Program-made: the position numbers and the translations under genes
Shown here: piece after piece, positions 1-64,000 of the stretch
Numbering within the stretch: position 1 is the first letter of the stretch
Layout: each line of letters opens with the position of its first letter
DNA from: Pseudomonadota bacterium
GTDB taxonomy: Bacteria; Desulfobacterota; Desulfobacteria; Desulfobacterales; JBDRRP01
Direction: 5' to 3'
Assembly (NCBI GenBank): GCA_043825735.1
Contig: JBDRRP010000093.1
Span: forward strand, 1-64,000
DNA: 64,000 nucleotides
The notes under the pieces: generated by a model
What the model saw: only the letters and a program-made list of their open reading frames with translations
The model's database searches: none
What the model was told of the DNA's origin: nothing

Positions 1-1
1 G

Positions 2-1432
2 GTTTACGAGATCGAGCCCGGCAAATACGGCGTATACGACGGGGTACGCAGACTGAAATCTTTTCAGGAATTCGGCTGGAAGCGAATCCCTTGCCTGATC
101 AAAAAAGGAATCAGCGAGGCCGAGGCCGCCCATCTCTCCTATGTGAAAAATGTCGAGCGAAAGACTCTTAGTGCGATTGAAATCGCCCGGCACATCCTAT
201 CGATGCGGGACACCTTCGGTTACACCCTCGAAGAGCTTGAGTTGAAAGGCTATGGGTCGCCAGCGTCCATTTCCAACAAGCTCAAACTTCTTGATCTTCC
301 CGAAAAGGTTCAGGGGCTGATTCAAGAGAGTAAGCTTTCCGCCGCTCACGGTCGCGAGTTGGTCAAACTCCCCACCAAAGAAGAACAACAACGGATGGCC
401 ATCAAGATCGTTGATCACGATCTGAACGTCCGGGTGTCTGGTGCCCGGATCGACCGCTATCTCTCGAAGAAGCGGAAAGAAAAAAAGGATCGTCCCAAGG
501 AGATTATCCCTGTAGGCGACATCCCGGGCGTTTACATGAAGGATGCTCGCGACATGGCTGAACTCCCTGACAAGTGCGTTCACCTCATCGTCACCAGCCC
601 GCCGTATCATGTCGGGATGGAATTTGAGGTTGGCGAGACATTCAAGGAGCATCTGGCCAATGTCGGCGCCGTGATGAACGAATGTGGTAGAGTGCTGGTC
701 CCCGGCGGCATCATGGCCATCAATGTCGGCGACATCACCAACTTCAAAGGAGCGAAGGGTCAAAGCGAACGGTCACAAACCGAACTAATGGCCCATCGGT
801 ATCAGAGCTTTCTCCGCAAGCACAGCATCCTGCTCACTGATACCATCATCTGGACCAAGCAGCCTGCATGGTCGACAAAGCACAACTATCTGCGGGATGA
901 GACACCCCATTGCTCTTACAAAATCCTGAGCAACTGGGAGCCGATTTACATTTTCCGCAAAAAAGGTGAAAGGCAGGTCCCACCCGACGACATCGTTCTG
1001 CAGTCCAAGCTCACACGCGAGCAGTGGATGACCTACGTCAACGCCATCTGGGACATCAAGCCCGATCACAACATTCACCAAGACCACCCCTGTCCATACC
1101 CGGAAGAACTGGTCAGGCGTCTTGTCCAGATGTTCTCCTACGTTGGCGATACAGTTCTTGACCCGATGTGCGGAAGTGGAACGACGGTCTATGCGGCTCG
1201 AGAAATGGGCCGAGAGGCAATCGGATACGAACGGGAACTCCAGTACAAGGCCGCCATCATGCGAAAGCTGGGTTTGCCCATCGTGGACACGCTCGAAAAC
1301 GTCCAGCAGACCTTGAGCGCCGGCAGTTGGGCTCCGGATCTGTCCGGCGAGGACAGCTCTACGGAAGTGGCTGAGGATCAGGAGACCGAGGAGGCCTTGC
1401 CTTTGGCCGCCGAAGTCGGGGCTGAAGCCTAA
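2..1432 (+). CDS. ParB/Srx-like domain + HTH fused to a beta-class DNA amino-methyltransferase (N4-C/N6-A); 5' end lies outside the window
   Basis: The frame is open from base 2 (VYEIEPGKYGVYDGVRRLKSF...YVKNVERKTLSAIEIA), with a ParB G-x-R-R patch and an ENxxR-like motif. It continues into MTase motif IV (VTSPPY), HPCPYPEEL and motif I (VLDPMCGSGTT). Confidence 0.85.
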   Translation, partial: VYEIEPGKYGVYDGVRRLKSFQEFGWKRIPCLIKKGISEAEAAHLSYVKNVERKTLSAIEIARHILSMRDTFGYTLEELELKGYGSPASISNKLKLLDLPEKVQGLIQESKLSAAHGRELVKLPTKEEQQRMAIKIVDHDLNVRVSGARIDRYLSKKRKEKKDRPKEIIPVGDIPGVYMKDARDMAELPDKCVHLIVTSPPYHVGMEFEVGETFKEHLANVGAVMNECGRVLVPGGIMAINVGDITNFKGAKGQSERSQTELMAHRYQSFLRKHSILLTDTIIWTKQPAWSTKHNYLRDETPHCSYKILSNWEPIYIFRKKGERQVPPDDIVLQSKLTREQWMTYVNAIWDIKPDHNIHQDHPCPYPEELVRRLVQMFSYVGDTVLDPMCGSGTTVYAAREMGREAIGYERELQYKAAIMRKLGLPIVDTLENVQQTLSAGSWAPDLSGEDSSTEVAEDQETEEALPLAAEVGAEA

Positions 1433-1494
1433 ACCATTAACCAGAACCGGGGCGGGGGCATTCACCTCCGCCCCGGCCTGAAAGGAGATCGAAA

Positions 1495-1830
1495 ATGAAT
1501 CCAATCACCACAAGGCTTGCAGGTGTCACACACGGCGATGCCCAGGCCAATATTAAAAAATACGGCGGGCCCGGCATCGGCCATTACGACCTGGTTCGTG
1601 AGCCGGACAACCCACACGATCCCAATGCCATCCGCGTCGCCTTCCTGGGCGAGATTTTCATGGGATACATCTCCGCACCAATCGCCGCCACGTTGGCACC
1701 ACTTATGGACCAGGGGCGCGAATTCGTCGCTGAATTCGTCCAGATCAATCGAGCGCCCGGCCAGAGCACCATTGGCATGACCGTGCGGATTGAAGAGTTC
1801 AAACCGCAGAATGCCCTGCAGGCGGGCTAA
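1495..1830 (+). CDS. Stand-alone HIRAN domain protein
   Basis: LAGVTH, LVREPDNPHDPNAIRV and MGYI motifs; AAGGAG RBS. Confidence 0.85.
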   Translation: MNPITTRLAGVTHGDAQANIKKYGGPGIGHYDLVREPDNPHDPNAIRVAFLGEIFMGYISAPIAATLAPLMDQGREFVAEFVQINRAPGQSTIGMTVRIEEFKPQNALQAG

Positions 1831-1882
1831 GGGAGCATTGGATATGACATCCAATGAGCCGGAATATTAGGAGGAAAATAAA

Positions 1883-2089
1883 ATGGTTAGCAGCGGCTGT
1901 GCCCAGAATGTGCCCACAAAGCGGCTCTACACAATCAAGGAACTGGTCGCCGAAATCGGTGCTACCGAGTGGTACTGGCGGACGCAGATTTGGGACGGCC
2001 AGCTCCCTTTCGTCCAGGTCGGCCGGAAAATGTTTGTCGACCGGGAGGACGTCGAACGATTCATCTCCAAAAACAAGCACTCAAATTAA
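1883..2089 (+). CDS. Excisionase-like helix-turn-helix DNA-binding protein
   Basis: 68 aa; RLYTIKELVAEIG...LPFVQVGRKMFVDREDVERFI pattern; AGGAGG RBS; lies upstream of the integrase. Confidence 0.8.
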   Translation: MVSSGCAQNVPTKRLYTIKELVAEIGATEWYWRTQIWDGQLPFVQVGRKMFVDREDVERFISKNKHSN

Positions 2090-2101
2090 AGGGAAAATAC
2101 C

Positions 2102-2278
2102 ATGTCCACGCTCAGCATCGAAGGAAAAACCACCGCAATCAACGATCTGGTCTTGAGGCTGAACCTTGGGAGCATAGAAAGCGCCACACGTCGCCCAGAC
2201 GGTGTTGGTGTCCTAAAGGCACGCGAGGAATTGATTGGGTTCCTTATTTTCCGGGGGAATTGGATAAGTGATGGCTGA
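2102..2278 (+). CDS. Small hypothetical protein (58 aa, below the ORF-track cutoff)
   Basis: Hand-translated ATG..TGA (MSTLSIEGKTTAINDLVLRL...) with AAGGGA upstream and a terminator-like hairpin downstream. Confidence 0.35.
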   Translation: MSTLSIEGKTTAINDLVLRLNLGSIESATRRPDGVGVLKAREELIGFLIFRGNWISDG

Positions 2279-2302
2279 AGCAAAACAGTATGACCCGAAC
2301 TC

Positions 2303-2337
2303 GATGCCCCCGGATATCCTCCGGGGGCATTTTTATT
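2303..2337 (+). terminator. Intrinsic terminator-like hairpin upstream of the integrase
   Basis: atgcccccgg-atatcct-ccgggggcat followed by a T-run. Confidence 0.55.
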
Positions 2338-2472
2338 ACCGGACTCTGGTCGAAGCTGGATTCGACCTTGAAGCATTACAACCGGCATGAGATAAGTGGT
2401 AAGGCGGGTGGCTGCATCCCACCACTCCGCCCCACCCATCTGGTGCCCGTCAAGGCTGGATGGAGGTGTATC

Positions 2473-3567
2473 ATGGGAAGTATTTACAAACGTGGAGAAG
2501 TTTACTGGATCAAGTATTACCGCAACGGCAAGTCCTACCGAGAGAGCTCAGGCAGCACCAAGAAAATGGTGGCCAAGAAGCTGCTGGACAGAAAGGAAGG
2601 TGAAATCGCACAGGGCAAGGTGCCGAGCATCGTGTTCGATAAGGTGATTTTTGATGATTTGGCCGAGGACTTCCTGCGGGATTACCGGATCAACCAGAAA
2701 AAATCACTCGAAAGGGCGGAAAGAAGCGTTACGCTGCTTAAAGGAGAATTTGAGGGGGTCAAGGTGCCAGCGATCACAACACCAAGAATTCAGCAATACA
2801 TTGAGGACCGGCTTGCGGAAAAGGCTGCCAAGGCATCCATCAATCGCGAGCTGTCAGCCCTGAAGCGTATTTTGAACCTCGGAGCAAGACAGACGCCGCC
2901 CCGCGTCGACCGGGTGCCCTACATCCCCATGCTGAAGGAAAACAACGTCCGGACCGGGTTCTTTGAGCATCAGGAGTTTCTGAAGTTCCGAAAAGAATTG
3001 CCGGCATATCTGGAAGGGTTCGTTACCTTCGCCTACAAATTCGGCTGGCGGTTCGAGGAAATCGCATCACTGACCTGGGCGCAAATCGACAGAGAGCGGT
3101 GGACTGTCCGGTTAGAAGTCGGAACCACGAAAAACGATGCCGGCCGAGAGGTGCCTCTCGATGAAGAGCTGAAGGCGGTTTTTCAGCGTCAGTGGGAACA
3201 GCGAAAGCTCCTGAAAAAGCTTGTGCCTTTCGTCTTTCCGAACCGCTGGGGTAATGGAAAGATTCGGGACATCAGGGGCGCCTGGAAAAAGGCATTCACT
3301 GAAAGCGAAATCTCCTTCCGCCTGTTTCATGACCTGCGGCGTACCGCAATCCGAAATATGGTCCGTTCCGGGATTCCTGAGAAAGTGGCCATGCGGATTT
3401 CCGGTCACAAGACCCGGTCGGTCTTCGAACGCTACAACATCGTCGACGACAAGGATCTGGAAATCGCGGCCAAACGGCAGGAAAAATACCTGAATTCGCT
3501 CACGGGCACAATTTCGGGCACAGTGCACCCATTTGACCAAAAAAGAAGGGGCCGCCAAAGTGGCTAA
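2473..3567 (+). CDS. int: Tyrosine recombinase / phage integrase
   Basis: MGSIYKRG arm-binding N-terminus; catalytic motifs GWRFEE, TTKN, FHDLRRT and SGHKT...RY; GGAGG RBS before ATG 2473. Confidence 0.95.
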   Translation: MGSIYKRGEVYWIKYYRNGKSYRESSGSTKKMVAKKLLDRKEGEIAQGKVPSIVFDKVIFDDLAEDFLRDYRINQKKSLERAERSVTLLKGEFEGVKVPAITTPRIQQYIEDRLAEKAAKASINRELSALKRILNLGARQTPPRVDRVPYIPMLKENNVRTGFFEHQEFLKFRKELPAYLEGFVTFAYKFGWRFEEIASLTWAQIDRERWTVRLEVGTTKNDAGREVPLDEELKAVFQRQWEQRKLLKKLVPFVFPNRWGNGKIRDIRGAWKKAFTESEISFRLFHDLRRTAIRNMVRSGIPEKVAMRISGHKTRSVFERYNIVDDKDLEIAAKRQEKYLNSLTGTISGTVHPFDQKRRGRQSG

Positions 3568-3582
3568 CCCCTTGATTTCATT

Positions 3583-3669
3583 TGGTGCCGGGGGCGGGAA
3601 TCGAACCCGCATGATCATAAGATCGCTGGATTTTGAGTCCAGTGCGTCTACCTATTTCACCACCCCGGC
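3583..3669 (-). tRNA. tRNA-Leu (anticodon CAA)
   Basis: Reverse complement GCCGGGGTGGTGAAATAGGTAGACGCA CTGGA CT CAA AA TCCAG ... GGTTCGATTCCCGCCCCCGGCACCA; long variable arm. Confidence 0.96.
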
Positions 3670-3836
3670 AATGAGGGCTTCTTATAGGAAGGTTGGCGGC
3701 AATTGTCAATAAATGAAAACAACTACATAAATTCAAAGACTTCTGGATACCGGCCGTCCGCCGTCGCTGTGCTTCCGCCGCCGCTGCGCTATGGCGGATA
3801 AAATGGCGGACAGGTCGCCGGCATGACGGCGATGGG

Positions 3837-4511
3837 CTATGCCAATCCGCCAGGGCCCAGAATGCGCGAGAGTTCCGCCCGGCTGACGGCCCCCTCCCGC
3901 AGGATCCGGTAAGGGGTAACGGTGAGATCGAGAACGGTGGACCCCACGCCGCCTTCCAACGGTCCGGCATCGAGCACCATGTCGACTCCGGAATAGAGCA
4001 CTGGGTTGAGCTGCCGCAGATCATTGCAGCCCGCCTGGTCGGAGATGTTGGCACTGGTGGCGGTGATGGGGCGCCCGAACCGCTGAACCAGTGCACGCGC
4101 CACCGGATGTCCCGGCATCCGGACGCCGATGTTGCCGGTGCCGGCGGTGAGGATATCGGGCACCCGTGGGTGGGCCCACAAAACAACGGTCAGCCGTCCC
4201 GGCCAGACGGTTTTCAGCAATTGACGGGTGTGCGGCGGGACGTCCTGAGCCACCCGTGAGAGCATGCCGTAGCCGTCCACAAGTATGGGGATCGGTTTGT
4301 CGGCGAGCCTGTGTTTTACCCGGTAGAGGTGCTCGACCGCACGGATATTGGCGGCATCCGCGGCGATGCCGTAAAGGCAGCGTGTTGGAAACACCACCAT
4401 TCCGCCGCCTTTGAGCACCCGGAGTGCTTCATTGATGATGCCACTGTCCGGGGCTGCGGCATCCACCACCCGCGTCTTAGAACTTCGCTTTGAGCTTTGC
4501 GGCTTTTTCAT
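3837..4511 (-). CDS. tsaC: L-threonylcarbamoyladenylate synthase (TsaC/Sua5/YrdC); start uncertain
   Basis: VVFPT..LYG, KHR..DKP, WPGRLT, ATSANIS, STVLD and ILREG motifs. Confidence 0.9.
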   Translation of the reverse strand: MKKPQSSKRSSKTRVVDAAAPDSGIINEALRVLKGGGMVVFPTRCLYGIAADAANIRAVEHLYRVKHRLADKPIPILVDGYGMLSRVAQDVPPHTRQLLKTVWPGRLTVVLWAHPRVPDILTAGTGNIGVRMPGHPVARALVQRFGRPITATSANISDQAGCNDLRQLNPVLYSGVDMVLDAGPLEGGVGSTVLDLTVTPYRILREGAVSRAELSRILGPGGLA

Positions 4512-4989
4512 CGACTTGCTCGGCCATTTCTTTTTTATAGGTTGCCAATCGCCCGGCCAGAGTCGGATCGGCCAGGGCCAGCATCTGGGCGGCAAGGATG
4601 GCGGCATTCTTGGCGCCGGATTTGCCGATGGACACGGTTGCCACGGGAATGCCGGGCGGCATCTGGACCGTGGACAGCAGCGCGTCCATCCCCTGAAGGC
4701 AGGAGCTGTCGATGGGCACGCCGATAACCGGCAGGATCGTGTGGGCCGCCAGCACGCCGGCCAGATGTGCCGCGTGACCGGCGCCGGCAATGATGACCTT
4801 CATGCCGCGGGCGGCAGCACCCGAGGCGTAGTCCACGGCGCGCGCCGGGCTCCGATGGGCCGATGCCACAGTGATATCAAAAGGGATGTCAAAATGTTTG
4901 AGCATGGCCACGGCAGCTTCCATGACCCCGAGATCGGAGTCGCTGCCCATGACGATGCCGACAAGTGCGGGGCGGGTGGTATCGGTCAT
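4477..4989 (-). CDS. purE: N5-carboxyaminoimidazole ribonucleotide mutase
   Basis: MGSDSD, SAHRSP, IAGAGHAAHLAG and QMPPGIPVAT motifs. Confidence 0.97.
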   Translation of the reverse strand: MTDTTRPALVGIVMGSDSDLGVMEAAVAMLKHFDIPFDITVASAHRSPARAVDYASGAAARGMKVIIAGAGHAAHLAGVLAAHTILPVIGVPIDSSCLQGMDALLSTVQMPPGIPVATVSIGKSGAKNAAILAAQMLALADPTLAGRLATYKKEMAEQVDEKAAKLKAKF

Positions 4990-5056
4990 TAGATTCTCCA
5001 CATTCAAGATACAGGATTCAACAAAAGCATAACGTGTGTTCGGCAGCCCATCTCAT

Positions 5057-5136
5057 GTCCGTGCCCGTCCGTGCCCGTCCGTGTCAGTCCGTGTCCGTCC
5101 GTGCCCGTCCGTGTCAGTCCGTGCAAGTCCGTGTCT
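5057..5136. repeat. Tandem repeat, 8 x 10 bp (GTCCGTGYCN)
   Basis: Read directly between ddl and purE; there are no spacers. Confidence 0.95.
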
Positions 5137-5144
5137 CTCCCCCA

Positions 5145-6101
5145 TCACCTCGGCTGCCGGTGCGCGCTGCGCTCATCCTCGAGCCCCAGATCGATCAACC
5201 GGTCCAGCATCTGACTGAAAGACAGGCCGGCCTTTGCAGCGGCCTGGGGAAAGAGGCTGGTCCGGGTCATTCCGGGGATGGTGTTGGTTTCCAGGACAAA
5301 CAAGTCTTCTCCCCGAAGGATCATGTCGGTGCGGCTGTAGCCCCTCAGAAAAAGCGCCTCGTGGGCCTTGATGGCCAGCGCCTGGGCCCGAACGGTCACT
5401 TCTTCTGACACCCGTGCCGGGCAGATCTCGGTGGTGGCCCCGGGCAGATACTTGGCATTGTAATCAAAAAATGCGTAGCCCTCACCCGGAACGATTTCAA
5501 TGAGCGGCAAGGCCTCCAGGCCGGTGTTGCCGATGACGCCGGCGGTCAGTTCGGTCCCATCGATGCAGACCTCCACAAGCAGGGTGTTGTCATGGCGAAA
5601 GCCGGCTTTCAAAGCCTCGGCCAGCGCGCCGGCATCGCGAACAATGGACAGACCGATGCTGGAGCCGCATTGCGCCGGTTTGACCACAACGGGAAAGCCG
5701 ATGGTTTCGGCGACCATGCCGGCGGTCACCGGCCGGCGGGCATCGGTGACGATATACGCGGGTGTCGGAATACCGGCCTTCTCGTAAAGCCTTTTGGAAG
5801 TGAGCTTGTTCATGGCCACCGCACTGCCCAGCACCCCGGCCCCCTGGTAGGGGATCCCCAAGAGATCCAGCATCCCCTGCACCGTCCCGTCTTCTCCGAA
5901 GGGGCCGTGTAAAATGATCAGGGCAAAATCGATGTCACCGGCCTCGGCCACCAGGCGGGACAGATCGGTTTTGGGGTCATAGCGCCGGATGGTGTATTTT
6001 TCCTTGTCGAGCGTCTCATACACCTGGTTTCCGCTGTTTATGGAAACCTCGCGCTCCGAGGATATGCCTCCTGAAAGCAATGCGATGACACGCTTTTTCA
6101 T
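5145..6101 (-). CDS. ddl: D-alanine--D-alanine ligase
   Basis: GGISSEREVS, LHGPFGEDG, GSSIG, FFDYNAKY and ETNTIPGMT motifs. Confidence 0.97.
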   Translation of the reverse strand: MKKRVIALLSGGISSEREVSINSGNQVYETLDKEKYTIRRYDPKTDLSRLVAEAGDIDFALIILHGPFGEDGTVQGMLDLLGIPYQGAGVLGSAVAMNKLTSKRLYEKAGIPTPAYIVTDARRPVTAGMVAETIGFPVVVKPAQCGSSIGLSIVRDAGALAEALKAGFRHDNTLLVEVCIDGTELTAGVIGNTGLEALPLIEIVPGEGYAFFDYNAKYLPGATTEICPARVSEEVTVRAQALAIKAHEALFLRGYSRTDMILRGEDLFVLETNTIPGMTRTSLFPQAAAKAGLSFSQMLDRLIDLGLEDERSAHRQPR

Positions 6102-6137
6102 GGCGACCGCCTTTGGTTATGGATAATGGGCATCCTG

Positions 6138-6623
6138 CTATGGCCGCAAGAGCTGCTGCTTTGCCGACTCGAATTCTTCGGGGGTGATGAGTTCTTTTTC
6201 AAAGAGCCGTGCCAGTTCCGTCAATTCCCTGATCCGCTGGGTGGTGCCGTCCTCGAGTTGATAGGTCGGCCTCACCGTCCGTGTGTCCAGCAGTGGCGGC
6301 GCCCCGGTGTCTCCGATTTTCATGGATGCGAAACCGCCCAGAAGGCTGATCTCCACCGAGCGCCCCCTGAAATCGGAACTACTCAACATCTCCCCCAGGG
6401 ATTTGCCTTCGCGTTTCATGCGCCGGTAAAACAGCCAGGCCGCGATGACAATCACGGCGGAACCGCCGATGAATATCCATAGCATGTAATTGACGACGCC
6501 CCGGAAAAACAGCACCAGGATGCCCAGCAGGGCGATAAACACCAGATGCAGAACCAGCACCAGATAGGCCAGAAGCACGCCGCGGACGGTGCCGTCGTCA
6601 GTTTTGTCTTTTTTATCGATCAT
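6138..6623 (-). CDS. Membrane protein with C-terminal SHOCT domain
   Basis: Two hydrophobic segments; C-terminal ELARLFEKELITPEEFESAKQQLL. Confidence 0.8.
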   Translation of the reverse strand: MIDKKDKTDDGTVRGVLLAYLVLVLHLVFIALLGILVLFFRGVVNYMLWIFIGGSAVIVIAAWLFYRRMKREGKSLGEMLSSSDFRGRSVEISLLGGFASMKIGDTGAPPLLDTRTVRPTYQLEDGTTQRIRELTELARLFEKELITPEEFESAKQQLLRP

Positions 6624-6644
6624 GGATGTTGCCAGGGACGCCGG

Positions 6645-7052
6645 TCACCGGCGCCGGGCGTCGGGTGTTGTCGGGGCCCCGCTTTTGTCCAGACGGTCAA
6701 TGATTTTGTCGGTATAGACCTGGGGTGTTTCCAGATCGATGGGCACTTGGCGCATAGCATTCAATTTGAGAACCAGGTAGTTGAGCTTTCGCATGGCGCG
6801 GTATTTTTCTCCAGAGTCCGGCATGCCCGCCACCAGTTCCTGGGCCGACTGAATCTGCTTTTTCAAGGCGATTTCCTCGGGGATGAAATCGGCGTTTTTC
6901 ATCACCTTATAGGCCATTCGCAGGTCCTCGGGAATGTGGCTGTCGTCGTCGAAGTGGATGGGCTTGCCGGTCCCCGGCAAGTCCTCGAAATCCCCCCGCT
7001 CCTGGGCCATCCGGATGCGTTCTTCGATAATTTTATTGAATCCCGGAATCAT
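6645..7052 (-). CDS. DUF1992 family protein
   Basis: EERIRMAQERGDFEDLPGTGKP...RMAYKVMKNADFIPEE. Confidence 0.85.
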   Translation of the reverse strand: MIPGFNKIIEERIRMAQERGDFEDLPGTGKPIHFDDDSHIPEDLRMAYKVMKNADFIPEEIALKKQIQSAQELVAGMPDSGEKYRAMRKLNYLVLKLNAMRQVPIDLETPQVYTDKIIDRLDKSGAPTTPDARRR

Positions 7053-7402
7053 GGGCCAAAATATCCATCACCTGCACGAGATCAATGATATGTGCTTACA
7101 CTTATAGGAAATATTGGATGCGCTGTCAAAGTCAAACCAATTGACCCGGGTGGGATGTCTTTGATAGGGTCGGCCCGACTTGGGTATGAATTCGATGATC
7201 GACAATACCCGCGTCGCGTCACAACCGCGATCCAACGCCATGACGGTGTTGTCTACCGCTAAGTTCACGAAGCACACAAGGTGTTAATTTCAAGGCCCTT
7301 TTTGTTTTCGCCGTGGCCTTCGTGCGCTTCGTGGTTTCCCTTGCAATGGTATGGGTATGCACAGCGCGTCGGTGCATCCTGCTACGGAAAGGATACTTCC
7401 CC

Positions 7403-8905
7403 ATGAAAACCATCGCCTTTGCCGGTACCGACGGCAGGACCCTGCTCTCGGCCTATATCATCTCCACCGCCACCAGTGAAACCGATGCCGACGCCTACCG
7501 GGGGGCTGTGGTCCGCGGCACACCGGCCATGCCCGAATTCTGCCGGCAGCTCGACTGGCCCGTCACGTTTATCCCGACTGCGAGCAATGCCGTGGCCGAC
7601 TACGCCGCGGCCATTATAGACGCCATGGCCAGCGGCGCCATCGACTACTTGGTACCCATGCCAGAGGCCCTTCTCTTTGAAGGGATCGTGAACACCGTTG
7701 CCGAAGCCGGGTACGGGGAGCGCATCCTTGGCCTTGACCGGGCAGGGGCCTTCATCGAAGGCGACAAGGTGCGCTGCAAGGCGCTTTGCCGTGATGCGGG
7801 CATCCCCATGGCCGATGCATGGATCTCCGTAGACGCCCGTGACTACACGGCCATCCTCGGCACCTGCCTCGAATACATCGACCGTTTCGGCGGCGCCGTG
7901 CTGAAATACCCTTACAGCGCCGGCGGCAAGGGCGCGCGCATCATCCGCAGCACCTGGGACATCCGTGAAGTTTACGAGACCCTGCTCGCGGATTACAAGG
8001 ACAGCTACCGAAAGATGTTCGGCAAAAAGGGGCCATGGCCCCTGCTGATCGAATCGCTCATGAGCGGCGTGGAGATCAGTTTCACCATCCTGGTGGATGC
8101 AAATGGCAACACCCGGATCCTGCCCACAGCCATGGACTACCCGGAGCGTTTTGAAGGGCCTGCCGGAAAGGGCAATCCCATCACCGGAGGGGTCGGCGCC
8201 ATATCGCCGCACCCCATGGAGACCGAAGCGCTGATGGCCATGGCCAGAGCCACCATCGCCGAACCCCTGGTACGGATCATGGCCGCGCGGGGCCTCCTGC
8301 GGCCGTGCATCCTCTACCCCGGGTGCTTTGTCTCCTTCGACGGCAACCACGCCCCCACCCGCATCCGGGTTTCGGAAATCAATATCCGGCCCGGAGAGCC
8401 CGAAGCCCAGCCGGTCGCCCGGCGTGTGCGCAATCTGGGAGCGCTCATCGTGGCCACCCTGGAAGGCCGGCTGGACACGGTCGCACCCGAAGTGCGCGAC
8501 GAGCAGATCGCTGCCTGCCTGGCCCTGGTGACCGGCCCCGGCGGCCCCGACGGCCAGAAGGGATACCCCTGGTCGTGCACCAAAGGCGAGCCTCTGGATA
8601 TCGACATCAAGTACATGAAGCGAAAAGGGATCCAGGTCATTCCATCCGCCATGGACTGGGACCCGGCCGCCGGCGTGTTCAAATCGGACGGCACGCGCGT
8701 GGCTTTTCTCAACGCCAACATGACCGTCAAAGACGGTGAGCGCCGCGGCGAGATTGCGGAAAAGCTCAGAAACCGCATCTACGCGGCCTTCAACAACGGC
8801 AAGATCCGGGTCATCCCCAGAGAGAACGCCGAGGGCAACCGTCTGGACGCCCGCCCGGACATCGCCGCCCAGTACAAGACGGTGGAAGATCTCTTTGGCC
8901 GGTGA
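7403..8905 (+). CDS. purD: Divergent phosphoribosylamine--glycine ligase (PurD)-like ATP-grasp enzyme
   Basis: PurD-like but altered motifs: MPEALL, FIEGDK, KYPYSAGGKG, GVEIS, MDYPER, PITGGVG, EINIRPGEPE. Confidence 0.6.
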   Translation: MKTIAFAGTDGRTLLSAYIISTATSETDADAYRGAVVRGTPAMPEFCRQLDWPVTFIPTASNAVADYAAAIIDAMASGAIDYLVPMPEALLFEGIVNTVAEAGYGERILGLDRAGAFIEGDKVRCKALCRDAGIPMADAWISVDARDYTAILGTCLEYIDRFGGAVLKYPYSAGGKGARIIRSTWDIREVYETLLADYKDSYRKMFGKKGPWPLLIESLMSGVEISFTILVDANGNTRILPTAMDYPERFEGPAGKGNPITGGVGAISPHPMETEALMAMARATIAEPLVRIMAARGLLRPCILYPGCFVSFDGNHAPTRIRVSEINIRPGEPEAQPVARRVRNLGALIVATLEGRLDTVAPEVRDEQIAACLALVTGPGGPDGQKGYPWSCTKGEPLDIDIKYMKRKGIQVIPSAMDWDPAAGVFKSDGTRVAFLNANMTVKDGERRGEIAEKLRNRIYAAFNNGKIRVIPRENAEGNRLDARPDIAAQYKTVEDLFGR

Positions 8906-9004
8906 TGGCCCGGATCGCGCCAGCCTGGTTATGCGCAATGATCAGGTTGGCTGTCCCCCCAGCGCTGAATGAGCGCCACGAAGAACACGAAGGCAGAACC
9001 CTGC

Positions 9005-9178
9005 ATCGCGCAAAGACGCAGAGGCGCAGAGGCGCAGAGAAAAACAAAACCAGGATTTCGTCGCACTATCGTGCGAAAAACCGGTTCAAGCTTACAGCGA
9101 CAAGAAGCTTTGGGTCATGTCCGACGAAGACGGAAAAATTCATGGTTTTCTCTGCGCCTCTGCGTCTCTGCGCGAGAT
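9005..9178. repeat. Palindromic element with (GCGCAGAG)n arms
   Basis: cgcgcaaagacgcagaggcgcagaggcgcagagaaaa ... ttttctctgcgcctctgcgtctctgcgcg; a related copy lies at ~29219-29308. Confidence 0.8.
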
Positions 9179-9460
9179 GTGTTTTTGTGGCATAGCCAAA
9201 TATCTCTGACCTGATCCTCAGGACCAGATCGGAATCGAATTCCAGGTGGCCGTAAGCCACGGTTTCTTCTTGGACCCGATCGCCGCTCTCAAACCGGCGA
9301 CGGAGCATCATGGCCACGCGGCATGGTGCTCGATTTCGATTTCAATTATTTCGAACAACCAGATTGTCCTGTTCACGGTGGCAGGCCATGCGCCCTCGCG
9401 GGTACGCAACGCTGACAAGTCGCCCTGTTGACATCTTCATCCGATTCTTCTACACCATTC

Positions 9461-9620
9461 TCAGTTTGGTGCCGAAAAGGCTTAATAGGGAATCTCGTTA
9501 AAATCGAGAGTGGTCCCGCCGCTGTGATCGGTGACGAAATCCGCATAAAGCCACTGCCCTTGCAAGGGGACGGGAAGGCGCGGAAAGTAGGATGATCCGT
9601 AAGCCAGAAGACCTGCCAAA
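9461..9620 (+). ncRNA. Cobalamin (B12) riboswitch
   Basis: Conserved blocks GGTGCC..AATAGGGAA, CCCGCCGCTGT, GCCACTG..GGGAAGGC and B12 box AAGCCAGAAGACCTGCC, upstream of cbiK. Confidence 0.95.
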
Positions 9621-9694
9621 TGCATCTGCCGAGTTACTGCGGGTTGATCAGTAAGCGGCATCGATAACCAAAAAGGGCCAAGAAAACTGGGTGC

Positions 9695-9732
9695 AGCCCT
9701 TCAGGCATGGAATGCCTGAAGGGCTTTTTTTT
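9695..9732 (+). terminator. Riboswitch expression-platform terminator
   Basis: agcccttcaggcat-gga-atgcctgaagggct followed by a T-run. Confidence 0.85.
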
Positions 9733-9780
9733 GGTCGCTGGCGCGGGCGGGGCCGCTCTCATCATCGGAAGGAGAAATCA

Positions 9781-10755
9781 ATGAAGCGTCTGGGTATCCT
9801 TTTTCTGGCTGCCGTTCTTGCAGTCGCCACCGCCGGCTTGGCGCCGGCATCGATGCACACGTCCGCAACGGTCAAAAAAGCAATCGTTCTTGCAGTTTTC
9901 GGAACCACAGTCCCCGCGGCACTGAAGTCCATCCTCTCGCTCCAGTCAAAAATGGCGCAGGCCTTTCCGGACATGCCGGTGAGCCTGGCCTTCACCAGTG
10001 AAATCGTCCGCGCCAAATGGGCCGGGCGGGCACAGGACGCCGCCTGGCGCCGGCAGCACCCGGAGGTCCCCGACGCCCTCTACACGGTTAAAAACCCGCT
10101 GGCGACGATCGCCAATCTTCAGGACCAGGGATACCGGTACATCGCCGTTCAGTCGACGCACATCTTCCCCGGCGAGGAGTACGAAAACCTCAAATCCGAG
10201 ATCGATGCGCTGGCCGCCATCCGGACCCTGCGCGATCGGGACAGACCCTTCAGGAAAATCGTCCTGGGCCGCCCGGCCCTGGGGGCGCCCGGCGACCGTC
10301 ACCCCTACAGCGAAGACATCGCCCACGCAGCGTTGGTGCTTGAAGCCGATATCGCCCTGGCACGCAAGAACCGCTCGGCACTGGTGTATATGGGCCACGG
10401 CAACGAGGTGTTTTCCACCGGTGTCTATATGGAACTGGAAGCGGCGCTCAGAGACAGTGCACCGGAGGTTCCTGTATTTGTCGGCGTTGTTGAGGGGTTT
10501 CCACCGCTCGAACGGGTGATCGACGCCCTCACCCACGCCAAAGTGAAAACCGTCACCCTGTTTCCCCTCATGGTGGTGGCCGGTGACCATGCAGCAAACG
10601 ACATGGCCGGAGCGGAAGACGATTCGTGGAAGACGCGCATCCAAGCCAAAGGCATCACTGTAACGCCGATGCTGCGGGGACTCGGTGAGGTGGACGCCTG
10701 GGCCGATATTTACGTGCAGCACCTCAAGGACGCGATGAAGGACGAGGGCTTTTAA
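9781..10755 (+). CDS. cbiK: Sirohydrochlorin cobaltochelatase CbiK, exported type with signal peptide
   Basis: FGTT, AFTS, PGEEY, MGHG, VEG.P and PLMVVAGDHA.NDM motifs; signal peptide MKRLGILFLAAVLAVATAGLAPA; AAGGAG RBS. Confidence 0.92.
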   Translation: MKRLGILFLAAVLAVATAGLAPASMHTSATVKKAIVLAVFGTTVPAALKSILSLQSKMAQAFPDMPVSLAFTSEIVRAKWAGRAQDAAWRRQHPEVPDALYTVKNPLATIANLQDQGYRYIAVQSTHIFPGEEYENLKSEIDALAAIRTLRDRDRPFRKIVLGRPALGAPGDRHPYSEDIAHAALVLEADIALARKNRSALVYMGHGNEVFSTGVYMELEAALRDSAPEVPVFVGVVEGFPPLERVIDALTHAKVKTVTLFPLMVVAGDHAANDMAGAEDDSWKTRIQAKGITVTPMLRGLGEVDAWADIYVQHLKDAMKDEGF

Positions 10756-10759
10756 CGCG

Positions 10760-11347
10760 TCAGCGCCACGCCGCCGCGCGCTCCGGCGCTTCGTCGACCG
10801 ATGCGTACGCCGGATGCACCGACACCGGCCACACCGATGCGGCGGCCACATTGGGCCCCACCACCAGCAGATTGTTGGCGAGCGTTGCCTGAACTTTTTC
10901 CAGAAGCGAGCCGAACAACAGACTTTTCACGAGCACCTGGTTCCCGGTGCTGATGATGACAAGGGCATCGTGCGGAATCTCGTAGAGCCCTTCGGCCAGT
11001 GATTTCGTCTCCAGCTCGTGGTTGTGCCGAAAGGCCGCAGTAACGGATGCGGCCGGTGCCTCCCAGCCGTCGCCGTTCACCAGCCGGTAGCAATCCAGGG
11101 GCAGTCCGCTACGCGCCTTCAGAAACAACGCCGCATCCAGCGCCCGGTCCTGTTGCGCATCGCCGCTGCACAGGACCGCCAAGCTTTGCCACGGTTTGAA
11201 GGCAGGGCTGGTGATCAGCACCGGGGACCGGAGATAGGATGCGTCCAGGTCGATCTGCACCACGGCCTGATCAAAGTACATCAGAAAACGGGTCGTCTGG
11301 GCGATATACACCCGAAGCGGGATTTTCAGAATCCGATATGGAACCAA
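10760..11347 (-). pseudogene. Universal stress protein-like gene, probably truncated or degenerate
   Basis: USP-like C-terminus (KSLLFGSLLEKVQATLANNLLVVGP); no convincing start or RBS. Confidence 0.5.
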
Positions 11348-11535
11348 CGCTCACTATCATCAGCAGTATGGGCCTATTTCGAAAACGTGTCCGCCTCTGG
11401 TTGTCGCCACTGAGCGCAGAGGCCGCCATGGATCAAATGATCATATAGCGCCGTGCAGCACAACACATGCGCAGCATCCTGTCGATACGGTTACAATGAC
11501 CGTATCATACGGATATAAACAACCATGACACCAGA

Positions 11536-11964
11536 CTAGTACCCATGGTGCTTCAGGATATCCATAATGCGGTCCTGGCCTGCTTTTTCGACGATCAACA
11601 TTTTCTTTTCTTTGGCGCTCTTGATTTTCTCGGCAAGTGATTCCATGTCGGCCGGCTTTTCCACAAAATCCAGCGCGCCGGCTTTGATGGCCGCCACGCC
11701 TTTTTCTACGGTGGCGTGACCGGTGAGCAGGATCACCTGAATTTCAGGTCGTTTTTCCTTGATGCGGTTGAGCGCCTCCAATCCGTCCATGCCGGGCATC
11801 TTCAAATCCAGAATGACGGCATCGAAGTGCTCTACTTCCAACTGCGCCAGCGCCTCAACGGCAGATGTGCTCGTTGACACCTGCATGCCCCGGTTCGCCA
11901 AGCGTTCACGCATCACTTCCAGAAAATCCAACTCATCATCCACGAGCAACACTTTTGTGGTCAT
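11536..11964 (-). CDS. Single-domain response regulator
   Basis: VLLVDDE, LDLKMPGMDG, LTGH and KP motifs. Confidence 0.95.
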   Translation of the reverse strand: MTTKVLLVDDELDFLEVMRERLANRGMQVSTSTSAVEALAQLEVEHFDAVILDLKMPGMDGLEALNRIKEKRPEIQVILLTGHATVEKGVAAIKAGALDFVEKPADMESLAEKIKSAKEKKMLIVEKAGQDRIMDILKHHGY

Positions 11965-12032
11965 GATTTCCTCCTGCGATATGGTTTACATCGGCATGCG
12001 TCAATAATGCCATTCGCGATTGCCGGTTGTGC

Positions 12033-12668
12033 TTATGCCGGTAAGAGAAGGCTTACCGATTGCTGCTCCGCGCGGTGCGTCACCTGGACCTGAAGTTCGG
12101 TCGCAAGATCGGAAACGGCTGCTACGGCACCGGTCATGGCAACGACGTCGGCAATGCCGGCGATCTTGATCAAAACCCCTTCCGGCGACGACTCACAAGA
12201 AATGGTCACCTGACGCGCGGTGGCGGCCGGCCCCATAGTGGCATCCAACAAAATCCACATCAGGTTCATCAGCCAGAATGTCGATGTATGGGCCATGGCC
12301 GGGGTGTCCGGCAGCCGCAATTCAAGGCTGACATTGCGCATATCGGCAGGGCGACGGGAGAGCGCTACAGTGCAGGCAAGCACCAGGCTGATGTCCGTTT
12401 CGCCCCTGATCTGGTCCACGCTGTGGGAAAACCGGTTCATGTGTTTGAGCAGGTCATCGGCCAGCCCCACCTGTTTTTTAACGGCACCCGCCAGGCGCTC
12501 AAGGCGTTCGGGGGCGATGGGGCCGCTTTTTTCGGACATGTGCACCAGATCGGTGAGCAGTCCGGCCTGCTCGTTGATGATCGCAAAACGGTTCTTGAGT
12601 TCATGGGAAATGGATGCCGTCATGGCCCCGAAGAACTTCAGCCCGGTCTGGGTCAACTCGTCTGACAT
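12033..12668 (-). CDS. Sensorless histidine kinase-like protein (HisKA plus degenerate HATPase)
   Basis: H-box SISHELKN present; no recognisable G1/F/G2 boxes. Confidence 0.75.
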   Translation of the reverse strand: MSDELTQTGLKFFGAMTASISHELKNRFAIINEQAGLLTDLVHMSEKSGPIAPERLERLAGAVKKQVGLADDLLKHMNRFSHSVDQIRGETDISLVLACTVALSRRPADMRNVSLELRLPDTPAMAHTSTFWLMNLMWILLDATMGPAATARQVTISCESSPEGVLIKIAGIADVVAMTGAVAAVSDLATELQVQVTHRAEQQSVSLLLPA

Positions 12669-12669
12669 G

Positions 12670-13044
12670 CTAATTCACCTCTTTAATTTTAGCCTGAATC
12701 ACGCTGATTTTGGCCAGCAGATCCTCCAGGCGCAGCGGCTTGAGCAAATAGTAATCTGATCCGGCTTCAGCCGCCCCGGTCATGTAAGCATCCTGGGAGC
12801 CGTGCCCGGTGAGGAAAATAAATTTCATGGACGGGCAGGTCTGCTGAAGCCGCCGCTTTAACTCAATACCGCCGATACGCGGCATCTTCACATCGAGCAC
12901 GGCCAGATCGTAGCACCCTTCCGTGGCCTTGGTGACCGCATCTTCAGGCGCACTGACCCAATCGGCGTCAATGCCCCTGAACGAGAGCCGTTCGGCCAGT
13001 GTGCTGACGAATTCCACTTCATCGTCGACCAGGAGAACTTTCAT
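12670..13044 (-). CDS. Single-domain response regulator
   Basis: VLLVDDE, LDVKMP, LTGHG and KP motifs. Confidence 0.95.
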   Translation of the reverse strand: MKVLLVDDEVEFVSTLAERLSFRGIDADWVSAPEDAVTKATEGCYDLAVLDVKMPRIGGIELKRRLQQTCPSMKFIFLTGHGSQDAYMTGAAEAGSDYYLLKPLRLEDLLAKISVIQAKIKEVN

Positions 13045-14813
13045 TTTGTTTCCTCTGTAATGTCGCAAGCCACGGGGGGTGCTGCCACCCCTTTCGGCCG
13101 GGAAACCAGCGGCAATGTAATGGTAAAGGTGGTTCCCTTGCCCACCTCACTGGTCACGCGAATATTCCCGCCCAGTTCCTGAACCAGCCCGTAGGTGATA
13201 GACAACCCCAGACCGGTACCCCCGGAACCGATTTTGGTGGAAAAAAAGGGCTCAAACACGCGATCGACATCCTCCGCCCGGATCCCGTGGCCGGTATCGG
13301 TAAACGAAATGACCACATGCTGCGCGTCTCTCATAGCTGCTGTGATCGTGAGGTAGCCGTTGTCGGGCAGTGCCGCAAAGGCGTTTGTGATCAAATTGAG
13401 AAAGATTTCCTGCAGCCGGCCCGGGTCACTTTCCAGCATCGGAATTTCGTCGTCGACAGAGACCGACACCGTGATACACCGGTATTCGGCCTCTTTGCCT
13501 AAAAATCCGAGCACCTCATACAGGGTATCGCGCAGGTTGATCGTTTTCATTGCCATGTCCGAATGCCGGGCAAAGTTGAGCAGGCGCCGGGTGATCCCCG
13601 CACACCGATCCACCGAACTGATGACGGCATCGATCAAGGACATAAGCTTCTGGTCCTTAGCGTATTCTTGTTTGAACTGGAAGAGATCTTTGATCAGCCC
13701 GGCCTTTTCGTTAATGATGGCCAGCGGGTTGTTGATCTCGTGGGCAACGCCTGCCGACAAACGGCCCAGGCTGGCCATCTTGTTGGCGTATTCCACCTTG
13801 TGAATCACCGCCAACCGCCGGATATCGGCCAGGTAGATCTGGTTTACCAAAAAGGTAATACCGCCCAGGATAACCACAATGATGGTAAACACGGAAATCG
13901 AAAGAAAGGCGATAATCTGCAGGCGGCTGCGCTGCCAGGGTATCATGAGCCGGTCTTTATCCTTGACGATCATCAGGAGAAAGGGCGTCTCCGGAATGTA
14001 GGCATAGCCAATAATCAGTGTGCCGCCGCCACGGGGCTTGCTTTCGACCACCTGGGTTCTGTCCGAAAACGCCGGGACATCGAGCATGATCCGGTCCATG
14101 ATACTGCCGTGAGACCGCGAAAAGGTCTGCAGCACACCGACCTTGTTGATCACGAAGGCATCCCCGTCTCCGCCCACTTCCAACCCGGAAAGCAGATCGT
14201 TCAGCCGCGTGGTGTCCAGCGTTGCCCGCAGCACATAACAGCACCCTTCCGGCAACTTGTGCTTCACGGCAACGACCATGTGCGGCACATTTCGGAACCC
14301 CATGAATACATCGCTGACATACACGCCGCCGACGGTGACATCCTTGAACCAGCCGGCAGCGCTGTAGTCCTTGCCGGCCAGATCGTAGGGACCGGCGTAG
14401 GCCACCTGCAGACCGTCATTGTTGATGACGCCGATGTCCACGAATCCGCCGAAACTCGCTTTGAGCCGCTCCAGAAGCTGCTCCAGCGATCCCGGCACCA
14501 AAAGATCCTCAAAAGGCACGCTGCGATTGACGAAATCGAGCGCGGCGCTGCGCTCTGCGAGAAAATAGGTCATGTTGCGGCGGGTGTTGGAGACCAACCG
14601 CGCGGTGCGCAGCAATATCTCCGACATGATGGCCTTCTGGGTCACCCGATAGTCCATCACAGATATGAAGACCAGCGGTATCAGCGCCACCGTGAGCGTC
14701 ATCAGCACCGTCAACTGCCAGATCCTTCTGAAATTGTAGGGTCGCAATTCGGCTTTGAGGCCGATATCGACGTGATTCCAGAATTTGGGTTTCAAATTGT
14801 CGAGCAGCGACAT
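13041..14813 (-). CDS. Membrane sensor histidine kinase with Cache-like periplasmic domain
   Basis: Two TM segments; AHEINNPL, NLITNA, DTGHG, FEPFFSTK and GTGLGL boxes. Confidence 0.95.
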   Translation of the reverse strand: MSLLDNLKPKFWNHVDIGLKAELRPYNFRRIWQLTVLMTLTVALIPLVFISVMDYRVTQKAIMSEILLRTARLVSNTRRNMTYFLAERSAALDFVNRSVPFEDLLVPGSLEQLLERLKASFGGFVDIGVINNDGLQVAYAGPYDLAGKDYSAAGWFKDVTVGGVYVSDVFMGFRNVPHMVVAVKHKLPEGCCYVLRATLDTTRLNDLLSGLEVGGDGDAFVINKVGVLQTFSRSHGSIMDRIMLDVPAFSDRTQVVESKPRGGGTLIIGYAYIPETPFLLMIVKDKDRLMIPWQRSRLQIIAFLSISVFTIIVVILGGITFLVNQIYLADIRRLAVIHKVEYANKMASLGRLSAGVAHEINNPLAIINEKAGLIKDLFQFKQEYAKDQKLMSLIDAVISSVDRCAGITRRLLNFARHSDMAMKTINLRDTLYEVLGFLGKEAEYRCITVSVSVDDEIPMLESDPGRLQEIFLNLITNAFAALPDNGYLTITAAMRDAQHVVISFTDTGHGIRAEDVDRVFEPFFSTKIGSGGTGLGLSITYGLVQELGGNIRVTSEVGKGTTFTITLPLVSRPKGVAAPPVACDITEETK

Positions 14814-15221
14814 AGAATCTTGGCTCCCGAAGTGACGATTTGCCTGAATTAAGATGGATGCTCCCGTAAAAAGTCTTCGCAATTATCTACGAATTAAAGG
14901 CGCGGCCCCGTTGCCATGGCGCCGCCCGGTGCACTCTTTTTAGGGTAGATCAGCCCGTTATCGTTTATCCATTTTTCTTTCGTGTGTTTCGTGTGTTTCG
15001 TGGTTTATGGTTCTTTTTTTGGCAGAAAAAAAAGAGATAAGAACCTGTTTCTGGCTGTGGGGGCGCGCCAAGCGCTATCCCATCTCCACTTTTGACCGCA
15101 GTAACTGATTTCAACCACGAAACACACAAAACACACGAAAAGTATCGCAAAGCGGCTCGTTGCAACGGGCCTGTCCGCCGATGGGATGTGGCGGACACCA
15201 CTCGGTGCAACCTTTTTTTGG

Positions 15222-15357
15222 TAGATAAGCCCGAAAGTCTTAAATCACCACAGAGGACGCAGCGACAACCCATTATCGCAAATGCCACATCGGAACATAT
15301 TCTCTGCGTTCCTCTGCGATCTCTGCGGTTCAAAACCTCTTATTACGGATTCATCAA
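15222..15357. repeat. MITE-like palindromic element (copy D)
   Basis: Ends in TTACGGATTCATCAA; internal CAGAG/CTCTG inverted arms; colinear with 39531-39667. Confidence 0.75.
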
Positions 15358-15481
15358 ATTTAGGTTCACGAGAAACCGGCAGCGCGGCCGGGTCCGGGTG
15401 CCGCGGCATCCATTGGCGCACGGATGAATCCGCGGCGACGGCGCCGCACCCGATCAATCGGCGCCGTTTCCGAGCAGCCGC

Positions 15482-16705
15482 TCATGATTGGCGGTCCCGC
15501 TGCTGCTTCATTTTCTCATTGGCCTTCTTGAGCGTTTCCGTTAGGACGTCGATGTCCACCGGTTTCTGCAGATAGGCGAACGCGCCCAGCGACATACAGG
15601 TCTCCCGATCCGCATCGGACCCATGCCCGGTGAGGATAATGACTTCGATCCCCGGCCGCGTCTGTTTCACCTTCCGCAGGACCTCGATGCCATCGATGCC
15701 GGGCATCTTGAGATCGAGGATCATGACTTCAGGCTCATCATCGGCGACCATGTCAAGGGCGGATTCCCCGTCATAGGTCACCGCCGAGTTCATTTCCCGC
15801 ATCTGGAGCCGCTCGGAGAGGGTATGAACGAATTCGCGCTCATCATCCACCAGTAGTAATTTGGGCACATCGAAATCGTATTTCCGATAGATATCCGCCC
15901 GGTGGAACCCCTTGCCGATACGCGTGTCAACGGAAGTGACCCCCTCAACGGTCTCCGCGACACTCTTGAGTTCGGTTTCCAGGCGACCGAGCATGAGCAC
16001 ATTTTGGTGAATGGTAATGGTCACCGCCCCGCCTCTGGCGCTGACTTCAACATTGTGTCCTTCCCTGGCCAGCGCTACGCCCACCTGCGAGGCCAGCACA
16101 AAATCGGCGGCCGCATGCCTTGAAGCGTCGGTGGGCTGGATGACTTCGCTTCGCAGGTTCTCCACGATGTCGCTGAGCGCGGCGTCGGTATCGAGTTTGT
16201 CGACCGGGATGAGGATATCATAGAGCGCCGGCGCCCACGGGTCCCGTGTCTTGAAGAGTTCATACACCCACGCGGCCCGCTCTTCATCGGCCTTGTGGAT
16301 CTGCGCAATGGCCTCTTTCTCACTCAGACCGGCCGTCTCTTTGGCCACCTGGATCCGTGATCTCATGTCGGCAATGAGACACACCCGAAGGACATGTGCG
16401 ACGGTGGACGGTATCAGCATACTGCTGAACCCATCGACCAGCAAGTTGCCGTCGGAGAGCATCTCGGCGATGGCCAGACGCAGCCAGGCAATCGCCCGCT
16501 CCTTTTCATGGGTGAATTTATTGAAAACCGACGTCTTCCCGCTGAAAACCCCCCGAAGCGGTTTCTCACCCATGCCGGAAAGGGCAACCGCCTGACGCAC
16601 GACATCATCATCGGTGACCCGGTTCAAATCGATGGTTTTTACCAGATGCTCAACAATCTTTTCTTTATTGCAAAACGTGCTGCTGAAAATTGTGAGTACG
16701 GGCAT
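15482..16705 (-). CDS. Cytidylate kinase-like + BON-like + receiver domain fusion
   Basis: N-terminal NMP-kinase-like fold (LRVCLIAD..R, D.ER..W, YDILI); middle domain VEVSARGGAVTI..VEGVTSV; C-terminal REC (LLVDDE, DLKMPG, KP). Confidence 0.8.
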   Translation of the reverse strand: MPVLTIFSSTFCNKEKIVEHLVKTIDLNRVTDDDVVRQAVALSGMGEKPLRGVFSGKTSVFNKFTHEKERAIAWLRLAIAEMLSDGNLLVDGFSSMLIPSTVAHVLRVCLIADMRSRIQVAKETAGLSEKEAIAQIHKADEERAAWVYELFKTRDPWAPALYDILIPVDKLDTDAALSDIVENLRSEVIQPTDASRHAAADFVLASQVGVALAREGHNVEVSARGGAVTITIHQNVLMLGRLETELKSVAETVEGVTSVDTRIGKGFHRADIYRKYDFDVPKLLLVDDEREFVHTLSERLQMREMNSAVTYDGESALDMVADDEPEVMILDLKMPGIDGIEVLRKVKQTRPGIEVIILTGHGSDADRETCMSLGAFAYLQKPVDIDVLTETLKKANEKMKQQRDRQS

Positions 16706-16716
16706 CGTAAATCTCC

Positions 16717-18849
16717 TTAACTGATATCTTCGGTGGCAATCCGGCACACGGTCGTGAGCGGGCATGTGGTTTCTTCGCTGCCGTGGTGGGACTGCTCGTG
16801 AACCATGCAGACAGCGCGCTCCATCGTCGGGTAAATATGATCGAAACCGATCTTTTCCAGAAGGTGGGTACGCTTGAGCACCTTCATGAGCGTCTCGTTG
16901 ATACCCGAAAAAGAGATATCCACACCGGCGCTGCGCACCCGGTCAATGAGCAGCGAGAGGGCTTCTTCTCCGGAGGCGTCCATATCGCTGATGCCGTTGG
17001 CGGCAATGATGATGTGACGCAGTTTTTTCTTCTCCACCAGGCGTTCGTTGATCTTGTCTTCCAGGTAGCTGGCGTTGGCGAAAAAAAGAGATCCGTCAAA
17101 CCGAACGAGATCCACGTGCTTGCACTCGCCGAGACCGTGGGTGATCGAGCATCGGAAGGCATCGTCATCGGTCCTGGACAGGGAGGCCACCGTGGGGCGC
17201 ATGCTCTTATAGAGAAATACCATCAGCGACAGGACCACACCCACCATGATCCCCTTGTCCAGATGGGGGGCAAAGGCCAGTGTACAAAGGAACGTGATAA
17301 TGGAAATGGCACCGTCATACCACTGTGCTTCCCAGGCATGGATAAAACCGGTGACGTTGATCAACCCGATGACGGCCATCATGATAACCGCTGCCAATAC
17401 CGCCTGAGGCAGATGATACAACAGGGGGGTAAAAAACAGCAATACGATTACGACGGCCAGACTCGTAAACACCGACGACAGTCCCGAGATTGCACCGGCC
17501 TGAAGGTTGACGGCCGATCGTGAAAAGGAGCCCGAAGTGGGGTAGCTCTTGCCGATGGAGCCCAGGATGTTGGCCAGCCCCTGCCCGATCAGTTCCTGGT
17601 TGGGATCGAGACGCTGCCCGGTTTTGGCGGCCATGGCCTTGGCGATGGAAATCGCCTCCATGAACCCCAGCAGGGAAATGATGACAGCGTAAGGCAACAG
17701 CTGCATGAACGTTTTTATCGTCAGCGGCGGTATGGTGAAACTCGGGAGCCCCTTGGGGATGGTTCCTACCACCGCGCCGCCGCCGGTCATGTTGACACGC
17801 GCCAGATCGATGGGGTTGTTGCCGACCCGGATTCGCCAGATGCGCCCGTCGCTACCGCTCGGCGCCCCGTCCCTTGGCACGAAATGCAGCGCGTCGCCGA
17901 CGGTGATCCCGGTGAAAAACATCTGGCGCAACTGGGTGCGGAAAACGTGGGCATCGTGCTTGGCACGATCGATCCGGGCGTTCACCACCGCCATGTCATG
18001 CTCGGCATCAATGATGGCAATGCGATCCTTTTCGTGCCGGGCGTTATCGAGCACCGCGGAAAGGGCCGTGCGCTCCTCGGAAAGGGACGGTATCTTCATT
18101 ACGGCGGAATTGAACTGCGCGACGATCTGCGCCACCTGGGGCGCTTCAATGGCGCTGATGTCCGCACGGGTATCGTGCTGGAACCCCGTCGACCAGGCAA
18201 TCACCGTTGTCACCGCCACGGCCACCAGCACGTTGGGGATTTTCGGATTCAGCCGCCGCAGTCCGTACATGATCCCGAAGGCCAAAACGCCCATGACCAG
18301 GGTGGGCCAGTGGGTATACTGATAGGCGGCCCGGCAGACCCTCACGATGGTTTCATAGTGATGCGCGGCATTGTCCACATAAACGCCGAACATCTTGGAC
18401 AGCTGGGAGGAGGCGATAATGATGGCCGCGGCATTGGTAAATCCGTTGACCACCGGGTGGGAAAGAAAGTTCACCACCAGCCCCAGCCGCAACAGGCCCA
18501 GCGCCAGCTGGAACACCCCCACCGTGAGTGCCAGCACCACGGCGTAGGCGATAAAGGCCTCGCTGCCGGCTGTCGCCAACGGCTCCAGAGAGGCGGATGT
18601 CATCAGCGATACGACCGCCACCGGACCGGTGGCCAGCTGCCGGCTGGAGCCGAACAGCGAGGCTACCATGGGCGGCAAAAAGGCGGCGTAAAGACCGTAG
18701 TAGGGTGGGAGCCCGGCGAGCTGGGCATAGGCCATTGACTGTGGGATCAGCACCAGGGCAACTGTCAGACCGGAGAGGGCGTCGATTCTGAAATGCTCGA
18801 GCGTGTAACCCCTGAACCACTCCAAAAAGGGAAAAATGCGTTTGATCAT
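16717..18849 (-). CDS. sulP: SulP family anion (sulfate) permease with STAS domain
   Basis: PQSMAYA..GLY, FGSSRQLATGP, NQELIGQG..N, GSFSRS; STAS LFFANA...D.SG. Confidence 0.93.
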   Translation of the reverse strand: MIKRIFPFLEWFRGYTLEHFRIDALSGLTVALVLIPQSMAYAQLAGLPPYYGLYAAFLPPMVASLFGSSRQLATGPVAVVSLMTSASLEPLATAGSEAFIAYAVVLALTVGVFQLALGLLRLGLVVNFLSHPVVNGFTNAAAIIIASSQLSKMFGVYVDNAAHHYETIVRVCRAAYQYTHWPTLVMGVLAFGIMYGLRRLNPKIPNVLVAVAVTTVIAWSTGFQHDTRADISAIEAPQVAQIVAQFNSAVMKIPSLSEERTALSAVLDNARHEKDRIAIIDAEHDMAVVNARIDRAKHDAHVFRTQLRQMFFTGITVGDALHFVPRDGAPSGSDGRIWRIRVGNNPIDLARVNMTGGGAVVGTIPKGLPSFTIPPLTIKTFMQLLPYAVIISLLGFMEAISIAKAMAAKTGQRLDPNQELIGQGLANILGSIGKSYPTSGSFSRSAVNLQAGAISGLSSVFTSLAVVIVLLFFTPLLYHLPQAVLAAVIMMAVIGLINVTGFIHAWEAQWYDGAISIITFLCTLAFAPHLDKGIMVGVVLSLMVFLYKSMRPTVASLSRTDDDAFRCSITHGLGECKHVDLVRFDGSLFFANASYLEDKINERLVEKKKLRHIIIAANGISDMDASGEEALSLLIDRVRSAGVDISFSGINETLMKVLKRTHLLEKIGFDHIYPTMERAVCMVHEQSHHGSEETTCPLTTVCRIATEDIS

Positions 18850-18852
18850 GCG

Positions 18853-19458
18853 CTACTCCTGAGTTGGGTCGGTGGGCGAGAGTGACATCATATGGCGGCA
18901 TGCGGTGAGGAGCTCACGATACAGACTTCCGGTATCGTACAGATCGTTGAACCGGAGCCACACCAGGCCGTTGACCATGGAAAAAACGAGCAGGGCGGTC
19001 TTGTGGGCAGGTGCCGGGCGAATGGATCCGTCCAGCTGCCCTTTGAGGATCGCGCCCTCAAAAAAATTTACCAGGGTGTTGTAAATGCTCTCGAGATGAC
19101 GGCGGCATTCGCCGTTCTGGCGCGCCAGTTCATGGGGATAATGACGCTGAATGAGCATGAACCACTCGGTGTTATGACCGACCAGATAGAGGTAGAAAGC
19201 GATCACCTCATCCAGCATGGCCATGCCGGATGAGAACTGCTGACTGGCCATGTATTGGTCGAACTCCCGGATGATGTTTTCTTTGACATCCTCCAGAATC
19301 GCCAGCAACAGATCGATTTTGGTCTTGAAATGATAAAAAATGGTGCCTTCGGCGACACCGGTGATGCGTGCCAACTCGGCGATGGAGGTTTCGTTGTATC
19401 CCTTTTGCGCAAACAGAATGGTTGCAGCGTGGAGGATTTCCAGTTTCTTACCGGCCAT
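18853..19458 (-). CDS. TetR family transcriptional regulator
   Basis: LFAQKGY..TSIAELA...GVAEGTIFYHFKTK. Confidence 0.93.
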   Translation of the reverse strand: MAGKKLEILHAATILFAQKGYNETSIAELARITGVAEGTIFYHFKTKIDLLLAILEDVKENIIREFDQYMASQQFSSGMAMLDEVIAFYLYLVGHNTEWFMLIQRHYPHELARQNGECRRHLESIYNTLVNFFEGAILKGQLDGSIRPAPAHKTALLVFSMVNGLVWLRFNDLYDTGSLYRELLTACRHMMSLSPTDPTQE

Positions 19459-19670
19459 AGATTCTCCCAAATAACTACACTGAGTGCTCACCTCAATAAA
19501 TGATCTCGTCTTGATGGTCAAGAAAAAAAACAGCCCCCCTTTGAAATTCTTTGCATTTTGTACAACGCGCTGACAGTGGCGCGTGAGCGGATACGGGGCC
19601 TCCGCCTCTGAACGAAATGCCATCTATATGTTTTTATTCAGCATTTACGATCACACCGTTGCGACGCCTC

Positions 19671-19686
19671 TGGCATGCGGTTTGCG
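19671..19686 (+). promoter_or_regulatory. sigma54 (-24/-12) promoter
   Basis: TGGCATG-CGGT-TTGCG, 65 bp upstream of the CoA-transferase ATG. Confidence 0.7.
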
Positions 19687-19751
19687 TTTGGGGTATTGAC
19701 CCGAATCTGGGTCAACCTGACCCGACGCCCACGTTTATCCGGAGGCCTGAA

Positions 19752-21473
19752 ATGAACCTGATGACCCGCGCAGGATTGCTGTGGCGTGTACTCAAATGGC
19801 GCATGACCTGGAATCGGCGGCAACTCGATTACCGTCCTTCCGGCATTGCCAATCCCAAATTCATGAGCGCCCTGGAAGCCGTTCGCCGGATCCCCGATGG
19901 GGCGGTCGTCCTCTCTTCAGGGATGGCCGCCAATGCCAGGGCCTCGGTGTGGTTCTGGGCCGTAGCGGAATCTTTTCGCCGCACCGGTCACCCGAAAGGC
20001 TTGACGCACATCACCGTCGGCGCCCAGGGAGGGCGAGGACGGGTGCCCGGAACCGTCGAGGAACTCGGCGCGCTCGATGGCTGCCTGAAACGCTTCATCG
20101 GCGGGCATCTGGAAACGATGAAATCTATTTTGCGGAAAGCGGATGCCGGCAAGATCGAACTGCACACGATGCCCCAGGGAATGGAAGCCCTGCTGGTGGA
20201 TGCGCAGCGTCAGGGCACGTTCGAAATAACGAGTGAAACCGGGGTCGGCACCTTTCTTGATCCGCGGGTGGGCGCCGGCTCGGTCGTGACGCCCCCCACC
20301 GCCGAAAGCCTCATTAGCGTGAGCGGCAACGGTTTGCGATACAGTCTGCCGCCCATCGATGCGGCCTATTTCATCGCTCCTGCCGCCGATGCCGACGGCA
20401 ATATTTACATGCGCGATTGCTGCATGCATACCGAAGCCTACGAATCGGCACTGGCGGCGCGGGCCAACAGGGGCGTGGTGCTGGTGAGCGTCGCCCGGAT
20501 CGTTGCACCCGGCTGGTCCGAGATTTTTCTTCGCGCCGATCAAGTGGATGCCATCGCCGTGCATCCGCTCAACGAGCAGACCGGCGCCGTGCCGCAGCTC
20601 CATCACTGGGAAATGTTTACCGAAGGGGCCGAGGTCGATATGGCCGATGCCATGGAAAAACTGCGGTTTATCAACCGGGTGCTGGGCATTACGCCGAAAC
20701 GGTTTGCCGTAGACAATGCCCTGGCCCGCCTGGCGGCCAGCACGTTTACGGCAACCGTGGACCGCTGCGCCAACGTCGTCATCGGCGTGGGCCTGCCCGA
20801 AGAAGTCGCCCGGTTGATCTTCGAGGGGGGGCTTTTTGCCGATGTCACCTTCATCTCCGAAACCGGGGTCAAAGGCGGTCTGCCCGCGCCCGGAATCTTT
20901 TTCGGCGCCGGCATCAATCCCAGGGAAATCCTTTCCTCGGCGCAGGTTTTCAAGCTGTGCTACGACCACCTGGATGTGGCCATCCTGGGAATGCTGGAAG
21001 TCGACTCGGAAGGCAACGTCAATGTCTCCCGGCGCGGTGAGGCGGCGATAGACTATGTCGGGCCTGGCGGATTTCCAGACTTTTGCGCCGCCGCCAAAAC
21101 CCTCATCTTCGTGGGCGCCTGGATGAACGGCGCCCGCATGAGCGTCGCCGATGGAAAGCTGAAGTTCCTCAAGAGAGGCCCTCACAAGTTTGTCAAAAAA
21201 GTCCGAGAGATCACCATGTGCGGCAGCGAGGCGCTGCGGCGCGGCAAGGCCGTTTACTACGTCACCCATGTCGGCGTCTTCAGGCTCACCGCCCGCGGGA
21301 TGATGCTGGAGCAGATCATGCCGGGAATCGATCTGCAACGCGATATCCTGGACGCCTGCCCCATGAGGGTGATTTTACCGGCCGCGGGGGTGGTACCAAC
21401 GGTGGCGGCGGACATCGTCACCGGCAAGGCATTCACCCTTGCCTGGGACGCGCGGGCGCACGGACTGTCTTAG
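19752..21473 (+). CDS. Family I acyl-CoA:acetate/propionate CoA-transferase (YdiF/Pct-like, fused alpha-beta)
   Basis: GVGTFLDPR, AD.DGNI, GVGLP, catalytic-region SETG, GNVNVS and GPGGF motifs. Confidence 0.88.
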   Translation: MNLMTRAGLLWRVLKWRMTWNRRQLDYRPSGIANPKFMSALEAVRRIPDGAVVLSSGMAANARASVWFWAVAESFRRTGHPKGLTHITVGAQGGRGRVPGTVEELGALDGCLKRFIGGHLETMKSILRKADAGKIELHTMPQGMEALLVDAQRQGTFEITSETGVGTFLDPRVGAGSVVTPPTAESLISVSGNGLRYSLPPIDAAYFIAPAADADGNIYMRDCCMHTEAYESALAARANRGVVLVSVARIVAPGWSEIFLRADQVDAIAVHPLNEQTGAVPQLHHWEMFTEGAEVDMADAMEKLRFINRVLGITPKRFAVDNALARLAASTFTATVDRCANVVIGVGLPEEVARLIFEGGLFADVTFISETGVKGGLPAPGIFFGAGINPREILSSAQVFKLCYDHLDVAILGMLEVDSEGNVNVSRRGEAAIDYVGPGGFPDFCAAAKTLIFVGAWMNGARMSVADGKLKFLKRGPHKFVKKVREITMCGSEALRRGKAVYYVTHVGVFRLTARGMMLEQIMPGIDLQRDILDACPMRVILPAAGVVPTVAADIVTGKAFTLAWDARAHGLS

Positions 21474-21515
21474 CAATTCAGCGCTTCACGGTGGATTCGA
21501 GGCGAAAACAAACTT

Positions 21516-21538
21516 AACTGCGGCCTTTGGCCGCAGTT
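21516..21538. terminator. Hairpin between convergent genes
   Basis: aactgcggcc-ttt-ggccgcagtt. Confidence 0.55.
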
Positions 21539-21792
21539 GAAAGCCGCCGGCTTTGCGGGCGCTCATTGGCTTATATAGCCATTGTCATAAATACGTTCCG
21601 ATTGAACAACAACGCCGTATGAACATCGAAATCGCTATCGGGATCGGTATCGACCGCAGAAAACATCGATTTCGATCCCGATTTCGATCCCGACCCCGAT
21701 AGGATCTTGGCGATGAAACGGAACATTATTCTGACAAGTACTATAGACGCGCACCGCCAACCGCCGGCCAGAAACCACCCGCCGCCCGCTCA

Positions 21793-23004
21793 TCACTCCA
21801 GCCCGGTCAGAATCTGCCGGACCGCCGCGGCGGCACCGTCGCTGCTTCTGATCTGCCGGCCGACGCGCTCGGCGCGGTTTCGGTATCCGGCCTGCGACAC
21901 GCACGCGTCAATGGCCGCGGCCAGTCTGCGGACACTCAGTCGCGAGCGCCACACCGGTGCAGGGCCGATACCGGTGCGCCGGATCCGCTCTCCCCAATAA
22001 TACTGGTCCAGAATATGAGGAACGATCAACTGGGGCACGCCGCAGATGGCGGCGGTGGCCGTGGTGCCGGCGCCGCCATGATGAACGACGGCGGCCATTC
22101 GGGGAAAGAGTTGGCGGTGGGGGTACCGGCTGATGAAAAACACATCGCCGTCGGCCTCGGCGGCAACGTTCCAGAACCGGGCCACCACCAGCCGCTGACC
22201 GGCGGCACGACCGGCGGCGGTCACCAGAGGCTGCAGCCGGGCCTGATCGGGCCGGGGCATGCTGCCAAAGCCGACATACACCGGCGCAGGGCCGGCAGCC
22301 AGAAACCGCTCCAGGGCGCACATCGCCGCCTCCGGTTGCCTCAGGTGCATGTATCCGGTCTGAACGGCAGGGCGATCGATGTCGGTCGGCAGCGGTGCAA
22401 TGGCGGCATCTGAGGCGACCACCAACTCGTGACCCTGGGCATGCCGGAACCAGTCGCGCACCCCAGGCAGCCCTATCCGGCGACGATGCCGGTTGATCAC
22501 GGCATTCATATGAAAGCGGTCCAGCATCCTCGCCGCGTCCCAGCCCAATCGGTTGAACCAGGCCGGCCTCCGGTGGTTCCGGAAGGCCATGAAGGGGTGC
22601 TCACCGCTAGGCAGCAGTTGCGGGGTGAAGGCGATAAACCGGTAGGGAATACGCCCGCGCTCGGCAATACTGGAAAGGGCAAAGCACAGGGAGGCGCCGA
22701 TCACCAGCTCCCTGCCCGCCGCCAGATCCGGCAGACGCCGGAACTGCGCGTCGATTTCGTTTTTAAGATAGCGCAGGAAGGTCGGCGCGGCGGCCAGCGT
22801 GTGAGCCGCCCCCATACTGTCGATGAGCGCGGTAGCATCGGCTCCCAGAGGGGCATAGGCGCAGCCCAAGGCCCGTGCCCACGCGGCCCGCTCCGGCGGC
22901 CCGGCGAGCAGCACATCATGCCCCTCACGCTGAAAGGCCAGCGCCAGCGCCAGCATGGGCTGCACGTCCCCCCGGGAGCCGCTGGTGGCCAGAAGCACCT
23001 TCAT
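21793..23004 (-). CDS. GT1 family glycosyltransferase (sterol glucosyltransferase / GtfA-like)
   Basis: GSRGDVQP, GFGSM, HHGGAGTT and DQ.YW motifs. Confidence 0.9.
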   Translation of the reverse strand: MKVLLATSGSRGDVQPMLALALAFQREGHDVLLAGPPERAAWARALGCAYAPLGADATALIDSMGAAHTLAAAPTFLRYLKNEIDAQFRRLPDLAAGRELVIGASLCFALSSIAERGRIPYRFIAFTPQLLPSGEHPFMAFRNHRRPAWFNRLGWDAARMLDRFHMNAVINRHRRRIGLPGVRDWFRHAQGHELVVASDAAIAPLPTDIDRPAVQTGYMHLRQPEAAMCALERFLAAGPAPVYVGFGSMPRPDQARLQPLVTAAGRAAGQRLVVARFWNVAAEADGDVFFISRYPHRQLFPRMAAVVHHGGAGTTATAAICGVPQLIVPHILDQYYWGERIRRTGIGPAPVWRSRLSVRRLAAAIDACVSQAGYRNRAERVGRQIRSSDGAAAAVRQILTGLE

Positions 23005-23165
23005 GGTTCACCCCCATCATGTCGGATGGTCAGGTCAAAAGTCGAACCTGGTTATGCACTATTCTCAAGTGAATGGGCAGACGCAGATTGGACATGTGAA
23101 ATTAGTCGTTTCAACGAAGCGGCCATCGCTGCATTCCATCTGGGTACCGGAGAGCACTCAACCAG

Positions 23166-23258
23166 GTAGGGTGCGGGGTTTACCCCCGCCCGTGATCGGT
23201 AAACACAGCCGATTGGGGTAACCTTTGCCGATTGCGGGAGGGGATAAACAGCCCCTAC
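23166..23258. repeat. GTAG-type REP doublet
   Basis: GTAGGGTGCGGGGTTTACCCCCGCCC ... GGGGATAAACAGCCCCTAC in inverted orientation. Confidence 0.65.
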
Positions 23259-23514
23259 GAAACAGCCGAAACCCCAACTGGAGAATAGTGCATAACCAGA
23301 AAGTCGAATTATTTTCTACAGCCAACGACGAATGATAAATGAAAGAGCGTACATCAAACATCCAGCGTCGAATTATGAATGAAAAATCAAACGGCGAAAT
23401 GGTACTCGGCTGCTGTCGATAGGGTTTTCATTCGACGTTCAGCGTTTGTTTTTCGTCCGGCGCCAGCCGGATGGCGCCAAATAAACCGTGGGCGGGGCTG
23501 TTTCCGCCCACGGT

Positions 23515-24399
23515 TTATCCGTGGTAGCGGATGAGCCCCTCCTGAACCACCGAGGCCACAAGAACACCGCCCCGGGTGTAGATGTGGCCGAAATTGAGCC
23601 CCCGTGCCTTTTGCGCGCTCGGGCTTTCGGTGACATAGAGCAGCCACTCGTCCATGCGAAACGCCCGGTGAAACCACATGGCATGATCCAGGCTCGCCAC
23701 CTGCATACCGGGTTCGAAGTAACTGTGCCCATGGGGGTAAAGAGAGGTTGTCACAAGACCGAAATCAGAGGCATAGGCCAGCAGGTACTGGTGCGCCGAC
23801 GGGTCGTCGGGCATTGCGTCGATGGCCCTGAACCACACGTAGCGCACCGGCGGCATTTTCTCGGGGGCAAAGGGATTGAGGGGGTTGACGGGACGGATCT
23901 CGATGGGTTTTTGGCACAGAATTTTTTCGCGAATCCCCGCGGGGATTTTGTCTGCCACCTGCCGGGCCAGATCGCTCTCGGAAGCGATGCCTTCTGGACC
24001 GGGCACATCGGAGGGCACCGCACGCTGGTGATCAAATCCGGGCTCGTCCACCTGAAAAGAAGCCGATAGATTGAAAACCGGCCGCCCGTGCTGGATCGCT
24101 TTCACCCGGCGGGTGGTGAAACTTTTACCGTCACGGATACAGTCCACTTCGTAGACGATGGGCCGGGTGGCGTCTCCGGGCCGCAGGAAGTAGGCATGCA
24201 GACTGTGGGCCCACCGGCCTTCGGGTACCGTCTGATAGGCGGCCGAGAGGGCCTGGCCCAGCACCTGGCCGCCGAAGACGGCGCCGAAACCCAAATCCTG
24301 GCTGCGACCGCGGAAAATGTTGGCTTCGATCTTCTCCAGTTTGAGCAGATCCAGCAGTTCTTCCAGCACATTACCGTGAAAGCAGGCATCAGTAGTCAT
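23515..24399 (-). CDS. tesB: Acyl-CoA thioesterase II
   Basis: VFGGQVLGQAL, HSLHAYFLRPG, AYASD, SLDHAMWFH and QEGLIR motifs. Confidence 0.95.
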   Translation of the reverse strand: MTTDACFHGNVLEELLDLLKLEKIEANIFRGRSQDLGFGAVFGGQVLGQALSAAYQTVPEGRWAHSLHAYFLRPGDATRPIVYEVDCIRDGKSFTTRRVKAIQHGRPVFNLSASFQVDEPGFDHQRAVPSDVPGPEGIASESDLARQVADKIPAGIREKILCQKPIEIRPVNPLNPFAPEKMPPVRYVWFRAIDAMPDDPSAHQYLLAYASDFGLVTTSLYPHGHSYFEPGMQVASLDHAMWFHRAFRMDEWLLYVTESPSAQKARGLNFGHIYTRGGVLVASVVQEGLIRYHG

Positions 24400-24476
24400 G
24401 GGCGCACCTTTGAAAACCAAGGGGTCAAGGGTTCAAGGGTTCAAGGGGCCAAGGAGTCGAGTGGATAGCCCTTAAG

Positions 24477-24588
24477 TAAGACAAACTCGTAAAAAAGCAA
24501 TTTTCTCGCAAAGACGCCAAGCACGCCAAGGAAAAATTATTTAATATCATCGTGTTAACTTTGCGATCTTGGCGGCTTTGCGAGAGTC
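24477..24588. repeat. MITE-like palindromic element (copy E, one outer end eroded)
   Basis: cgtaaaaaagcaattttctcgcaaagacgccaag ... cttggcggctttgcgagag; colinear with 32954-33088. Confidence 0.75.
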
Positions 24589-24661
24589 ATTTCTAAGGTT
24601 TCCGGACATACATTTGCCACACTGAGAAAACGGCACGGGCAACCCGAACAAGCGCCGCCCG

Positions 24662-27600
24662 TCACGCCTCCTCCGGCGGCCCGCCCACCGGCGCCCAGTA
24701 AAGCGCTTTGATGCGGGCGCGGATGGCCCCTGACTGCTCTTTGGCGTTCTCGATGAGCGCGTAGAGGGTGGGCACCACCACAAGCGTCAGCAACGTGGCC
24801 ACCAGCAGGCCGAAGATCACCACGATGGCCATGGAGCGCCACCACTGGGTGGACTCGCTGGACCAAGACATGGCCATCACGTGGAAATCATAGCTCACGC
24901 CGGTCACCATGGGGATCAGCCCAAGGATCGTGGTCACGGCGGTCAGCACGACCGGCCGGAGCCGGGTGGCGCCGGCGGCCACCACCGCGTCGGCGAGTGC
25001 CATGCCGCGCTCACGCAGTTTGTTGGTGTAGTCGATGAGCACGATGGCGTTGTTGACCACCACCCCGGCCAGGGAGATGATCCCCACTCCGGTCATGATG
25101 ATCCCGAACGGCGACTTGATGACGGTAAGCCCTAAAAACGCACCGCCCAGAGACAGGATCACCGATGTCAGGATGATCAGGGGCTGCACCACCGAATTGA
25201 ACAGCGTCACCAGAATGAGAAAAATAAGAAACACCGCCACGATGAAGGCTTTGGCGAGAAAGTCTTCGCTCTCCTTTTGAAACTCGTTTTCCCCGGTGAA
25301 CTTCAGATGATATCCCGGCGGCAGGGGAAATGCGTCCAGCAGGGCCTGGGCCTGGGCACGGGCCAGTGGGCCCGGCACCTTGAGCTCATCCACATTGGCA
25401 CGCACCGTCACCACCCGCTCGTGGTTGATGCGCACGATATCGCCCAGACTGCCGCCGTAGGAAATGGTCGCCAGGGTGGTGAGAGGAACCATTTGCCCCG
25501 ACGGTGTGGGGATCATGAGCTTGTTGAGCACATCGGTCACCCGCCGGTCCGGATCGCTGAGGGAGACGGTGACGTCGTAGTCCTTGTCGCCTTCGTAATA
25601 GGTGGTGATGTCCAGACCGTTGTAAGCGGTCTTGAGGGCGGCACCGATCGTACTGGTGGTCATCCCGTACAGCGCCACCTTCTGGCGGTCGATGCGCACC
25701 AGCACCGAGGGCAGCCCGGCCACGAAATCATCACGCACGTCTTCCACGTGGGGGATCTTTTCCACCACGGCCCGGACCTTTTCGGCGATCGCCCCCAGAA
25801 GCTGGAAATTGTCGCCGGCGATCTCGATGTTGATCGGGGCACCGGTGGGCGGGCCCTCCTTTTGCTCGTCCACGGTGATCCGGGCACCGGCGATATTGCG
25901 AATCCGGTGCCGTATGGTATCCAGGTCGCTGGCAGTCGACGAACGGCGGTCCTGAAAATCGAGAAACTGGATACCGATGTGGTTGGGCAGGTTGGAATCG
26001 AAGGAAAACCCGCCGCTGCCCTGAACGACCTTGGTATAGACATGCTCGATATTGTTCAAATCGCCGGGACCTGCAAAGGTCCCCCCACCGCTGATCTGTT
26101 TCGTCACGGGGCTGTAGGCCTCGCTGTAACGGCTCAAGGGGGGCTCAGCGCCGTCGCCGAGTGTGCCCAGCAGGGCCATTTCAACCTTTTTCACGACCAT
26201 ATCCACGGAGTCGAGATCGGCCCCTTCCGGCGGATCGATGTTCACGTAAGCGTTTTTCGGATCGATTTTCGGGAAAAACTCGATGGGCCGCTCCAGCCCC
26301 ACGACGAGCTGCCATGCCTGAATCATGATGACCATCACGGCCACGGCCATCCCCAGAACGGCCAGTTTGTGGTTGAGCGCACCGCGCAGCACGGCGGCAT
26401 ACGATCGCAGGATCGGGCCGGCCACGGCGATGGGCGACTCGCCGGAGGCCTCCAGCGCCGCCGCACTCACCGCATCCTCGCCGCTGACGATCTTCTTGGG
26501 TTTCATGAACACCGCGCACAGCGCCGGGTTGACCACCATGGCCACAAACAGGCTTGAAAACAGGGTGATGATCAGCGTGATGGGCAGATACTTCATGAAC
26601 TCGCCCATGATCCCCGGCCAGAATACCATGGGGGAAAAGGCGGCCAGTGTCGTCAGTGTGGAGCCGATGACCGGCCATGCCACCTCGCTGGTGGCTTTCA
26701 TGGCGGCCGGCACCCTGGGGACCCCTTGTTCCATGTAGCGGTAGATGTTCTCCACGATGACGATGGCGTTATCGACCAGCATGCCCAGCGCCAGGGTCAG
26801 GGAGAACAGCACCACCATATTGAGCGTCACCCCCAGCGCCTGGAGGATGGAAAAACTCATGAGCATGGAAAATGGAATGGCCAGGGCCACCAGGATGGCG
26901 TTTCGAAGGCCCAGGGCAAACAGCAGCACCACCACCACCAGCAACAGACCGCTGATGATGTTGTTTTCCAGATCCGCCACCATCCGCCGGATCTCGTTGG
27001 AACGGTTCATGAGTTTTGTGATGCGGGTATCTTTAGGCCATTTGGCGCCGGCGCGTTCGATGACCCGGTCGATGGCGTCCGAAATCTGGATGATGTTTTC
27101 GCCCACCCGTTTTTTTACGGAGATGCTCACCGAGTCGATGCCGTCAAGCCGGGAGCGGCTGGTCTCGTCCTTGACGCCGTCCACCACGGTGGCCACGTCC
27201 TTGAGATAGATCGGATGCCCCTCGTGGGTGGCAACGATGAGCCCCAAGATCTCTTCCGGTGTTTCGAATTCTCCGGGCACCCGCAGCTGATAGCGTCCCT
27301 GGCCCAGGGTGATGGCACCGCCTGAGGTGTTCTGGTTCTCGCTGGGCACCACCTGCTGAAAGGCGGTGATGGGGATCCGAAAGTAGGTCAGCTTGTCGGT
27401 GTCCACCTCGATGCGGATTTCCCGCTCCAGACCACCGGTCACCTCGGCTTCGAGCACACCGGGCACGGCCTCGATATCGTCCTTCAAATCGTCGGCAATT
27501 TCCTTGAGCATCCGGGGACCGCAGGTTCCAGACAAGGAGAAAACGATGATGGGCAGCTCCGAGAAGTTGACCTCGTACACGGAAGGGTCGTTCTCCAGAT

Positions 27601-27964
27601 CGGTGGGCAGGTCCTGCTTGGCCTCGTCGACCTTGTCCTTGACCTTGGGCAGCACCTGGTCGATGTCGGTGCCGGGGATGAACTCGACATCGATCTGGCT
27701 GCGTCCCTCGGCGCTCACCGAGGTGATCTTCTTGACCCGGTCGAGCCCCTTGAGTTTTTTTTCGATTTTGATGGTGATGCTGGTCTCAATGTCGGCGGCC
27801 GACACCCCGCGGTAGTCGGTGCTGATAAAAACGTGGGGGATGGTGATGTCCGGATCGCTCTCCCGGGGCAGCACCATATAGCTGTAGCTGCCCACCACCA
27901 GAATGATCACGGCCAGCACCATGACGCTGACACGGTTTTTAATGGCGGTATCGGAAACGATCAC
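24662..27964 (-). CDS. RND efflux permease (AcrB/AcrD/AcrF family)
   Basis: 1100 aa; GMLVDNAIVIVENI, VVNNAIVLID and RLRPVVLT motifs. Confidence 0.95.
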   Translation of the reverse strand: MIVSDTAIKNRVSVMVLAVIILVVGSYSYMVLPRESDPDITIPHVFISTDYRGVSAADIETSITIKIEKKLKGLDRVKKITSVSAEGRSQIDVEFIPGTDIDQVLPKVKDKVDEAKQDLPTDLENDPSVYEVNFSELPIIVFSLSGTCGPRMLKEIADDLKDDIEAVPGVLEAEVTGGLEREIRIEVDTDKLTYFRIPITAFQQVVPSENQNTSGGAITLGQGRYQLRVPGEFETPEEILGLIVATHEGHPIYLKDVATVVDGVKDETSRSRLDGIDSVSISVKKRVGENIIQISDAIDRVIERAGAKWPKDTRITKLMNRSNEIRRMVADLENNIISGLLLVVVVLLFALGLRNAILVALAIPFSMLMSFSILQALGVTLNMVVLFSLTLALGMLVDNAIVIVENIYRYMEQGVPRVPAAMKATSEVAWPVIGSTLTTLAAFSPMVFWPGIMGEFMKYLPITLIITLFSSLFVAMVVNPALCAVFMKPKKIVSGEDAVSAAALEASGESPIAVAGPILRSYAAVLRGALNHKLAVLGMAVAVMVIMIQAWQLVVGLERPIEFFPKIDPKNAYVNIDPPEGADLDSVDMVVKKVEMALLGTLGDGAEPPLSRYSEAYSPVTKQISGGGTFAGPGDLNNIEHVYTKVVQGSGGFSFDSNLPNHIGIQFLDFQDRRSSTASDLDTIRHRIRNIAGARITVDEQKEGPPTGAPINIEIAGDNFQLLGAIAEKVRAVVEKIPHVEDVRDDFVAGLPSVLVRIDRQKVALYGMTTSTIGAALKTAYNGLDITTYYEGDKDYDVTVSLSDPDRRVTDVLNKLMIPTPSGQMVPLTTLATISYGGSLGDIVRINHERVVTVRANVDELKVPGPLARAQAQALLDAFPLPPGYHLKFTGENEFQKESEDFLAKAFIVAVFLIFLILVTLFNSVVQPLIILTSVILSLGGAFLGLTVIKSPFGIIMTGVGIISLAGVVVNNAIVLIDYTNKLRERGMALADAVVAAGATRLRPVVLTAVTTILGLIPMVTGVSYDFHVMAMSWSSESTQWWRSMAIVVIFGLLVATLLTLVVVPTLYALIENAKEQSGAIRARIKALYWAPVGGPPEEA

Positions 27965-29118
27965 TGGGTGATTTCCTCCATGCCGCGAACGGTGCGCACC
28001 ACGTTGACCGCCTCACCATCTTCGATGCTGCGCTGGCCCACGACCACCACCTGGTCGCCGGCGCTGAGCCCCCCACGGATTTCCATCAGCCATCCGTCCT
28101 GGATGCCGGTGGCCACCGGCGTAAGCCGGACGCGGGCGTTTTCGACGACGTAAACGTTCTTGGTGTCGTTGCGCTCGACAAGGGCGTACAACGGCACGGC
28201 CAGACCTTCGGAGACCTCCTTTTTGACCACTTCCACCCGGGCGAACATGTCGGGCAGGATCTCACCGGCGGTGTTGTCCACGGCAATCTCCAGGGTATAA
28301 AGACGGGCCAGATTGTCTGCCGTCCGGTATAGGTAGTGATAGTCCCCGGTAAACTCCCGTCCGCCCAGCGCATCTATGGTAATCTGAAAGCGTTTCAGAT
28401 GGCGCACCGCGTCCACATCGGATTCAGGGATCCCGACCTCGATCTTCAACCGGTCGATGGCGATCACCTGTGCCACCGGGTCTCCGGCGGCAAGGTAGTG
28501 GCCCGGGTCCACGCGCACCCGGTTGACCACGCCGTCCATCGGGGCGCGAATACTGCACCGCTCCAGATTCAACGCGGCGGTGTCCATGGCCGCTCTGCTG
28601 GTGCGTGCCTGAGTGGCGATGTCGTCGATCTGGCTTTGCGTGGCCACCTTTTCGGAAAACAGCGCAGTCAGACGTTTCTGGGTCGCCACGGCGAACTCGT
28701 GGGCGGCCGTGGCCGAGGCCAGGGCATTTTGGTAGTCGCGCGGATCGATCCGGGCAATAACGTCACCCTTTTTGACCGGGCTTCCCTCGGTGAGACGCTT
28801 TTCCACGATCACCCCGCCGACCTCGGCCACAAGGTTCAGCGATATCCACGGCTTGGCCACACCGGGCAACTGGATCCGTGCCTTCAGCGGCCGGGGGGCC
28901 AGTGCCATTGCGACCACATTGGTGGGGGCGCGCTCGGAGCGCATCTCACCGGCCTTTTTGGCTTTGATGATCTCGCCTTCAGACTGAATGCGAGCGGCCA
29001 GAACGAAAATGACGGCCACCAGCAGCAGCATGGCGACAGACGGTAAAAAGCCCCACAACCGCCGCAGCCACTGCCGCGGTTTATTCCCGACATCTTCGCC
29101 CAGAGGATTATTCATCAT
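27961..29118 (-). CDS. RND periplasmic adaptor (membrane fusion protein)
   Basis: N-terminal TM; VKKGDVIARID, IRAPMDG and GLSAGDQVVVVG motifs. Confidence 0.93.
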   Translation of the reverse strand: MMNNPLGEDVGNKPRQWLRRLWGFLPSVAMLLLVAVIFVLAARIQSEGEIIKAKKAGEMRSERAPTNVVAMALAPRPLKARIQLPGVAKPWISLNLVAEVGGVIVEKRLTEGSPVKKGDVIARIDPRDYQNALASATAAHEFAVATQKRLTALFSEKVATQSQIDDIATQARTSRAAMDTAALNLERCSIRAPMDGVVNRVRVDPGHYLAAGDPVAQVIAIDRLKIEVGIPESDVDAVRHLKRFQITIDALGGREFTGDYHYLYRTADNLARLYTLEIAVDNTAGEILPDMFARVEVVKKEVSEGLAVPLYALVERNDTKNVYVVENARVRLTPVATGIQDGWLMEIRGGLSAGDQVVVVGQRSIEDGEAVNVVRTVRGMEEITQ

Positions 29119-29457
29119 GGTTTTGTTCCCTGTTGTTTCCGGTTATGCAAAATATGTCAGTGGGTCTCTTCCCACAGTGATGTTGAACCACGGAGGGCAC
29201 GGAGATTTTATAATTCATATCTCCCGCAGAGGCGCAGAGGCGCAGGGAAAAGCACTCGCACAATTCAATTTTCCGCCGTTCTCTGCGTCTCCGCGCCTCT
29301 GCGCGAGAAATATTCTTCTTGGGTTAAAAAACCCCCGTTTGCTCCGTGAACTTCGCAGTGATATGATTCTTTCCGATTGCAATGGCATCCGGTTGTAGCT
29401 TGAGCTTCATGTATAAGCGGTAAATGGTTTTTGACATTGAGTTGTCGCCGGCAGACG

Positions 29458-30093
29458 TCACGACGCCCCGCTGGCGGCCACCAGCGTGGGAATCAACTGA
29501 TCGAGAAAAAACGCGACCTGCTCCCGAGGGTCGACCACCCCCGGAGCGATCATGCTGTGCAACTGAATACCGTCGAGACCGGCCAGAAAATGGATGGCGA
29601 TGTGCTCCGCGTTGCGGGCGATCTCGGGCCTCAGCTGACCGCTGGAGATACCCTCCAGCAGGTAGCCGGTGACGATCCTGACCACGCGCCGGTAGATCTG
29701 CTCTATCAGATGGGGCCGGTTGCTGAATACCCCCCCGGGGCGAAGGGTCTGGCTGAGTACTTCGATAAACAGCCCCTGCTCCTGGTTGCAGGCCGGATCA
29801 TGGTACGCGATAAACATGTCGGCAATCCGCGCCAGCCGTGCCACCGCATCGTCGGTTTCCCGGCCGACGGCTTCCATACCCGCGATCCAGCCGTCGACTG
29901 CCTCGGTGATGGCCGCTTCGAAAAGGGCTTCCTTGGTGGCAAAGTACTCGTAAACGGTACTTTTTCCGATGCCCGCCTCTTCCGAGATCTGTTCGATGCT
30001 CGTCAGAGGATAGCCCTTGCGGCTGAACAGATTCAGAGCCGCCCGTGCAATGGCCTGGGCTTTTGCGTTTTTTCGACTCCCGTCGGCCGCCAT
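29458..30093 (-). CDS. TetR family transcriptional regulator
   Basis: LFSRKGY..TSIEQI...AGIGKSTVYEYFATK. Confidence 0.93.
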   Translation of the reverse strand: MAADGSRKNAKAQAIARAALNLFSRKGYPLTSIEQISEEAGIGKSTVYEYFATKEALFEAAITEAVDGWIAGMEAVGRETDDAVARLARIADMFIAYHDPACNQEQGLFIEVLSQTLRPGGVFSNRPHLIEQIYRRVVRIVTGYLLEGISSGQLRPEIARNAEHIAIHFLAGLDGIQLHSMIAPGVVDPREQVAFFLDQLIPTLVAASGAS

Positions 30094-30307
30094 TCAATCG
30101 CCTCCATTGCGGTTGCCAGACAACTGCCGAACTAATGGTCGGCGCATTCCACGATCAAACGGTGGGCTTTTCAACCATAAACTATCGAATAATTCAATAT
30201 ATTTCTTATATTTAATTGGATTTTAGCGAGGAAATGGCAGTGCCATGATGAAAAACCCGACTCTTCAGTCGGGCTTTCTTCGCGTTGCGCCGATGAGTCG
30301 GCGTGTC

Positions 30308-32884
30308 TCAGTCTTCGCCGCCGGAAGTTTCCGGCAGAAGGGCCGGCGCACCCCCTGAAGGCTGGGCCGGCGCACCCCCTGAAGGCTGAACCTGCGTACG
30401 AATGTGAATATCGCGCTGGGGAAAGGCGATCTCGATGCCGCGCTCCCTGAAAATGTGGTCGATGGCAAAGCGCACAGCGCTCTCCACCCGAAGCATGTTG
30501 TCCACATCGGTCCAGAAGCGCAGCCGAAATACAAGCGCACTGTCGCCGAAATCGACAAACAGAACGTCCGGGGCCGGGTTCTTAAGCACGTGTTCCACGC
30601 TGGCAGCGATCTCGAGCAGGGCGCCCTGAACCTGCTCAAGGTCCGATCCGTAGGCCACCCCCACATTGACCCGGCGCCGCACCCGGCGGTCCTGAAAGCT
30701 CCAGTTAGTAACCTGCTTGCTGATGAACTCGGCATTGGGAATGATCAGCGAGGCATTGTCATAGGTCTGCACCACAGTGGCGCGCACATTGATTTTCTTT
30801 ACGGTGGCCCACACGCCGTCGATCTCCACATCGTCACCCACCTGAATGGGCCGCTCAAAGAGCAGGATCAGACCGGAGACAAAATTGCTGAAAATATTCT
30901 GAAGGCCGAACCCGAGACCGATGCCGACGGCGCCGAACGCCACCGCCAGAGAGGCGCTGTCGAGCCCGAAAACGGTGAGCGCGACGAGTATGCCCAGCCC
31001 CCAGAGGATATAGGCGGTAACAGTCACGATGGATTCCTGCAGGCCGCTTTCCAAACCGCTTTGGCTGAAAAACCGTGTCCTGAGCATGTGCCGCCAAACC
31101 CCGGCAACGGCGTGAGTCAGCAACAGGGTGAGGACCGCCGCCAGTATACTGAACAGGCTGAACCGGAGACTGCCGGCCGACAGCGGCATCCGAAGCATAA
31201 CCATAAGGTTGTCGATAAATGCCCGTCCGCCGCCCCAGGAAAGGATCAAAAGCAGCACGGCGCACAGAAACCACCCCAGCTCGGCGGCCTGAATCGCCAG
31301 CCAGCGAAACGGCGCCTGCATCGATGCCGCCTCGGCGGTTCCCGCCGTCTGACGCTGGAGGTGCTCCCACTGCTGCAGTGCGTTGAACACCAACACGGCC
31401 CAGAGCGCGACCACCACCGTGCGGCCCCATGAAAGAAACCAGTGCTGCGCCAGTTGGCCGAAACCGGCCAACTCCACAATGAGGCCGATGAGGCCGATCC
31501 CGACAACCCATCCGGCGGCAAGGAACCGCAACTGCCCCCGCACGGCCTTTTCATCGGGCACCTGCTGCAGGCACCGCCCGGCAGACAGCGCCCACCACAA
31601 AAACCCCAACTCGAACCCCAACCGGACAAAAATGGTCAGCAAGGGCTCCTCCCCCGGCAGACTCCAGTGAAGGCCGATAACCAGAACGCCGGCCACACGC
31701 ACCAGGGTCATCAGACGAGCGAGATGCCGTGCCGACGCGTGCCACCGGATCGCATCCGGCAGCGCCACAGCGGCAGCCGCCAGGAACAGGAACCATCCGG
31801 TAAACACCCACAACATGATGAGTGCGGCCACATGCTGGAGGGCCGGCACGGAAAAGTACACCATATCGATCAGCAGGCACGCATAAAGACCGGCGCCGAT
31901 ACCGGCAGCAATCAGATGGCTGCGCAGCAGCTTGAGACAAAACACGCAGCTCGGCGTGGCGGCGGTGGCGATCTTGGCGATGATCGCCCCCAGCCACCCC
32001 CGAAACCGCACCAGCAGCCAGAGCCACACCAAGGCCGCCAGAGCGAAAGACGCCAGAGAAAAACCGGCCAGCCGCCATAGCCCTTGCAATTCGTCAATCC
32101 AGAAGGCTGAGGTCAGCAACACGCGCCACTGTTCGGCAAGCGTCGCCATTTCACCGACGAGCATGGAAAGCGCCGAAGACGGATCCATAGGCGTGCGTCT
32201 CAGAAAGATGTCCGCGCGCTTTGATTGACGGATGCGATTTTCGAACTGCTCAGCCAGTTGGTCGATATCCTGGCGGATGCCGGCCAGTGATGCGATCTGG
32301 GCTGCCACCAGTTGCTCGTAGGTGTCCATCAGTTCGGCCTTTGTCCCCAGCACGCTCAGCAGCCGGCCGGTTTCGGCCACGATATCCCGGTAGGCACCGC
32401 CCCCGGCCCCGCGCATGTCCGCCAGTTGCTTCTGATAGAGCGCCGTCTGCTCAACGGATTGGACGCGTCGCTGCGCCAGCAGTGCTGCCTGTTTTCGCAG
32501 CATCCCCAGTTGATCGTCCAGGGCGGCGGCCGCCGCCTGCACCTGTTGCCATGCATCGTCCAGGGACTTTGCAGTGGCGTCCGGGGAAACGAACAGGCTC
32601 TTGAGTGTGGCGTACTGAATACGCAACTCGCCCACCGTCCCAGTCACCGAGAATTGACGCTCACGCTCCTGAACGACATTTTCCCGTAACCGCGTCACCG
32701 CCGACTTTTCTTCATCCAGGACACGGGCCAGTTCCTGGCGGAACTGATCGGCGGCCATCTGAGCCGTATCGGCTGCAGCGGCTGTTCTGGAATCTGCTGC
32801 ATGGGGCGATGAGAAGGCGCTCAAGGCGAGCACGCAGACAAATACAGTCATCCGGAGGGTGCGTATTTGAGAACTGAAAGGCAT
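30308..32884 (-). CDS. Large MscS-family mechanosensitive channel (MscK-like)
   Basis: Signal peptide, coiled coil and multiple TMs; GLGFGLQNIFSNFVSGLILLFERPIQVGD, IPN and IAFPQRD motifs. Confidence 0.92.
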   Translation of the reverse strand: MPFSSQIRTLRMTVFVCVLALSAFSSPHAADSRTAAAADTAQMAADQFRQELARVLDEEKSAVTRLRENVVQERERQFSVTGTVGELRIQYATLKSLFVSPDATAKSLDDAWQQVQAAAAALDDQLGMLRKQAALLAQRRVQSVEQTALYQKQLADMRGAGGGAYRDIVAETGRLLSVLGTKAELMDTYEQLVAAQIASLAGIRQDIDQLAEQFENRIRQSKRADIFLRRTPMDPSSALSMLVGEMATLAEQWRVLLTSAFWIDELQGLWRLAGFSLASFALAALVWLWLLVRFRGWLGAIIAKIATAATPSCVFCLKLLRSHLIAAGIGAGLYACLLIDMVYFSVPALQHVAALIMLWVFTGWFLFLAAAAVALPDAIRWHASARHLARLMTLVRVAGVLVIGLHWSLPGEEPLLTIFVRLGFELGFLWWALSAGRCLQQVPDEKAVRGQLRFLAAGWVVGIGLIGLIVELAGFGQLAQHWFLSWGRTVVVALWAVLVFNALQQWEHLQRQTAGTAEAASMQAPFRWLAIQAAELGWFLCAVLLLILSWGGGRAFIDNLMVMLRMPLSAGSLRFSLFSILAAVLTLLLTHAVAGVWRHMLRTRFFSQSGLESGLQESIVTVTAYILWGLGILVALTVFGLDSASLAVAFGAVGIGLGFGLQNIFSNFVSGLILLFERPIQVGDDVEIDGVWATVKKINVRATVVQTYDNASLIIPNAEFISKQVTNWSFQDRRVRRRVNVGVAYGSDLEQVQGALLEIAASVEHVLKNPAPDVLFVDFGDSALVFRLRFWTDVDNMLRVESAVRFAIDHIFRERGIEIAFPQRDIHIRTQVQPSGGAPAQPSGGAPALLPETSGGED

Positions 32885-32953
32885 GGCAGTCAAATCATGA
32901 GTTGGTGTGAACGTCAGAAGACTACTGCACGGCGGCAATCAGATGCCTTAATT

Positions 32954-33088
32954 TTGATGAATCCGTAAAAAGGCAATTTTCTCGCAAAGACGCCAAGTGC
33001 GCCAAGAAAAACATTTTTAATATCAATCCGTTAGCTTTGCGATCGCTGCGGCTTTGCGAGAGATTCCGACTTTTTACGGGTTCATCAA
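32954..33088. repeat. MITE-like palindromic element (copy A)
   Basis: Terminal inverted repeats TTGATGAATCCGTAAAAAG ... CTTTTTACGGGTTCATCAA; central IHF consensus TATCAATCCGTTA. Confidence 0.85.
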
Positions 33089-33101
33089 TCTTGGAAAGAC
33101 G

Positions 33102-35135
33102 TTAGGCCATGATCGCCACCATGGCCGTCAGAGCGGGCAGATACACCCGGATCTGAGGGGGCCTCGCATCGCCTGTGGGAAAAAACACCTGCTCCGGTGT
33201 CAGACGCCCTTGGCCGCCAAAACGCGCTTCATCCGAGTCCAGGACGAGTCGGTGGCCCACCGGGGCGCCCACCGTTATGTGGTAATCGGTATGGGAGCGC
33301 GCCGCGTGGAAATTAAACGCCAGCACAAATGGCCCCCGGCGAAAAGCGATCACCTTGTCTTCCTCATGGATGAGCAGGCATTCAAGCTGCGCCTCGGCCA
33401 TGATCCGCTGGTCCCGGGCCCATCGGATCATGCACTCATCAAAGCATTTCAGAGCCTGGTATCGCAGCCCCGGATCTTCGGCCAGCGCCCACTGGCGGCG
33501 GGCATGGCGGTAGGACCATTCGTTGCCGGAGCGTGGAAAATCGACCCATTCGGGATGGCCGAACTCGTTTCCCATGAAATTGAGATATCCGCCGCCGGCG
33601 GTGGCCAGGGTGATGAGCCGGATCATCTTGTGAAGCGCCATGCCGTTATCCACTACAAGACTGCGGCTGCCGACGTGCATGGCATCGTACATGGCAGCGC
33701 CCAGGAGCCTATATATGAGCGTCTGATCGCCCACCAAGGCCTGATCGTGACTCTCGGCGTAGCTGATGGTCTTCTCACCGTTGCGCCGGTTGGTGAGCTC
33801 GTGCCAGAGCGTGCCCATGGCCCACGCCTCCAGCGGCGTATCCTTGGTCATGCGGATCCAGTAATCTGGAATTCCCATGGCGAACCGGTAGTCGAACCCG
33901 ACGCCGCCGTCCTTTTCGGCTGCAGCGAGTCCGGGCATGCCGCTGACGTCCTCGGCGATGGTGATGGCACCGGGCCGGAGGGTGTGAATGAGCCGATTGG
34001 CCAGCAGCAGATAGGCCAGTGCATCCTCGTCCACCCCACCGGAAAAATAGTCGGCATAACCGGTAAACGCCTTTCCCAGACCATGATTCCGGTAAAGCAT
34101 GCTGGTGATCCCGTCGAAGCGGAACCCGTCGACCCGATATTCTTCGAGCCAGTAGCGGCAGTTGGAAAGCAGAAACCGCACTACCGCCGGCTTGCCGTAA
34201 TCAAAGCATCGGGAGCCCCAGGCGCTGTGCCAGCCGCGTTCTCCTTCATGGAAATAAAGATCGGCAGTACCGTCAAAGCGGCCCAGGCCTTCGATCTCGT
34301 TGGCGACGGCGTGACTGTGGATAAGATCCATCACCACGCGAAGCCCCATACCATGGGCTTCGTCCACAAGGGCCTTGAATTCTTCAGGGGTACCGAATCG
34401 GCTCGATACGGCAAAGAAGTTGGACACCTGGTAGCCGAAGGACCCATAGTACGGATGCTCCTGGACGGCCATGAGCTGAATGGTGTTGTAGCCGGCTTCC
34501 GCGATCCGGGGCAGCCGGTTTTCGGTGAACTCGCGAAACGTGCCGATCCGCTCGTCTTCCAGCGCCATTCCCACGTGAGCCTCGTAAATGAGCGGCGACG
34601 GATCGTCGCTGGGCGGCAAATGGCGCCATAAATAGGCGTCTTCCGGAGACCATATCTGGGCGTTGAAAATACCGCTCTGCCAGTCCTGAACCACGCGGCG
34701 GGCATAGGCAGGAATGCGTTCTCCGTGGCCGCCATCCCAATGGACCCGCAATTTGTAGATGTCCCCGTGGCGCAGGGCCTGGGGCGGCAGGCGAAGCTCC
34801 CAGACGCCTTCCCGGGAGACCCGCATGATTTCGAAATCGGGGTTGTCTTCCCACCCGGAAAAGTCGCCGATGAAAAACAGCCGGGTGGCGTGGGGGGCCC
34901 ATTCCCGGAAAAGCCACCCGTTCGCATCGCGGTGAAGGCCGAAAAACTGGTGGCCGCCGGCCGCATCCGTGAGGGTGGCGCCGCCGGCGCTCAGTCGTTC
35001 GGCCGCGCGCTCGGCACGCAGCAGGCGTCCGACGATAAGGCCCCGGTAGGGTTCAAGAAAAGCATCTGCTGAAACGAGCCGGCGGGCACGCTGGCGAACC
35101 CGGTCGATGGCACTTGTGTCCGGCAAGGCGATCAC
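33102..35135 (-). CDS. glgB: 1,4-alpha-glucan branching enzyme (GH13_8, eukaryote/Bacteroidota type)
   Basis: FREWAP, IYEAHVG, HPYYGSFGYQV, DGFRFDGITSM, AEDVSG, YAESHDQALVGD and FMGNEFGHPEW motifs; probable GTG start. Confidence 0.93.
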   Translation of the reverse strand: MIALPDTSAIDRVRQRARRLVSADAFLEPYRGLIVGRLLRAERAAERLSAGGATLTDAAGGHQFFGLHRDANGWLFREWAPHATRLFFIGDFSGWEDNPDFEIMRVSREGVWELRLPPQALRHGDIYKLRVHWDGGHGERIPAYARRVVQDWQSGIFNAQIWSPEDAYLWRHLPPSDDPSPLIYEAHVGMALEDERIGTFREFTENRLPRIAEAGYNTIQLMAVQEHPYYGSFGYQVSNFFAVSSRFGTPEEFKALVDEAHGMGLRVVMDLIHSHAVANEIEGLGRFDGTADLYFHEGERGWHSAWGSRCFDYGKPAVVRFLLSNCRYWLEEYRVDGFRFDGITSMLYRNHGLGKAFTGYADYFSGGVDEDALAYLLLANRLIHTLRPGAITIAEDVSGMPGLAAAEKDGGVGFDYRFAMGIPDYWIRMTKDTPLEAWAMGTLWHELTNRRNGEKTISYAESHDQALVGDQTLIYRLLGAAMYDAMHVGSRSLVVDNGMALHKMIRLITLATAGGGYLNFMGNEFGHPEWVDFPRSGNEWSYRHARRQWALAEDPGLRYQALKCFDECMIRWARDQRIMAEAQLECLLIHEEDKVIAFRRGPFVLAFNFHAARSHTDYHITVGAPVGHRLVLDSDEARFGGQGRLTPEQVFFPTGDARPPQIRVYLPALTAMVAIMA

Positions 35136-35149
35136 GGCGGCGGCCCCTT

Positions 35150-36667
35150 TCAATGCTGCTCTACGATCAGGGGACGCTGAAGCATCCGCTCGTAGAGATC
35201 GATGTAGTGCTGGGCGGTGACGGAGTGATTGAAGGCTTGCCTGGATTCGGTCATGATGCGCGCGTTTTCGGCCTCCCGCATATCGGGCGGCAGCCGATGA
35301 AACGCCATTGCCTGAGAAACGCCCCACATGAGGCCCTCGGCATCGAACACATCGAAGAGAAAACCGTTGCCGGTGTGGTTGTCCAAATCCAGAGGCCGAA
35401 CGGTGTCGTGAATACCGCCGGTGTTGTGGGCCACCGGCAGCGCCCCATACAGCGGTCCAATCATCTGGGGCAACCCGCAGGGCTCGAACTTGCTGGGCAT
35501 GAGGATGAAGTCGGCCGCAGCATAGGCTCTTCGCGCCAGATCTTCATCGAAGTTACAGATGACCACGCGCCCGGAAAAGCCGTGGAAATCAACGATGTCG
35601 CGAAAGTGACGCTTGTACTCCCCATTGGCCACGAAGATGATTTGGAGGGCATCCTCCCAGTAGGTGCTAACCATCCGGTAAAGGATCTGCGCCAGCAGCT
35701 GGCAGCCCTTTTGAACGGTGTCGAGGCGATGGGGCCAGAAGAAAAGCGGCGCACCGGCCACCTCCATGAGTCCGACCTCAGCCTGCAGCACGGTTTTGTT
35801 GGCACGTTTGCCGGCGCTCACCGTCTCGGCTGAGAATTTACGGGTGATGGCCGCATCGGTGGTCGGGTCAAAGGAGGGGTCGGGTGCATTGAGGATTCCC
35901 ACGGCGCAATCGGCGTAGAATTTGTTGCTAAGCTCGTTGCGGATGGGGGCGTCCACGAAATCATGGCGGCCCTCCACAATCTCGTGGAGAAACGTCGGGC
36001 TGACCGTGTTCACGAAATGGGAAGCAAAGATGCCGCTGGCCAGCAGATCGACCGGGTTGGTCTCCCGCGTGCGCTCATAGGTGTAGGCCATTCGCGTATA
36101 GTAAAGATGCTGCCAGAAGAACGCCGCATCGATGCCCCGGTCCTCGATCTCCGCCATGACCAGTTTGATGGTGTGGATGTTGTGAACGGTAAAAAGACAG
36201 GGGATCCCCAGTGTCCGGGCAAAGGCCGGCACCAGGCCGGTCATCCAGTCGTTGCAGTGCACCAGATCGGGCTTGACCCGGGGGATGATATTGTTGATGA
36301 CTTCCCGCTGAAAGGCCAGGGCGATTTTGGCGTTGTCTCCCGCATAGTTGGAGTAGACATGCGCCAGATAGAAAAAGGCCCGGTCTTCGGCCAGATGAAT
36401 GCGGTCATCAGGCATGATGGAACGGATGGAGTTGAGGGTACGCCCAAGGACCGGCACGGCCTGGGCATCAAACATGCGCCGATAATCGGGCAGGGCCACG
36501 TGCACGTCGGCGCCCAATTGGAACAGGGCGTTGATCAGGGCCGCTGACACATCGGCCAAGCCACCCGCCTTGGCCGACAGACTGTTGGCGATATTGCCCA
36601 TCCCGTCGGGCAGATAGGTCACTTCGGGTGTGACCACCAGAATTCTGGGGTTGGCTTTCTTGATCAT
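35150..36667 (-). CDS. glgA: Glycogen/starch synthase (GT5)
   Basis: KAGGLADV, HCNDW, TVHN, QKG, PSKFEPCGL and TGGIHDTV motifs. Confidence 0.92.
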   Translation of the reverse strand: MIKKANPRILVVTPEVTYLPDGMGNIANSLSAKAGGLADVSAALINALFQLGADVHVALPDYRRMFDAQAVPVLGRTLNSIRSIMPDDRIHLAEDRAFFYLAHVYSNYAGDNAKIALAFQREVINNIIPRVKPDLVHCNDWMTGLVPAFARTLGIPCLFTVHNIHTIKLVMAEIEDRGIDAAFFWQHLYYTRMAYTYERTRETNPVDLLASGIFASHFVNTVSPTFLHEIVEGRHDFVDAPIRNELSNKFYADCAVGILNAPDPSFDPTTDAAITRKFSAETVSAGKRANKTVLQAEVGLMEVAGAPLFFWPHRLDTVQKGCQLLAQILYRMVSTYWEDALQIIFVANGEYKRHFRDIVDFHGFSGRVVICNFDEDLARRAYAAADFILMPSKFEPCGLPQMIGPLYGALPVAHNTGGIHDTVRPLDLDNHTGNGFLFDVFDAEGLMWGVSQAMAFHRLPPDMREAENARIMTESRQAFNHSVTAQHYIDLYERMLQRPLIVEQH

Positions 36668-36741
36668 GGATACCCTCCGCGTCCGCATTGGGGTCGGATA
36701 ATGTCAACTAATGCTTTCTGGACAAGCGTCAGTTCCGATAC

Positions 36742-39291
36742 TCACGCCCAGGTGATCATCCCCGGTTGATTTTTGATCCAGTCGTCGCCGCTGGGCATGA
36801 CGCGGGCCGTGAAAGCGTAGCGTCCGGAATCATGGCAATCGAGCAGGCACCCGTATAAATAGGCCCCCCCATCTCGCGCCTCCAGCTCATCCATATGGAC
36901 TTTTTTGCTGCACGTCACGGTATCGACGGTATTGGCAAGGCCGTAATACAGGTGCACCTCCACCTCATCTGGTTTGAGCGCCCCCAAATGGACGAGAACG
37001 GTGACCTTGAACGACTCGCCGACGCGAAACGGCCCGGCTGTCGCCCTTTCGGGGCTTTCGATGCGCACCTGCGGCCACTGCTCCCGAAGCCGTTCATTTT
37101 TTGCCGACAGCATTCGAGCCTCTTCGGCGTTGTTGGCCAACAACCGGTCCTTCCAAATGGCGGCCGGGATGTAAAAGCGTTCGTCATAATCGTTGACCAT
37201 ACGCAGGCTGCAATAGTCCTGCATGGCCATTTTCATGGAGCTCTTCATCATCCGGATCCAGTCGGTGGGAGCCTCCCCGGGCCGGCGGTGGTAGAATTTC
37301 GGGATGACGCCGTTTTCCAGCAGATTATACAGCGCCTGGGATTCCACGGCATCGATATACCCCGGATCGCCCTGTTCTTCGCCCCGGCCGATGGCCCACC
37401 CGCGCTCATCGGTGTAGCCCTCTGCCCACCAGCCGTCCAGAATGCTCAGGTTGAGCACACCATTGAGGGCGGCTTTCATTCCCGATGTGCCACAGGCTTC
37501 GTAAGGCCGGCGAGGGTTGTTGAGCCACACGTCGCAGCCCTGAACGAGGTAGCGGCCCAGTTGCACGTCGTAGTCCTCCAGAAAGAAGATTTTTCGCCGG
37601 ACGCCGGTGCGCCGGGTAAATTCGATGATCTGTTTGATAAGCCCCTTGCCCTCGTTGTCCTGGGGATGGGCCTTTCCGGCAAAGATGAACTGCACCGGCT
37701 GAGCGGTGTTCTGGAGAATGGCCTCCAGCCGCTCGGGGTCCCTGAACAGCAAGGTGGCCCGCTTGTAGGTGGCAAAGCGCCGGGCAAAGCAGATGGTCAA
37801 CGCGTCGGGATCGAGGACGGCCTCCACGTCATCACGGACCGACTTAGGGGCGTTTCGGCGGTCCAGTTGGAAGAGAATTTTTTCGCGGCAGGCGCGTAGC
37901 AGCCGCGCCCGGCTCATCTCGTGAGCGCGCCAGAGTTCTTCGTCGTAGATTTCATCGATACGCGCCATGTTCTCTGGTTTGCGCGAGCCCATGTACCACT
38001 CAGGGCCCAGATAGCGCTCGTAAAGCAGCGCCAGTTCCGGAGCGATCCAAGTGGGAATGTGCACACCGTTGGTGATGTGGCTGATGGGCACTTCGTCAAC
38101 GGGTCGGTCGGGCCACACGTGCGACCACATCCGCCGGGCCACCTCGCCGTGAAGCTTGCTCACGCCGTTGCAGTAATTGGCCAACCGAAGGCCGAGGATG
38201 AACATGGAAAAGGGGCTGTCTTCCGGCGCGCCGGCGGGCTGCCCCCAGGAAAGAATGGTCTTTTCATCGACGCCAAGGCGATCGGTGTAGCGCTTTAGCA
38301 CCGGCAGCACCATGGCCGGTGGAAATTCGTCGTGACCGGCCGCCACCGGGGTGTGGGTGGTGAACACCGTGCTGCGGGCGACGATTTCGCGCGCGGTCTT
38401 AAGATCGACGCTGTGTTTCTCCATCACCAGGGCCAGACGCTCCAGACCTGAAAACGCCGCGTGCCCTTCGTTCATGTGACAGACCTTGCTGGTGATACCC
38501 AAGGCATTGAGGGCCCGGATGCCCCCGATCCCCAAAAGCGCCTCCTGGGCGAGACGGACGCGCGGGCCGCCGGCATACAGTCGCGCCGTGATATCGCGGA
38601 TGGCGGGCGGGTTGCTCTGCATGAAGGTGTCGAGCAGGTAGAGCGAAATGCATCCGATGTCGAGTTTCCAGACCATGGCATCGATATCGCCGTCAGGTCC
38701 GGGAACCGACACCTGGATCTCTTTGCCGTCATCGCCGACCGCGCGGGCCATGGGAATGGAGAACACTTCGGTCTCCGGATACTCCTCCTGCTGAAAACCG
38801 CTGGGATCCAGAAACTGGTGGAAATAACCCTGCCGATAGAACAGCCCTATCCCGGTCAGTGGCAGGTTCATGTTTGAGGAGGCCTTCAGGTGATCTCCGG
38901 CCAGAATGCCGAGGCCGCCCGAGTAGATGGGCAGGGTTTCGTGGATCCCGAACTCCATAGACAAGTAGGCAATCGTATCTTTGGGGCCGAAGGACGGATC
39001 GCTGGCGGTGTTGCGTTCGCGTACCCGTTCGTTGAAGTGGGCGCGGACACGCTCGAGATGGGCCAGAAAGCTTTCATCTTCGGCGAGTCGCTTCAGGCGC
39101 TGCTGTGGCACCATGGTCAAAAAAACGATGGGGTTGCCGCCGGCCTTTTTCCAGAGCGTGCGGTCGATACGCCGAAAAAGATCCACGGCAGGATGTTTCC
39201 AGGACCACCAGTAATTGTGGGAAAGGGTTTCCAGAAACTTGAGCGCTTCGGGAAGCCGGGGATAGACTTGAAAGGTTTGAAACTTACGCAT
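36742..39291 (-). CDS. glgP: Alpha-glucan phosphorylase
   Basis: YSGGLGILAGD, NEGH, ARRFATYKR, GKAHP and PLP-lysine motif EACGTSGMKAALNG. Confidence 0.96.
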   Translation of the reverse strand: MRKFQTFQVYPRLPEALKFLETLSHNYWWSWKHPAVDLFRRIDRTLWKKAGGNPIVFLTMVPQQRLKRLAEDESFLAHLERVRAHFNERVRERNTASDPSFGPKDTIAYLSMEFGIHETLPIYSGGLGILAGDHLKASSNMNLPLTGIGLFYRQGYFHQFLDPSGFQQEEYPETEVFSIPMARAVGDDGKEIQVSVPGPDGDIDAMVWKLDIGCISLYLLDTFMQSNPPAIRDITARLYAGGPRVRLAQEALLGIGGIRALNALGITSKVCHMNEGHAAFSGLERLALVMEKHSVDLKTAREIVARSTVFTTHTPVAAGHDEFPPAMVLPVLKRYTDRLGVDEKTILSWGQPAGAPEDSPFSMFILGLRLANYCNGVSKLHGEVARRMWSHVWPDRPVDEVPISHITNGVHIPTWIAPELALLYERYLGPEWYMGSRKPENMARIDEIYDEELWRAHEMSRARLLRACREKILFQLDRRNAPKSVRDDVEAVLDPDALTICFARRFATYKRATLLFRDPERLEAILQNTAQPVQFIFAGKAHPQDNEGKGLIKQIIEFTRRTGVRRKIFFLEDYDVQLGRYLVQGCDVWLNNPRRPYEACGTSGMKAALNGVLNLSILDGWWAEGYTDERGWAIGRGEEQGDPGYIDAVESQALYNLLENGVIPKFYHRRPGEAPTDWIRMMKSSMKMAMQDYCSLRMVNDYDERFYIPAAIWKDRLLANNAEEARMLSAKNERLREQWPQVRIESPERATAGPFRVGESFKVTVLVHLGALKPDEVEVHLYYGLANTVDTVTCSKKVHMDELEARDGGAYLYGCLLDCHDSGRYAFTARVMPSGDDWIKNQPGMITWA

Positions 39292-39530
39292 ATCTGTATC
39301 CTGGATGGCAGATTGATGGGTTGATGGGCGCCCGCCTATCGGTGCGGGCGCGCCATGACATCATAGCAGGCAGACCCATGCCGCCGTCAAGTGGCGCACG
39401 GCGGAAGGCCGTTCAATAGATAAGGATCAATGGCCGAATTTCAACGCATCGCGTGCCGATCGACCGATATGATGATGACCCGGCGGCCAATGCCCTTTTA
39501 AGCTTTCTGATACCGGCGTTGCAGTGGGCA

Positions 39531-39667
39531 TTGACAGTCCCGTAAAAAGTCTGAAATCACCTCAGAGGACGCAGAGAACACAGAGATAACCCATTAGTAG
39601 TTAAACACATTCTCTACGTCCCTGTGCGTTCTCTGCGGTTCAAAACCACTTTTTACGGCTTCATCAA
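39531..39667. repeat. MITE-like palindromic element (copy B)
   Basis: TTGACAGTCCCGTAAAAAGTC ... CTTTTTACGGCTTCATCAA; reverse-complement homolog at 48002-48138. Confidence 0.85.
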
Positions 39668-39679
39668 CATTGAGCCCTC

Positions 39680-42600
39680 CTACCCCACCATCCGCCAGAC
39701 CCTGAGCCACTCGCTCAGGCCCCAGGCCTGGGCGTCGCACCCCCGCGGCCTATGCGGGCTGTCGCCGTCCATGATCTCGGGCAGATGCCCCACACACCCT
39801 GTCCGGAAAAGATCCATGGAGGCCAACAGGTATGCCCGTGCGGTGGTTTTCCCCGCATCGCCGTAAACGCGGTACCAGGCCTCGGCATAGACGGGGTAAG
39901 GCCAGGTCCAGGCGGTGCCGTTGTGGTAGGCCGGTTTGCGCATTGTGTCTTCATCGCCGGCATAATGGCCGCGGTAGGGCCTAAGGGGGTCGCCCAGCAC
40001 CTGAGCGCCGTGGGTGATGACCAGTGGACGAGACACCGGTCGATCGGCCAGGCTGCGGATGCCGCCGGGCACCAGGAGGCACTGACAGGCGGAGAGCACC
40101 CGCTCGGCCATCTCACGGTCCTCGAGGGCGCCCAGGGTGACGGCCAGCAACTGGTTGCAGCGCAGGGCATCATCGGCGGCGGCCTCACGGCAGGACACGC
40201 CGGGTGATGCCTGAAGGCAGTCCGCCAGATAGCCGCTGCCGGGCAGGAAAAACCGCTCGCCAATGGTCTTTCTAACCTTTTTTCTGAGCGCGACCCAATG
40301 CTTTGCGGCGTTTCCCGAAGAAATCTCCGCCAGGAAACCAAGGGTCGCCTGCCACAGCGCCTGGATTTCGATGGGATAGCCTTCGCGCGGCGTTCCGGCA
40401 GGATGGTTGGTGTCCATCCAGGTAAAATGGACAGGGCTGAAGAGCAGGCCGCTGGCAGGATCCATCCGGACCCCGTTGGGCGCACCGGCCTCAAGCGCGT
40501 GCGCCATATCCACCAGAACATTCTTCAGGGAGCGCTGTCCGCAGGCACGCTCGAGCACGGCGTTGCCGCCGGCGCGGGTGAGATCGCGGCAGGCCACCGC
40601 CAGCCACAGCGGGGCGTCCGATGTGTTGCGATTGCTGTCGTCACTGCCGGCGAGCATATTGGGCAGGGTACCTGCCTTTTCCAGTCGGGCATATGCCGTG
40701 ACGATATGCGTTGCCGTATCCAGGGCGCCCACGGCGATGAGACCCCGGCAGGCAATGAGGGTATCTCGGCCCCAATCAAGAAACCAGGGATAACCGGCGA
40801 TCACAGACTGCCCCGCATCCCGCCGGACCACGTACTGGGAAAGGGCCGCTTCAAGCATCGCCTCGAAATCCGGGGGCGCCGGGCCCGGGTGTGCCTGTAG
40901 CACAACGGCCTGACCGGTGGCCTCGACCATGACCGCATCGAGCACCGTGGTATCGCCACCGCCCAGATCCATAGTGAAATACCCCGGGCTGTAAAGATCG
41001 GAATCAGGGTCGAGCCCTCGCTCGGCCTCCAGCGGGCGGTGGACCATGTAGTGCCACTCCGGCTCGGCAACGAACCGGCCTGCATCCACCGTCATCCGCA
41101 GACCCGGCACACCCTTCGGCGTAAATGAAAAACCGTTTTGCGTGGCATGGACCGCCCCGGGCCAGTGTTGCTCCGGCCCCAGGTAGGCTTTCGTTGTGGC
41201 GTGAAAACTCCGGGATTCAATATCCGGCCTGACAATGATCCGCACTGGGCGCGCATCGTCGAGGTGATCCGGCTGGCATGCGGGCAGTCGATGGCAGTAA
41301 ACCCTGGCCGCCTCGGTGGCTTCGGGCATGGTCACGCTCACCTCAAGCCGGATATGTTCCCCCTGCCCCACGGGAACGTCATACACCCACAGGGCCCAGC
41401 CGCCGGGCTGGACGTGAAACCGCGTGAGGCAGTCCTCGTTCACCGTCAGTGAATAGTCCTGAAAAACCACCCACATCCGGCAGCGCGACAGCAGCACCCA
41501 CCGGTCGACAGGCACGTTCGGATCCGGGTTCACCGCCAGCAGGGCGTCGTATCGGCTCGCGAGATACCCCCACCGGGCATGGGCCCGCACCATGGCGCCC
41601 CGTCCGTTGGTGCCCAAAAACACCAGGGGATTCTTGAGCACATTTCGGCGATCGTAGGCGAGCGTCAGGTCCGGGCGAAAGCGTGCGTCCGGCAGCAGCT
41701 TGAGCTGCGCACTGTGGCGGCTGCGGGCGCCGTCGCCGTGATACCACACCAGCAGCTCGGCGTCCTGGGGAGCGGCCCCGGATACCAGCGGCAAAAGGCA
41801 AAAATGTCGGCCATCCCCTCTTTGGAAACTGTCCTGGCCGCAGAGCACGCGTGCGCCAGCTTCAACCCGGACACGAAAAGAGGCGTCTGCGGTAACCAAA
41901 AGCCCGTGGCCGGGGGGCACCATGACCGTGCGTCTGAGATCCTCCGGCCACCGCCAGCGTACCAGTCGCGGCTCCTGGTGGGTGCCCTGAAGCGTCCGAT
42001 AAAACGGCCCCGGCGCTTCCAGCAGCGCGCGGGCGGCGGCATCCAGATCCAGATCCGGATCGATCACCGGCTGGCCGTGAAGTTGATGGAGCACCTCCAG
42101 CACCAACGCTTTGGCGCGCTGCAGGTGGACCACCTCGTGGAAAGGCCCCGGGGTATTCACCCGGGCGTCCAGGGCACTCAGGTCCCTGGAATCGGGGCTC
42201 AGACATCGGATCTGACCGGCCTCGAGGTGGTGCCGGCAATAGCCCCCCGCAGTGTTGACGCTCACCGTTTCTCCGGTAAGCAGATCGGTGAAATCGGCAC
42301 CCGGATCGGGCAGTTGCTCGCGGCGCCACTGGGCAGCTACCGGCTGCGTGTCGCTGAGGTTGGACACCACGAGCAGCCAGCGGTCTGCCGTGAGGTGCCG
42401 GCGCAGCACCACGAGCGCCTCTGCGTCGCCATCCTGGATCAGGGAAAGATCCACCGGATCGACAAAACAGATATGGGTGCACAACAGTGCGCTGAGACGG
42501 CGGATGAACGCCAACTGGTTGGGCTCGGCCCCCCAGTTCAATGAAGTGGCGTCGTGAACGTTGATCTTCTCGGTGGCAAACCACTCCACGCCGTTGGTAA

Positions 42601-43948
42601 AGGCGAAAGCGCCGCGCTGGCTGGTAAGGGCCGCAAGGGCGGTGCGCAGCCGTGCCCAGGTGCGGGAGCGGGCGGCCAGGCGGTTGTTGTCATGGGTTTC
42701 AGCAAAATGCACGTTGATCCCCTCTTCCCGGCTGATCCGGTCGGCACCGGGAAGATAATGGGTAATGGCCCCACGGTCATAATTTTGAAAGAGCTCCGAG
42801 TAGGCCATGTCGAATCCGCCGTGATTGAGCAGGGCCCGTGTGACGGAAATCTTGCCCCCCAGTCCCTCCAGCAGGAACAGGGTTTCGGGAAACTGATCGC
42901 GCACGCGTGCGATAATATACTGCCAGGCCCTTTCGGGAATCATGTACCCCGCGTCACAGCGGAAACCATCAACTCCCCGTCGGCACCAGGTGAGAAAGAC
43001 CTCGGCCATGAACTGCCACAGCTCACGGTGCCGGTAGTCGAGGTGGGTCAGGTCCTCCCACACGACCCCCCAGGCACCGGGATTTTTTATGCGGCCCTCG
43101 CTGTCGCGCACCAACCACTCCGGATGGATCTCATGCAGACGCGCCGCCCAGCCGGTGTGGTTGACGGCCATGTCCAAAATGAGCAGGGCGCCGCGCCGGT
43201 GCACCGCGTCCAGGAGTTCAAAAAACTGCTCAAGGGGCGTGGCTGCCGGATCGAACACGGCCAGCGCCGGATCCACGGCGGTAAAACCGAGCGCCGCGTA
43301 AGGACTGCCGAAGCGTCCCATGCGCGCGTAGGTGGTGGGCGTGGGATGGACCGGCAACAATTGAATGATCCGGCAGCCCAGTGTACCGATGATGACATCC
43401 AGTTCGACGATAAAATCGCGAAACGTACCGGATGGCGGAATGACGGTGTAGTGATGCTCGTCCAGATAGCGCACCACATCCGCCTGGCGCTGTGTCAACG
43501 GCCGGGCGGCGCGCTTGGCAGGACCGAACTGGCGGATGAACGCATTATAAATGGTATTGGCGGCGACGCACACCGCCGGCATGACATTGATGATGGCGTT
43601 ATCGCCCGGGGGCCACACCGGCCGAGATGGGGCATCCACTGAAATAAACAGACACTTGGCGCCAAAATGCCCCGGCTGGCGCAGTGCCAATCGGATTTCA
43701 AAGGCCCCCTTGCCCACCGCGCGCATGGGGACATCGAACCAATCAGTACCCAGACGCGCCTGGCGATCGTCTACTTCGTCGATGACCTCCGCCCGTTTCC
43801 TTGCGGCCATGCCGATGTTGGTCCGCACGAAGGCGCTGCCGTCAGCGCCCCGCGATACCCGCAATCGTATGGTGATGACATCGCCGCAGACCAGCAGACG
43901 CTGGCTACCGGGCTGAGGGGTCTGTTCAAGAGTGATGGATAGTGTCAC
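39680..43948 (-). CDS. Bifunctional glycogen debranching enzyme: GH13 domain + amylo-alpha-1,6-glucosidase (GH133)
   Basis: GH13 motifs DMAVNH, DGFRCDAG, LLEGLG and ETHD; GH133 motifs IAGYPWFLDWGRD, TWMD, YHNGTAW and GCDAQAW. Confidence 0.88.
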   Translation of the reverse strand: MTLSITLEQTPQPGSQRLLVCGDVITIRLRVSRGADGSAFVRTNIGMAARKRAEVIDEVDDRQARLGTDWFDVPMRAVGKGAFEIRLALRQPGHFGAKCLFISVDAPSRPVWPPGDNAIINVMPAVCVAANTIYNAFIRQFGPAKRAARPLTQRQADVVRYLDEHHYTVIPPSGTFRDFIVELDVIIGTLGCRIIQLLPVHPTPTTYARMGRFGSPYAALGFTAVDPALAVFDPAATPLEQFFELLDAVHRRGALLILDMAVNHTGWAARLHEIHPEWLVRDSEGRIKNPGAWGVVWEDLTHLDYRHRELWQFMAEVFLTWCRRGVDGFRCDAGYMIPERAWQYIIARVRDQFPETLFLLEGLGGKISVTRALLNHGGFDMAYSELFQNYDRGAITHYLPGADRISREEGINVHFAETHDNNRLAARSRTWARLRTALAALTSQRGAFAFTNGVEWFATEKINVHDATSLNWGAEPNQLAFIRRLSALLCTHICFVDPVDLSLIQDGDAEALVVLRRHLTADRWLLVVSNLSDTQPVAAQWRREQLPDPGADFTDLLTGETVSVNTAGGYCRHHLEAGQIRCLSPDSRDLSALDARVNTPGPFHEVVHLQRAKALVLEVLHQLHGQPVIDPDLDLDAAARALLEAPGPFYRTLQGTHQEPRLVRWRWPEDLRRTVMVPPGHGLLVTADASFRVRVEAGARVLCGQDSFQRGDGRHFCLLPLVSGAAPQDAELLVWYHGDGARSRHSAQLKLLPDARFRPDLTLAYDRRNVLKNPLVFLGTNGRGAMVRAHARWGYLASRYDALLAVNPDPNVPVDRWVLLSRCRMWVVFQDYSLTVNEDCLTRFHVQPGGWALWVYDVPVGQGEHIRLEVSVTMPEATEAARVYCHRLPACQPDHLDDARPVRIIVRPDIESRSFHATTKAYLGPEQHWPGAVHATQNGFSFTPKGVPGLRMTVDAGRFVAEPEWHYMVHRPLEAERGLDPDSDLYSPGYFTMDLGGGDTTVLDAVMVEATGQAVVLQAHPGPAPPDFEAMLEAALSQYVVRRDAGQSVIAGYPWFLDWGRDTLIACRGLIAVGALDTATHIVTAYARLEKAGTLPNMLAGSDDSNRNTSDAPLWLAVACRDLTRAGGNAVLERACGQRSLKNVLVDMAHALEAGAPNGVRMDPASGLLFSPVHFTWMDTNHPAGTPREGYPIEIQALWQATLGFLAEISSGNAAKHWVALRKKVRKTIGERFFLPGSGYLADCLQASPGVSCREAAADDALRCNQLLAVTLGALEDREMAERVLSACQCLLVPGGIRSLADRPVSRPLVITHGAQVLGDPLRPYRGHYAGDEDTMRKPAYHNGTAWTWPYPVYAEAWYRVYGDAGKTTARAYLLASMDLFRTGCVGHLPEIMDGDSPHRPRGCDAQAWGLSEWLRVWRMVG

Positions 43949-44139
43949 GACGTTGCCTCGTTGGTGCGTTTTTCAAAAGACAGTGCGGTGCCATGCCGCC
44001 TGCGCCGGCAACTCACCCGGCCGGGGTCGTAGAGACGATGCCCCTCAGTATATCGCGAAGACGCAAAGAGTAAACGACCAATTATCTCATGCCGGCTGAG
44101 CCGGATGCCGAACGCGGCGGACAGGGGCACAGCAGGGCA

Positions 44140-45570
44140 TCAGGAAGCAGCGTCGGCATGCCCGGGCTTGAAGGTTTCTTTATAGATGCCGTAGCGGTTG
44201 AGGAGTTTGTTCAGCTGACGAGTGCTGATGCCGGCTTCGGCGGCGGAGATATTGATGCGGCCTTTATTTCTCGACACCAGCTCCTTGAGGTACTGGTGTT
44301 CGGTCTCCTCCACCGCCTGGCGACGCACGTCAGCGAGTGTCTTGGACATATCCAGGGGCAGGCTCGCGGTGTGGCCGCTCTGAACGATCTCCTGGGGAAA
44401 GCTTTCGGGAGCCAGGGCGTCACCGCTTTCAAGGATGTGGGCCCGCTCGATCACGTTTTGCAGTTCCCGGATGTTGCCGGGCCAGCCGTATTGCTGCAAG
44501 GCGGTCATCACCTGGGGGTAAACGCCGTGGATGCGCTTATTGTTGAGGCGATTGAATCGGTTGATAAAAGCGTCCACCAGTAGCGGGATGTCCGCCTTTC
44601 GTTCTCTGAGGGGCGGCGCGTAGATGGGAAATACGTTGAGCCGGTAGAAAAGATCCTTGCGGAAAGCACCGGCATCCACCAATGATTTTAAGTCCATGTT
44701 GGTGGCGGCCACGAGTCGCACATCGGTACGCAGGGCCAGCTCGCCACCAACCCGGCTGAACTCGCCCTCTTGAATGACGGTAAGCAGTTTAATCTGGGCG
44801 GCGGCGGTGATGGTACCGATTTCGTCAAGGAACAGGGTGCCGCCGCGGGCGACTTCGAATTTTCCTCGCTTCATGCGGATGGCCCCGGTGAAAGCGCCTT
44901 TTTCGTGACCGAAGAGTTCACTCTCCAGAAGCGTATCCGGGATGGCCCCGCAATGGATGCTGATAAACGGCCCCTGGTTGCGATGGCTGTAATGATGAAT
45001 CAGTTTGGCCAGACGGGTCTTTCCGGTTCCGGTCTCTCCACAGAGCAGCACTGTGGAGCGTGTTGCAGCAACGGACTGGATTTGCTTGAGCACCAGTTTC
45101 ATGTTGTCGCACCGGGTACCGACGCTGTCATCGCTCACCGTCGCCCAGGATTCGTCCCGCAGATGCTTGAGCTCTGACTGGATGATGGCACCTTCACCGA
45201 TTTCCGAAATGATCAGGCGGACTTCTTCGGTGTCGATGGGATGGGTGAGATAATTGCTGGCGCCGACTTTGACGGCCATGACCGCGTCGCGCACATGCTC
45301 GGCCGGCGCCATGACCACCACTTCCATACCCGGTTGGACAGCGCTGAAAGACTCCAGCAAGTCACGGGTGGCACTGATCATGTCTTTGCGGGTAGCGTGC
45401 CCATTCATCCCCTCCAACTCCAGGAAAAGAATGTCGAAAAAATGCCCCTGCAGCCGTTCGAGCACGGCATCGGCATCACTCACGAAGGTAAATTGGTCGC
45501 CGACGGCAAGACTTTCCTTGATCGCAGCGGCAACATCCCGGCGTCTTGTGGAAACGATAATGTTTTTCAT
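44140..45570 (-). CDS. sigma54-dependent activator (NtrC family) with atypical receiver domain
   Basis: GETGTGKT, ESELFGHEKGAFTGA, LFLDEI, FRKDLFYRL, WPGNIREL and C-terminal Fis HTH. Confidence 0.93.
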   Translation of the reverse strand: MKNIIVSTRRRDVAAAIKESLAVGDQFTFVSDADAVLERLQGHFFDILFLELEGMNGHATRKDMISATRDLLESFSAVQPGMEVVVMAPAEHVRDAVMAVKVGASNYLTHPIDTEEVRLIISEIGEGAIIQSELKHLRDESWATVSDDSVGTRCDNMKLVLKQIQSVAATRSTVLLCGETGTGKTRLAKLIHHYSHRNQGPFISIHCGAIPDTLLESELFGHEKGAFTGAIRMKRGKFEVARGGTLFLDEIGTITAAAQIKLLTVIQEGEFSRVGGELALRTDVRLVAATNMDLKSLVDAGAFRKDLFYRLNVFPIYAPPLRERKADIPLLVDAFINRFNRLNNKRIHGVYPQVMTALQQYGWPGNIRELQNVIERAHILESGDALAPESFPQEIVQSGHTASLPLDMSKTLADVRRQAVEETEHQYLKELVSRNKGRINISAAEAGISTRQLNKLLNRYGIYKETFKPGHADAAS

Positions 45571-45713
45571 GGGCAAGCTGTCCCAGATAAAGTGAACGCA
45601 GTGTCGTGAGGGCTCTATAGCAAATATGTCGACGCTCTTCAAATCGGAACCGCTGGTTCCAACGAAACCGTCAGTTCAGGGCTTTCATATATATTCTCAG
45701 AATGTTATAGGCG

Positions 45714-45729
45714 TGGCATACTGTTTGCT
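45714..45729 (+). promoter_or_regulatory. sigma54 promoter of the usp gene, with upstream palindrome GGAACC-N3-GGTTCC (45646-45660)
   Basis: TGGCATA-CTGT-TTGCT, divergent from the activator gene. Confidence 0.8.
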
Positions 45730-45770
45730 GGTGGAAAGCGAACCGCATACCACACAAGGAGATGCCGACG

Positions 45771-46256
45771 ATGACCGAAACCGTCCGCCGCATTCTCATT
45801 GCTTATGATTTTTCGGCCCATGCCGAGTGCGCACTGACCATGGGGCTGGCCGTAGCCCGTCGATTTTCCGCGGAGGTCCTGGTCCTCAATGTCATCAACC
45901 AACGGGACATCGCAGCCATCGAACAGGCCGCGAACCGTTCGTTGCTGGTAGCCGACTGTGCAGACACTGAAAAAATCGTCCGGGAATACGAAGAAGACCG
46001 CGCCCAGCAGCTCAAAGAGAGCCTCGCGCCGCACTGCAGCGCCGATATGACGCCTCAGGCGCTGGTCCGAATCGGCGACCCGGTGGAAGAGATTCTTGAG
46101 GTGGCCAAGGCCAAACGCTCAGATCTCATCGTAATGGGGGCCAGAGGGAGAAACCGGGTCAGCCGCCTGCTAACGGGTAGCAAAGCGGAGACGGTCTTTC
46201 GTCTCTCACCCATAGCCATTCTCAGCGTCCGCGACGCCGGCGACAACGTCATATAG
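45771..46256 (+). CDS. Universal stress protein
   Basis: ILIAYDFS, GDPVEEI and DLIVMGARG...GSKAE motifs. Confidence 0.93.
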   Translation: MTETVRRILIAYDFSAHAECALTMGLAVARRFSAEVLVLNVINQRDIAAIEQAANRSLLVADCADTEKIVREYEEDRAQQLKESLAPHCSADMTPQALVRIGDPVEEILEVAKAKRSDLIVMGARGRNRVSRLLTGSKAETVFRLSPIAILSVRDAGDNVI

Positions 46257-46345
46257 GCCATGCCGATAACAGCCCTTCAATCCCACCGGCCGGCGGCGGC
46301 TGGAGGCCGCATCAACCACTGATGCCAACAGGGGGAAAGACAATT

Positions 46346-46882
46346 ATGAAAACCCATCGCAGGATCATAGCGATCACAACCGCTCTTTTAATCGTGACTG
46401 GAGGGGCGGTTTCGGCGGCACCCCAGACGCCCAAGGCCGTGGTATCGGACTTTCAGGAAGTGCTGATTCAGTTGTCGGCAGCCCAAACACGATTCGATGT
46501 GCTGCTCAAATATCTGGACGACTCACGGGAAGCCAACCGCGCTTACGACGAATACAAAAATGTCTGGCTGGCCACCACGGTGGCGATCTCCGCGGCGGCG
46601 GCCATCTGCGAGTACGAAACCGATCAGTTGACGCTGTTTCTGGAGCTTAAGCAAAAGCGACGGCGCCTCTATGCCGGGGTCCGCACAGCGAGTCTTGAAA
46701 ACAATGTGCGCCAAATGCGTCTGATGATGGAACAGATCGCCATCAGCGACGGTCTGTTCCCGCCAAAGATTGAACAACAAGACCTCATGGCGCAGATCCG
46801 GCAGCAGATGACGGCCGTTATCGTGCTCCTGGGAAAAAGCCGGGAACTGGTTCTCGCGCTGGAACCGCCTTCAGGCCAATAG
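46346..46882 (+). CDS. Exported helical hypothetical protein
   Basis: Signal peptide MKTHRRIIAITTALLIVTGGAVSA; no family recognised. Confidence 0.7.
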   Translation: MKTHRRIIAITTALLIVTGGAVSAAPQTPKAVVSDFQEVLIQLSAAQTRFDVLLKYLDDSREANRAYDEYKNVWLATTVAISAAAAICEYETDQLTLFLELKQKRRRLYAGVRTASLENNVRQMRLMMEQIAISDGLFPPKIEQQDLMAQIRQQMTAVIVLLGKSRELVLALEPPSGQ

Positions 46883-46886
46883 CGGA

Positions 46887-47879
46887 TCAGCTCACCAGGG
46901 CATTGACCCGGTGCAGGTCGTCCTCCCGCCCTAAAAAAACGATGGTCTCCCCGGCATTGAGCACTTCATTTGGGTTTGGCGCGAAAACCATCTCCTTGCT
47001 GGGGCGTTTGATGGCCACGATCATCACGCCAAACTGGCTGCGCACATTGCTCTCCAGTATCGATTTTCCCGCCAGCGGCGAGTGGGTGCTGAGCACGGTC
47101 TCCTCCATGGTGAGCCCCAGGGGGTGCCCGGTGGTGGCATCGTCTATAAAATCAACCACTGTGGGACGCCGGATCACCTGGGCCATTCGACGGCCGCCGA
47201 TGAGATAGGGACAGACCACCCGACTGGCGCCGGCGCGCATCATTTTCTCCTGGTTTTTTTCCTCCGACGCCCTGGACAACACGAAGATATCGGGCCTGAG
47301 ACCTTTGGCGGTAAGGGTGATGAAAACGTTGTTGGCGTCTTCACGCACCGCGGTCACCAGGCCCCGCGCACGCATGATACCGGCCCTTTTGAGGGCCTCT
47401 TCCATGGTCGCGTCGGCGATGAGATAGATACGGCCGTCGCGATCGAGTTCGGCGATTTTCCCATCATTGGCCTCGACGACAATAAACGGGATCGCCGCCT
47501 CGAGCAGTTCGGTGCAGACGATCCTTCCGATGCGCCCATAGCCGCAGACAATATAGTGATTGGATAGGCTTTCAATCTGTTTCACCAGTTTTCTCCTTCC
47601 AAGCAGTCGCTGCAGTTCTCCTTCCAAAAGAAGGCTGATCATTTGCCCCAGAACGTATGTCAGTGTGCTGATGCCGGTGACAATGACAAAGATGGTGACC
47701 CATCGGCCAGCCTGGGTCAGTGGCTTGATCTCGGAAAACCCCACGGTGCTCATGGTAATGATGGTCATGTAGAACGCTTCGAAAACCGGCATGTCCTCGA
47801 TGACGGTGTACCCCACGGTACCGACGGTGAGGATCACCAACAGCAAAAGGAGAGACAGCCGCAGGCGGGAGAAATCCAT
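46887..47879 (-). CDS. 2-TM potassium channel with TrkA-N/TrkA-C (RCK) domains
   Basis: Pore segment TMSTVGFSE; Rossmann motif CGYGRIG; C-terminal RCK_C. Confidence 0.92.
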   Translation of the reverse strand: MDFSRLRLSLLLLLVILTVGTVGYTVIEDMPVFEAFYMTIITMSTVGFSEIKPLTQAGRWVTIFVIVTGISTLTYVLGQMISLLLEGELQRLLGRRKLVKQIESLSNHYIVCGYGRIGRIVCTELLEAAIPFIVVEANDGKIAELDRDGRIYLIADATMEEALKRAGIMRARGLVTAVREDANNVFITLTAKGLRPDIFVLSRASEEKNQEKMMRAGASRVVCPYLIGGRRMAQVIRRPTVVDFIDDATTGHPLGLTMEETVLSTHSPLAGKSILESNVRSQFGVMIVAIKRPSKEMVFAPNPNEVLNAGETIVFLGREDDLHRVNALVS

Positions 47880-48001
47880 AATTCGAGGCTCCGCTCGGCA
47901 GACCGGACGTTTATGTGTCCATGCCGAAGAAATGGATCAACAACGTGTTCAGCGATCGCTTTATGACCGCATCCGAATAGTGCCGCCGGACCGCATCATA
48001 A

Positions 48002-48138
48002 TTGATGAATCCGTAAAAAGTGTTTTTTAACCACCGAGACCGCAGAGGGCCGCAGAGAATATACTGAATAATTAGCAAGTTATCTCTGCGCTCTCTGTGT
48101 CCTCTGTGGTGATTTCAGACTTTTTACGGGACTGTCAT
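48002..48138. repeat. MITE-like palindromic element (copy C)
   Basis: TTGATGAATCCGTAAAAAG ... GACTTTTTACGGGACTGTCA. Confidence 0.85.
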
Positions 48139-48579
48139 AATTGTGCAACAGCAGGTTCGGAAATAGTGTAGCGCCCGGATGAAAATTTCGCAACCGACAG
48201 CGGAGGGGCACCCCCCGTCCAATGAGCCTCCGGGGGCCTGCCGGCGTCGGAATCCAGAGTTCCGAAAATGGTTGACGGCAGAACCCCCGTTTCTTCTTTT
48301 TCGATAGAAAAGTGGTGACTCCGGGAAAAAGTGGTCTCGCACCGGAGAGCCGGCATCACCGGGTAAGGCGATCGGCGAACGCGCTTCAGGAACCGATCAT
48401 GATCTCCGACACGGCCCGCGTCGCCTTGGCACGCGGCCGTGCCAATACAAGAACTTTTTTAAAATCGGAAAGTTATCGGTAAAACCGTTTCCGGTGAAGA
48501 TGCCCTGCCGGATGCGTTGATATAAAATCCGGAACAATTCATCGGTAAACATCCCAATGGGTGGCCGATTGCCCAGGGA

Positions 48580-48595
48580 TGGCATGCGGATTGCT
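48580..48595 (+). promoter_or_regulatory. sigma54 promoter
   Basis: TGGCATG-CGGA-TTGCT upstream of the zinc-ribbon gene. Confidence 0.75.
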
Positions 48596-48668
48596 CTAAA
48601 AGTACAGACCGTTGAAAAACGGCCCGCCATGCCGTTTCCGGATGGCCATATTCCTGTGGAGAGTGATC

Positions 48669-48872
48669 ATGAATGCTTTTTACCTGACATGCGTACAGTG
48701 CAATGCTGAGTTTGTGTTTACCGAAGAAGAAGCCGATCGCTACGGCCAGATGGGATTCGACCCACCCCAGCGCTGCCCTTTGTGCCGACGCCAGAAACGA
48801 AAAGATACCAGCGACGACCACTCTGGCCGCCACAATCAGAAAAAGCGGGACTATAATCGCAAATATGCCTGA
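48669..48872 (+). CDS. Small zinc-ribbon protein
   Basis: LTCVQC..EFVFTEEE...GF..PQRCPLCR; GGAG RBS. Confidence 0.85.
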   Translation: MNAFYLTCVQCNAEFVFTEEEADRYGQMGFDPPQRCPLCRRQKRKDTSDDHSGRHNQKKRDYNRKYA

Positions 48873-49050
48873 TCACTCCAGCGGCTGCCATTGCGGGTAA
48901 TCAGGCGCAGCGTCTCTTGAGTGTGCTCTGCGTTTTTATCAGCCTGGAAACGGCCATTGCCAAACGTCAAACGGCCAGCCGCATGCGGCAGGCCGTTTGA
49001 GGAGCAGCCGATCATGGCCTCAGCAGCGCGGAGACCATGCAGAAGGCATT

Positions 49051-49317
49051 TTAGAGATCCGCGTTCAATTTCTTTGAAGCGACAAACTTGGGTACCCTGC
49101 TGGCGGCAATGGTGATCTTCTCTCCGGTCTTGGGGTTGACTCCGTTGCGGGCTTTCCGGGCGTGAACTTTGAAACTTCCGAACCCAGGCAGCGTCAGGGT
49201 GTCATCTGCTTTCAACACGCCCTCGATGGTTTGCATGATGCAGTTCAAAGCGGCCGTCGCCTGCTGCTTGCTTGCCAATACTTCAGCCATTTCGTTGATC
49301 AGTTCTGCCTTGTTCAA
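49051..49317 (-). CDS. hup: HU family DNA-binding protein (TTG start)
   Basis: NKAELI, GFGSF, RKARNGVNPKTGE and PKF motifs; AGGAG RBS. Confidence 0.92.
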   Translation of the reverse strand: MNKAELINEMAEVLASKQQATAALNCIMQTIEGVLKADDTLTLPGFGSFKVHARKARNGVNPKTGEKITIAASRVPKFVASKKLNADL

Positions 49318-49578
49318 TCTATGATCTCCTCTTTTGGTGTTTCTCTTCTGCCGACGTTTCGCTGGCACGTCTTATCCTCACGCACCAGCGCGCATATGCT
49401 GGGATTGTCGCAATGGCGACAATTCTGATGGTCCGACAGCGGGCATTCCGGATGGGCTTTTGACATATCTCGACCAATCTGGGGTTGGCACCGCCATCGC
49501 CATATTCCTGATCATGCCAACCGGCAGCGCGGTACTGATGTAATACGCATCACGCCCAAGGCCGGCGATATGGGCCGT

Positions 49579-49923
49579 TTAGGCCGCCCGAGGTGTCACA
49601 CTGGGTCGTGATAGTTCGACTTTGCCGCTGTCCTTGTCATACCATCCCTGGAACAGGATCAAATCGGCGGCGGTTTCCAGGCTGTTGTAATCTGTCACCC
49701 GTACCCCTCTGGAATCTGCTTCGGCAGGGTTGAAAATGCGAACGAAAAAAATCGTTTTCGATCCTTCCCGCGGCATGACGACCGCCTTGTAATTCCAGAT
49801 GGTGTCCGGGTCTTCCTTGAGTTTGGTCACCATATATTGCCCGACGAGCTGGGGCAGATCCCGAGGCCTGGGGAGTTTGGTGACATTCGAGTCTGCTTCT
49901 TTGGACCAAAATTTCCATTTCAT
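49579..49923 (-). CDS. Hypothetical protein
   Basis: MKWKFWSKE...; AGGAG RBS; plausible globular composition. Confidence 0.7.
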   Translation of the reverse strand: MKWKFWSKEADSNVTKLPRPRDLPQLVGQYMVTKLKEDPDTIWNYKAVVMPREGSKTIFFVRIFNPAEADSRGVRVTDYNSLETAADLILFQGWYDKDSGKVELSRPSVTPRAA

Positions 49924-50084
49924 GTTGGCATCTCCTGTAATCGAAAATATCGGCGGCGCCGTTAGAGGGGTTCCCTCGGCCGCTGCGTCGGTGCGATGCA
50001 CTGCCCACTGTCGTCCGGTGCTTGAACGCACTTGCCACCGGGCACTTCGCGGACATTGACATCCGCGGCATCGCACCTCCTGAA

Positions 50085-50170
50085 AGCCAGAAGAGTGCCA
50101 ACAAGATTAACTATTTGATATTAATAAATAAACTTTCAATTTTGCGGCACAGTACGGAACTGCCAGTTCC
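50085..50170 (-). promoter_or_regulatory. sigma54 promoter + IHF site + candidate activator site
   Basis: TGGCACT-CTTC-TGGCT (50100-50085), IHF consensus TATCAAATAGTTA (50120-50108) and palindrome GGAACT-N3-AGTTCC (50156-50170). Confidence 0.65.
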
Positions 50171-50353
50171 GATCACAGGGCCCCGCTCGCTCGGGGCAAG
50201 GATTTGTGCCTCGGTGTGAAAATAATTTCTATAGCGATTTCAAATTGATACGCAGCCTGCCGGATGGGTTCCGGTTTGGCAAATGTTTCCGAATCCCGGG
50301 TTCTCCCGATCGGTACACCGAAATAAGCCGCATGGCCTGCACGCGCTGTCGGT

Positions 50354-50554
50354 TCAGGCCGAAAGAACCATCGCGCTCCACTGGACCACCAGCGCAATGG
50401 CCATCCACACAAGCATCAGGCCTGAAATGCCGGCCATGACCCAAGCCAGATCCAGCAAACCCTGCTTGGATCTCTTTTTGGCATACACCGCCAGAATCAC
50501 CCATGGCACTATCCAGATCAGTGTTACGACAATTTTTATGACAATGTCCGGCAT
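50354..50554 (-). CDS. Small two-TM membrane protein
   Basis: 66 aa with two hydrophobic helices; AAGGAGG RBS. Confidence 0.7.
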   Translation of the reverse strand: MPDIVIKIVVTLIWIVPWVILAVYAKKRSKQGLLDLAWVMAGISGLMLVWMAIALVVQWSAMVLSA

Positions 50555-50764
50555 GGACCCTCCTTGCCTGGTTTATCGATCCATCGCACCCCTATGGTGT
50601 GGCGGCCGGGTGAGCCGGAAAGGGGACGGTCGATGAAACCATGCTGCCGTAACCGGCAGAGATCGCTGTATACCCTTCACAGCCTGTGAGTTCAAGCAAA
50701 AACAGCCCTTCTTTTCAGGTGACAAACACCTGTCATTCTGAATCGGATGCCGTCAACGATGTCC

Positions 50765-50818
50765 TTGACAGCTTCGGTTGGCTGGCGTAGCGTGGCTGGT
50801 GGTAATACCACCAGCCAC
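50765..50818 (+). promoter_or_regulatory. sigma70 promoter overlapped by a FadR-type operator
   Basis: TTGACA-17bp-TAGCGT; perfect palindrome GTGGCTGGTGGTA-A-TACCACCAGCCAC (50792-50818). Confidence 0.8.
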
Positions 50819-50845
50819 ATTATGCCGAATCCGGAGAATCCACCG

Positions 50846-51574
50846 ATGGCCCGAAATCTTAGTCCGTTGACCGCCGAAAGTCTCAAGGATGCATTCGTGT
50901 CGCGATTCGAACACATGATCCTCTCGGGGGATCTGTCCATCGGCGAAAAACTGCCGGCGGAGCGGGACCTGGCTCAGCAACTTGGCGTCAGCAGGCCGGT
51001 GGTCCATGAAGGGCTTGTGGATCTGGTCGCCAGAGGGCTGCTCACGATCCGGCCGCGGCGCGGGGCCGTTGTCAACGATTTCCGAAAAACCGGATCCCTC
51101 GCCCTGCTCAATTCGCTGGTCAATTACGAAGGCGGCCTCGATCCGTCACTGCTCCAAGGGCTGCTGGACATGCGGGAGCTGATGGAAGGGGAAATCGCCC
51201 GGCTGGCGGCCCGGCACCGCAGCACGGCCCAAGTGGAAATGCTTCAGGCAATCGTCACGTCAGAAGCCGATGCGCTGGAAGATGCGGCCGCCTTCTGCGA
51301 TCTTGATTTCGATTTTCACCACCAGTTGGCCATGGCCTCGGCCAACCCGCTCTACCCGTTGCTGCTCAATTCCTTCCGAAACGTCTACCGTCACCTGACC
51401 AAACGGTTTTTCACCATCGCCGGGTCCGCACGCAGGACCCACCAATTTCACCGGGAGATCGTTGCGGCCATTGCGGCCGGAGAGAAAACCAGGGCCACCG
51501 AGATCATGGGCCGGATGCTCGCCCATGGACGCCGGATGCTGTTGACCGTCATCGAAGAAACTCAGGGAGCTTAG
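50846..51574 (+). CDS. GntR/FadR family transcriptional regulator
   Basis: KLPAERDLAQQLGVSRPVV; FCD domain D..FH..L..AS.N. Confidence 0.93.
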   Translation: MARNLSPLTAESLKDAFVSRFEHMILSGDLSIGEKLPAERDLAQQLGVSRPVVHEGLVDLVARGLLTIRPRRGAVVNDFRKTGSLALLNSLVNYEGGLDPSLLQGLLDMRELMEGEIARLAARHRSTAQVEMLQAIVTSEADALEDAAAFCDLDFDFHHQLAMASANPLYPLLLNSFRNVYRHLTKRFFTIAGSARRTHQFHREIVAAIAAGEKTRATEIMGRMLAHGRRMLLTVIEETQGA

Positions 51575-51577
51575 GCC

Positions 51578-54094
51578 ATGTCTACCGCCGTTGCCGAAAA
51601 GGCCGCTACTGCCGTTCGGACCCCGAAAAACCTGTCACCGCGGATCACCTGGTTGCGGGATTATTATTTCAAAGGAGCCCGGCGTCGGTGGAACAACGAA
51701 TTCACCGCCTGGACCACCGGCACCGACTGGGACGTGGTCTATGACGAGACATCGTTTTTCATCGTGCCGGAGACCTACCCGTTTTTGGCCACGTTCAAGT
51801 CGTCTTTCCGCCAGGCGGCACGACCGATCCCGCTGCCGTCCGATTTCTGGTCACGACCGCTGGCGGAGCGGCGTGCCTGGTTCATCCGGGAGGTGATGGT
51901 CGAGGCGCTGCCCAAAGAAATCTTACCCGGGGATCTCATCGCCGGGGGCCGGTTCAACATTCAGGCTTCCCGGTGCTGGAACGAAACGGAATCGGCGGCG
52001 CGCTCGCGGCGGCTCTACGGCAAAGACGGCGCCGCGGCGGCGATGAAATGGTTCCATGATCATGGTTACGGCAATGCCGGCGCCACCAGCGGGCACCTGA
52101 TTCCCGGCTACCAACGGGTGCTGACCGAAGGCTGGTCGGGTATCCACGCTGATCTGGAAGCCCGCTACAACGCACTGTCGCCGGCTGACCGGGAAAATCC
52201 CCGGGGCGTTCAACTCCGAGCCATGATGATCGCAGCCACCATGCCCCGGGACCTGGCCCGGAAATACGCCGCTCACTGCCGGAAACTGGCGGCAACGGAA
52301 ACCGATCCGGCCCGCTGCGGTGAGTTGTCCCAGATGGCGGCCAATCTGGACAAGGTTCCCTGGGCACCGGCCGAGACGTTCTGGGAGGCGGTCCAGGCCC
52401 TGTGGTTGACCCACATGCTGGTCCTCAGCGACGAGAACTATCCCGGCGCCGGAGTTTCCTTCGGCCGTATGGACCAGTACCTGCTGCCGTATTGGCAACG
52501 ATCCCTGGCCGGCGGCATGGACCGTGATTTCGGCAAAGAGATCCTCAAGTGTTTCTGGATCCACGCCAACACGGCCTACGATGCCATGATCCAAACCGGC
52601 GACCAGGGAATCACGGCCGGATTCGGCCAGTTGATCACCCTTTCGGGCATGGGGGCCGGGGGGCGGGACATGACCAACGATCTGACCTATGCCATCCTCG
52701 AAGTCATCGATGACATGTCGCCTATCTTGGAACCGAAGCCGAATGTCAGACTCCACCGCAACAGCCCTGGCCGACTTTTGAACACCGTTGTGGATATGAT
52801 CGGCACCAGCCAGGGAGCCCCGTTTTTGCTCAACTTTGACGAACGGTCCATGGCCGGTATGATGGTAGAGGCCCGTCGGGCGGGTGTTGAAGACCGGATC
52901 CATAAAGACAATGTCCATGAATACGCCCCGGTGGGATGCCTGGAAAACACCATGGTGGGTAACGACCGCAGCGGCACGGTGGACTGCAATATCAATTTGT
53001 TGAAAGCCGTTGAACTGGCCATCAACAACGGCCGTGACCTGCACGCGTTCACTGATCCCATCACCGGAAAGACCGATCCCGTCAGCCAGGACGGACCGGC
53101 CACCGGATCGGCGGCCGTGCTGGTCACCTGGGAGGATTTCTGGAGGGCATACACCGCCCAGACCGCGCATATCATAAAAAAGTGCGTTGCGCTCTACGAG
53201 ATGTCAGAATCGATCCGGGCCGACTATTGCCCCACCCCCTACCTGTCCTGCCTGGTCCGCGGCTGTGCGGAAAAAGGCCTCGACATCACCCGGGGGGGGC
53301 CGGAACTGAATTTCGTTACCATGGAGGCGGTGACCTTCGCCACCACCGTCGATTCGCTGCTGGCCGTCCGGTATCTTGTCTTCGATCAGAAAGCCTGCAC
53401 CCTGAAAGAATTGGCCGAAGCCTTGAAGGCCAATTGGCAGGGGCATGCAAAGCTGCGGGCCATGGCCATCAACAAAGCCCCCAAATACGGCCGCGACGAC
53501 GATGTCGCCGATGCCATGGCCCGGCAGGTGATGGATGTATGGACAGAGCAGGTCTGGCAGTACCGGACCCTTTCCACCGACCGCCAGTTCCGCCCCGGCA
53601 TGCTCAGTTGGAATTACTGGGTGGGTGACGGGTTTATCCTGCCGGCCAGTCCGGACGGCCGCCTAAAAGGGCAATTTCTCTCCAATGCCATCTGCCCGTC
53701 CAACGGTGCCGACATTCACGGCCCCACCGCCAATACCAACAGCGTAGGAAAGGCCCTCGGCGGCCATGCCGCCGAGGGACAAGGCGACTGGGCCGGATAC
53801 CGCAACTGCCTGCCCAATGGCGCGAGCCACACCATTACTTTCAATCCAGCCATGTTGCGCGACGGTGAACACAAGGCAAAATTTGCGGCCTTTCTCCGGG
53901 GGTATACGGAAAACGGCGGCACTGCCCTGCAGATCAACATGCTCGATCCGGAAACCCTTCGGGCTGCCCAGCGCCACCCCCAGGACTACCGCCATCTGCT
54001 TGTGCGGGTGACCGGATACAACGCCTATTTCACGAGTATCGGAAGGGAACTGCAGGACGAAGTGATCGCGAGAATCAGTCATAATCGATTTTGA
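51578..54094 (+). CDS. Glycyl radical enzyme (PFL superfamily), substrate unknown
   Basis: SFGRMDQYL, thiyl loop VGCLE, PKYG.DD, QIN and glycyl loop LLVRVTGY. Confidence 0.93.
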   Translation: MSTAVAEKAATAVRTPKNLSPRITWLRDYYFKGARRRWNNEFTAWTTGTDWDVVYDETSFFIVPETYPFLATFKSSFRQAARPIPLPSDFWSRPLAERRAWFIREVMVEALPKEILPGDLIAGGRFNIQASRCWNETESAARSRRLYGKDGAAAAMKWFHDHGYGNAGATSGHLIPGYQRVLTEGWSGIHADLEARYNALSPADRENPRGVQLRAMMIAATMPRDLARKYAAHCRKLAATETDPARCGELSQMAANLDKVPWAPAETFWEAVQALWLTHMLVLSDENYPGAGVSFGRMDQYLLPYWQRSLAGGMDRDFGKEILKCFWIHANTAYDAMIQTGDQGITAGFGQLITLSGMGAGGRDMTNDLTYAILEVIDDMSPILEPKPNVRLHRNSPGRLLNTVVDMIGTSQGAPFLLNFDERSMAGMMVEARRAGVEDRIHKDNVHEYAPVGCLENTMVGNDRSGTVDCNINLLKAVELAINNGRDLHAFTDPITGKTDPVSQDGPATGSAAVLVTWEDFWRAYTAQTAHIIKKCVALYEMSESIRADYCPTPYLSCLVRGCAEKGLDITRGGPELNFVTMEAVTFATTVDSLLAVRYLVFDQKACTLKELAEALKANWQGHAKLRAMAINKAPKYGRDDDVADAMARQVMDVWTEQVWQYRTLSTDRQFRPGMLSWNYWVGDGFILPASPDGRLKGQFLSNAICPSNGADIHGPTANTNSVGKALGGHAAEGQGDWAGYRNCLPNGASHTITFNPAMLRDGEHKAKFAAFLRGYTENGGTALQINMLDPETLRAAQRHPQDYRHLLVRVTGYNAYFTSIGRELQDEVIARISHNRF

Positions 54095-54107
54095 ACGGAA
54101 AATAAGC

Positions 54108-55076
54108 ATGACAACCGATCCCGAAAGCCTATTGACCGGCACCGTTCTTGAAATCCAGCGGATGTCTACCGAAGACGGTCCCGGTCTGCGGACAACGGTA
54201 TTTTTCAAGGGCTGCACGCTGCGATGCGACTGGTGTCACAACCCTGAAAGCATTGCCGCCCGGCCGGAACTCCAGTGGGTGGCCGCCCGGTGCATCGGTT
54301 GCCGAACCTGTCTGGAGGTGTGTTCCTGCGACGGGTTGAGCGCCGCCGGCGAGGGCATCGTCATCCACCGGGAACGCTGCACGGGATGCGGCGACTGCGC
54401 ACAGGCCTGCCCGTCCACCGCGCTGGAAATAATGGGCCACCGTTGGGCTGTCAACGATCTGGCCCGGGAGGTGCTCAAGGACCGGGCCTATTTTTTGACG
54501 TCCGGGGGCGGGGTGACGGCCTCTGGCGGGGAGGCCGCCATGCAGGCCGGTTTTGTCGCCGCCTTTCTGGCGGCATGCCGCGGGGCCGGTGTCCATACGG
54601 CCATAGATACCGGCGGACACGTGCAGCCGGAGGCCTACCGGATCCTGCTGCCCCAGTCCGACCTGGTGCTGTTTGATATCAAGATGATGGATGCCGAGGC
54701 CCATCGGTGTCACACGGGTGCCGGTAACCGCCTGATTTTCGAAAACCTACAGGCAGTTGCGACGGCCAAACGGACCACCGCCACACCGTCCCGGATCTGG
54801 ATCCGGACCCCGATAATCCCGGGTGCCACGGACACCGAGGCCAATATCGCCGCTATCGGCCGGTATATCGCCGCCCATCTGCCCGGTGATGTGACGCGCT
54901 GGGAGCTTTGCGCCTTCAACAACCTGTGCCGGGATAAATACCGGCAGCTGGGGCGACCCTGGGCATACGGGGAAACAGCGTTAATACCGGAGGCGCACAT
55001 GGCGGCCCTTGCCGACACCGCCAGAGACAGCGGCGTGGATCCGTCCATTGTGGTGCGCAGCGGCGCAACGCGCTGA
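54108..55076 (+). CDS. Glycyl-radical activating enzyme (radical SAM with ferredoxin insert)
   Basis: DGPGLRTTVFFKGCTLRCDWCHNPE; two CxxCxxCxxxC clusters; SGGE. Confidence 0.95.
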   Translation: MTTDPESLLTGTVLEIQRMSTEDGPGLRTTVFFKGCTLRCDWCHNPESIAARPELQWVAARCIGCRTCLEVCSCDGLSAAGEGIVIHRERCTGCGDCAQACPSTALEIMGHRWAVNDLAREVLKDRAYFLTSGGGVTASGGEAAMQAGFVAAFLAACRGAGVHTAIDTGGHVQPEAYRILLPQSDLVLFDIKMMDAEAHRCHTGAGNRLIFENLQAVATAKRTTATPSRIWIRTPIIPGATDTEANIAAIGRYIAAHLPGDVTRWELCAFNNLCRDKYRQLGRPWAYGETALIPEAHMAALADTARDSGVDPSIVVRSGATR

Positions 55077-55146
55077 CCGCCGGCAAGCCGGAACTTTTCC
55101 CATGAAATCGCGAAGCGCGCGCAGCCATCCGATCAGGAGAAACCGC

Positions 55147-55989
55147 ATGAAAACAGAATTGACCCCGGAAGACATCCGCGCCTTTGAACCCGAGGCCAAG
55201 GTGGGCCTTCTGGCCACCGTCGACCCCCATGGGCTGCCCCACATCACCCTGATCACCTCCCTGCGAGCCAGGACCGCCACGGAATTGATGTGGGGGCAAT
55301 TCAGCGAAGGCAAAAGCAAGCAACATGTCCGGGACAACCCGAAGGTCGGATTCCTGGTCCTGACCCCGGACCGACGGCTGTGGCAAGGCCGGGCCCGGTG
55401 GACCCAAACGGCCCGCTGCGGCCCGGACTTCGAGATCTTCAACAACCTGCCGATGTTCCGTTACAACGCCTACCTGGGAATCCACACCGTTCACCACATG
55501 GCGCTTGTGGACACCACCGGACAACAGCGGCTTCCCATGGCCGCTGTCGTGACGGCCACCGTGCTCACCCGCCTGGCCCGGCTGGCGTCACCGTCCTCTG
55601 GCGGCGGCATCCTGAGCGTCTGGGCCAGGGACCTGTTCAACGACCTGTCGTCCCTGAAATTTCTGGCCTATGTCGATGCCTGCGGTTATCCGCGAATGGT
55701 GCCGCTGATTCAGTGCCAGGCCCGGAGCCGGGACACCCTGGTATTTTCAGCCGCCGCTTTCGGCGCCGAGCTGCGGGCTCTTCGGCAGGGGGTTCCGGTG
55801 GCCGTCTTCGGACTGACCTTGAAAATGGAATCGGTCCTGGTGCGCGGGCCTTTCGGCGGTTTCAGGCCCTCCCTTTTCGGCCGGATGGGAAATATCGGAA
55901 TCAACTGGGTCTACAATTCCATGCCCCCCAAGCAGGGACAAATCTATCCGGCCGTCCCCCTCGAACCGATCGTGTGTTTCGACGACTGA
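55147..55989 (+). CDS. Tandem pyridoxamine 5'-phosphate oxidase-like (FMN-binding split-barrel) protein
   Basis: Two repeats of the LAT/LAYVD..G.P motif; KSKQHVRDNPKV; AGGAG RBS. Confidence 0.75.
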   Translation: MKTELTPEDIRAFEPEAKVGLLATVDPHGLPHITLITSLRARTATELMWGQFSEGKSKQHVRDNPKVGFLVLTPDRRLWQGRARWTQTARCGPDFEIFNNLPMFRYNAYLGIHTVHHMALVDTTGQQRLPMAAVVTATVLTRLARLASPSSGGGILSVWARDLFNDLSSLKFLAYVDACGYPRMVPLIQCQARSRDTLVFSAAAFGAELRALRQGVPVAVFGLTLKMESVLVRGPFGGFRPSLFGRMGNIGINWVYNSMPPKQGQIYPAVPLEPIVCFDD

Positions 55990-56051
55990 TCCGGCGGTCA
56001 CCATTGACCGTGCCGGCGCCTCGCAGCCCTCGGGTTGTTGGCCACCACTGG

Positions 56052-56113
56052 AAAGGCCGCAACCCGTCAGGGTTGCGGCCTTTTTTGTTTAATGGTGGCG
56101 ATGCAGGGAGTTG
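56052..56113. repeat. att-like direct repeat (tRNA-Met 3' end plus terminator)
   Basis: 60/62 identical to 59100-59161 by manual alignment. Confidence 0.93.
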
Positions 56114-56423
56114 GCTGGAATCTTTAACCTACTGAAATCATAAATGGGCACCCTTCGCCGGGTGCCCATATTTCTCAGCATTCTGCAACCTAAGCGCACC
56201 TGTTTGCCGGGTTTTTTCATGCTTTAACTCGTTAGACATTGTGAAAACAGGATGCCTTAGGTATACACTATCATGCAGACGATAATCTCGTCCCCTGGGG
56301 CGAGGTTGGGACATTTTGAACCGAGCCAAAAACTATAATTACAATATGTGGTGCGATGAATGGGGCCTATACCATACATGTAGGCATAACTCTGCCAGGA
56401 TGGCTTGGCAGAGTGAAAACCAC

Positions 56424-56459
56424 TTGACCGCATCCCTGCTGATACTATATTTAGTATCA
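56424..56459 (+). promoter_or_regulatory. TA operon promoter with palindromic operator
   Basis: TTGACC-16bp-TATATT, overlapped by TGATACTA-tatt-TAGTATCA (56440-56459). Confidence 0.7.
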
Positions 56460-56476
56460 CTATTTCTAAAGTTCTC

Positions 56477-56770
56477 ATGGCTAAGGTCGATAAAACATTA
56501 GAGAAGTGGCGGCAAAACACACCGACTGATGTGCCGGTAGACAAGGCTATTGGGATCATTGAGAGGTTTTTCCCCGGACAGTTTCAACAAAATCGCACAT
56601 CTCACATCGTGGTTCAAGATGACCGCCTGAAGGGAATCTATGGTTATGGCCCTGACGGCGATTTCACAGTCCCAGTTTCGGGTGGTCAAAAAGTTAAAGG
56701 CAAGTATCTAAAAAGATTAGCCGAAACAATCAAATACTTAAGTGAGTTAGAGGAGGGCGGGCATGAATAG
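56477..56770 (+). CDS. hicA: HicA-like toxin (dsRBD-fold mRNase)
   Basis: 97 aa; TSH motif equivalent to HicA GSH; FTVP and VKGKYLKRL C-terminal helix; overlaps the hicB start. Confidence 0.75.
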   Translation: MAKVDKTLEKWRQNTPTDVPVDKAIGIIERFFPGQFQQNRTSHIVVQDDRLKGIYGYGPDGDFTVPVSGGQKVKGKYLKRLAETIKYLSELEEGGHE

Positions 56771-57299
56771 AGATCTGGAATTTTATATGAACCTTCCATA
56801 CACAATTGAGTTGGTTCCTATTCCAGAATCTGAAGGCGGAGGATTCACGGCACAGTTGCCAGAAGTCGGGCGCTTATCAATTGTTGCGGATGGTGAAACA
56901 CCAGAGGAGGCTTTGAGCAGTCTAGATCATATTAAGCGAGAGCGCTTTTCTCATTACATTGAAAAGGGGCTCTCTATCCCTCTACCTGCAGAAACATTGG
57001 ATGAATTCAGCGGCCGATTCGTTTTACGAGTTCCCAAAGAATTGCACCGTAAATTAGTAGATGGAGCCAAAAAGAATGGAGCCAGCCTGAACCAATATGT
57101 AAATTACCTTTTGACATCAAATATACAATCAGATCATCACATGAATGAGGTAAACCGGATTGTCGGAAAGCTTGAAAGGATGTGCGAGACATTCCGAGAA
57201 ACTACCTATCATTTCTCTCTTGATATGCAAAACGCCAAAGTCGCAACAGAGCCGCCCTATTATATCACCAAGGGCTTCTCGCTCCCGAAAGCGGCATAG
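56763..57299 (+). CDS. hicB: HicB-like antitoxin with RHH domain and C-terminal extension
   Basis: YMNLPYTIEL, GGFTAQLPE, ADGETPEEAL, IPLP and FSGRFVLRVPKELHRKL..AKKNGASLNQY, plus a ~55-aa tail. Confidence 0.9.
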   Translation: MNRDLEFYMNLPYTIELVPIPESEGGGFTAQLPEVGRLSIVADGETPEEALSSLDHIKRERFSHYIEKGLSIPLPAETLDEFSGRFVLRVPKELHRKLVDGAKKNGASLNQYVNYLLTSNIQSDHHMNEVNRIVGKLERMCETFRETTYHFSLDMQNAKVATEPPYYITKGFSLPKAA

Positions 57300-57308
57300 G
57301 GGGATAAC

Positions 57309-57746
57309 GTGACCAAAAAATATAAAATGCCTCCTGAAGAATATTACGGCATACTACAAGACCTCGAACTGCGCGAAATATATTTGGAGAGATGTAGTAC
57401 TCGGATAGATCGAGAGGTATTTTTAGGCGAAAGCAATATAAAAGTTCAAGTTAGAGATAAGGCAGATTTTAAGATATTGGATGATGGGTTTTCCGTGAGG
57501 CATAAATACGATATTAAAATTGTTCCAGGAGATGAGACCTTGGGGACCGCCTTGACAATATCAGCGACTTTTTGCGCTAATTTTTCTCACCCTGATAAAA
57601 TTGATAATCTCAAAGAATTCTTTACAGTTTTTTCAGATGTAAATTTACCACTGAATACATGGCCATACTTTCGAGAGTTGGCCCAAAGCATGACTCAAAG
57701 GGCCAATGTACCTCCTCTCACTCTCCCTTTCATAAAAAGAAGATAA
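57309..57746 (+). CDS. SecB-like chaperone
   Basis: 145 aa; beta-rich body; C-terminal NTWPYFRELAQSMTQRANVPPLTLP matches the SecB PYxRExxxxxxxRxxxPPLxLP signature. Confidence 0.85.
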   Translation: MTKKYKMPPEEYYGILQDLELREIYLERCSTRIDREVFLGESNIKVQVRDKADFKILDDGFSVRHKYDIKIVPGDETLGTALTISATFCANFSHPDKIDNLKEFFTVFSDVNLPLNTWPYFRELAQSMTQRANVPPLTLPFIKRR

Positions 57747-58088
57747 TATACACCGGAAACCCGAAAAACACCTCAATCGGTTGGTGTCACAAAGGGGCAA
57801 CCAAAACCGGTTGCCCTTATCCTTTCTGATTCTGCAACCTATGCACATCCGTTTCCCTTTTAAGCCTCTATTTATCCTCCTCATTCGAATCGCTCATCTA
57901 CTTGAAATTACTAGTTACAGAAACGAAAATAACTGCAACCATATCCAACTAAAATTATTCGAAAGTTAACCGGACACTACTGTTGCCAAACATATTTTTA
58001 TACGCAACATCACCGCCAGGGACCAAAATCAAGATTGACAAAAAAGTTGTTCACGTTAAGAAATAGCACCATAGGGGCACCGAGACTC

Positions 58089-58841
58089 ATGAAAGAGCGC
58101 ATTGTTTCCCCACAAAACCCACAGGAGGTCTTGACCGAACTAACATGTCCCAACAAAGATGAAATTGATGAGTTCTTAAAGGCCTTCCCCGCAGAAATTC
58201 TTCAGTTTTCAGAGTCTTTCTCAACAGCTTATAAAGGATACTTAGAACTTAACCACACTACTCTTTGCCCATCAAATACAGATGGTGAGATCACCCAAAA
58301 AGATTACGTCACTTTCTTCACATACCAAATTTTAGACAACCTCTTCACATCAACCAAAACGCTTTTGAGTGGATTTCAGACTGCATCCGGCAATCTCTTG
58401 AGGCAGGCTACTGAGGGTATTGCCGTTGTTATCCTATTGTCTTTGGACCATACGATACAGAGAACGGAACGGAGAAAGGGGAAGGAAAAGAAAAAAACTT
58501 TCCATTTCTACCAAAGCTTCAAGAATGAGAAAGCCTATGCTCTTTCACATCTTGCTATTAGACTTCTGCTGGAAAACCAGAAACTTGTTGGAATCACCGA
58601 CTATGGCATTGAAATGCTTGGAATTATAAAAGAATATAGCAACAAGCATAGTCACCCTACATTTTTCAGCACAAGTTCGTTTATTTCCTACGGGATGTCC
58701 GGGAAAATGTACTTGGGTGGAAGCTTTGATAAAGGTAAGATCGATTGGTATAGAAGCGAGCTGCAAGCCAGAATTGGTTTTTGCGACAAATTACCCGCTC
58801 TAATTAGAGGTTTGGTCAAAAAGGTCAGAGACTTACAATAA
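58089..58841 (+). CDS. Hypothetical helical protein, possibly HEPN-like
   Basis: AT-rich ORF; LLRQATE and SNKHSHP motifs. Confidence 0.65.
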   Translation: MKERIVSPQNPQEVLTELTCPNKDEIDEFLKAFPAEILQFSESFSTAYKGYLELNHTTLCPSNTDGEITQKDYVTFFTYQILDNLFTSTKTLLSGFQTASGNLLRQATEGIAVVILLSLDHTIQRTERRKGKEKKKTFHFYQSFKNEKAYALSHLAIRLLLENQKLVGITDYGIEMLGIIKEYSNKHSHPTFFSTSSFISYGMSGKMYLGGSFDKGKIDWYRSELQARIGFCDKLPALIRGLVKKVRDLQ

Positions 58842-58959
58842 TTGTTAACAGCCATGAGACGATACGCCGAGCAGCTGAAAACCTACCTGAAGGAACTGAA
58901 CGCGTAACCGGGAGGTTTGAACCGGTGGTGCGAGAGCCGAGGGCAGGAGACCGAGGAAC

Positions 58960-59090
58960 AATCAAGCATGCCATGGGCCATGACTTTATTCAGATCACCG
59001 TGAATGTTTACGGCCCCCTGCTCCCAGCTGAGAGCAAAGGAGAGGTGAACCGCTCGATGAAGCAACCACCCGCAATCTATCCGCAACCAT
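58960..59090 (+). pseudogene. C-terminal remnant of a tyrosine integrase
   Basis: IKHAMGHDFIQITVNVYGPLLP resembles integrase box II (LGH..I..T...Y); abuts the att repeat. Confidence 0.65.
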
Positions 59091-59140
59091 CACAACAGCA
59101 AAGGCCGCAACCCTTCAGGGTTGCGGCCTTTTTTGGTTAA

Positions 59141-59217
59141 TGGTGGCGATGCAGGGAGTTGAACCCCGGACACTACGGATATGAGCCGTATGCTCTAACC
59201 AACTGAGCTACATCGCC
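59141..59217 (-). tRNA. tRNA-Met (CAT), elongator type
   Basis: Reverse complement GGCGATGTAGCTCAGTTGGTTAGAGCA TACGG CT CAT AT CCGTA ... GGTTCAACTCCCTGCATCGCCACCA. Confidence 0.95.
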
Positions 59218-59324
59218 AGGTTGCCGACCGCGAAATAACCTAGCTGCCAGCGAAAAGGAAAGAGCGTTACTAACAATTGGGCCATTCAAAGTCAAGCCGA
59301 AAGATGCCGCCTGTGGGCGAAACC

Positions 59325-59469
59325 AGTGTCCGTTCACAGGTGGTAGGTTTTAGTCCCCGGCAAGGCTCGAGCGATTTTGCAACCGCAGGCATAGTGGGCC
59401 TATGTCGAGGATTGCAAATGAGCGAGTACGCCGCCGGGGGCTAAAAGATGCCGCCTGTGGGCGGACACT
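59325..59469. repeat. Miniature inverted-repeat element
   Basis: Inverted ends AGTGTCCG..CACAGG ... CCTGTG..CGGACACT; a partial extra end at 59300-59319. Confidence 0.7.
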
Positions 59470-61921
59470 AATTTTGTTCTGCCATGGAGCTGGTCACCTC
59501 AACGGTAAATTCCTCCAGGCTCTCGGGCAGGTTGTTGAAAACGAGCATGAAGGGCACCATCTGTCCTGGAGCGATCCGTGATTTGGCCTGATTCTTGAGC
59601 CGCGCTTTGATCGCATCCAGATCCAGGGCGGCTAAATCCTGATCACTGAGGACATTGCCGGCATATGAGGCCTGCACCTGAGCCATTTTTTTGCCGACGG
59701 TATAGAGCTTTCCCGTGAGGCGAACCTGTAGGCGGCTATCCTCGTAGCCGCTTTTCACTTTACCGGTGATGACGAAAAGTCGGCCGGTGATCGCATTTTC
59801 CACAAACCGGCTGTTCACACCATGGGTGCTCATATTGAGGTTGCCCATGGGATCGGCCGGTGCGGTTTTGAGCAGATCGCTCACAAACGGTATTTCAATG
59901 CCCATGGTGGTCACCGCCATGTAACCGCCATAGGCCAAACCACCGAGAATCAGCAGGAACAGCAGAATTTTAACCGGCGCGCCGATCTTTCCGCCGCCGC
60001 CGCTCTTCTTGGCCTTGACCTTCTTTTCTTTTTTCTTTTTCTTCTTTTTCCCGCCGTCTTCATCGTCGATGTCTGCGACAGCCACCGCAGCGGCACCGGC
60101 CGCCGCGCCAGCGAGGTCATCGAAATCGTCTGCGGTTGGCGGAGATATTTCCACGGTGGCTGCATAATCCAGGTCATCGTCGGCGACGGCTGAAGCGATT
60201 TCATCATCGTCGACGCCAAAATCGAGGTCCATGTCGCCCCCGGCACCACCATCCGCTATCGTGTCGACCTCGAGGGTGTCCATATCGAGGTCGTCCATAT
60301 CACCCATATCCAGGTCAAAATCATCCGAACCATCCGCGTCAACCGGCTGCGGTTCGTCTCCCAGCATGTCTTCAATATCTGAAAGGTCCAGATCTCCTCC
60401 GTCGATTTCCTCGATGGTGTCGATGGCCGCCGATGCGCCACTCGATGCCCGATCCAGATCAAGCTCAAGATCATCCGGGAGATTATCACGATCATCACTA
60501 AAATCGGCGTCCAGCATGTCCTCCAGATCTGACAGATCCAGCTCTTGGCCTGCAGAGGCAGGCGCATGGGCAGCGTTACCGCCAACAGCACCGTCCTGAC
60601 CGGTCACCATCTGTTCGATGTCGGAAAGATCGATATCTGCGCCGCCCAGATCAAGGTCAAGATCCAGATCGTCACCACCGGCTGATTCGGCCTGCGCATC
60701 GTCCATGTCCAGGTCCAGATCCAGGTCGAAATCACCACCGCCGGCTGATTCGGCCGGTGCGTCGTCCATGTCCAGGTCCAGATCCAGGTCGAAATCACCG
60801 CCGCCGGCTGATTCGGCCGGTGCATCGTCCATGTCCAGGTCCAGATCCAGGTCGAAATCACCGCCGCCGGCTGATTCGGCCGGCGCTTCGTCCATGTCCA
60901 GGTCAAGATCCAGATCCAGGTCCAGATCATCACCGCCGCCGGCTGATTCGGCCGGCGCTTCATCCATGTCCAGGTCAAGATCCAGGTCCAAATCATCGCC
61001 ACCGCCGGCAGATTCGGCCGGCGCTTCGCCCATGTCCAGGTCGAAATCCAGGTCGAAATCACCGTCGCCGGCTGATTCGGCCGGCGCGTCGCCCATGTCC
61101 AGGTCAAGATCCAGGTCCAGATCACCGCCGCCGGCTGATTCAGCCGGCGCGTCGCCCATGTCCAGGTCAAGATCCAGATCCAGGTCCAGAGCCTCACCGC
61201 CGCCGGCTGATTCGGCCGGCGCGTCGCCCATGTCCAGGTCCAGATCCAGATCCAGGTCCAGATCAGCGCCTCCTCAGGCTGCTTGGGCCGGCGCGTAGCC
61301 CATGTCAAGGTCAAGATCCAGATCCAGATCATCGCCACCGCCGGCTGATTCGGCCGGCGCGTCGCCCATGTCCAGGTCAAGATCCAGATCCAGGTCCAGA
61401 TCATCGCCACCGGCAGATTCAGCCGGTGTCTCGTCCATATCCAGGTCAAAATTCATATCCAGGTCCAGATCATCCCCGTCGGCAGATTCAGCCGACGCTT
61501 CGCCCATATCCAGGTCCAGATCCAGGTCCAGATCATCGCCACCGGCAGATTCAGCCGGCGTCTCACCTAAATCAAGGTCGAGATCCAGATCCAACTCGTC
61601 ACCGGCAGCTGCAGAACCATCACTGCCGAAATCGAGATCGTCGCCGCCATACGCCAGATCCTGATCCGGGCCATCTACGTCGGAGCCTTCAGGCGTTTCG
61701 GGTGCCTCGACCGGCGCCCGCGTCACGGCCGCCGCTGCAACAGCAGCGGTGGCGACGACTTGAGCGGGTTCAGGGGGTGTCTCCACGGTCGGTTCAGGGG
61801 CAGGTGGGTAGGCAGTGAACACATGCTTGCACTTTGAGCACCGAACCTTGGACCCGGCGGCTTGCAAGAGGTTCTCATTCAAGTTGAATTTGGTCTGACA
61901 CTGCTCGCAGGAAACGATCAT
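59468..61921 (-). CDS. Zinc-ribbon (MJ0042-type) / acidic repeat / TM / DUF3426 protein (ZitP-like), frameshifted near 61270
   Basis: N-terminal CEQC...VRCSKC..VF in ORF 61274-61927; TM and periplasmic domain (LFVITG, PFMLVF) in ORF 59468-61231; the same repeat continues across the break. Confidence 0.85.
60645..61610 (-). repeat. About 14 coding tandem repeats (ESAGGGD-[LD]n-MxxAPA)
   Basis: Units of ~57-66 bp counted from the two translations. Confidence 0.92.
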
Positions 61922-61937
61922 GACCAACCCTCTTCGG

Positions 61938-62456
61938 CTAAAATTTTAAATGATAGATGCCGGGCAATTCACGATAGGACTCATCAAAGTCCAACCCGTA
62001 CCCTACCAGAAACTCGTCGTCCACCGCATGGCAGACGTAATCGGCCTCGATGGGCACCCGGCGCCGTTCTTGCTTGTCGAGAAGGGTGCAAACTTTTACA
62101 CTCGCCGCACCCAGTGATTGGAAGTGAGAGACCATGCAATGCAATGTCAGCCCGGTATCCACAATGTCCTCTACGATGAGAACGTCTTTTCCCGCGACAT
62201 CGATAACGCGGTTCTTTTCCAGCTGGACACAACCGGTGGTCTCGGTGCCGGATCCGTAGCTGGAAGCGCGCACAAAGTCGATCTTGACGGGAATCGACAT
62301 CAGCCGCACCAGATCGGCGAGAAAGAGAAACGCCCCTTTCAACACACCCACCATCACCACATCTTTGCCCTGATAATCCAATGACAGCCGTTCTGCCATG
62401 GTCGCAGTCATTCGATGGATGTCTTCACTATCGAGAACGGGGATGAGTTCGGGCAT
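61938..62456 (-). CDS. hpt: Hypoxanthine phosphoribosyltransferase
   Basis: VLKGAF.FLADL, SSYG, VLIVEDIVDTGLT and FLVGYGLD motifs. Confidence 0.96.
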   Translation of the reverse strand: MPELIPVLDSEDIHRMTATMAERLSLDYQGKDVVMVGVLKGAFLFLADLVRLMSIPVKIDFVRASSYGSGTETTGCVQLEKNRVIDVAGKDVLIVEDIVDTGLTLHCMVSHFQSLGAASVKVCTLLDKQERRRVPIEADYVCHAVDDEFLVGYGLDFDESYRELPGIYHLKF

Positions 62457-62581
62457 ATTTTTGCTGTCGGTTCGGTGTCGAAAAGCCGCGAATGCCATGG
62501 CTTTCGTGGCACCCCACAGTGGTGCGACTATCAGATCAGAGGTAACACTGCGGCTCACCTGTTGTCAATGATTTTAGTTTG

Positions 62582-63490
62582 TTACAAACCTTCTGCCGCA
62601 AGTTGTTCAATGATCTCTTTCTGTTTTGAGGACAGTTTTCGCGGGATGTCGACGAGGATAGTGACGTACAGATCCCCGCGGTGCTTCTTTTTCATTTCCG
62701 GCAGACCATGGCCGGGCAGCCGCATCCGCGTTTTGTGCCGGGTACCCGGCGGGACCTTCAGGCTTAGAGATTTTCCGTCAAGCGTAGACACGTCCACCGT
62801 GGTTCCCAGTAATGCGTCGGTGAGCTTGATTTCACGATTGACGTTCAAATCGTGATCTTCCAGAGCGAATATCGGGTGAGGCAACAGTTTCACCTGGATG
62901 AAAAGGTCTCCCGGTGCGCCACCGTATCCGCTGGCCTCGCCTTTTCCCGATATCCGGAGCCGCTTGCCATCCAGCATTCCATGAGGGATCTTCACAGACA
63001 TGTTTTCCGTCTGGTTGCCATGCTGATAGGCGATGGTCTTCTGGGTGCCGGTCACCACCTCTTCCAGCGTCAGCGGCAGCTCATAGACCAGATCGCTGCC
63101 CCGCGGCGGCGCCTGGGAGCGCCCCCCGCCGCCGAAAGGGCTGCCGCCGCCAAAGCTGAACCTGAAGTTTTTACCACCGCCTGCGCCGCCGCCGCCGAAT
63201 CCGAACTCCTTGAAGATATCGGAAAAATCGAAGCCCCTGAAAATATCTTCCTGCGAGTAGCGCTGCTGAAATCCATCGGCGCCGAACATGTCGTATTGCT
63301 TTCTTTTCTCCGCATCACTGAGCACCGCATACGCCTCGGAAATCTGCTTGAACTTGTCTTCGGCAGACTTGTCGTCCTTGGTGTGATCCGGATGATACTT
63401 CATCGCCAGCTTCCGGTAGGCTTTCTTGATTTCGGATTCGGAAGCGCTTTTCTCAACGCCCAGTATCGTGTAGTAATCGGTCGCGGCCAT
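62582..63490 (-). CDS. Class B J-domain protein (CbpA/DnaJ-like, no zinc finger)
   Basis: DYY.ILGV, HPD, G/F-rich linker and DnaJ_C domain. Confidence 0.93.
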
Positions 63491-63580
63491 AGTCATCCAA
63501 TCGCATTCTATCTTATTAAAATAATTGCATATGACAACACATCGCCTAATCGGGAAAAATAAGATTCCGCTATCGCCATG

Positions 63581-64000
63581 TCAAGACGCCGAGGGTTCTG
63601 CGCCGCGGTGGACTTTCAGGGCGATCAGCACCACGGAAATGGCGGCCGGGGTCATTCCATCCACGCGGGCGGCCTGCCCCAGAGAAACCGGTCTCACCTC
63701 GCTAAGTTTCCCTTTGAGTTCGTTGGAGAGTCCGTGCACGGCGATAAAATCGAAATCCTCCGGGATCCGGACTTTCTCCGCATCCCTGAACTTGGCGATC
63801 TCACGGAGCTGACGCTGGATGTAGCCTTCGTATTTGACTTCAATCTCAACCTGGCGGGAGACTTCCGGCGCAATGGGCGTCGGCGACGGCGCCAGGGCCG
63901 ATACCGTGTTGTAATCGATTCCCGCTCGTTTGAGTAGCTGATCGAGATGGATGCCTGTCGTCAGCGGCGGCTGACCACAGCGGGTCAGGTGATCGTTGGC
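63581..64000 (-). CDS. mnmG: tRNA uridine-5-carboxymethylaminomethyl(34) synthesis enzyme, 3' part
   Basis: Hand translation: KYEGYIQRQ...IPEDFDF...GLSNE...RPVSLGQAARVDGMTPAAIS. Confidence 0.93.
   Translation of the reverse strand, partial: ANDHLTRCGQPPLTTGIHLDQLLKRAGIDYNTVSALAPSPTPIAPEVSRQVEIEVKYEGYIQRQLREIAKFRDAEKVRIPEDFDFIAVHGLSNELKGKLSEVRPVSLGQAARVDGMTPAAISVVLIALKVHRGAEPSAS

Follow-up and report, generated by a model that had tools for sequence, protein, structure and literature searches.

The locus described here lies in a window of 64,000 nucleotides (the whole stretch of DNA analysed) and raises two questions: what kind of glycyl radical enzyme (GRE) is encoded beside a tandem PNPOx-like split-barrel protein, and whether that protein is part of the enzyme or acts separately from it. 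With moderate confidence, we read the locus as an autoregulated operon encoding a GRE of two subunits and of an uncharacterised family, with the split-barrel protein as a bound subunit and with eliminase or isomerase chemistry.

Organisation and control of the operon

In line with the original prediction, the ORF coordinates place the genes for the regulator, the GRE, its activase and the split-barrel partner in this order and in one orientation, separated by 3, 13 and 70 bp (Table 1). Microcompartment, aldehyde dehydrogenase and transporter genes had been described as absent, and indeed none is present among the 13 flanking ORFs scanned, which include Usp, a K+ channel, HU, a HicB-like protein and unknowns.

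Table 1. Positions of the operon features in the window
Feature	Position	Strand	Details
Candidate sigma-70 promoter	50765..50793	+	Read from sequence; -35 TTGACA 50765-50770, spacer 17 nt, weak -10 TAGCGT 50788-50793
Palindromic operator	50797..50813	.	TGGTGGTAATACCACCA, core TGGT-N3-ACCA; just 3' of the candidate -10
GntR-family, FadR-subfamily regulator	50846..51574	+	242 aa from ATG 50846; Pfam, RBS
GRE catalytic subunit	51578..54094	+	838 aa; C454-x-E456, G813, H173, R672
Radical SAM GRE-activating enzyme	54108..55076	+	322 aa; two auxiliary [4Fe-4S] ferredoxin motifs
Tandem PNPOx-like split-barrel protein	55147..55989	+	280 aa; proposed accessory subunit
Intrinsic terminator ending the operon	56050..56095	+	16-bp stem with 9 G-C pairs, followed by a T-run

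The open frame of the regulator begins at 50747 (50747-51574), and the ATG in Table 1, with a GGAGA RBS at 50833-50837, is its likely true start; the operator falls within the longer frame. With a winged HTH, a FadR_C/FCD domain and a palindromic operator (GntR 63 bits, FadR_C 83 bits, FCD 74 bits), the protein is a FadR-subfamily GntR regulator, sharing these domains with E. coli FadR and the other members of the subfamily, and it scores under the cut-off of every NCBIfam equivalog (for example FadR, 108 bits against 189). The E. coli FadR box is a palindrome of the TGGT-N3-ACCA type, an architecture that the operator found here shares. The operator lies in the middle of a 21-nt inverted repeat (50784-50826). 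A similar site, with at most 4 mismatches over 16 specified positions, precedes the regulator in 41 of 45 related loci; among 90 control stretches taken from inside GRE genes the best has 5 mismatches and most have 6-8. Of 80 loci, 47 have a homologous regulator gene 5' of the GRE. The candidate promoter is missing from the list of a consensus scan because its -10 element fits just 3 of 6 positions. Acting through the conserved operator, a FadR-type repressor at the head of the operon would regulate its own expression together with that of the enzyme.

The glycyl radical enzyme and its known relatives

The GRE has the barrel, glycyl radical domain, catalytic Cys and cognate activase of the PFL-like superfamily (PF02901 406 bits; PF01228 76.6 bits). 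The single-Cys PVGCLEN loop and the RVTGY glycyl loop that had been reported are both present in the translation, the former reading APVGCLENTMVG (C454, E456) and the latter LLVRVTGYNAYF; all 20 aligned homologues have G813 in RVTGY, and C454, the C454-L-E456 motif and H173 are likewise invariant in the alignment. C454, E456, H173 and R672 are all retained in a sister clade 46-51% identical to this GRE, so that the CXE motif, as defined for GRE 1,2-eliminases and isomerases in sections 5.6 and 5.7 of a review (PMC13450708), is found in both groups. Specific to the family of this GRE are the motifs KWFHDHGYGN-GATSGH, SDENYPG-GVSFGR and FRPGMLSWNYW, and its N-terminal 170 residues are not alignable to the C-O-cleaving 1,2-eliminases. 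The two-cluster ferredoxin insert claimed for the activase is confirmed by two CX2CX2CX3C motifs (C62-C72 and C91-C101) with Fer4 matches at residues 61-106; the CX3CX2C motif is C36/C40/C43, the Pfam domains are Radical_SAM and Fer4, and the activase reaches 306 bits on TIGR02494 (cut-off 174).

Judged by its sequence, the GRE is in no characterised class, as had been proposed. It falls below all NCBIfam equivalog cut-offs, with scores of about one third of the required values (HypD 350 against 1100 bits; HpfG 343 against 1000), and below the PFL2-3 subfamily cut-off (421 against 678), which leaves it outside HypD, HpfG and PFL2-3 by score. The best match to a solved GRE reaches 317 bits and covers residues 171-834 only. 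A PFL/TdcE formate lyase was rejected, the VGCLEN loop holding a single Cys and no Cys-Cys pair (TIGR01255, 83 against 994 bits), and so was a CutC choline TMA-lyase, in which an Asp aligns where this GRE has H173 (TIGR04394, 314 against 1050 bits). The C-S lyases IslA, IseG and HpsG anchor their substrates by two Arg and one Gln, of which only the equivalent of Arg676 was found (the HpsG model gives 353 bits against 1000).

The C-O-cleaving 1,2-eliminases are among the closest known systems. Like B12-independent glycerol dehydratase (GD), propanediol dehydratase (PD), HypD and HpfG, the enzyme has a PFL2-type fold, a CXE loop with a single catalytic Cys, an RVxGY loop and an activase with two extra clusters, and H173 provides the His that these enzymes have at the GD His164/HypD His160 position. 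This residue aligns with the HypD His at chain position 180 (His160 by offset from the catalytic Cys) and, judged by the alignment start, with residue 164 of glycerol dehydratase 1r8w. The locus differs from those of GD, PD, HypD and HpfG in lacking their typical neighbours and in its obligate split-barrel partner. The CXE loop is also common to the isomerases YbiW, PflD and HplG, which cleave a C-O or C-N bond beside a carbon that bears a hydroxyl. That the operon has no product-handling aldehyde dehydrogenase would fit isomerisation; on the other side, solved isomerase structures match this GRE at 211-243 bits only, and no sugar-phosphate or aldolase genes are found nearby. As for the C-S lyases, R672 aligns with Arg676 of IseG, a sulfonate anchor according to section 5.6 of the review, from which the roles of the GRE active-site residues are taken (PMC13450708), whereas the counterparts of IseG Gln191 and Arg187 differ, being H173 and A169 by an extrapolation from the alignment start (two residues in the case of H173). 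No sulfite reductase or TRAP transporter, as expected in a C-S lyase context, is present among the neighbours scanned.

The split-barrel partner and its predicted contacts

Linkage of the GRE to the split-barrel gene, on which the original prediction was to stand or fall, proved to be conserved. The cassette is common in bacteria of oxygen-free sediment and groundwater, relatives of the GRE form more than 120 protein clusters (69-86% identical, full length), and at least 589 species genomes encode one. The partner gene lies 3' of the GRE in all 67 informative loci, those in which the sequence continues for more than 1.1 kb beyond the GRE; it directly follows the activase in 65 of these and directly follows the GRE, with no activase between, in 2. 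In a sample of 401 genomes from the phylum, sister clade included, the GRE is encoded in 49, of which 47 also encode the partner; in 44 of these the two genes share a contig and lie within about 4 kb of each other. The sister clade shows the same gene order in 12 of 12 loci. No third gene is conserved among the loci, in that no transporter or downstream enzyme recurs. No fusion of the partner with the GRE or the activase was found, which is weak evidence against a complex, and a long frame in one genome (G115) that resembled a fusion is an out-of-frame overlap.

The partner, whose ATG sits behind an AGGAGA site, belongs to the PNPOx-like FMN-binding split-barrel family (PF01243) by both sequence and fold. 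PNPOx_N matches residues 7-84 only, at 39.4 bits (cut-off 28.1), and PF01243 matches 35 of 39 relatives. Its tandem nature, asserted earlier, is borne out by the match of its two halves to each other (hhalign, 70.7% probability, E 3.8e-5) and by an AF2 monomer model with two barrels (pLDDT 87.1, pTM 0.85), each half having a PNPOx-like fold (Foldseek E 9e-7 to 1e-4; TM by target 0.55-0.77). The best Foldseek match is HupZ, a non-flavin heme-binding protein, and other near folds are MSMEG_3380 (an F420 reductase), PhdC (a prFMN maturase) and the D. vulgaris FMN-binding protein. All four are single-domain homodimers, whereas the partner consists of two diverged, fused copies forming a pseudo-dimer, and its conservation is highest in two surface loops that are predicted to bind another protein. 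These invariant loops, P102-M-F-R-Y-N-x-Y109 and N257-x-x-P260-P-x-x-G-Q-I-Y-P268, both fall below pLDDT 50 in the monomer model; their RYNxY and PPxxG motifs are conserved into the sister clade, while most other positions differ between the clades. Residues S57/K58 might bind a flavin phosphate; they are invariant across the core family and not retained in the sister clade.

Co-folding of the partner with GRE residues 1-718, which leave out the glycyl radical domain, gave ipSAE values of 0.81, 0.81 and 0.84, against a best value of 0.00 in three controls; the runs share at least 75% of their contacts and the partner has a pLDDT of at least 86. The mark used for such co-folds is passed by 116 of 157 solved complexes and by 2 of 215 mismatched pairs. 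Both invariant loops are among the partner's interface residues, which are enriched in invariant positions (12/41 against 21/239 elsewhere; Fisher p = 7.5e-4); interface residues of the GRE are not more conserved than the remainder of that protein (12/45 invariant against 259/673). In the model the partner loops contact the family-specific N-terminal region of the GRE and strands beside its active site. This suggests that the partner is a bound accessory subunit, of a type new to the GRE superfamily.

Precedents exist in the multisubunit GREs BSS (beta, gamma), MASS (beta, gamma, delta) and HPAD (gamma), in which, as here, the operon encodes a small protein. In the predicted complex the partner rests on the catalytic subunit and brings a loop close to the entrance of the active site, much like the hairpins of BSS-beta and MASS-beta. 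Section 4.2 of the same review describes the known small subunits as HiPIP- or rubredoxin-like Fe-S proteins (PMC13450708). With no Fe-S motif and two PNPOx-like split barrels, the partner cannot be placed among these. Moreover, the subunits of BSS, MASS and HPAD serve hydroalkylases and a decarboxylase, whereas the GRE of the window is of the CXE eliminase/isomerase type. In the sections of this June 2026 review drawn on here, no split-barrel partner is given for any of the enzymes (PMC13450708).

Alternative readings and proposed mechanism

The partner may instead be a free FMN- or F420-dependent oxidoreductase that forms no stable complex with the GRE and either reduces or oxidises its product or prepares its substrate. 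It might, for instance, reduce a product that is an aldehyde, a ketone or an iminium, much as P5C reductase acts after HypD. We consider this unlikely, but deserving of serious attention: PNPOx_N is above its cut-off, the near folds include the F420 and FMN binders named above, S57/K58 is invariant in the core family, and strict gene linkage suits a pathway partner as well as a subunit. Against it stand the co-fold result relative to its controls and the placement of the most conserved loops in the interface, together with a top fold match that is not a flavoprotein, the absence of S57/K58 from the sister clade and a Pfam threshold reached by the N-terminal half only. That the partner serves the radical machinery, as an electron donor to the activase in place of flavodoxin or as a factor for installing, quenching or protecting the radical, appears improbable to us. 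Its gene position right after the activase in nearly all loci, its resemblance to the small electron-transfer FMN-binding protein of Desulfovibrio and the modulation of radical installation by BSS-beta described in section 4.2 (PMC13450708) would agree with such a role, but in loci L002, L015 and L083 the partner gene comes after the GRE gene without an intervening activase, and the predicted interface is on the GRE N-terminal region and barrel rim.

Two further readings concern the GRE itself. It could be a decarboxylase, or belong to some other GRE class with a carboxylic acid as its substrate, and the partner would then be its small subunit, like HPAD gamma; we rate this as slightly more improbable still. 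Regulators of this type usually sense carboxylates or acyl-CoA, and R672 is a possible carboxylate anchor. HPAD, a decarboxylase, also has the Cys-x-Glu motif, so that CXE is no proof of elimination. HPAD also needs a small subunit, yet the known small subunits in the review's account are Fe-S proteins and not split barrels. Decarboxylase models score far lower (IAD 225, HPAD 165 bits) than eliminase models (343-353 bits), and His173 matches the dehydratases. That the GRE is simply an ortholog of a characterised enzyme (HypD, GD/PD, CutC, IslA/IseG, HpsG/HpfG, YbiW/PflD or HplG) and the partner incidental is hardly credible: some homologues do carry the automatic labels 'trans-4-hydroxy-L-proline dehydratase' or 'formate C-acetyltransferase', but this is already contradicted by the equivalog scores, the restricted match to solved structures, the unmatched CutC Asp and C-S lyase Arg/Gln anchors, and the universal linkage to the partner.

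For the two-subunit enzyme that we prefer, the position of H173 at the leaving-group site of dehydratases and of R672 at an anion-binding site speaks for a C-O eliminase or isomerase whose substrate is an anionic hydroxy compound. The activase would install the radical on G813, from which the C454 thiyl radical would be generated; with E456 as the base and H173 as the acid at the leaving-group position, a C-O bond beside a hydroxyl-bearing carbon would be cleaved, either in a 1,2-elimination (dehydration) or in an isomerisation of the YbiW/HplG type. The substrate would be hydroxylated and anionic, probably a carboxylate, and partly anchored by R672. The split-barrel protein would act as a bound beta subunit and not as a free downstream enzyme. 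Its RYNxY and PPxxG loops and C-terminal tail would clamp the family-specific helices at the N-terminus of the GRE (residues 29-117) and extend to strands 337-347 and 679-686, the neighbours of active-site positions. From this position, like BSS-beta and MASS-beta, it would cap or gate the entrance to the active site, and it may in addition contribute a flavin or residues that bind the substrate. If the partner is indeed an accessory subunit bound to the GRE, the earlier statement that this operon has no small-subunit gene would need to be revised.

Organization and control of the cassette

As predicted, the four genes of the cassette are present in the window as co-oriented open frames separated by gaps of 3, 13 and 70 bp, and Pfam and NCBIfam are concordant on all four domain assignments. 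The motifs named in the original prediction can be read from the translations: APVGCLENT with a single Cys454 and Glu456, and RVTGY with Gly813, in the glycyl radical enzyme (GRE), and, in the activase, CX3CX2C together with a two-cluster insert marked by two CX2CX2CX3C motifs. The claimed lack of microcompartment, aldehyde dehydrogenase and transporter genes also held among the 13 flanking ORFs scanned.

Features of the cassette in the window
Feature	Position	Strand	Detail	Basis
Operator palindrome	50797-50813		TGGTGGTAATACCACCA (also given as TGGTAATACCA); centre of a 21-nt inverted repeat	
Regulator, GntR/FadR-type	50747-51574	+	open frame	ORF, Pfam/NCBIfam
GRE	51578-54094	+	838 aa	ORF, Pfam/NCBIfam
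Activase	54108-55076	+	322 aa	ORF, Pfam/NCBIfam
PNPOx-like partner	55147-55989	+	280 aa	ORF, Pfam/NCBIfam
Intrinsic terminator	56050-56085		16-bp stem; downstream of operon	

The operator lies right after a promoter-like TTGACA-17-TAGCGT and ahead of GGAGA-N8-ATG at 50846, and the regulator therefore most likely starts at this ATG. The partner gene has its own ribosome-binding site, AGGAGA. The palindrome, with up to 4 mismatches, precedes the regulator gene in 41 of 45 related loci, while the best match among 90 control stretches inside GRE genes had 5. With its conserved operator and terminator, the cassette thus reads as one transcription unit, complete in itself and autoregulated.

Several further features of the window lie within or around the cassette. 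A 415-aa antisense open frame within the GRE gene (51923-53170, minus strand) was not taken for a gene, such frames being typical of high-GC coding DNA. Directly 3′ of the terminator, a low-GC stretch (56000-59217; 40-47% versus about 60%) contains unknown ORFs besides a HicB-like gene (56763-57299) and has a tRNA-Met gene (59141-59217, minus strand) at its far end; it resembles a small island that integrated at this tRNA gene. Far upstream, a cobalamin riboswitch aptamer (RF00174, 109.9 bits) occupies 9450-9634 on the plus strand. The DNA comes from a groundwater metagenome, and two metatranscriptome runs of that study mapped nothing to the window, a result that speaks neither for nor against expression.

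Identity and predicted chemistry of the GRE

By its sequence, the GRE is none of the known enzymes: it scores under every NCBIfam equivalog cut-off (HpsG, 353 versus 1000 bits; HypD, 350 versus 1100; HpfG, 343 versus 1000; CutC, 314 versus 1050) and also misses the generic PFL2-3 subfamily cut-off (421 versus 678 bits). Its best solved-structure match is a CutC (317 bits), followed by HypD, A. fulgidus PFL2 and IseG at about 280-283 bits, in alignments that cover the GRE only from about residue 171 onward. An AF2 model of the full-length protein, built from 20 alignment rows, had a pLDDT of only 69.7 and was left unused. More than 120 protein clusters, bearing only generic or automatic names, are 69-86% identical to the window GRE over its full 838 residues, and a scan of one genome per species placed relatives in at least 589 species-level genomes. 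From at least 589 encoding stretches we kept the best 80 as loci, whose taxa include Desulfobacterales, Syntrophaceae/Smithella, Spirochaetota/Leptospirales, Myxococcota and Bacteroidales MAGs. On these matches, the GRE family is large and tightly conserved. In three loci a second, different PFL2-type GRE of about 790 aa lies directly downstream of the cassette (L012, about 7400-9806; L041, 5028-7397; L071, 11797-14178), below all equivalog cut-offs and with no activase of its own alongside; L071 has an additional GRE and activase upstream of the cassette (1-1593).

Active-site residues were mapped from printed HMMER alignments, with offsets counted from the catalytic Cys. At the position of H173, HypD has its active-site His and CutC an Asp, and glycerol dehydratase, judged from where its alignment begins, has residue 164. 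A two-residue extrapolation places H173 at Gln191 of IseG, whose Arg676 aligns with R672. In the available parts of a June 2026 survey of the superfamily (PMC13450708), His164 of glycerol dehydratase is described as protonating the leaving hydroxyl, and a Gln/Arg set as anchoring the sulfonate. With its CXE loop and H173, the window GRE thus resembles C-O-cleaving dehydratases or isomerases, and R672 suggests an anionic group on the substrate. FadR-type regulators usually sense carboxylates or acyl-CoA, and the one encoded here would point the same way, to an anionic substrate.

Clustering of 1384 flanking ORFs from the 80 loci revealed no third conserved gene, as no flanking family was found in more than 10 of the 80. 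The recurrent families, aldehyde:ferredoxin oxidoreductase (8 loci), SCP2 (6), sulfatase (6), Fe-alcohol dehydrogenase (5) and, more rarely, enoyl-CoA hydratase and acyl-CoA dehydrogenase (4 each), are a faint sign of aldehyde or acyl-CoA metabolism, and 35 same-strand downstream neighbors are heterogeneous. In six loci (L007, L009, L010, L033, L038 and L068), aldehyde:ferredoxin oxidoreductase and an SCP2-domain protein follow the cassette on the same strand, joined in five by Fe-alcohol dehydrogenase, a weak hint of an aldehyde product.

Linkage of the GRE and its split-barrel partner

Conserved linkage to the PNPOx-like gene, on which the original prediction hinged, was borne out. The partner gene occurs in 67 of the best 80 loci; in each of the other 13 the sequence stops no more than 1,075 bp beyond the GRE, so that the gene is present at 67 of 67 informative loci. 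The activase lies between the two genes in 65 of the 67; in L002 and L015 the partner directly follows the GRE with no activase between. The regulator is found upstream of the GRE in 47 of the 80. Across 401 evenly drawn genomes of the phylum, with the GRE counted at E ≤ 1e-150, 49 encode the GRE, 50 a partner homologue and 47 both; in 44 of these 47 the two genes share a contig, no more than about 4 kb apart. The GRE-only genomes (G091, G269) each have their GRE match on a short contig, and the partner-only exceptions (G264, G312, G211) are three weak or isolated matches. No fusion emerged from a weak search for longer proteins that include the partner; a candidate open frame of 639 aa in genome G115 was rejected because it overlaps the activase gene out of frame.

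Of the 49 GRE-bearing genomes, 22 have a sister clade of the GRE, about 805 aa long, scoring 530-964 bits versus more than 1500 for the core family. At 46-51% identity to the window GRE, these enzymes still have H173, R672, the CXE loop and the SWNYW strand, and the homologues of the partner are likewise further removed (E 1e-9 to 1e-42). The order GRE, activase, partner recurs in 12 of 12 fetched sister loci, except that the activase is absent from L083, and the wider gene contexts differ again from those of the core family. Since the same gene order persists in a clade in which both proteins have diverged, the pairing is, on this comparison, old and was kept during the divergence of both. 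As no more than a guess, the sister clade may correspond to the D. vulgaris DVU2272-2269 operon (PMC4641369).

In five sister loci of family f22 (L084, L085, L089, L090 and L092), the only recurrent neighbors are genes for a ThiT/YuaJ thiamine transporter (4 loci) and thiamin pyrophosphokinase (5 loci), which lie divergently on the upstream side of the GRE. In two of these loci a TPP riboswitch was detected (L084, 9659-9753, plus strand; L090, 14318-14413, plus strand); it precedes the thiamine genes on their strand, not that of the GRE. The proximity is probably synteny, and a thiamine link to the sister GRE was set aside. In L091 (5104-13420) the sister cassette interrupts the genes of a Liv-type ABC transporter operon: that for the binding protein is upstream, and those for two permeases and two ATPases are downstream.

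Predicted complex and its meaning

The two halves of the partner are homologous (hhalign 70.7%, E 3.8e-5), and its AF2 model consists of two split barrels (pLDDT 87.1, pTM 0.85; 39-row alignment). In Foldseek each half matches single-domain PNPOx-like proteins, HupZ first (8.7e-7) and later MSMEG_3380, PhdC and a D. vulgaris FMN-binding protein. The two most conserved motifs, PMFRYNxY (102-109) and NSMPPxxGQIYP (257-268), are the only segments that fall under pLDDT 50 when the partner is modelled as a monomer. Partners from the sister clade retain RYNxY and PPxxG but not S57/K58. Look-alike tandem split-barrel clusters in the ESM Atlas come most commonly from Promethearchaeota (Asgard archaea), Chloroflexota and Bacillota, and the partner family may therefore reach beyond the phyla of the genome scan.

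The co-fold paired GRE residues 1-718 with the complete partner (alignments A1 and A2), leaving out the last 120 GRE residues with the glycyl radical domain. The runs gave ipSAE values of 0.81, 0.81 and 0.84, versus 0.00 for the best of three controls, shared at least 75% of contacts and had partner pLDDT of at least 86. Among solved complexes, 116 of 157 attain the mark for such co-folds, as do 2 of 215 mismatched pairs, counts that apply only roughly here because our own alignments were used. The predicted interface comprises GRE residues 29-117 (chiefly helix 64-80), 337-347, 494-497 and 679-686, and partner residues 16-17, 52-55, 102-113, 157-160, 226-230, 257-266 and 272-280. Invariant residues are enriched on the partner side (12 of 41 versus 21 of 239 elsewhere, p = 7.5e-4), with no such enrichment on the GRE side. 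GRE segments 337-347 and 679-686 flank the positions aligned with Ser334, Phe340 and Thr645 of HypD, which we take to line its active site.

The most economical account of the cassette, in light of the predicted complex, would be a heteromeric GRE whose active-site region is capped by the split-barrel protein as an accessory subunit. This subunit would then be functionally similar to BSS-beta and MASS-beta, in which loops lie over the substrate channel according to the available parts of PMC13450708, although its fold is entirely different. Such a subunit could carry a flavin and add redox chemistry, gate the site, or help to bind a larger substrate. The original prediction, in which a free flavoenzyme works on the substrate or product, is a live rival, and a clash between partner and glycyl radical domain is possible in the complex because that domain was left out of the model.

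In the available text of PMC13450708, only three GREs are credited with accessory subunits, in each case Fe-S proteins, and none of the characterised eliminases and isomerases has a split-barrel partner. Our literature search found no paper on this pairing of a GRE with a split-barrel protein; papers on limonene, Desulfatiglans and benzene were unrelated in the parts available. A bolder proposal, which we consider rather unlikely, is a new architectural class of GRE, in which the tandem split-barrel subunit sits over a CXE-type active-site entrance and holds either a flavin or a nucleotide/CoA-like handle of the substrate. If true, the flavin case would couple thiyl-radical chemistry directly to flavin redox, for example in a net reductive dehydroxylation; in the other case, the handle of a large substrate would rest on the subunit, which would present the substrate. 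To our knowledge, neither arrangement has been described for any GRE.

As the cassette occurs in at least 589 species-level genomes, its substrate is probably widespread in anoxic sediments, groundwater and digesters. An eliminase-type GRE with an obligate flavoprotein-like subunit would, if true, be a new architecture, and the cassette would offer biochemistry a well-defined, self-contained four-gene system whose regulator and operator could help to trace that substrate.

Follow-up and report, generated by a model that had tools for sequence, protein, structure and literature searches.

Organization of the locus

Within the window, i.e. the whole stretch of 64,000 nucleotides analysed here, three genes were found in the order toxin, antitoxin and chaperone, which form a candidate operon and are kept in the same order in related loci (Table 1). 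Their reading frames were recovered at the same coordinates as in the original prediction, which had been made from the sequence alone. The tight coupling claimed for these genes held, with a spacing of 9 bp between hicB and secB and an overlap of 8 nt between hicA and hicB. The stop codon of hicA, which was said to fall on the hicB ATG, actually lies two bases past it. By eye, purine-rich ribosome-binding sites were seen before hicB and secB and none before hicA, an arrangement that would favour synthesis of the antitoxin over that of the toxin. The operon was not covered by the two RNA runs of the same study, a result that carries no information on its expression.

Table 1. Genes and sequence features at the locus, with positions counted from the first letter of the window.
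Feature	Position	Strand	Remarks
Left direct repeat, att-like, left border of the islet	56043..56113	.	71 nt, 93% identical to 59091-59161
Candidate sigma-70-type promoter of the operon	56424..56451	+	TTGACC-16-TATATT, 10/12 consensus positions
Palindromic operator, putative HicB RHH site	56440..56459	.	two 8-bp arms around a 4-nt spacer, overlapping the -10 box
hicA-like toxin gene (ORF1)	56477..56770	+	97 aa
hicB antitoxin gene (ORF2)	56763..57299	+	178 aa
HicB tail, residues 121-178	57123..57296	+	58 aa, 6 aromatics, ends KAA
SecB-like chaperone gene (ORF3)	57309..57746	+	145 aa, GTG start
Terminator-like hairpin 3' of secB	57793..57818	+	inside a 71-nt stretch 70% like 56138-56208
Second islet cargo gene, own unit	58089..58841	+	frame opens at 58035; ~250 aa when counted from ATG
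Intact tRNA-Met with terminator; right direct repeat 59091-59161	59091..59217	-	tRNA 59141-59217 (ARAGORN), repeat match

Upstream of hicA, the match to a sigma-70 consensus was in itself at the level of chance, as six such sites were counted in the region compared with 4.1 ± 1.8 in shuffled sequences. This site is still the probable promoter of the operon, backed by its overlap with a conserved operator. The latter is a perfect 8+8 palindrome of which the 6.8-Mb genome contains no second copy, even with two mismatches allowed. With a consensus taken from the window and up to three mismatches allowed, 27 of 46 related loci had the palindrome ahead of their toxin gene, compared with 1 of 920 shuffles, 4 of the 50 loci having either no toxin call or not enough upstream DNA. 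Most of these copies lie 27-41 nt ahead of the toxin start. The palindromic operator that had been predicted is borne out by its uniqueness and its recurrence, and is better evidence than the promoter match; we infer that it is the binding site for the RHH domain of HicB.

The operon sits on a 3-kb islet with a GC content of 0.43, compared with 0.575 for the genome. The left repeat is a copy of the 3' end of the tRNA-Met and of its terminator hairpin (terminator-like hairpin at 56050-56085). The sole other cargo of the islet is a gene of ~250 aa, which gave no match above cut-off in Pfam, NCBIfam or PADLOC. Its ESM Atlas feature matches (0.93-0.95), in which DUF6988/DUF5677 was annotated on 11-16% of the cluster members, give a weak lead to a relationship with these families. 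No integrase-sized frame was found inside the islet. In another genome of the same genus (G163), the same tRNA-Met is followed by a frame that, from its motifs, we take to be integrase-like; on these grounds the tRNA-Met would be an integration spot, and the islet is probably a reduced mobile element. Transfer RNA genes were also found in 7 of the 60 related loci described below.

A predicted SecB fold in ORF3

The third gene had been proposed to encode a SecB-like protein. In direct searches, ORF3 remained under the cut-off of the Pfam SecB family (E 0.13) and matched the PADLOC model PD-T4-9_C (CmdC) with an E-value of 3e-5. When the AlphaFold2 model (47 sequences, pLDDT 92) was compared with known structures by Foldseek, the top match was Rv1957 bound to a chaperone-addiction (ChAD) peptide (5mtw; E 1.6e-8, TM 0.73), followed by SecB of E. 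coli (E 2.5e-7) and also SecB of H. influenzae. The profile of ORF3 matched Rv1957 as well (E 2e-4). By its model, ORF3 is a protein of SecB fold, and the proposal thus stood up at the level of predicted structure. No second SecB-like gene was found in the host genome, which is 100% complete, either with Pfam or with the profile of the ORF3 family.

HicB antitoxin and its tail

The product of ORF2 carries an RHH domain at residues 81-117 (Pfam PF05534, E 9.6e-12), and its family profile matched the N-domain of E. coli HicB (6hpb, E 1.7e-8), the HicB structure 6u0i and, in the PDB, the Arc repressor. By these matches, ORF2 is an RHH-class HicB with a partial RNase H N-domain and a C-terminal RHH. 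Both domains had been predicted, as had the extra aromatic tail and the likeness of the terminal KAA to an ssrA-like degron, and all three were recovered.

The tail appears to be made of two parts. The first ~25 residues contain a predicted amphipathic helix (~124-145), and in 47 of 48 tails the helical hydrophobic moment was greater in the first half. The distal part is an aromatic-rich, ChAD-like segment (Y149, F151, Y166, Y167 and F172) that is followed by the terminal Ala-Ala. Across the tails, aromatics amount to 5% of the first half compared with 10% of the second, in which the share of Pro and Gly is likewise doubled. From this composition, the likeness to a ChAD is confined to the distal half. 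A complex prediction with four SecB copies and the HicB tail (121-178) gave a score of 0.00, with an uncertain fold for the partner.

The C-terminal end was compared among 50 antitoxins, which are the 51 HicB-like proteins described below minus one exact duplicate (L013). Ala occupied the last-but-one position in 44 of them and 29 ended in Ala-Ala, whereas this ending was absent from the 98 neighbours encoded in the same loci (0/50 chaperones and 0/48 toxins). A Tyr was located five residues from the C-terminal end in 20 of the 50 antitoxins. The host encodes adjacent clpP and clpX genes on contig C61, and the tag of its tmRNA also ends in Ala-Ala. These data support an ssrA-like, ClpXP-type degron-like end for HicB. 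An exact copy of the host tmRNA tag was considered for the tail and discarded, given that only 2 of the 10 last residues match (6 of 10 in the best relative).

A probable divergent HicA

The assignment of ORF1 as HicA is the weakest of the operon. ORF1 had no direct family match in Pfam, NCBIfam or PADLOC, its model gave no match at E ≤ 0.001 among the Foldseek structures, and no HicA was matched when its family profile was compared with the sequences of solved structures. The protein carries an insertion of ~12 aa after the strand with the Ser-His motif. However, hhalign aligned two profiles, one built from the 14 homologues nearest to ORF1 and the other from 10 shorter syntenic toxins, at 97.3% (E 2e-11) over 76 columns, Ser-His motif included. 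Moreover, 13 of the 50 aligned members matched Pfam HicA_toxin (PF07927), among them a protein 58% identical to ORF1 (P0024).

The HicA fold is a dsRBD-like alpha-beta-beta-beta-alpha arrangement. In the model of ORF1, a helix (21-31) is followed by three strands (36-38, 43-47 and 62-68) and a second helix (75-94). Four solved HicA chains aligned nearly end to end with this model, at Z-scores of 3.6-4.3, a range also reached by unrelated folds. Its neighbours in the Atlas of structures were clusters named HicA, with TM values of 0.60-0.69 that are under the naming bar of the tool. His43 of the Ser-His motif, whose equivalent is described as catalytic in other HicA proteins (PMC11594946), was conserved in 14/14 closest homologues and in 45 of the 50 syntenic toxins overall, the other five having Glu (four) or Asp (one). 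Taken together, the profile comparison and the homologues that match HicA_toxin uphold the prediction of a HicA toxin, and ORF1 is best read as a divergent HicA with a Ser-His motif and a putative catalytic His43.

Conservation across related loci

With the profile of ORF3, 60 loci were detected in GTDB genomes, mostly in records of Desulfobacterota, Ignavibacteria and Chloroflexota. An upstream ORF was obtained for 56 of them (three, at or near contig ends, had none and one was not parsed), and it was HicB-like in 51 of these 56; two further upstream antitoxins were MqsA-like by eye. The tails of the HicB relatives had a median length of 54 aa, with a range of 14-79, and two HicB proteins had no RHH. 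Starting the search from the HicA side led to 28 metagenome loci, several being redundant, and a SecB-like third gene was present in 22. Among the other six, contig ends cut or nearly cut four, a fifth was short-tailed without SecB and the last carried another third gene. As the related loci share descent, all these counts describe one lineage and are not independent trials.

Ordinary HicB genes were used as a control, represented by the 30 best-scoring loci of the class of the host, a sample leaning towards canonical forms. No SecB match was obtained in these 30 loci, and 29 of the proteins ended no more than 19 residues past the RHH. The other HicB genes of the host were also without a tail. 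PADLOC 2.0 misses the lineage as a system and Pfam misses two of its three genes.

A search with the HicB core in 401 genomes of the class of the host yielded 18 other loci, of which six had SecB, four were short or broken and without SecB, and eight were tailed (at least 50 aa) and followed by another third gene. A rule by which a long tail always means SecB was rejected with the latter eight. Their third genes encoded DUF6941 in four loci (L105, L106, L107 and L109; E-values between 2e-9 and 2e-5, of which three passed the cut-off), a ~235-aa protein in three (L101-L103) and a 152-aa frame in one (L108), and none of the eight tails had an Ala-Ala end. The gene arrangement suggests that the third slot could be filled by proteins other than SecB. 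A gene for DUF6941 was also found after an apparent tailed MqsA-type antitoxin in locus L192, and without such a partner on the short contig of L190. In the literature covered, which was mostly non-subscription, no mention of DUF6941 was found, and a TAC survey naming the lineage could have been missed.

Proposed mechanism

The operon had been predicted to be a HicA-HicB-SecB toxin-antitoxin-chaperone (TAC) system, and this identity was sustained by the SecB fold of ORF3, the tailed RHH HicB, the divergent HicA and the position of HicB upstream of the chaperone in nearly all the relatives. We consider it very probable that the operon is such a TAC, of a known class, acquired on an islet at the tRNA-Met.

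From the characterised TAC systems, a mechanism can be drawn for the operon. A single transcript would give rise to HicA, an RNase that would cut mRNA by means of His43, to HicB and to the SecB-like chaperone. The N-domain of HicB would cover the active site of HicA, and its RHH, bound at the palindrome, would repress the promoter. The aromatic distal tail would render HicB unstable unless held by a tetramer of the chaperone, and the exposed Ala-Ala end would then lead to its capture by ClpXP. Whenever the chaperone was occupied or titrated away, HicA would be freed, mRNA would be cut and translation stopped. Dependence on the chaperone along these lines is, in our judgement, likely to operate here.

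Possible phage defence and alternative explanations

The possible relation of the lineage to defence was analysed through its neighbourhood, by a PADLOC scan of 223 proteins around the loci and of 124 in control stretches, the latter being 32 of 40 random stretches, kept within a size cap, from six genomes of the class of the host. Matches (E ≤ 1e-15) within 4 kb were found in 19 of 50 loci compared with 10 of 32 controls (p 0.64). After generic domains (sigma-54 ATPase, cyclase, the mad3 model and cysteine desulfurase) were dropped from both sets, defence neighbours were left in 15/50 loci and 4/32 controls (p 0.11). The excess of defence neighbours around HicAB-SecB loci is not significant. 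Neighbours of restriction-modification or helicase type were present in 10/50 loci and 0/32 controls (p 0.005), a class that was picked after seeing the data and in loci that are related. Viral contigs of IMG/VR contained no relative of ORF1 and only two weak SecB-like matches with no HicA or HicB nearby, so that no HicAB-SecB locus was found there, whereas the TACs of E. coli are described as prophage-linked (bioRxiv 10.1101/2024.02.24.581848).

Among E. coli TACs, HigC was reported to sense gpV of lambda (bioRxiv 10.1101/2024.02.24.581848) and CmdC the capsid of T4 (PMC11618068); MqsRAC, acting alongside restriction systems, inhibits T2 (PMC10783111). For HicA, a role in defence was proposed from gene context by Gerdes 2024 (PMC10865869). 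Phage defence by HicAB is presented as lacking experimental validation in a 2024 review, according to which no targeted phage was seen for one phage-borne HicAB (PMC11594946). No phage challenge of a HicA-type TAC was found in the literature covered, mostly non-subscription and without bioRxiv supplements. A function of the operon in phage defence is plausible, with chances that we would put at about even. A newly made phage protein, for which SecB would be the sensor put forward in the original prediction, would be the most likely natural trigger, a proposal to which we give around half of the weight, and folding stress or plain addiction make up the rest.

The closest competitor keeps the same TAC mechanism and assigns it to addiction, i.e. 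upkeep of the islet, or to a response to folding stress, with nothing directed against phage. It fits with a compact islet that has no integrase, lies between direct repeats and differs in GC content, with the weak excess of defence neighbours and with the state of HicAB defence in the review cited above. On the other hand, the E. coli TACs for which phage tests are reported do defend, and the restriction-modification and helicase-type neighbours, with the caveat of a post hoc class in related loci, also speak against it. We regard this purely non-defensive role as slightly less probable than an even chance.

An ordinary two-component HicAB accompanied by an accessory SecB is a further explanation, in which the tail would combine a folded oligomerization helix with a constitutive degron, and ORF3 would be a general export chaperone. 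The amphipathic first half of nearly all the tails would agree with it, as would a host without any other SecB and the ability of TAC chaperones to stand in for E. coli SecB in export (PMC5105189). However, the chaperone family nearly always comes directly after a tailed antitoxin, be it HicB or MqsA-like, ordinary HicB proteins have neither tail nor SecB, and the HicAB-SecB of Methylomonas is reported to require its chaperone (PMC5105189). This makes an accessory SecB improbable.

Finally, ORF1 might not act as a HicA RNase, being either inactive or of a fold that is used otherwise, which would leave the locus with a regulatory role or with just an antitoxin and its chaperone. This explanation is very improbable: it would account for the missing direct family and Foldseek matches and the five replacements of the His, but is opposed by the profile alignment over the Ser-His motif, the HicA_toxin match of P0024, the HicA-named Atlas neighbours, even if under the naming bar, and the invariance of His43 in the closest homologues.

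Significance of the lineage

Beyond the identification of the operon as a chaperone-dependent TAC, a broader reading would place it in a widespread and as yet undescribed lineage of anti-phage TACs that anaerobic bacteria arm with HicA, with a tail in two parts (a helix, then the ChAD and an end that mimics ssrA) and a third gene that serves as an exchangeable sensor slot. We hold this only as a tentative proposal and rather doubt it. If true, DUF6941 and the other third proteins would be new antitoxin-guarding chaperones or phage sensors. The chaperones of TACs are among the few phage sensors with an understood logic and can be recombined with other toxins. The lineage offers ~50 natural variants that are intact and in which operator and degron are conserved, which makes the phage response of HicA-type TACs, and defence by HicAB, directly testable.

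Comparison with known systems

Two-component hicAB modules of Class 4 (RHH) as described by Gerdes 2024 share with the window operon the order hicA-hicB, the RHH and a palindrome over the promoter, but differ from it in having neither tail nor chaperone (PMC10865869). Neither 'SecB' nor 'chaperone' is mentioned in the main text of that article.

The closest structure to ORF3 belongs to the HigBA1-Rv1957 TAC of Mycobacterium tuberculosis (5MTW), which is likewise described as having an aliphatic C-terminal degron. The toxin and antitoxin of this system are of other families, in contrast, and both chaperones are ~20% identical.

CmdTAC (PD-T4-9) and HigBAC of E. coli have in common with the window operon a SecB-like chaperone and an aromatic ChAD (PMC11618068; bioRxiv 10.1101/2024.02.24.581848). 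The terminal Ala-Ala of CmdA was reported to be required for ClpXP-dependent toxicity (bioRxiv 10.1101/2024.02.24.581848). The toxin of CmdTAC is an ADP-ribosyltransferase and that of HigBAC a HigB RNase, whereas that of the window is HicA-like, and the triggers of both E. coli systems are the T4 capsid and lambda gpV, respectively.

In contrast to the claim of the original prediction that no HicAB-SecB system had been functionally characterised, the TAC of Methylomonas methanica was cloned and tested in E. coli by Bordes et al. 2016 (PMC5105189). In that work, neutralization of the toxin required the chaperone, and the extension of HicB, 41 aa in length (residues 119-159), transferred chaperone dependence. 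RHH-type HicB had already been named as a class of TAC antitoxins by Sala et al. (PMC3581621). The HicAB-SecB TAC class is therefore already known, and the locus itself reveals no new mechanism. A phage test of the Methylomonas system is absent from the part of PMC5105189 that was available.

Compared with this system (Mmet-TAC, M. methanica MC09, Metme_2813/2812/2811), the tail in the window is 58 aa long, is predicted to be helical in its first half and terminates in Ala-Ala, whereas the 41-aa extension of Mmet-TAC ends in Tyr-Ala. The HicA of the window carries an insertion and escapes Pfam, and the relatives of its operon come mostly from the desulfobacterotal, ignavibacterial and chloroflexotal records mentioned above. 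Both systems share the gene order, a HicA toxin, an extended RHH HicB and a SecB-like third gene.

Content and surroundings of the islet

Besides the HicAB-SecB operon, the islet carries a second cargo gene, for which ESM Atlas gave a weak pointer to DUF6988/DUF5677 and a HEPN-named cluster that fell below the naming bar. This cargo could be a second defence gene. Within the islet, the operon is flanked by a pair of 71-nt stretches, which are perhaps relics of stepwise insertion. The repeated element upstream of the tRNA-Met gene looks like a miniature transposable element, and the shorter recurring stretch within the islet looks like an IS end.

In the DNA run X1, a possible source of the window, the islet (window 56058-59129) was assembled as its own contig, which ended at the direct repeats. 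The depth of this contig was 18 compared to 22-29 for its flanks, contig depth being no copy number, and no joined form was found among the contigs listed for X1. The contig split and the lower depth are compatible with strains without the islet.

Immediately to the left of the islet (50747-55989), four genes were observed, one of them for a PNPOx-domain protein; from motifs, we take this region to encode also a regulator, an 838-aa enzyme with a glycyl-radical-like C-terminal motif and a radical-SAM-like activase. A long acidic protein with Asp-Leu repeats and an N-terminal Cys-pair motif is encoded at 59468-61927 on the minus strand, split in the window across two frames (61274-61927 and 59468-61231), and the corresponding region of the same-genus genome G163 is 70% alike.

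Features in and near the islet, and third genes of related loci
Feature	Locus	Coordinates	Remarks
Second islet cargo gene	window	58035-58841	no library match
Paired 71-nt stretches	window	56138-56208 and 57787-57857	70% alike, one hairpin each
~145-170-nt element	window	59300-59470	just upstream of tRNA-Met; many copies in host genome and relatives
Shorter stretch within islet	window	57915-57993	also present in other genomes, frequently close to the end of a contig
DUF6941 third gene	L105	1946-2356	
DUF6941 third gene	L106	1981-2391	
DUF6941 third gene	L107	1952-2362	
DUF6941 third gene	L109	936-1373	
Third gene without family match	L101	2116-2808	
Third gene without family match	L102	2193-2903	
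Third gene without family match	L103	380-1096	
Third gene without family match	L108	2086-2541	
Third gene without family match	L088	613-1080	

Third genes behind tailed antitoxins

The SecB subfamily of the window operon was also found behind antitoxins that by eye resemble MqsA or an HTH antitoxin in three loci from the SecB-profile search (L052, L056 and L059), the MqsA-like ones being tailed and having Cys pairs plus an HTH. Therefore, a single clade of chaperones is shared by several families of toxin-antitoxin systems. In L025, L069 and L093, hicB or secB is apparently broken by an early stop or a frameshift, which may reflect either decay of the module or assembly errors.

In L101, L102, L103, L108 and L088, the tail of the HicB relative is 50-115 aa long, and other third genes come next. 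These encode proteins of ~235 aa in three loci and of 152-156 aa in two, with no match above the cut-off in Pfam or NCBIfam.

In four loci from the HicB-core search, the HicAB pair, with a HicB tail of 50-55 aa, is directly followed by DUF6941, not SecB, and a further locus, L192, has DUF6941 behind an MqsA-like antitoxin with a tail. No mention of DUF6941 was found in the literature searched. These five loci may represent a non-SecB class of TAC-like systems.
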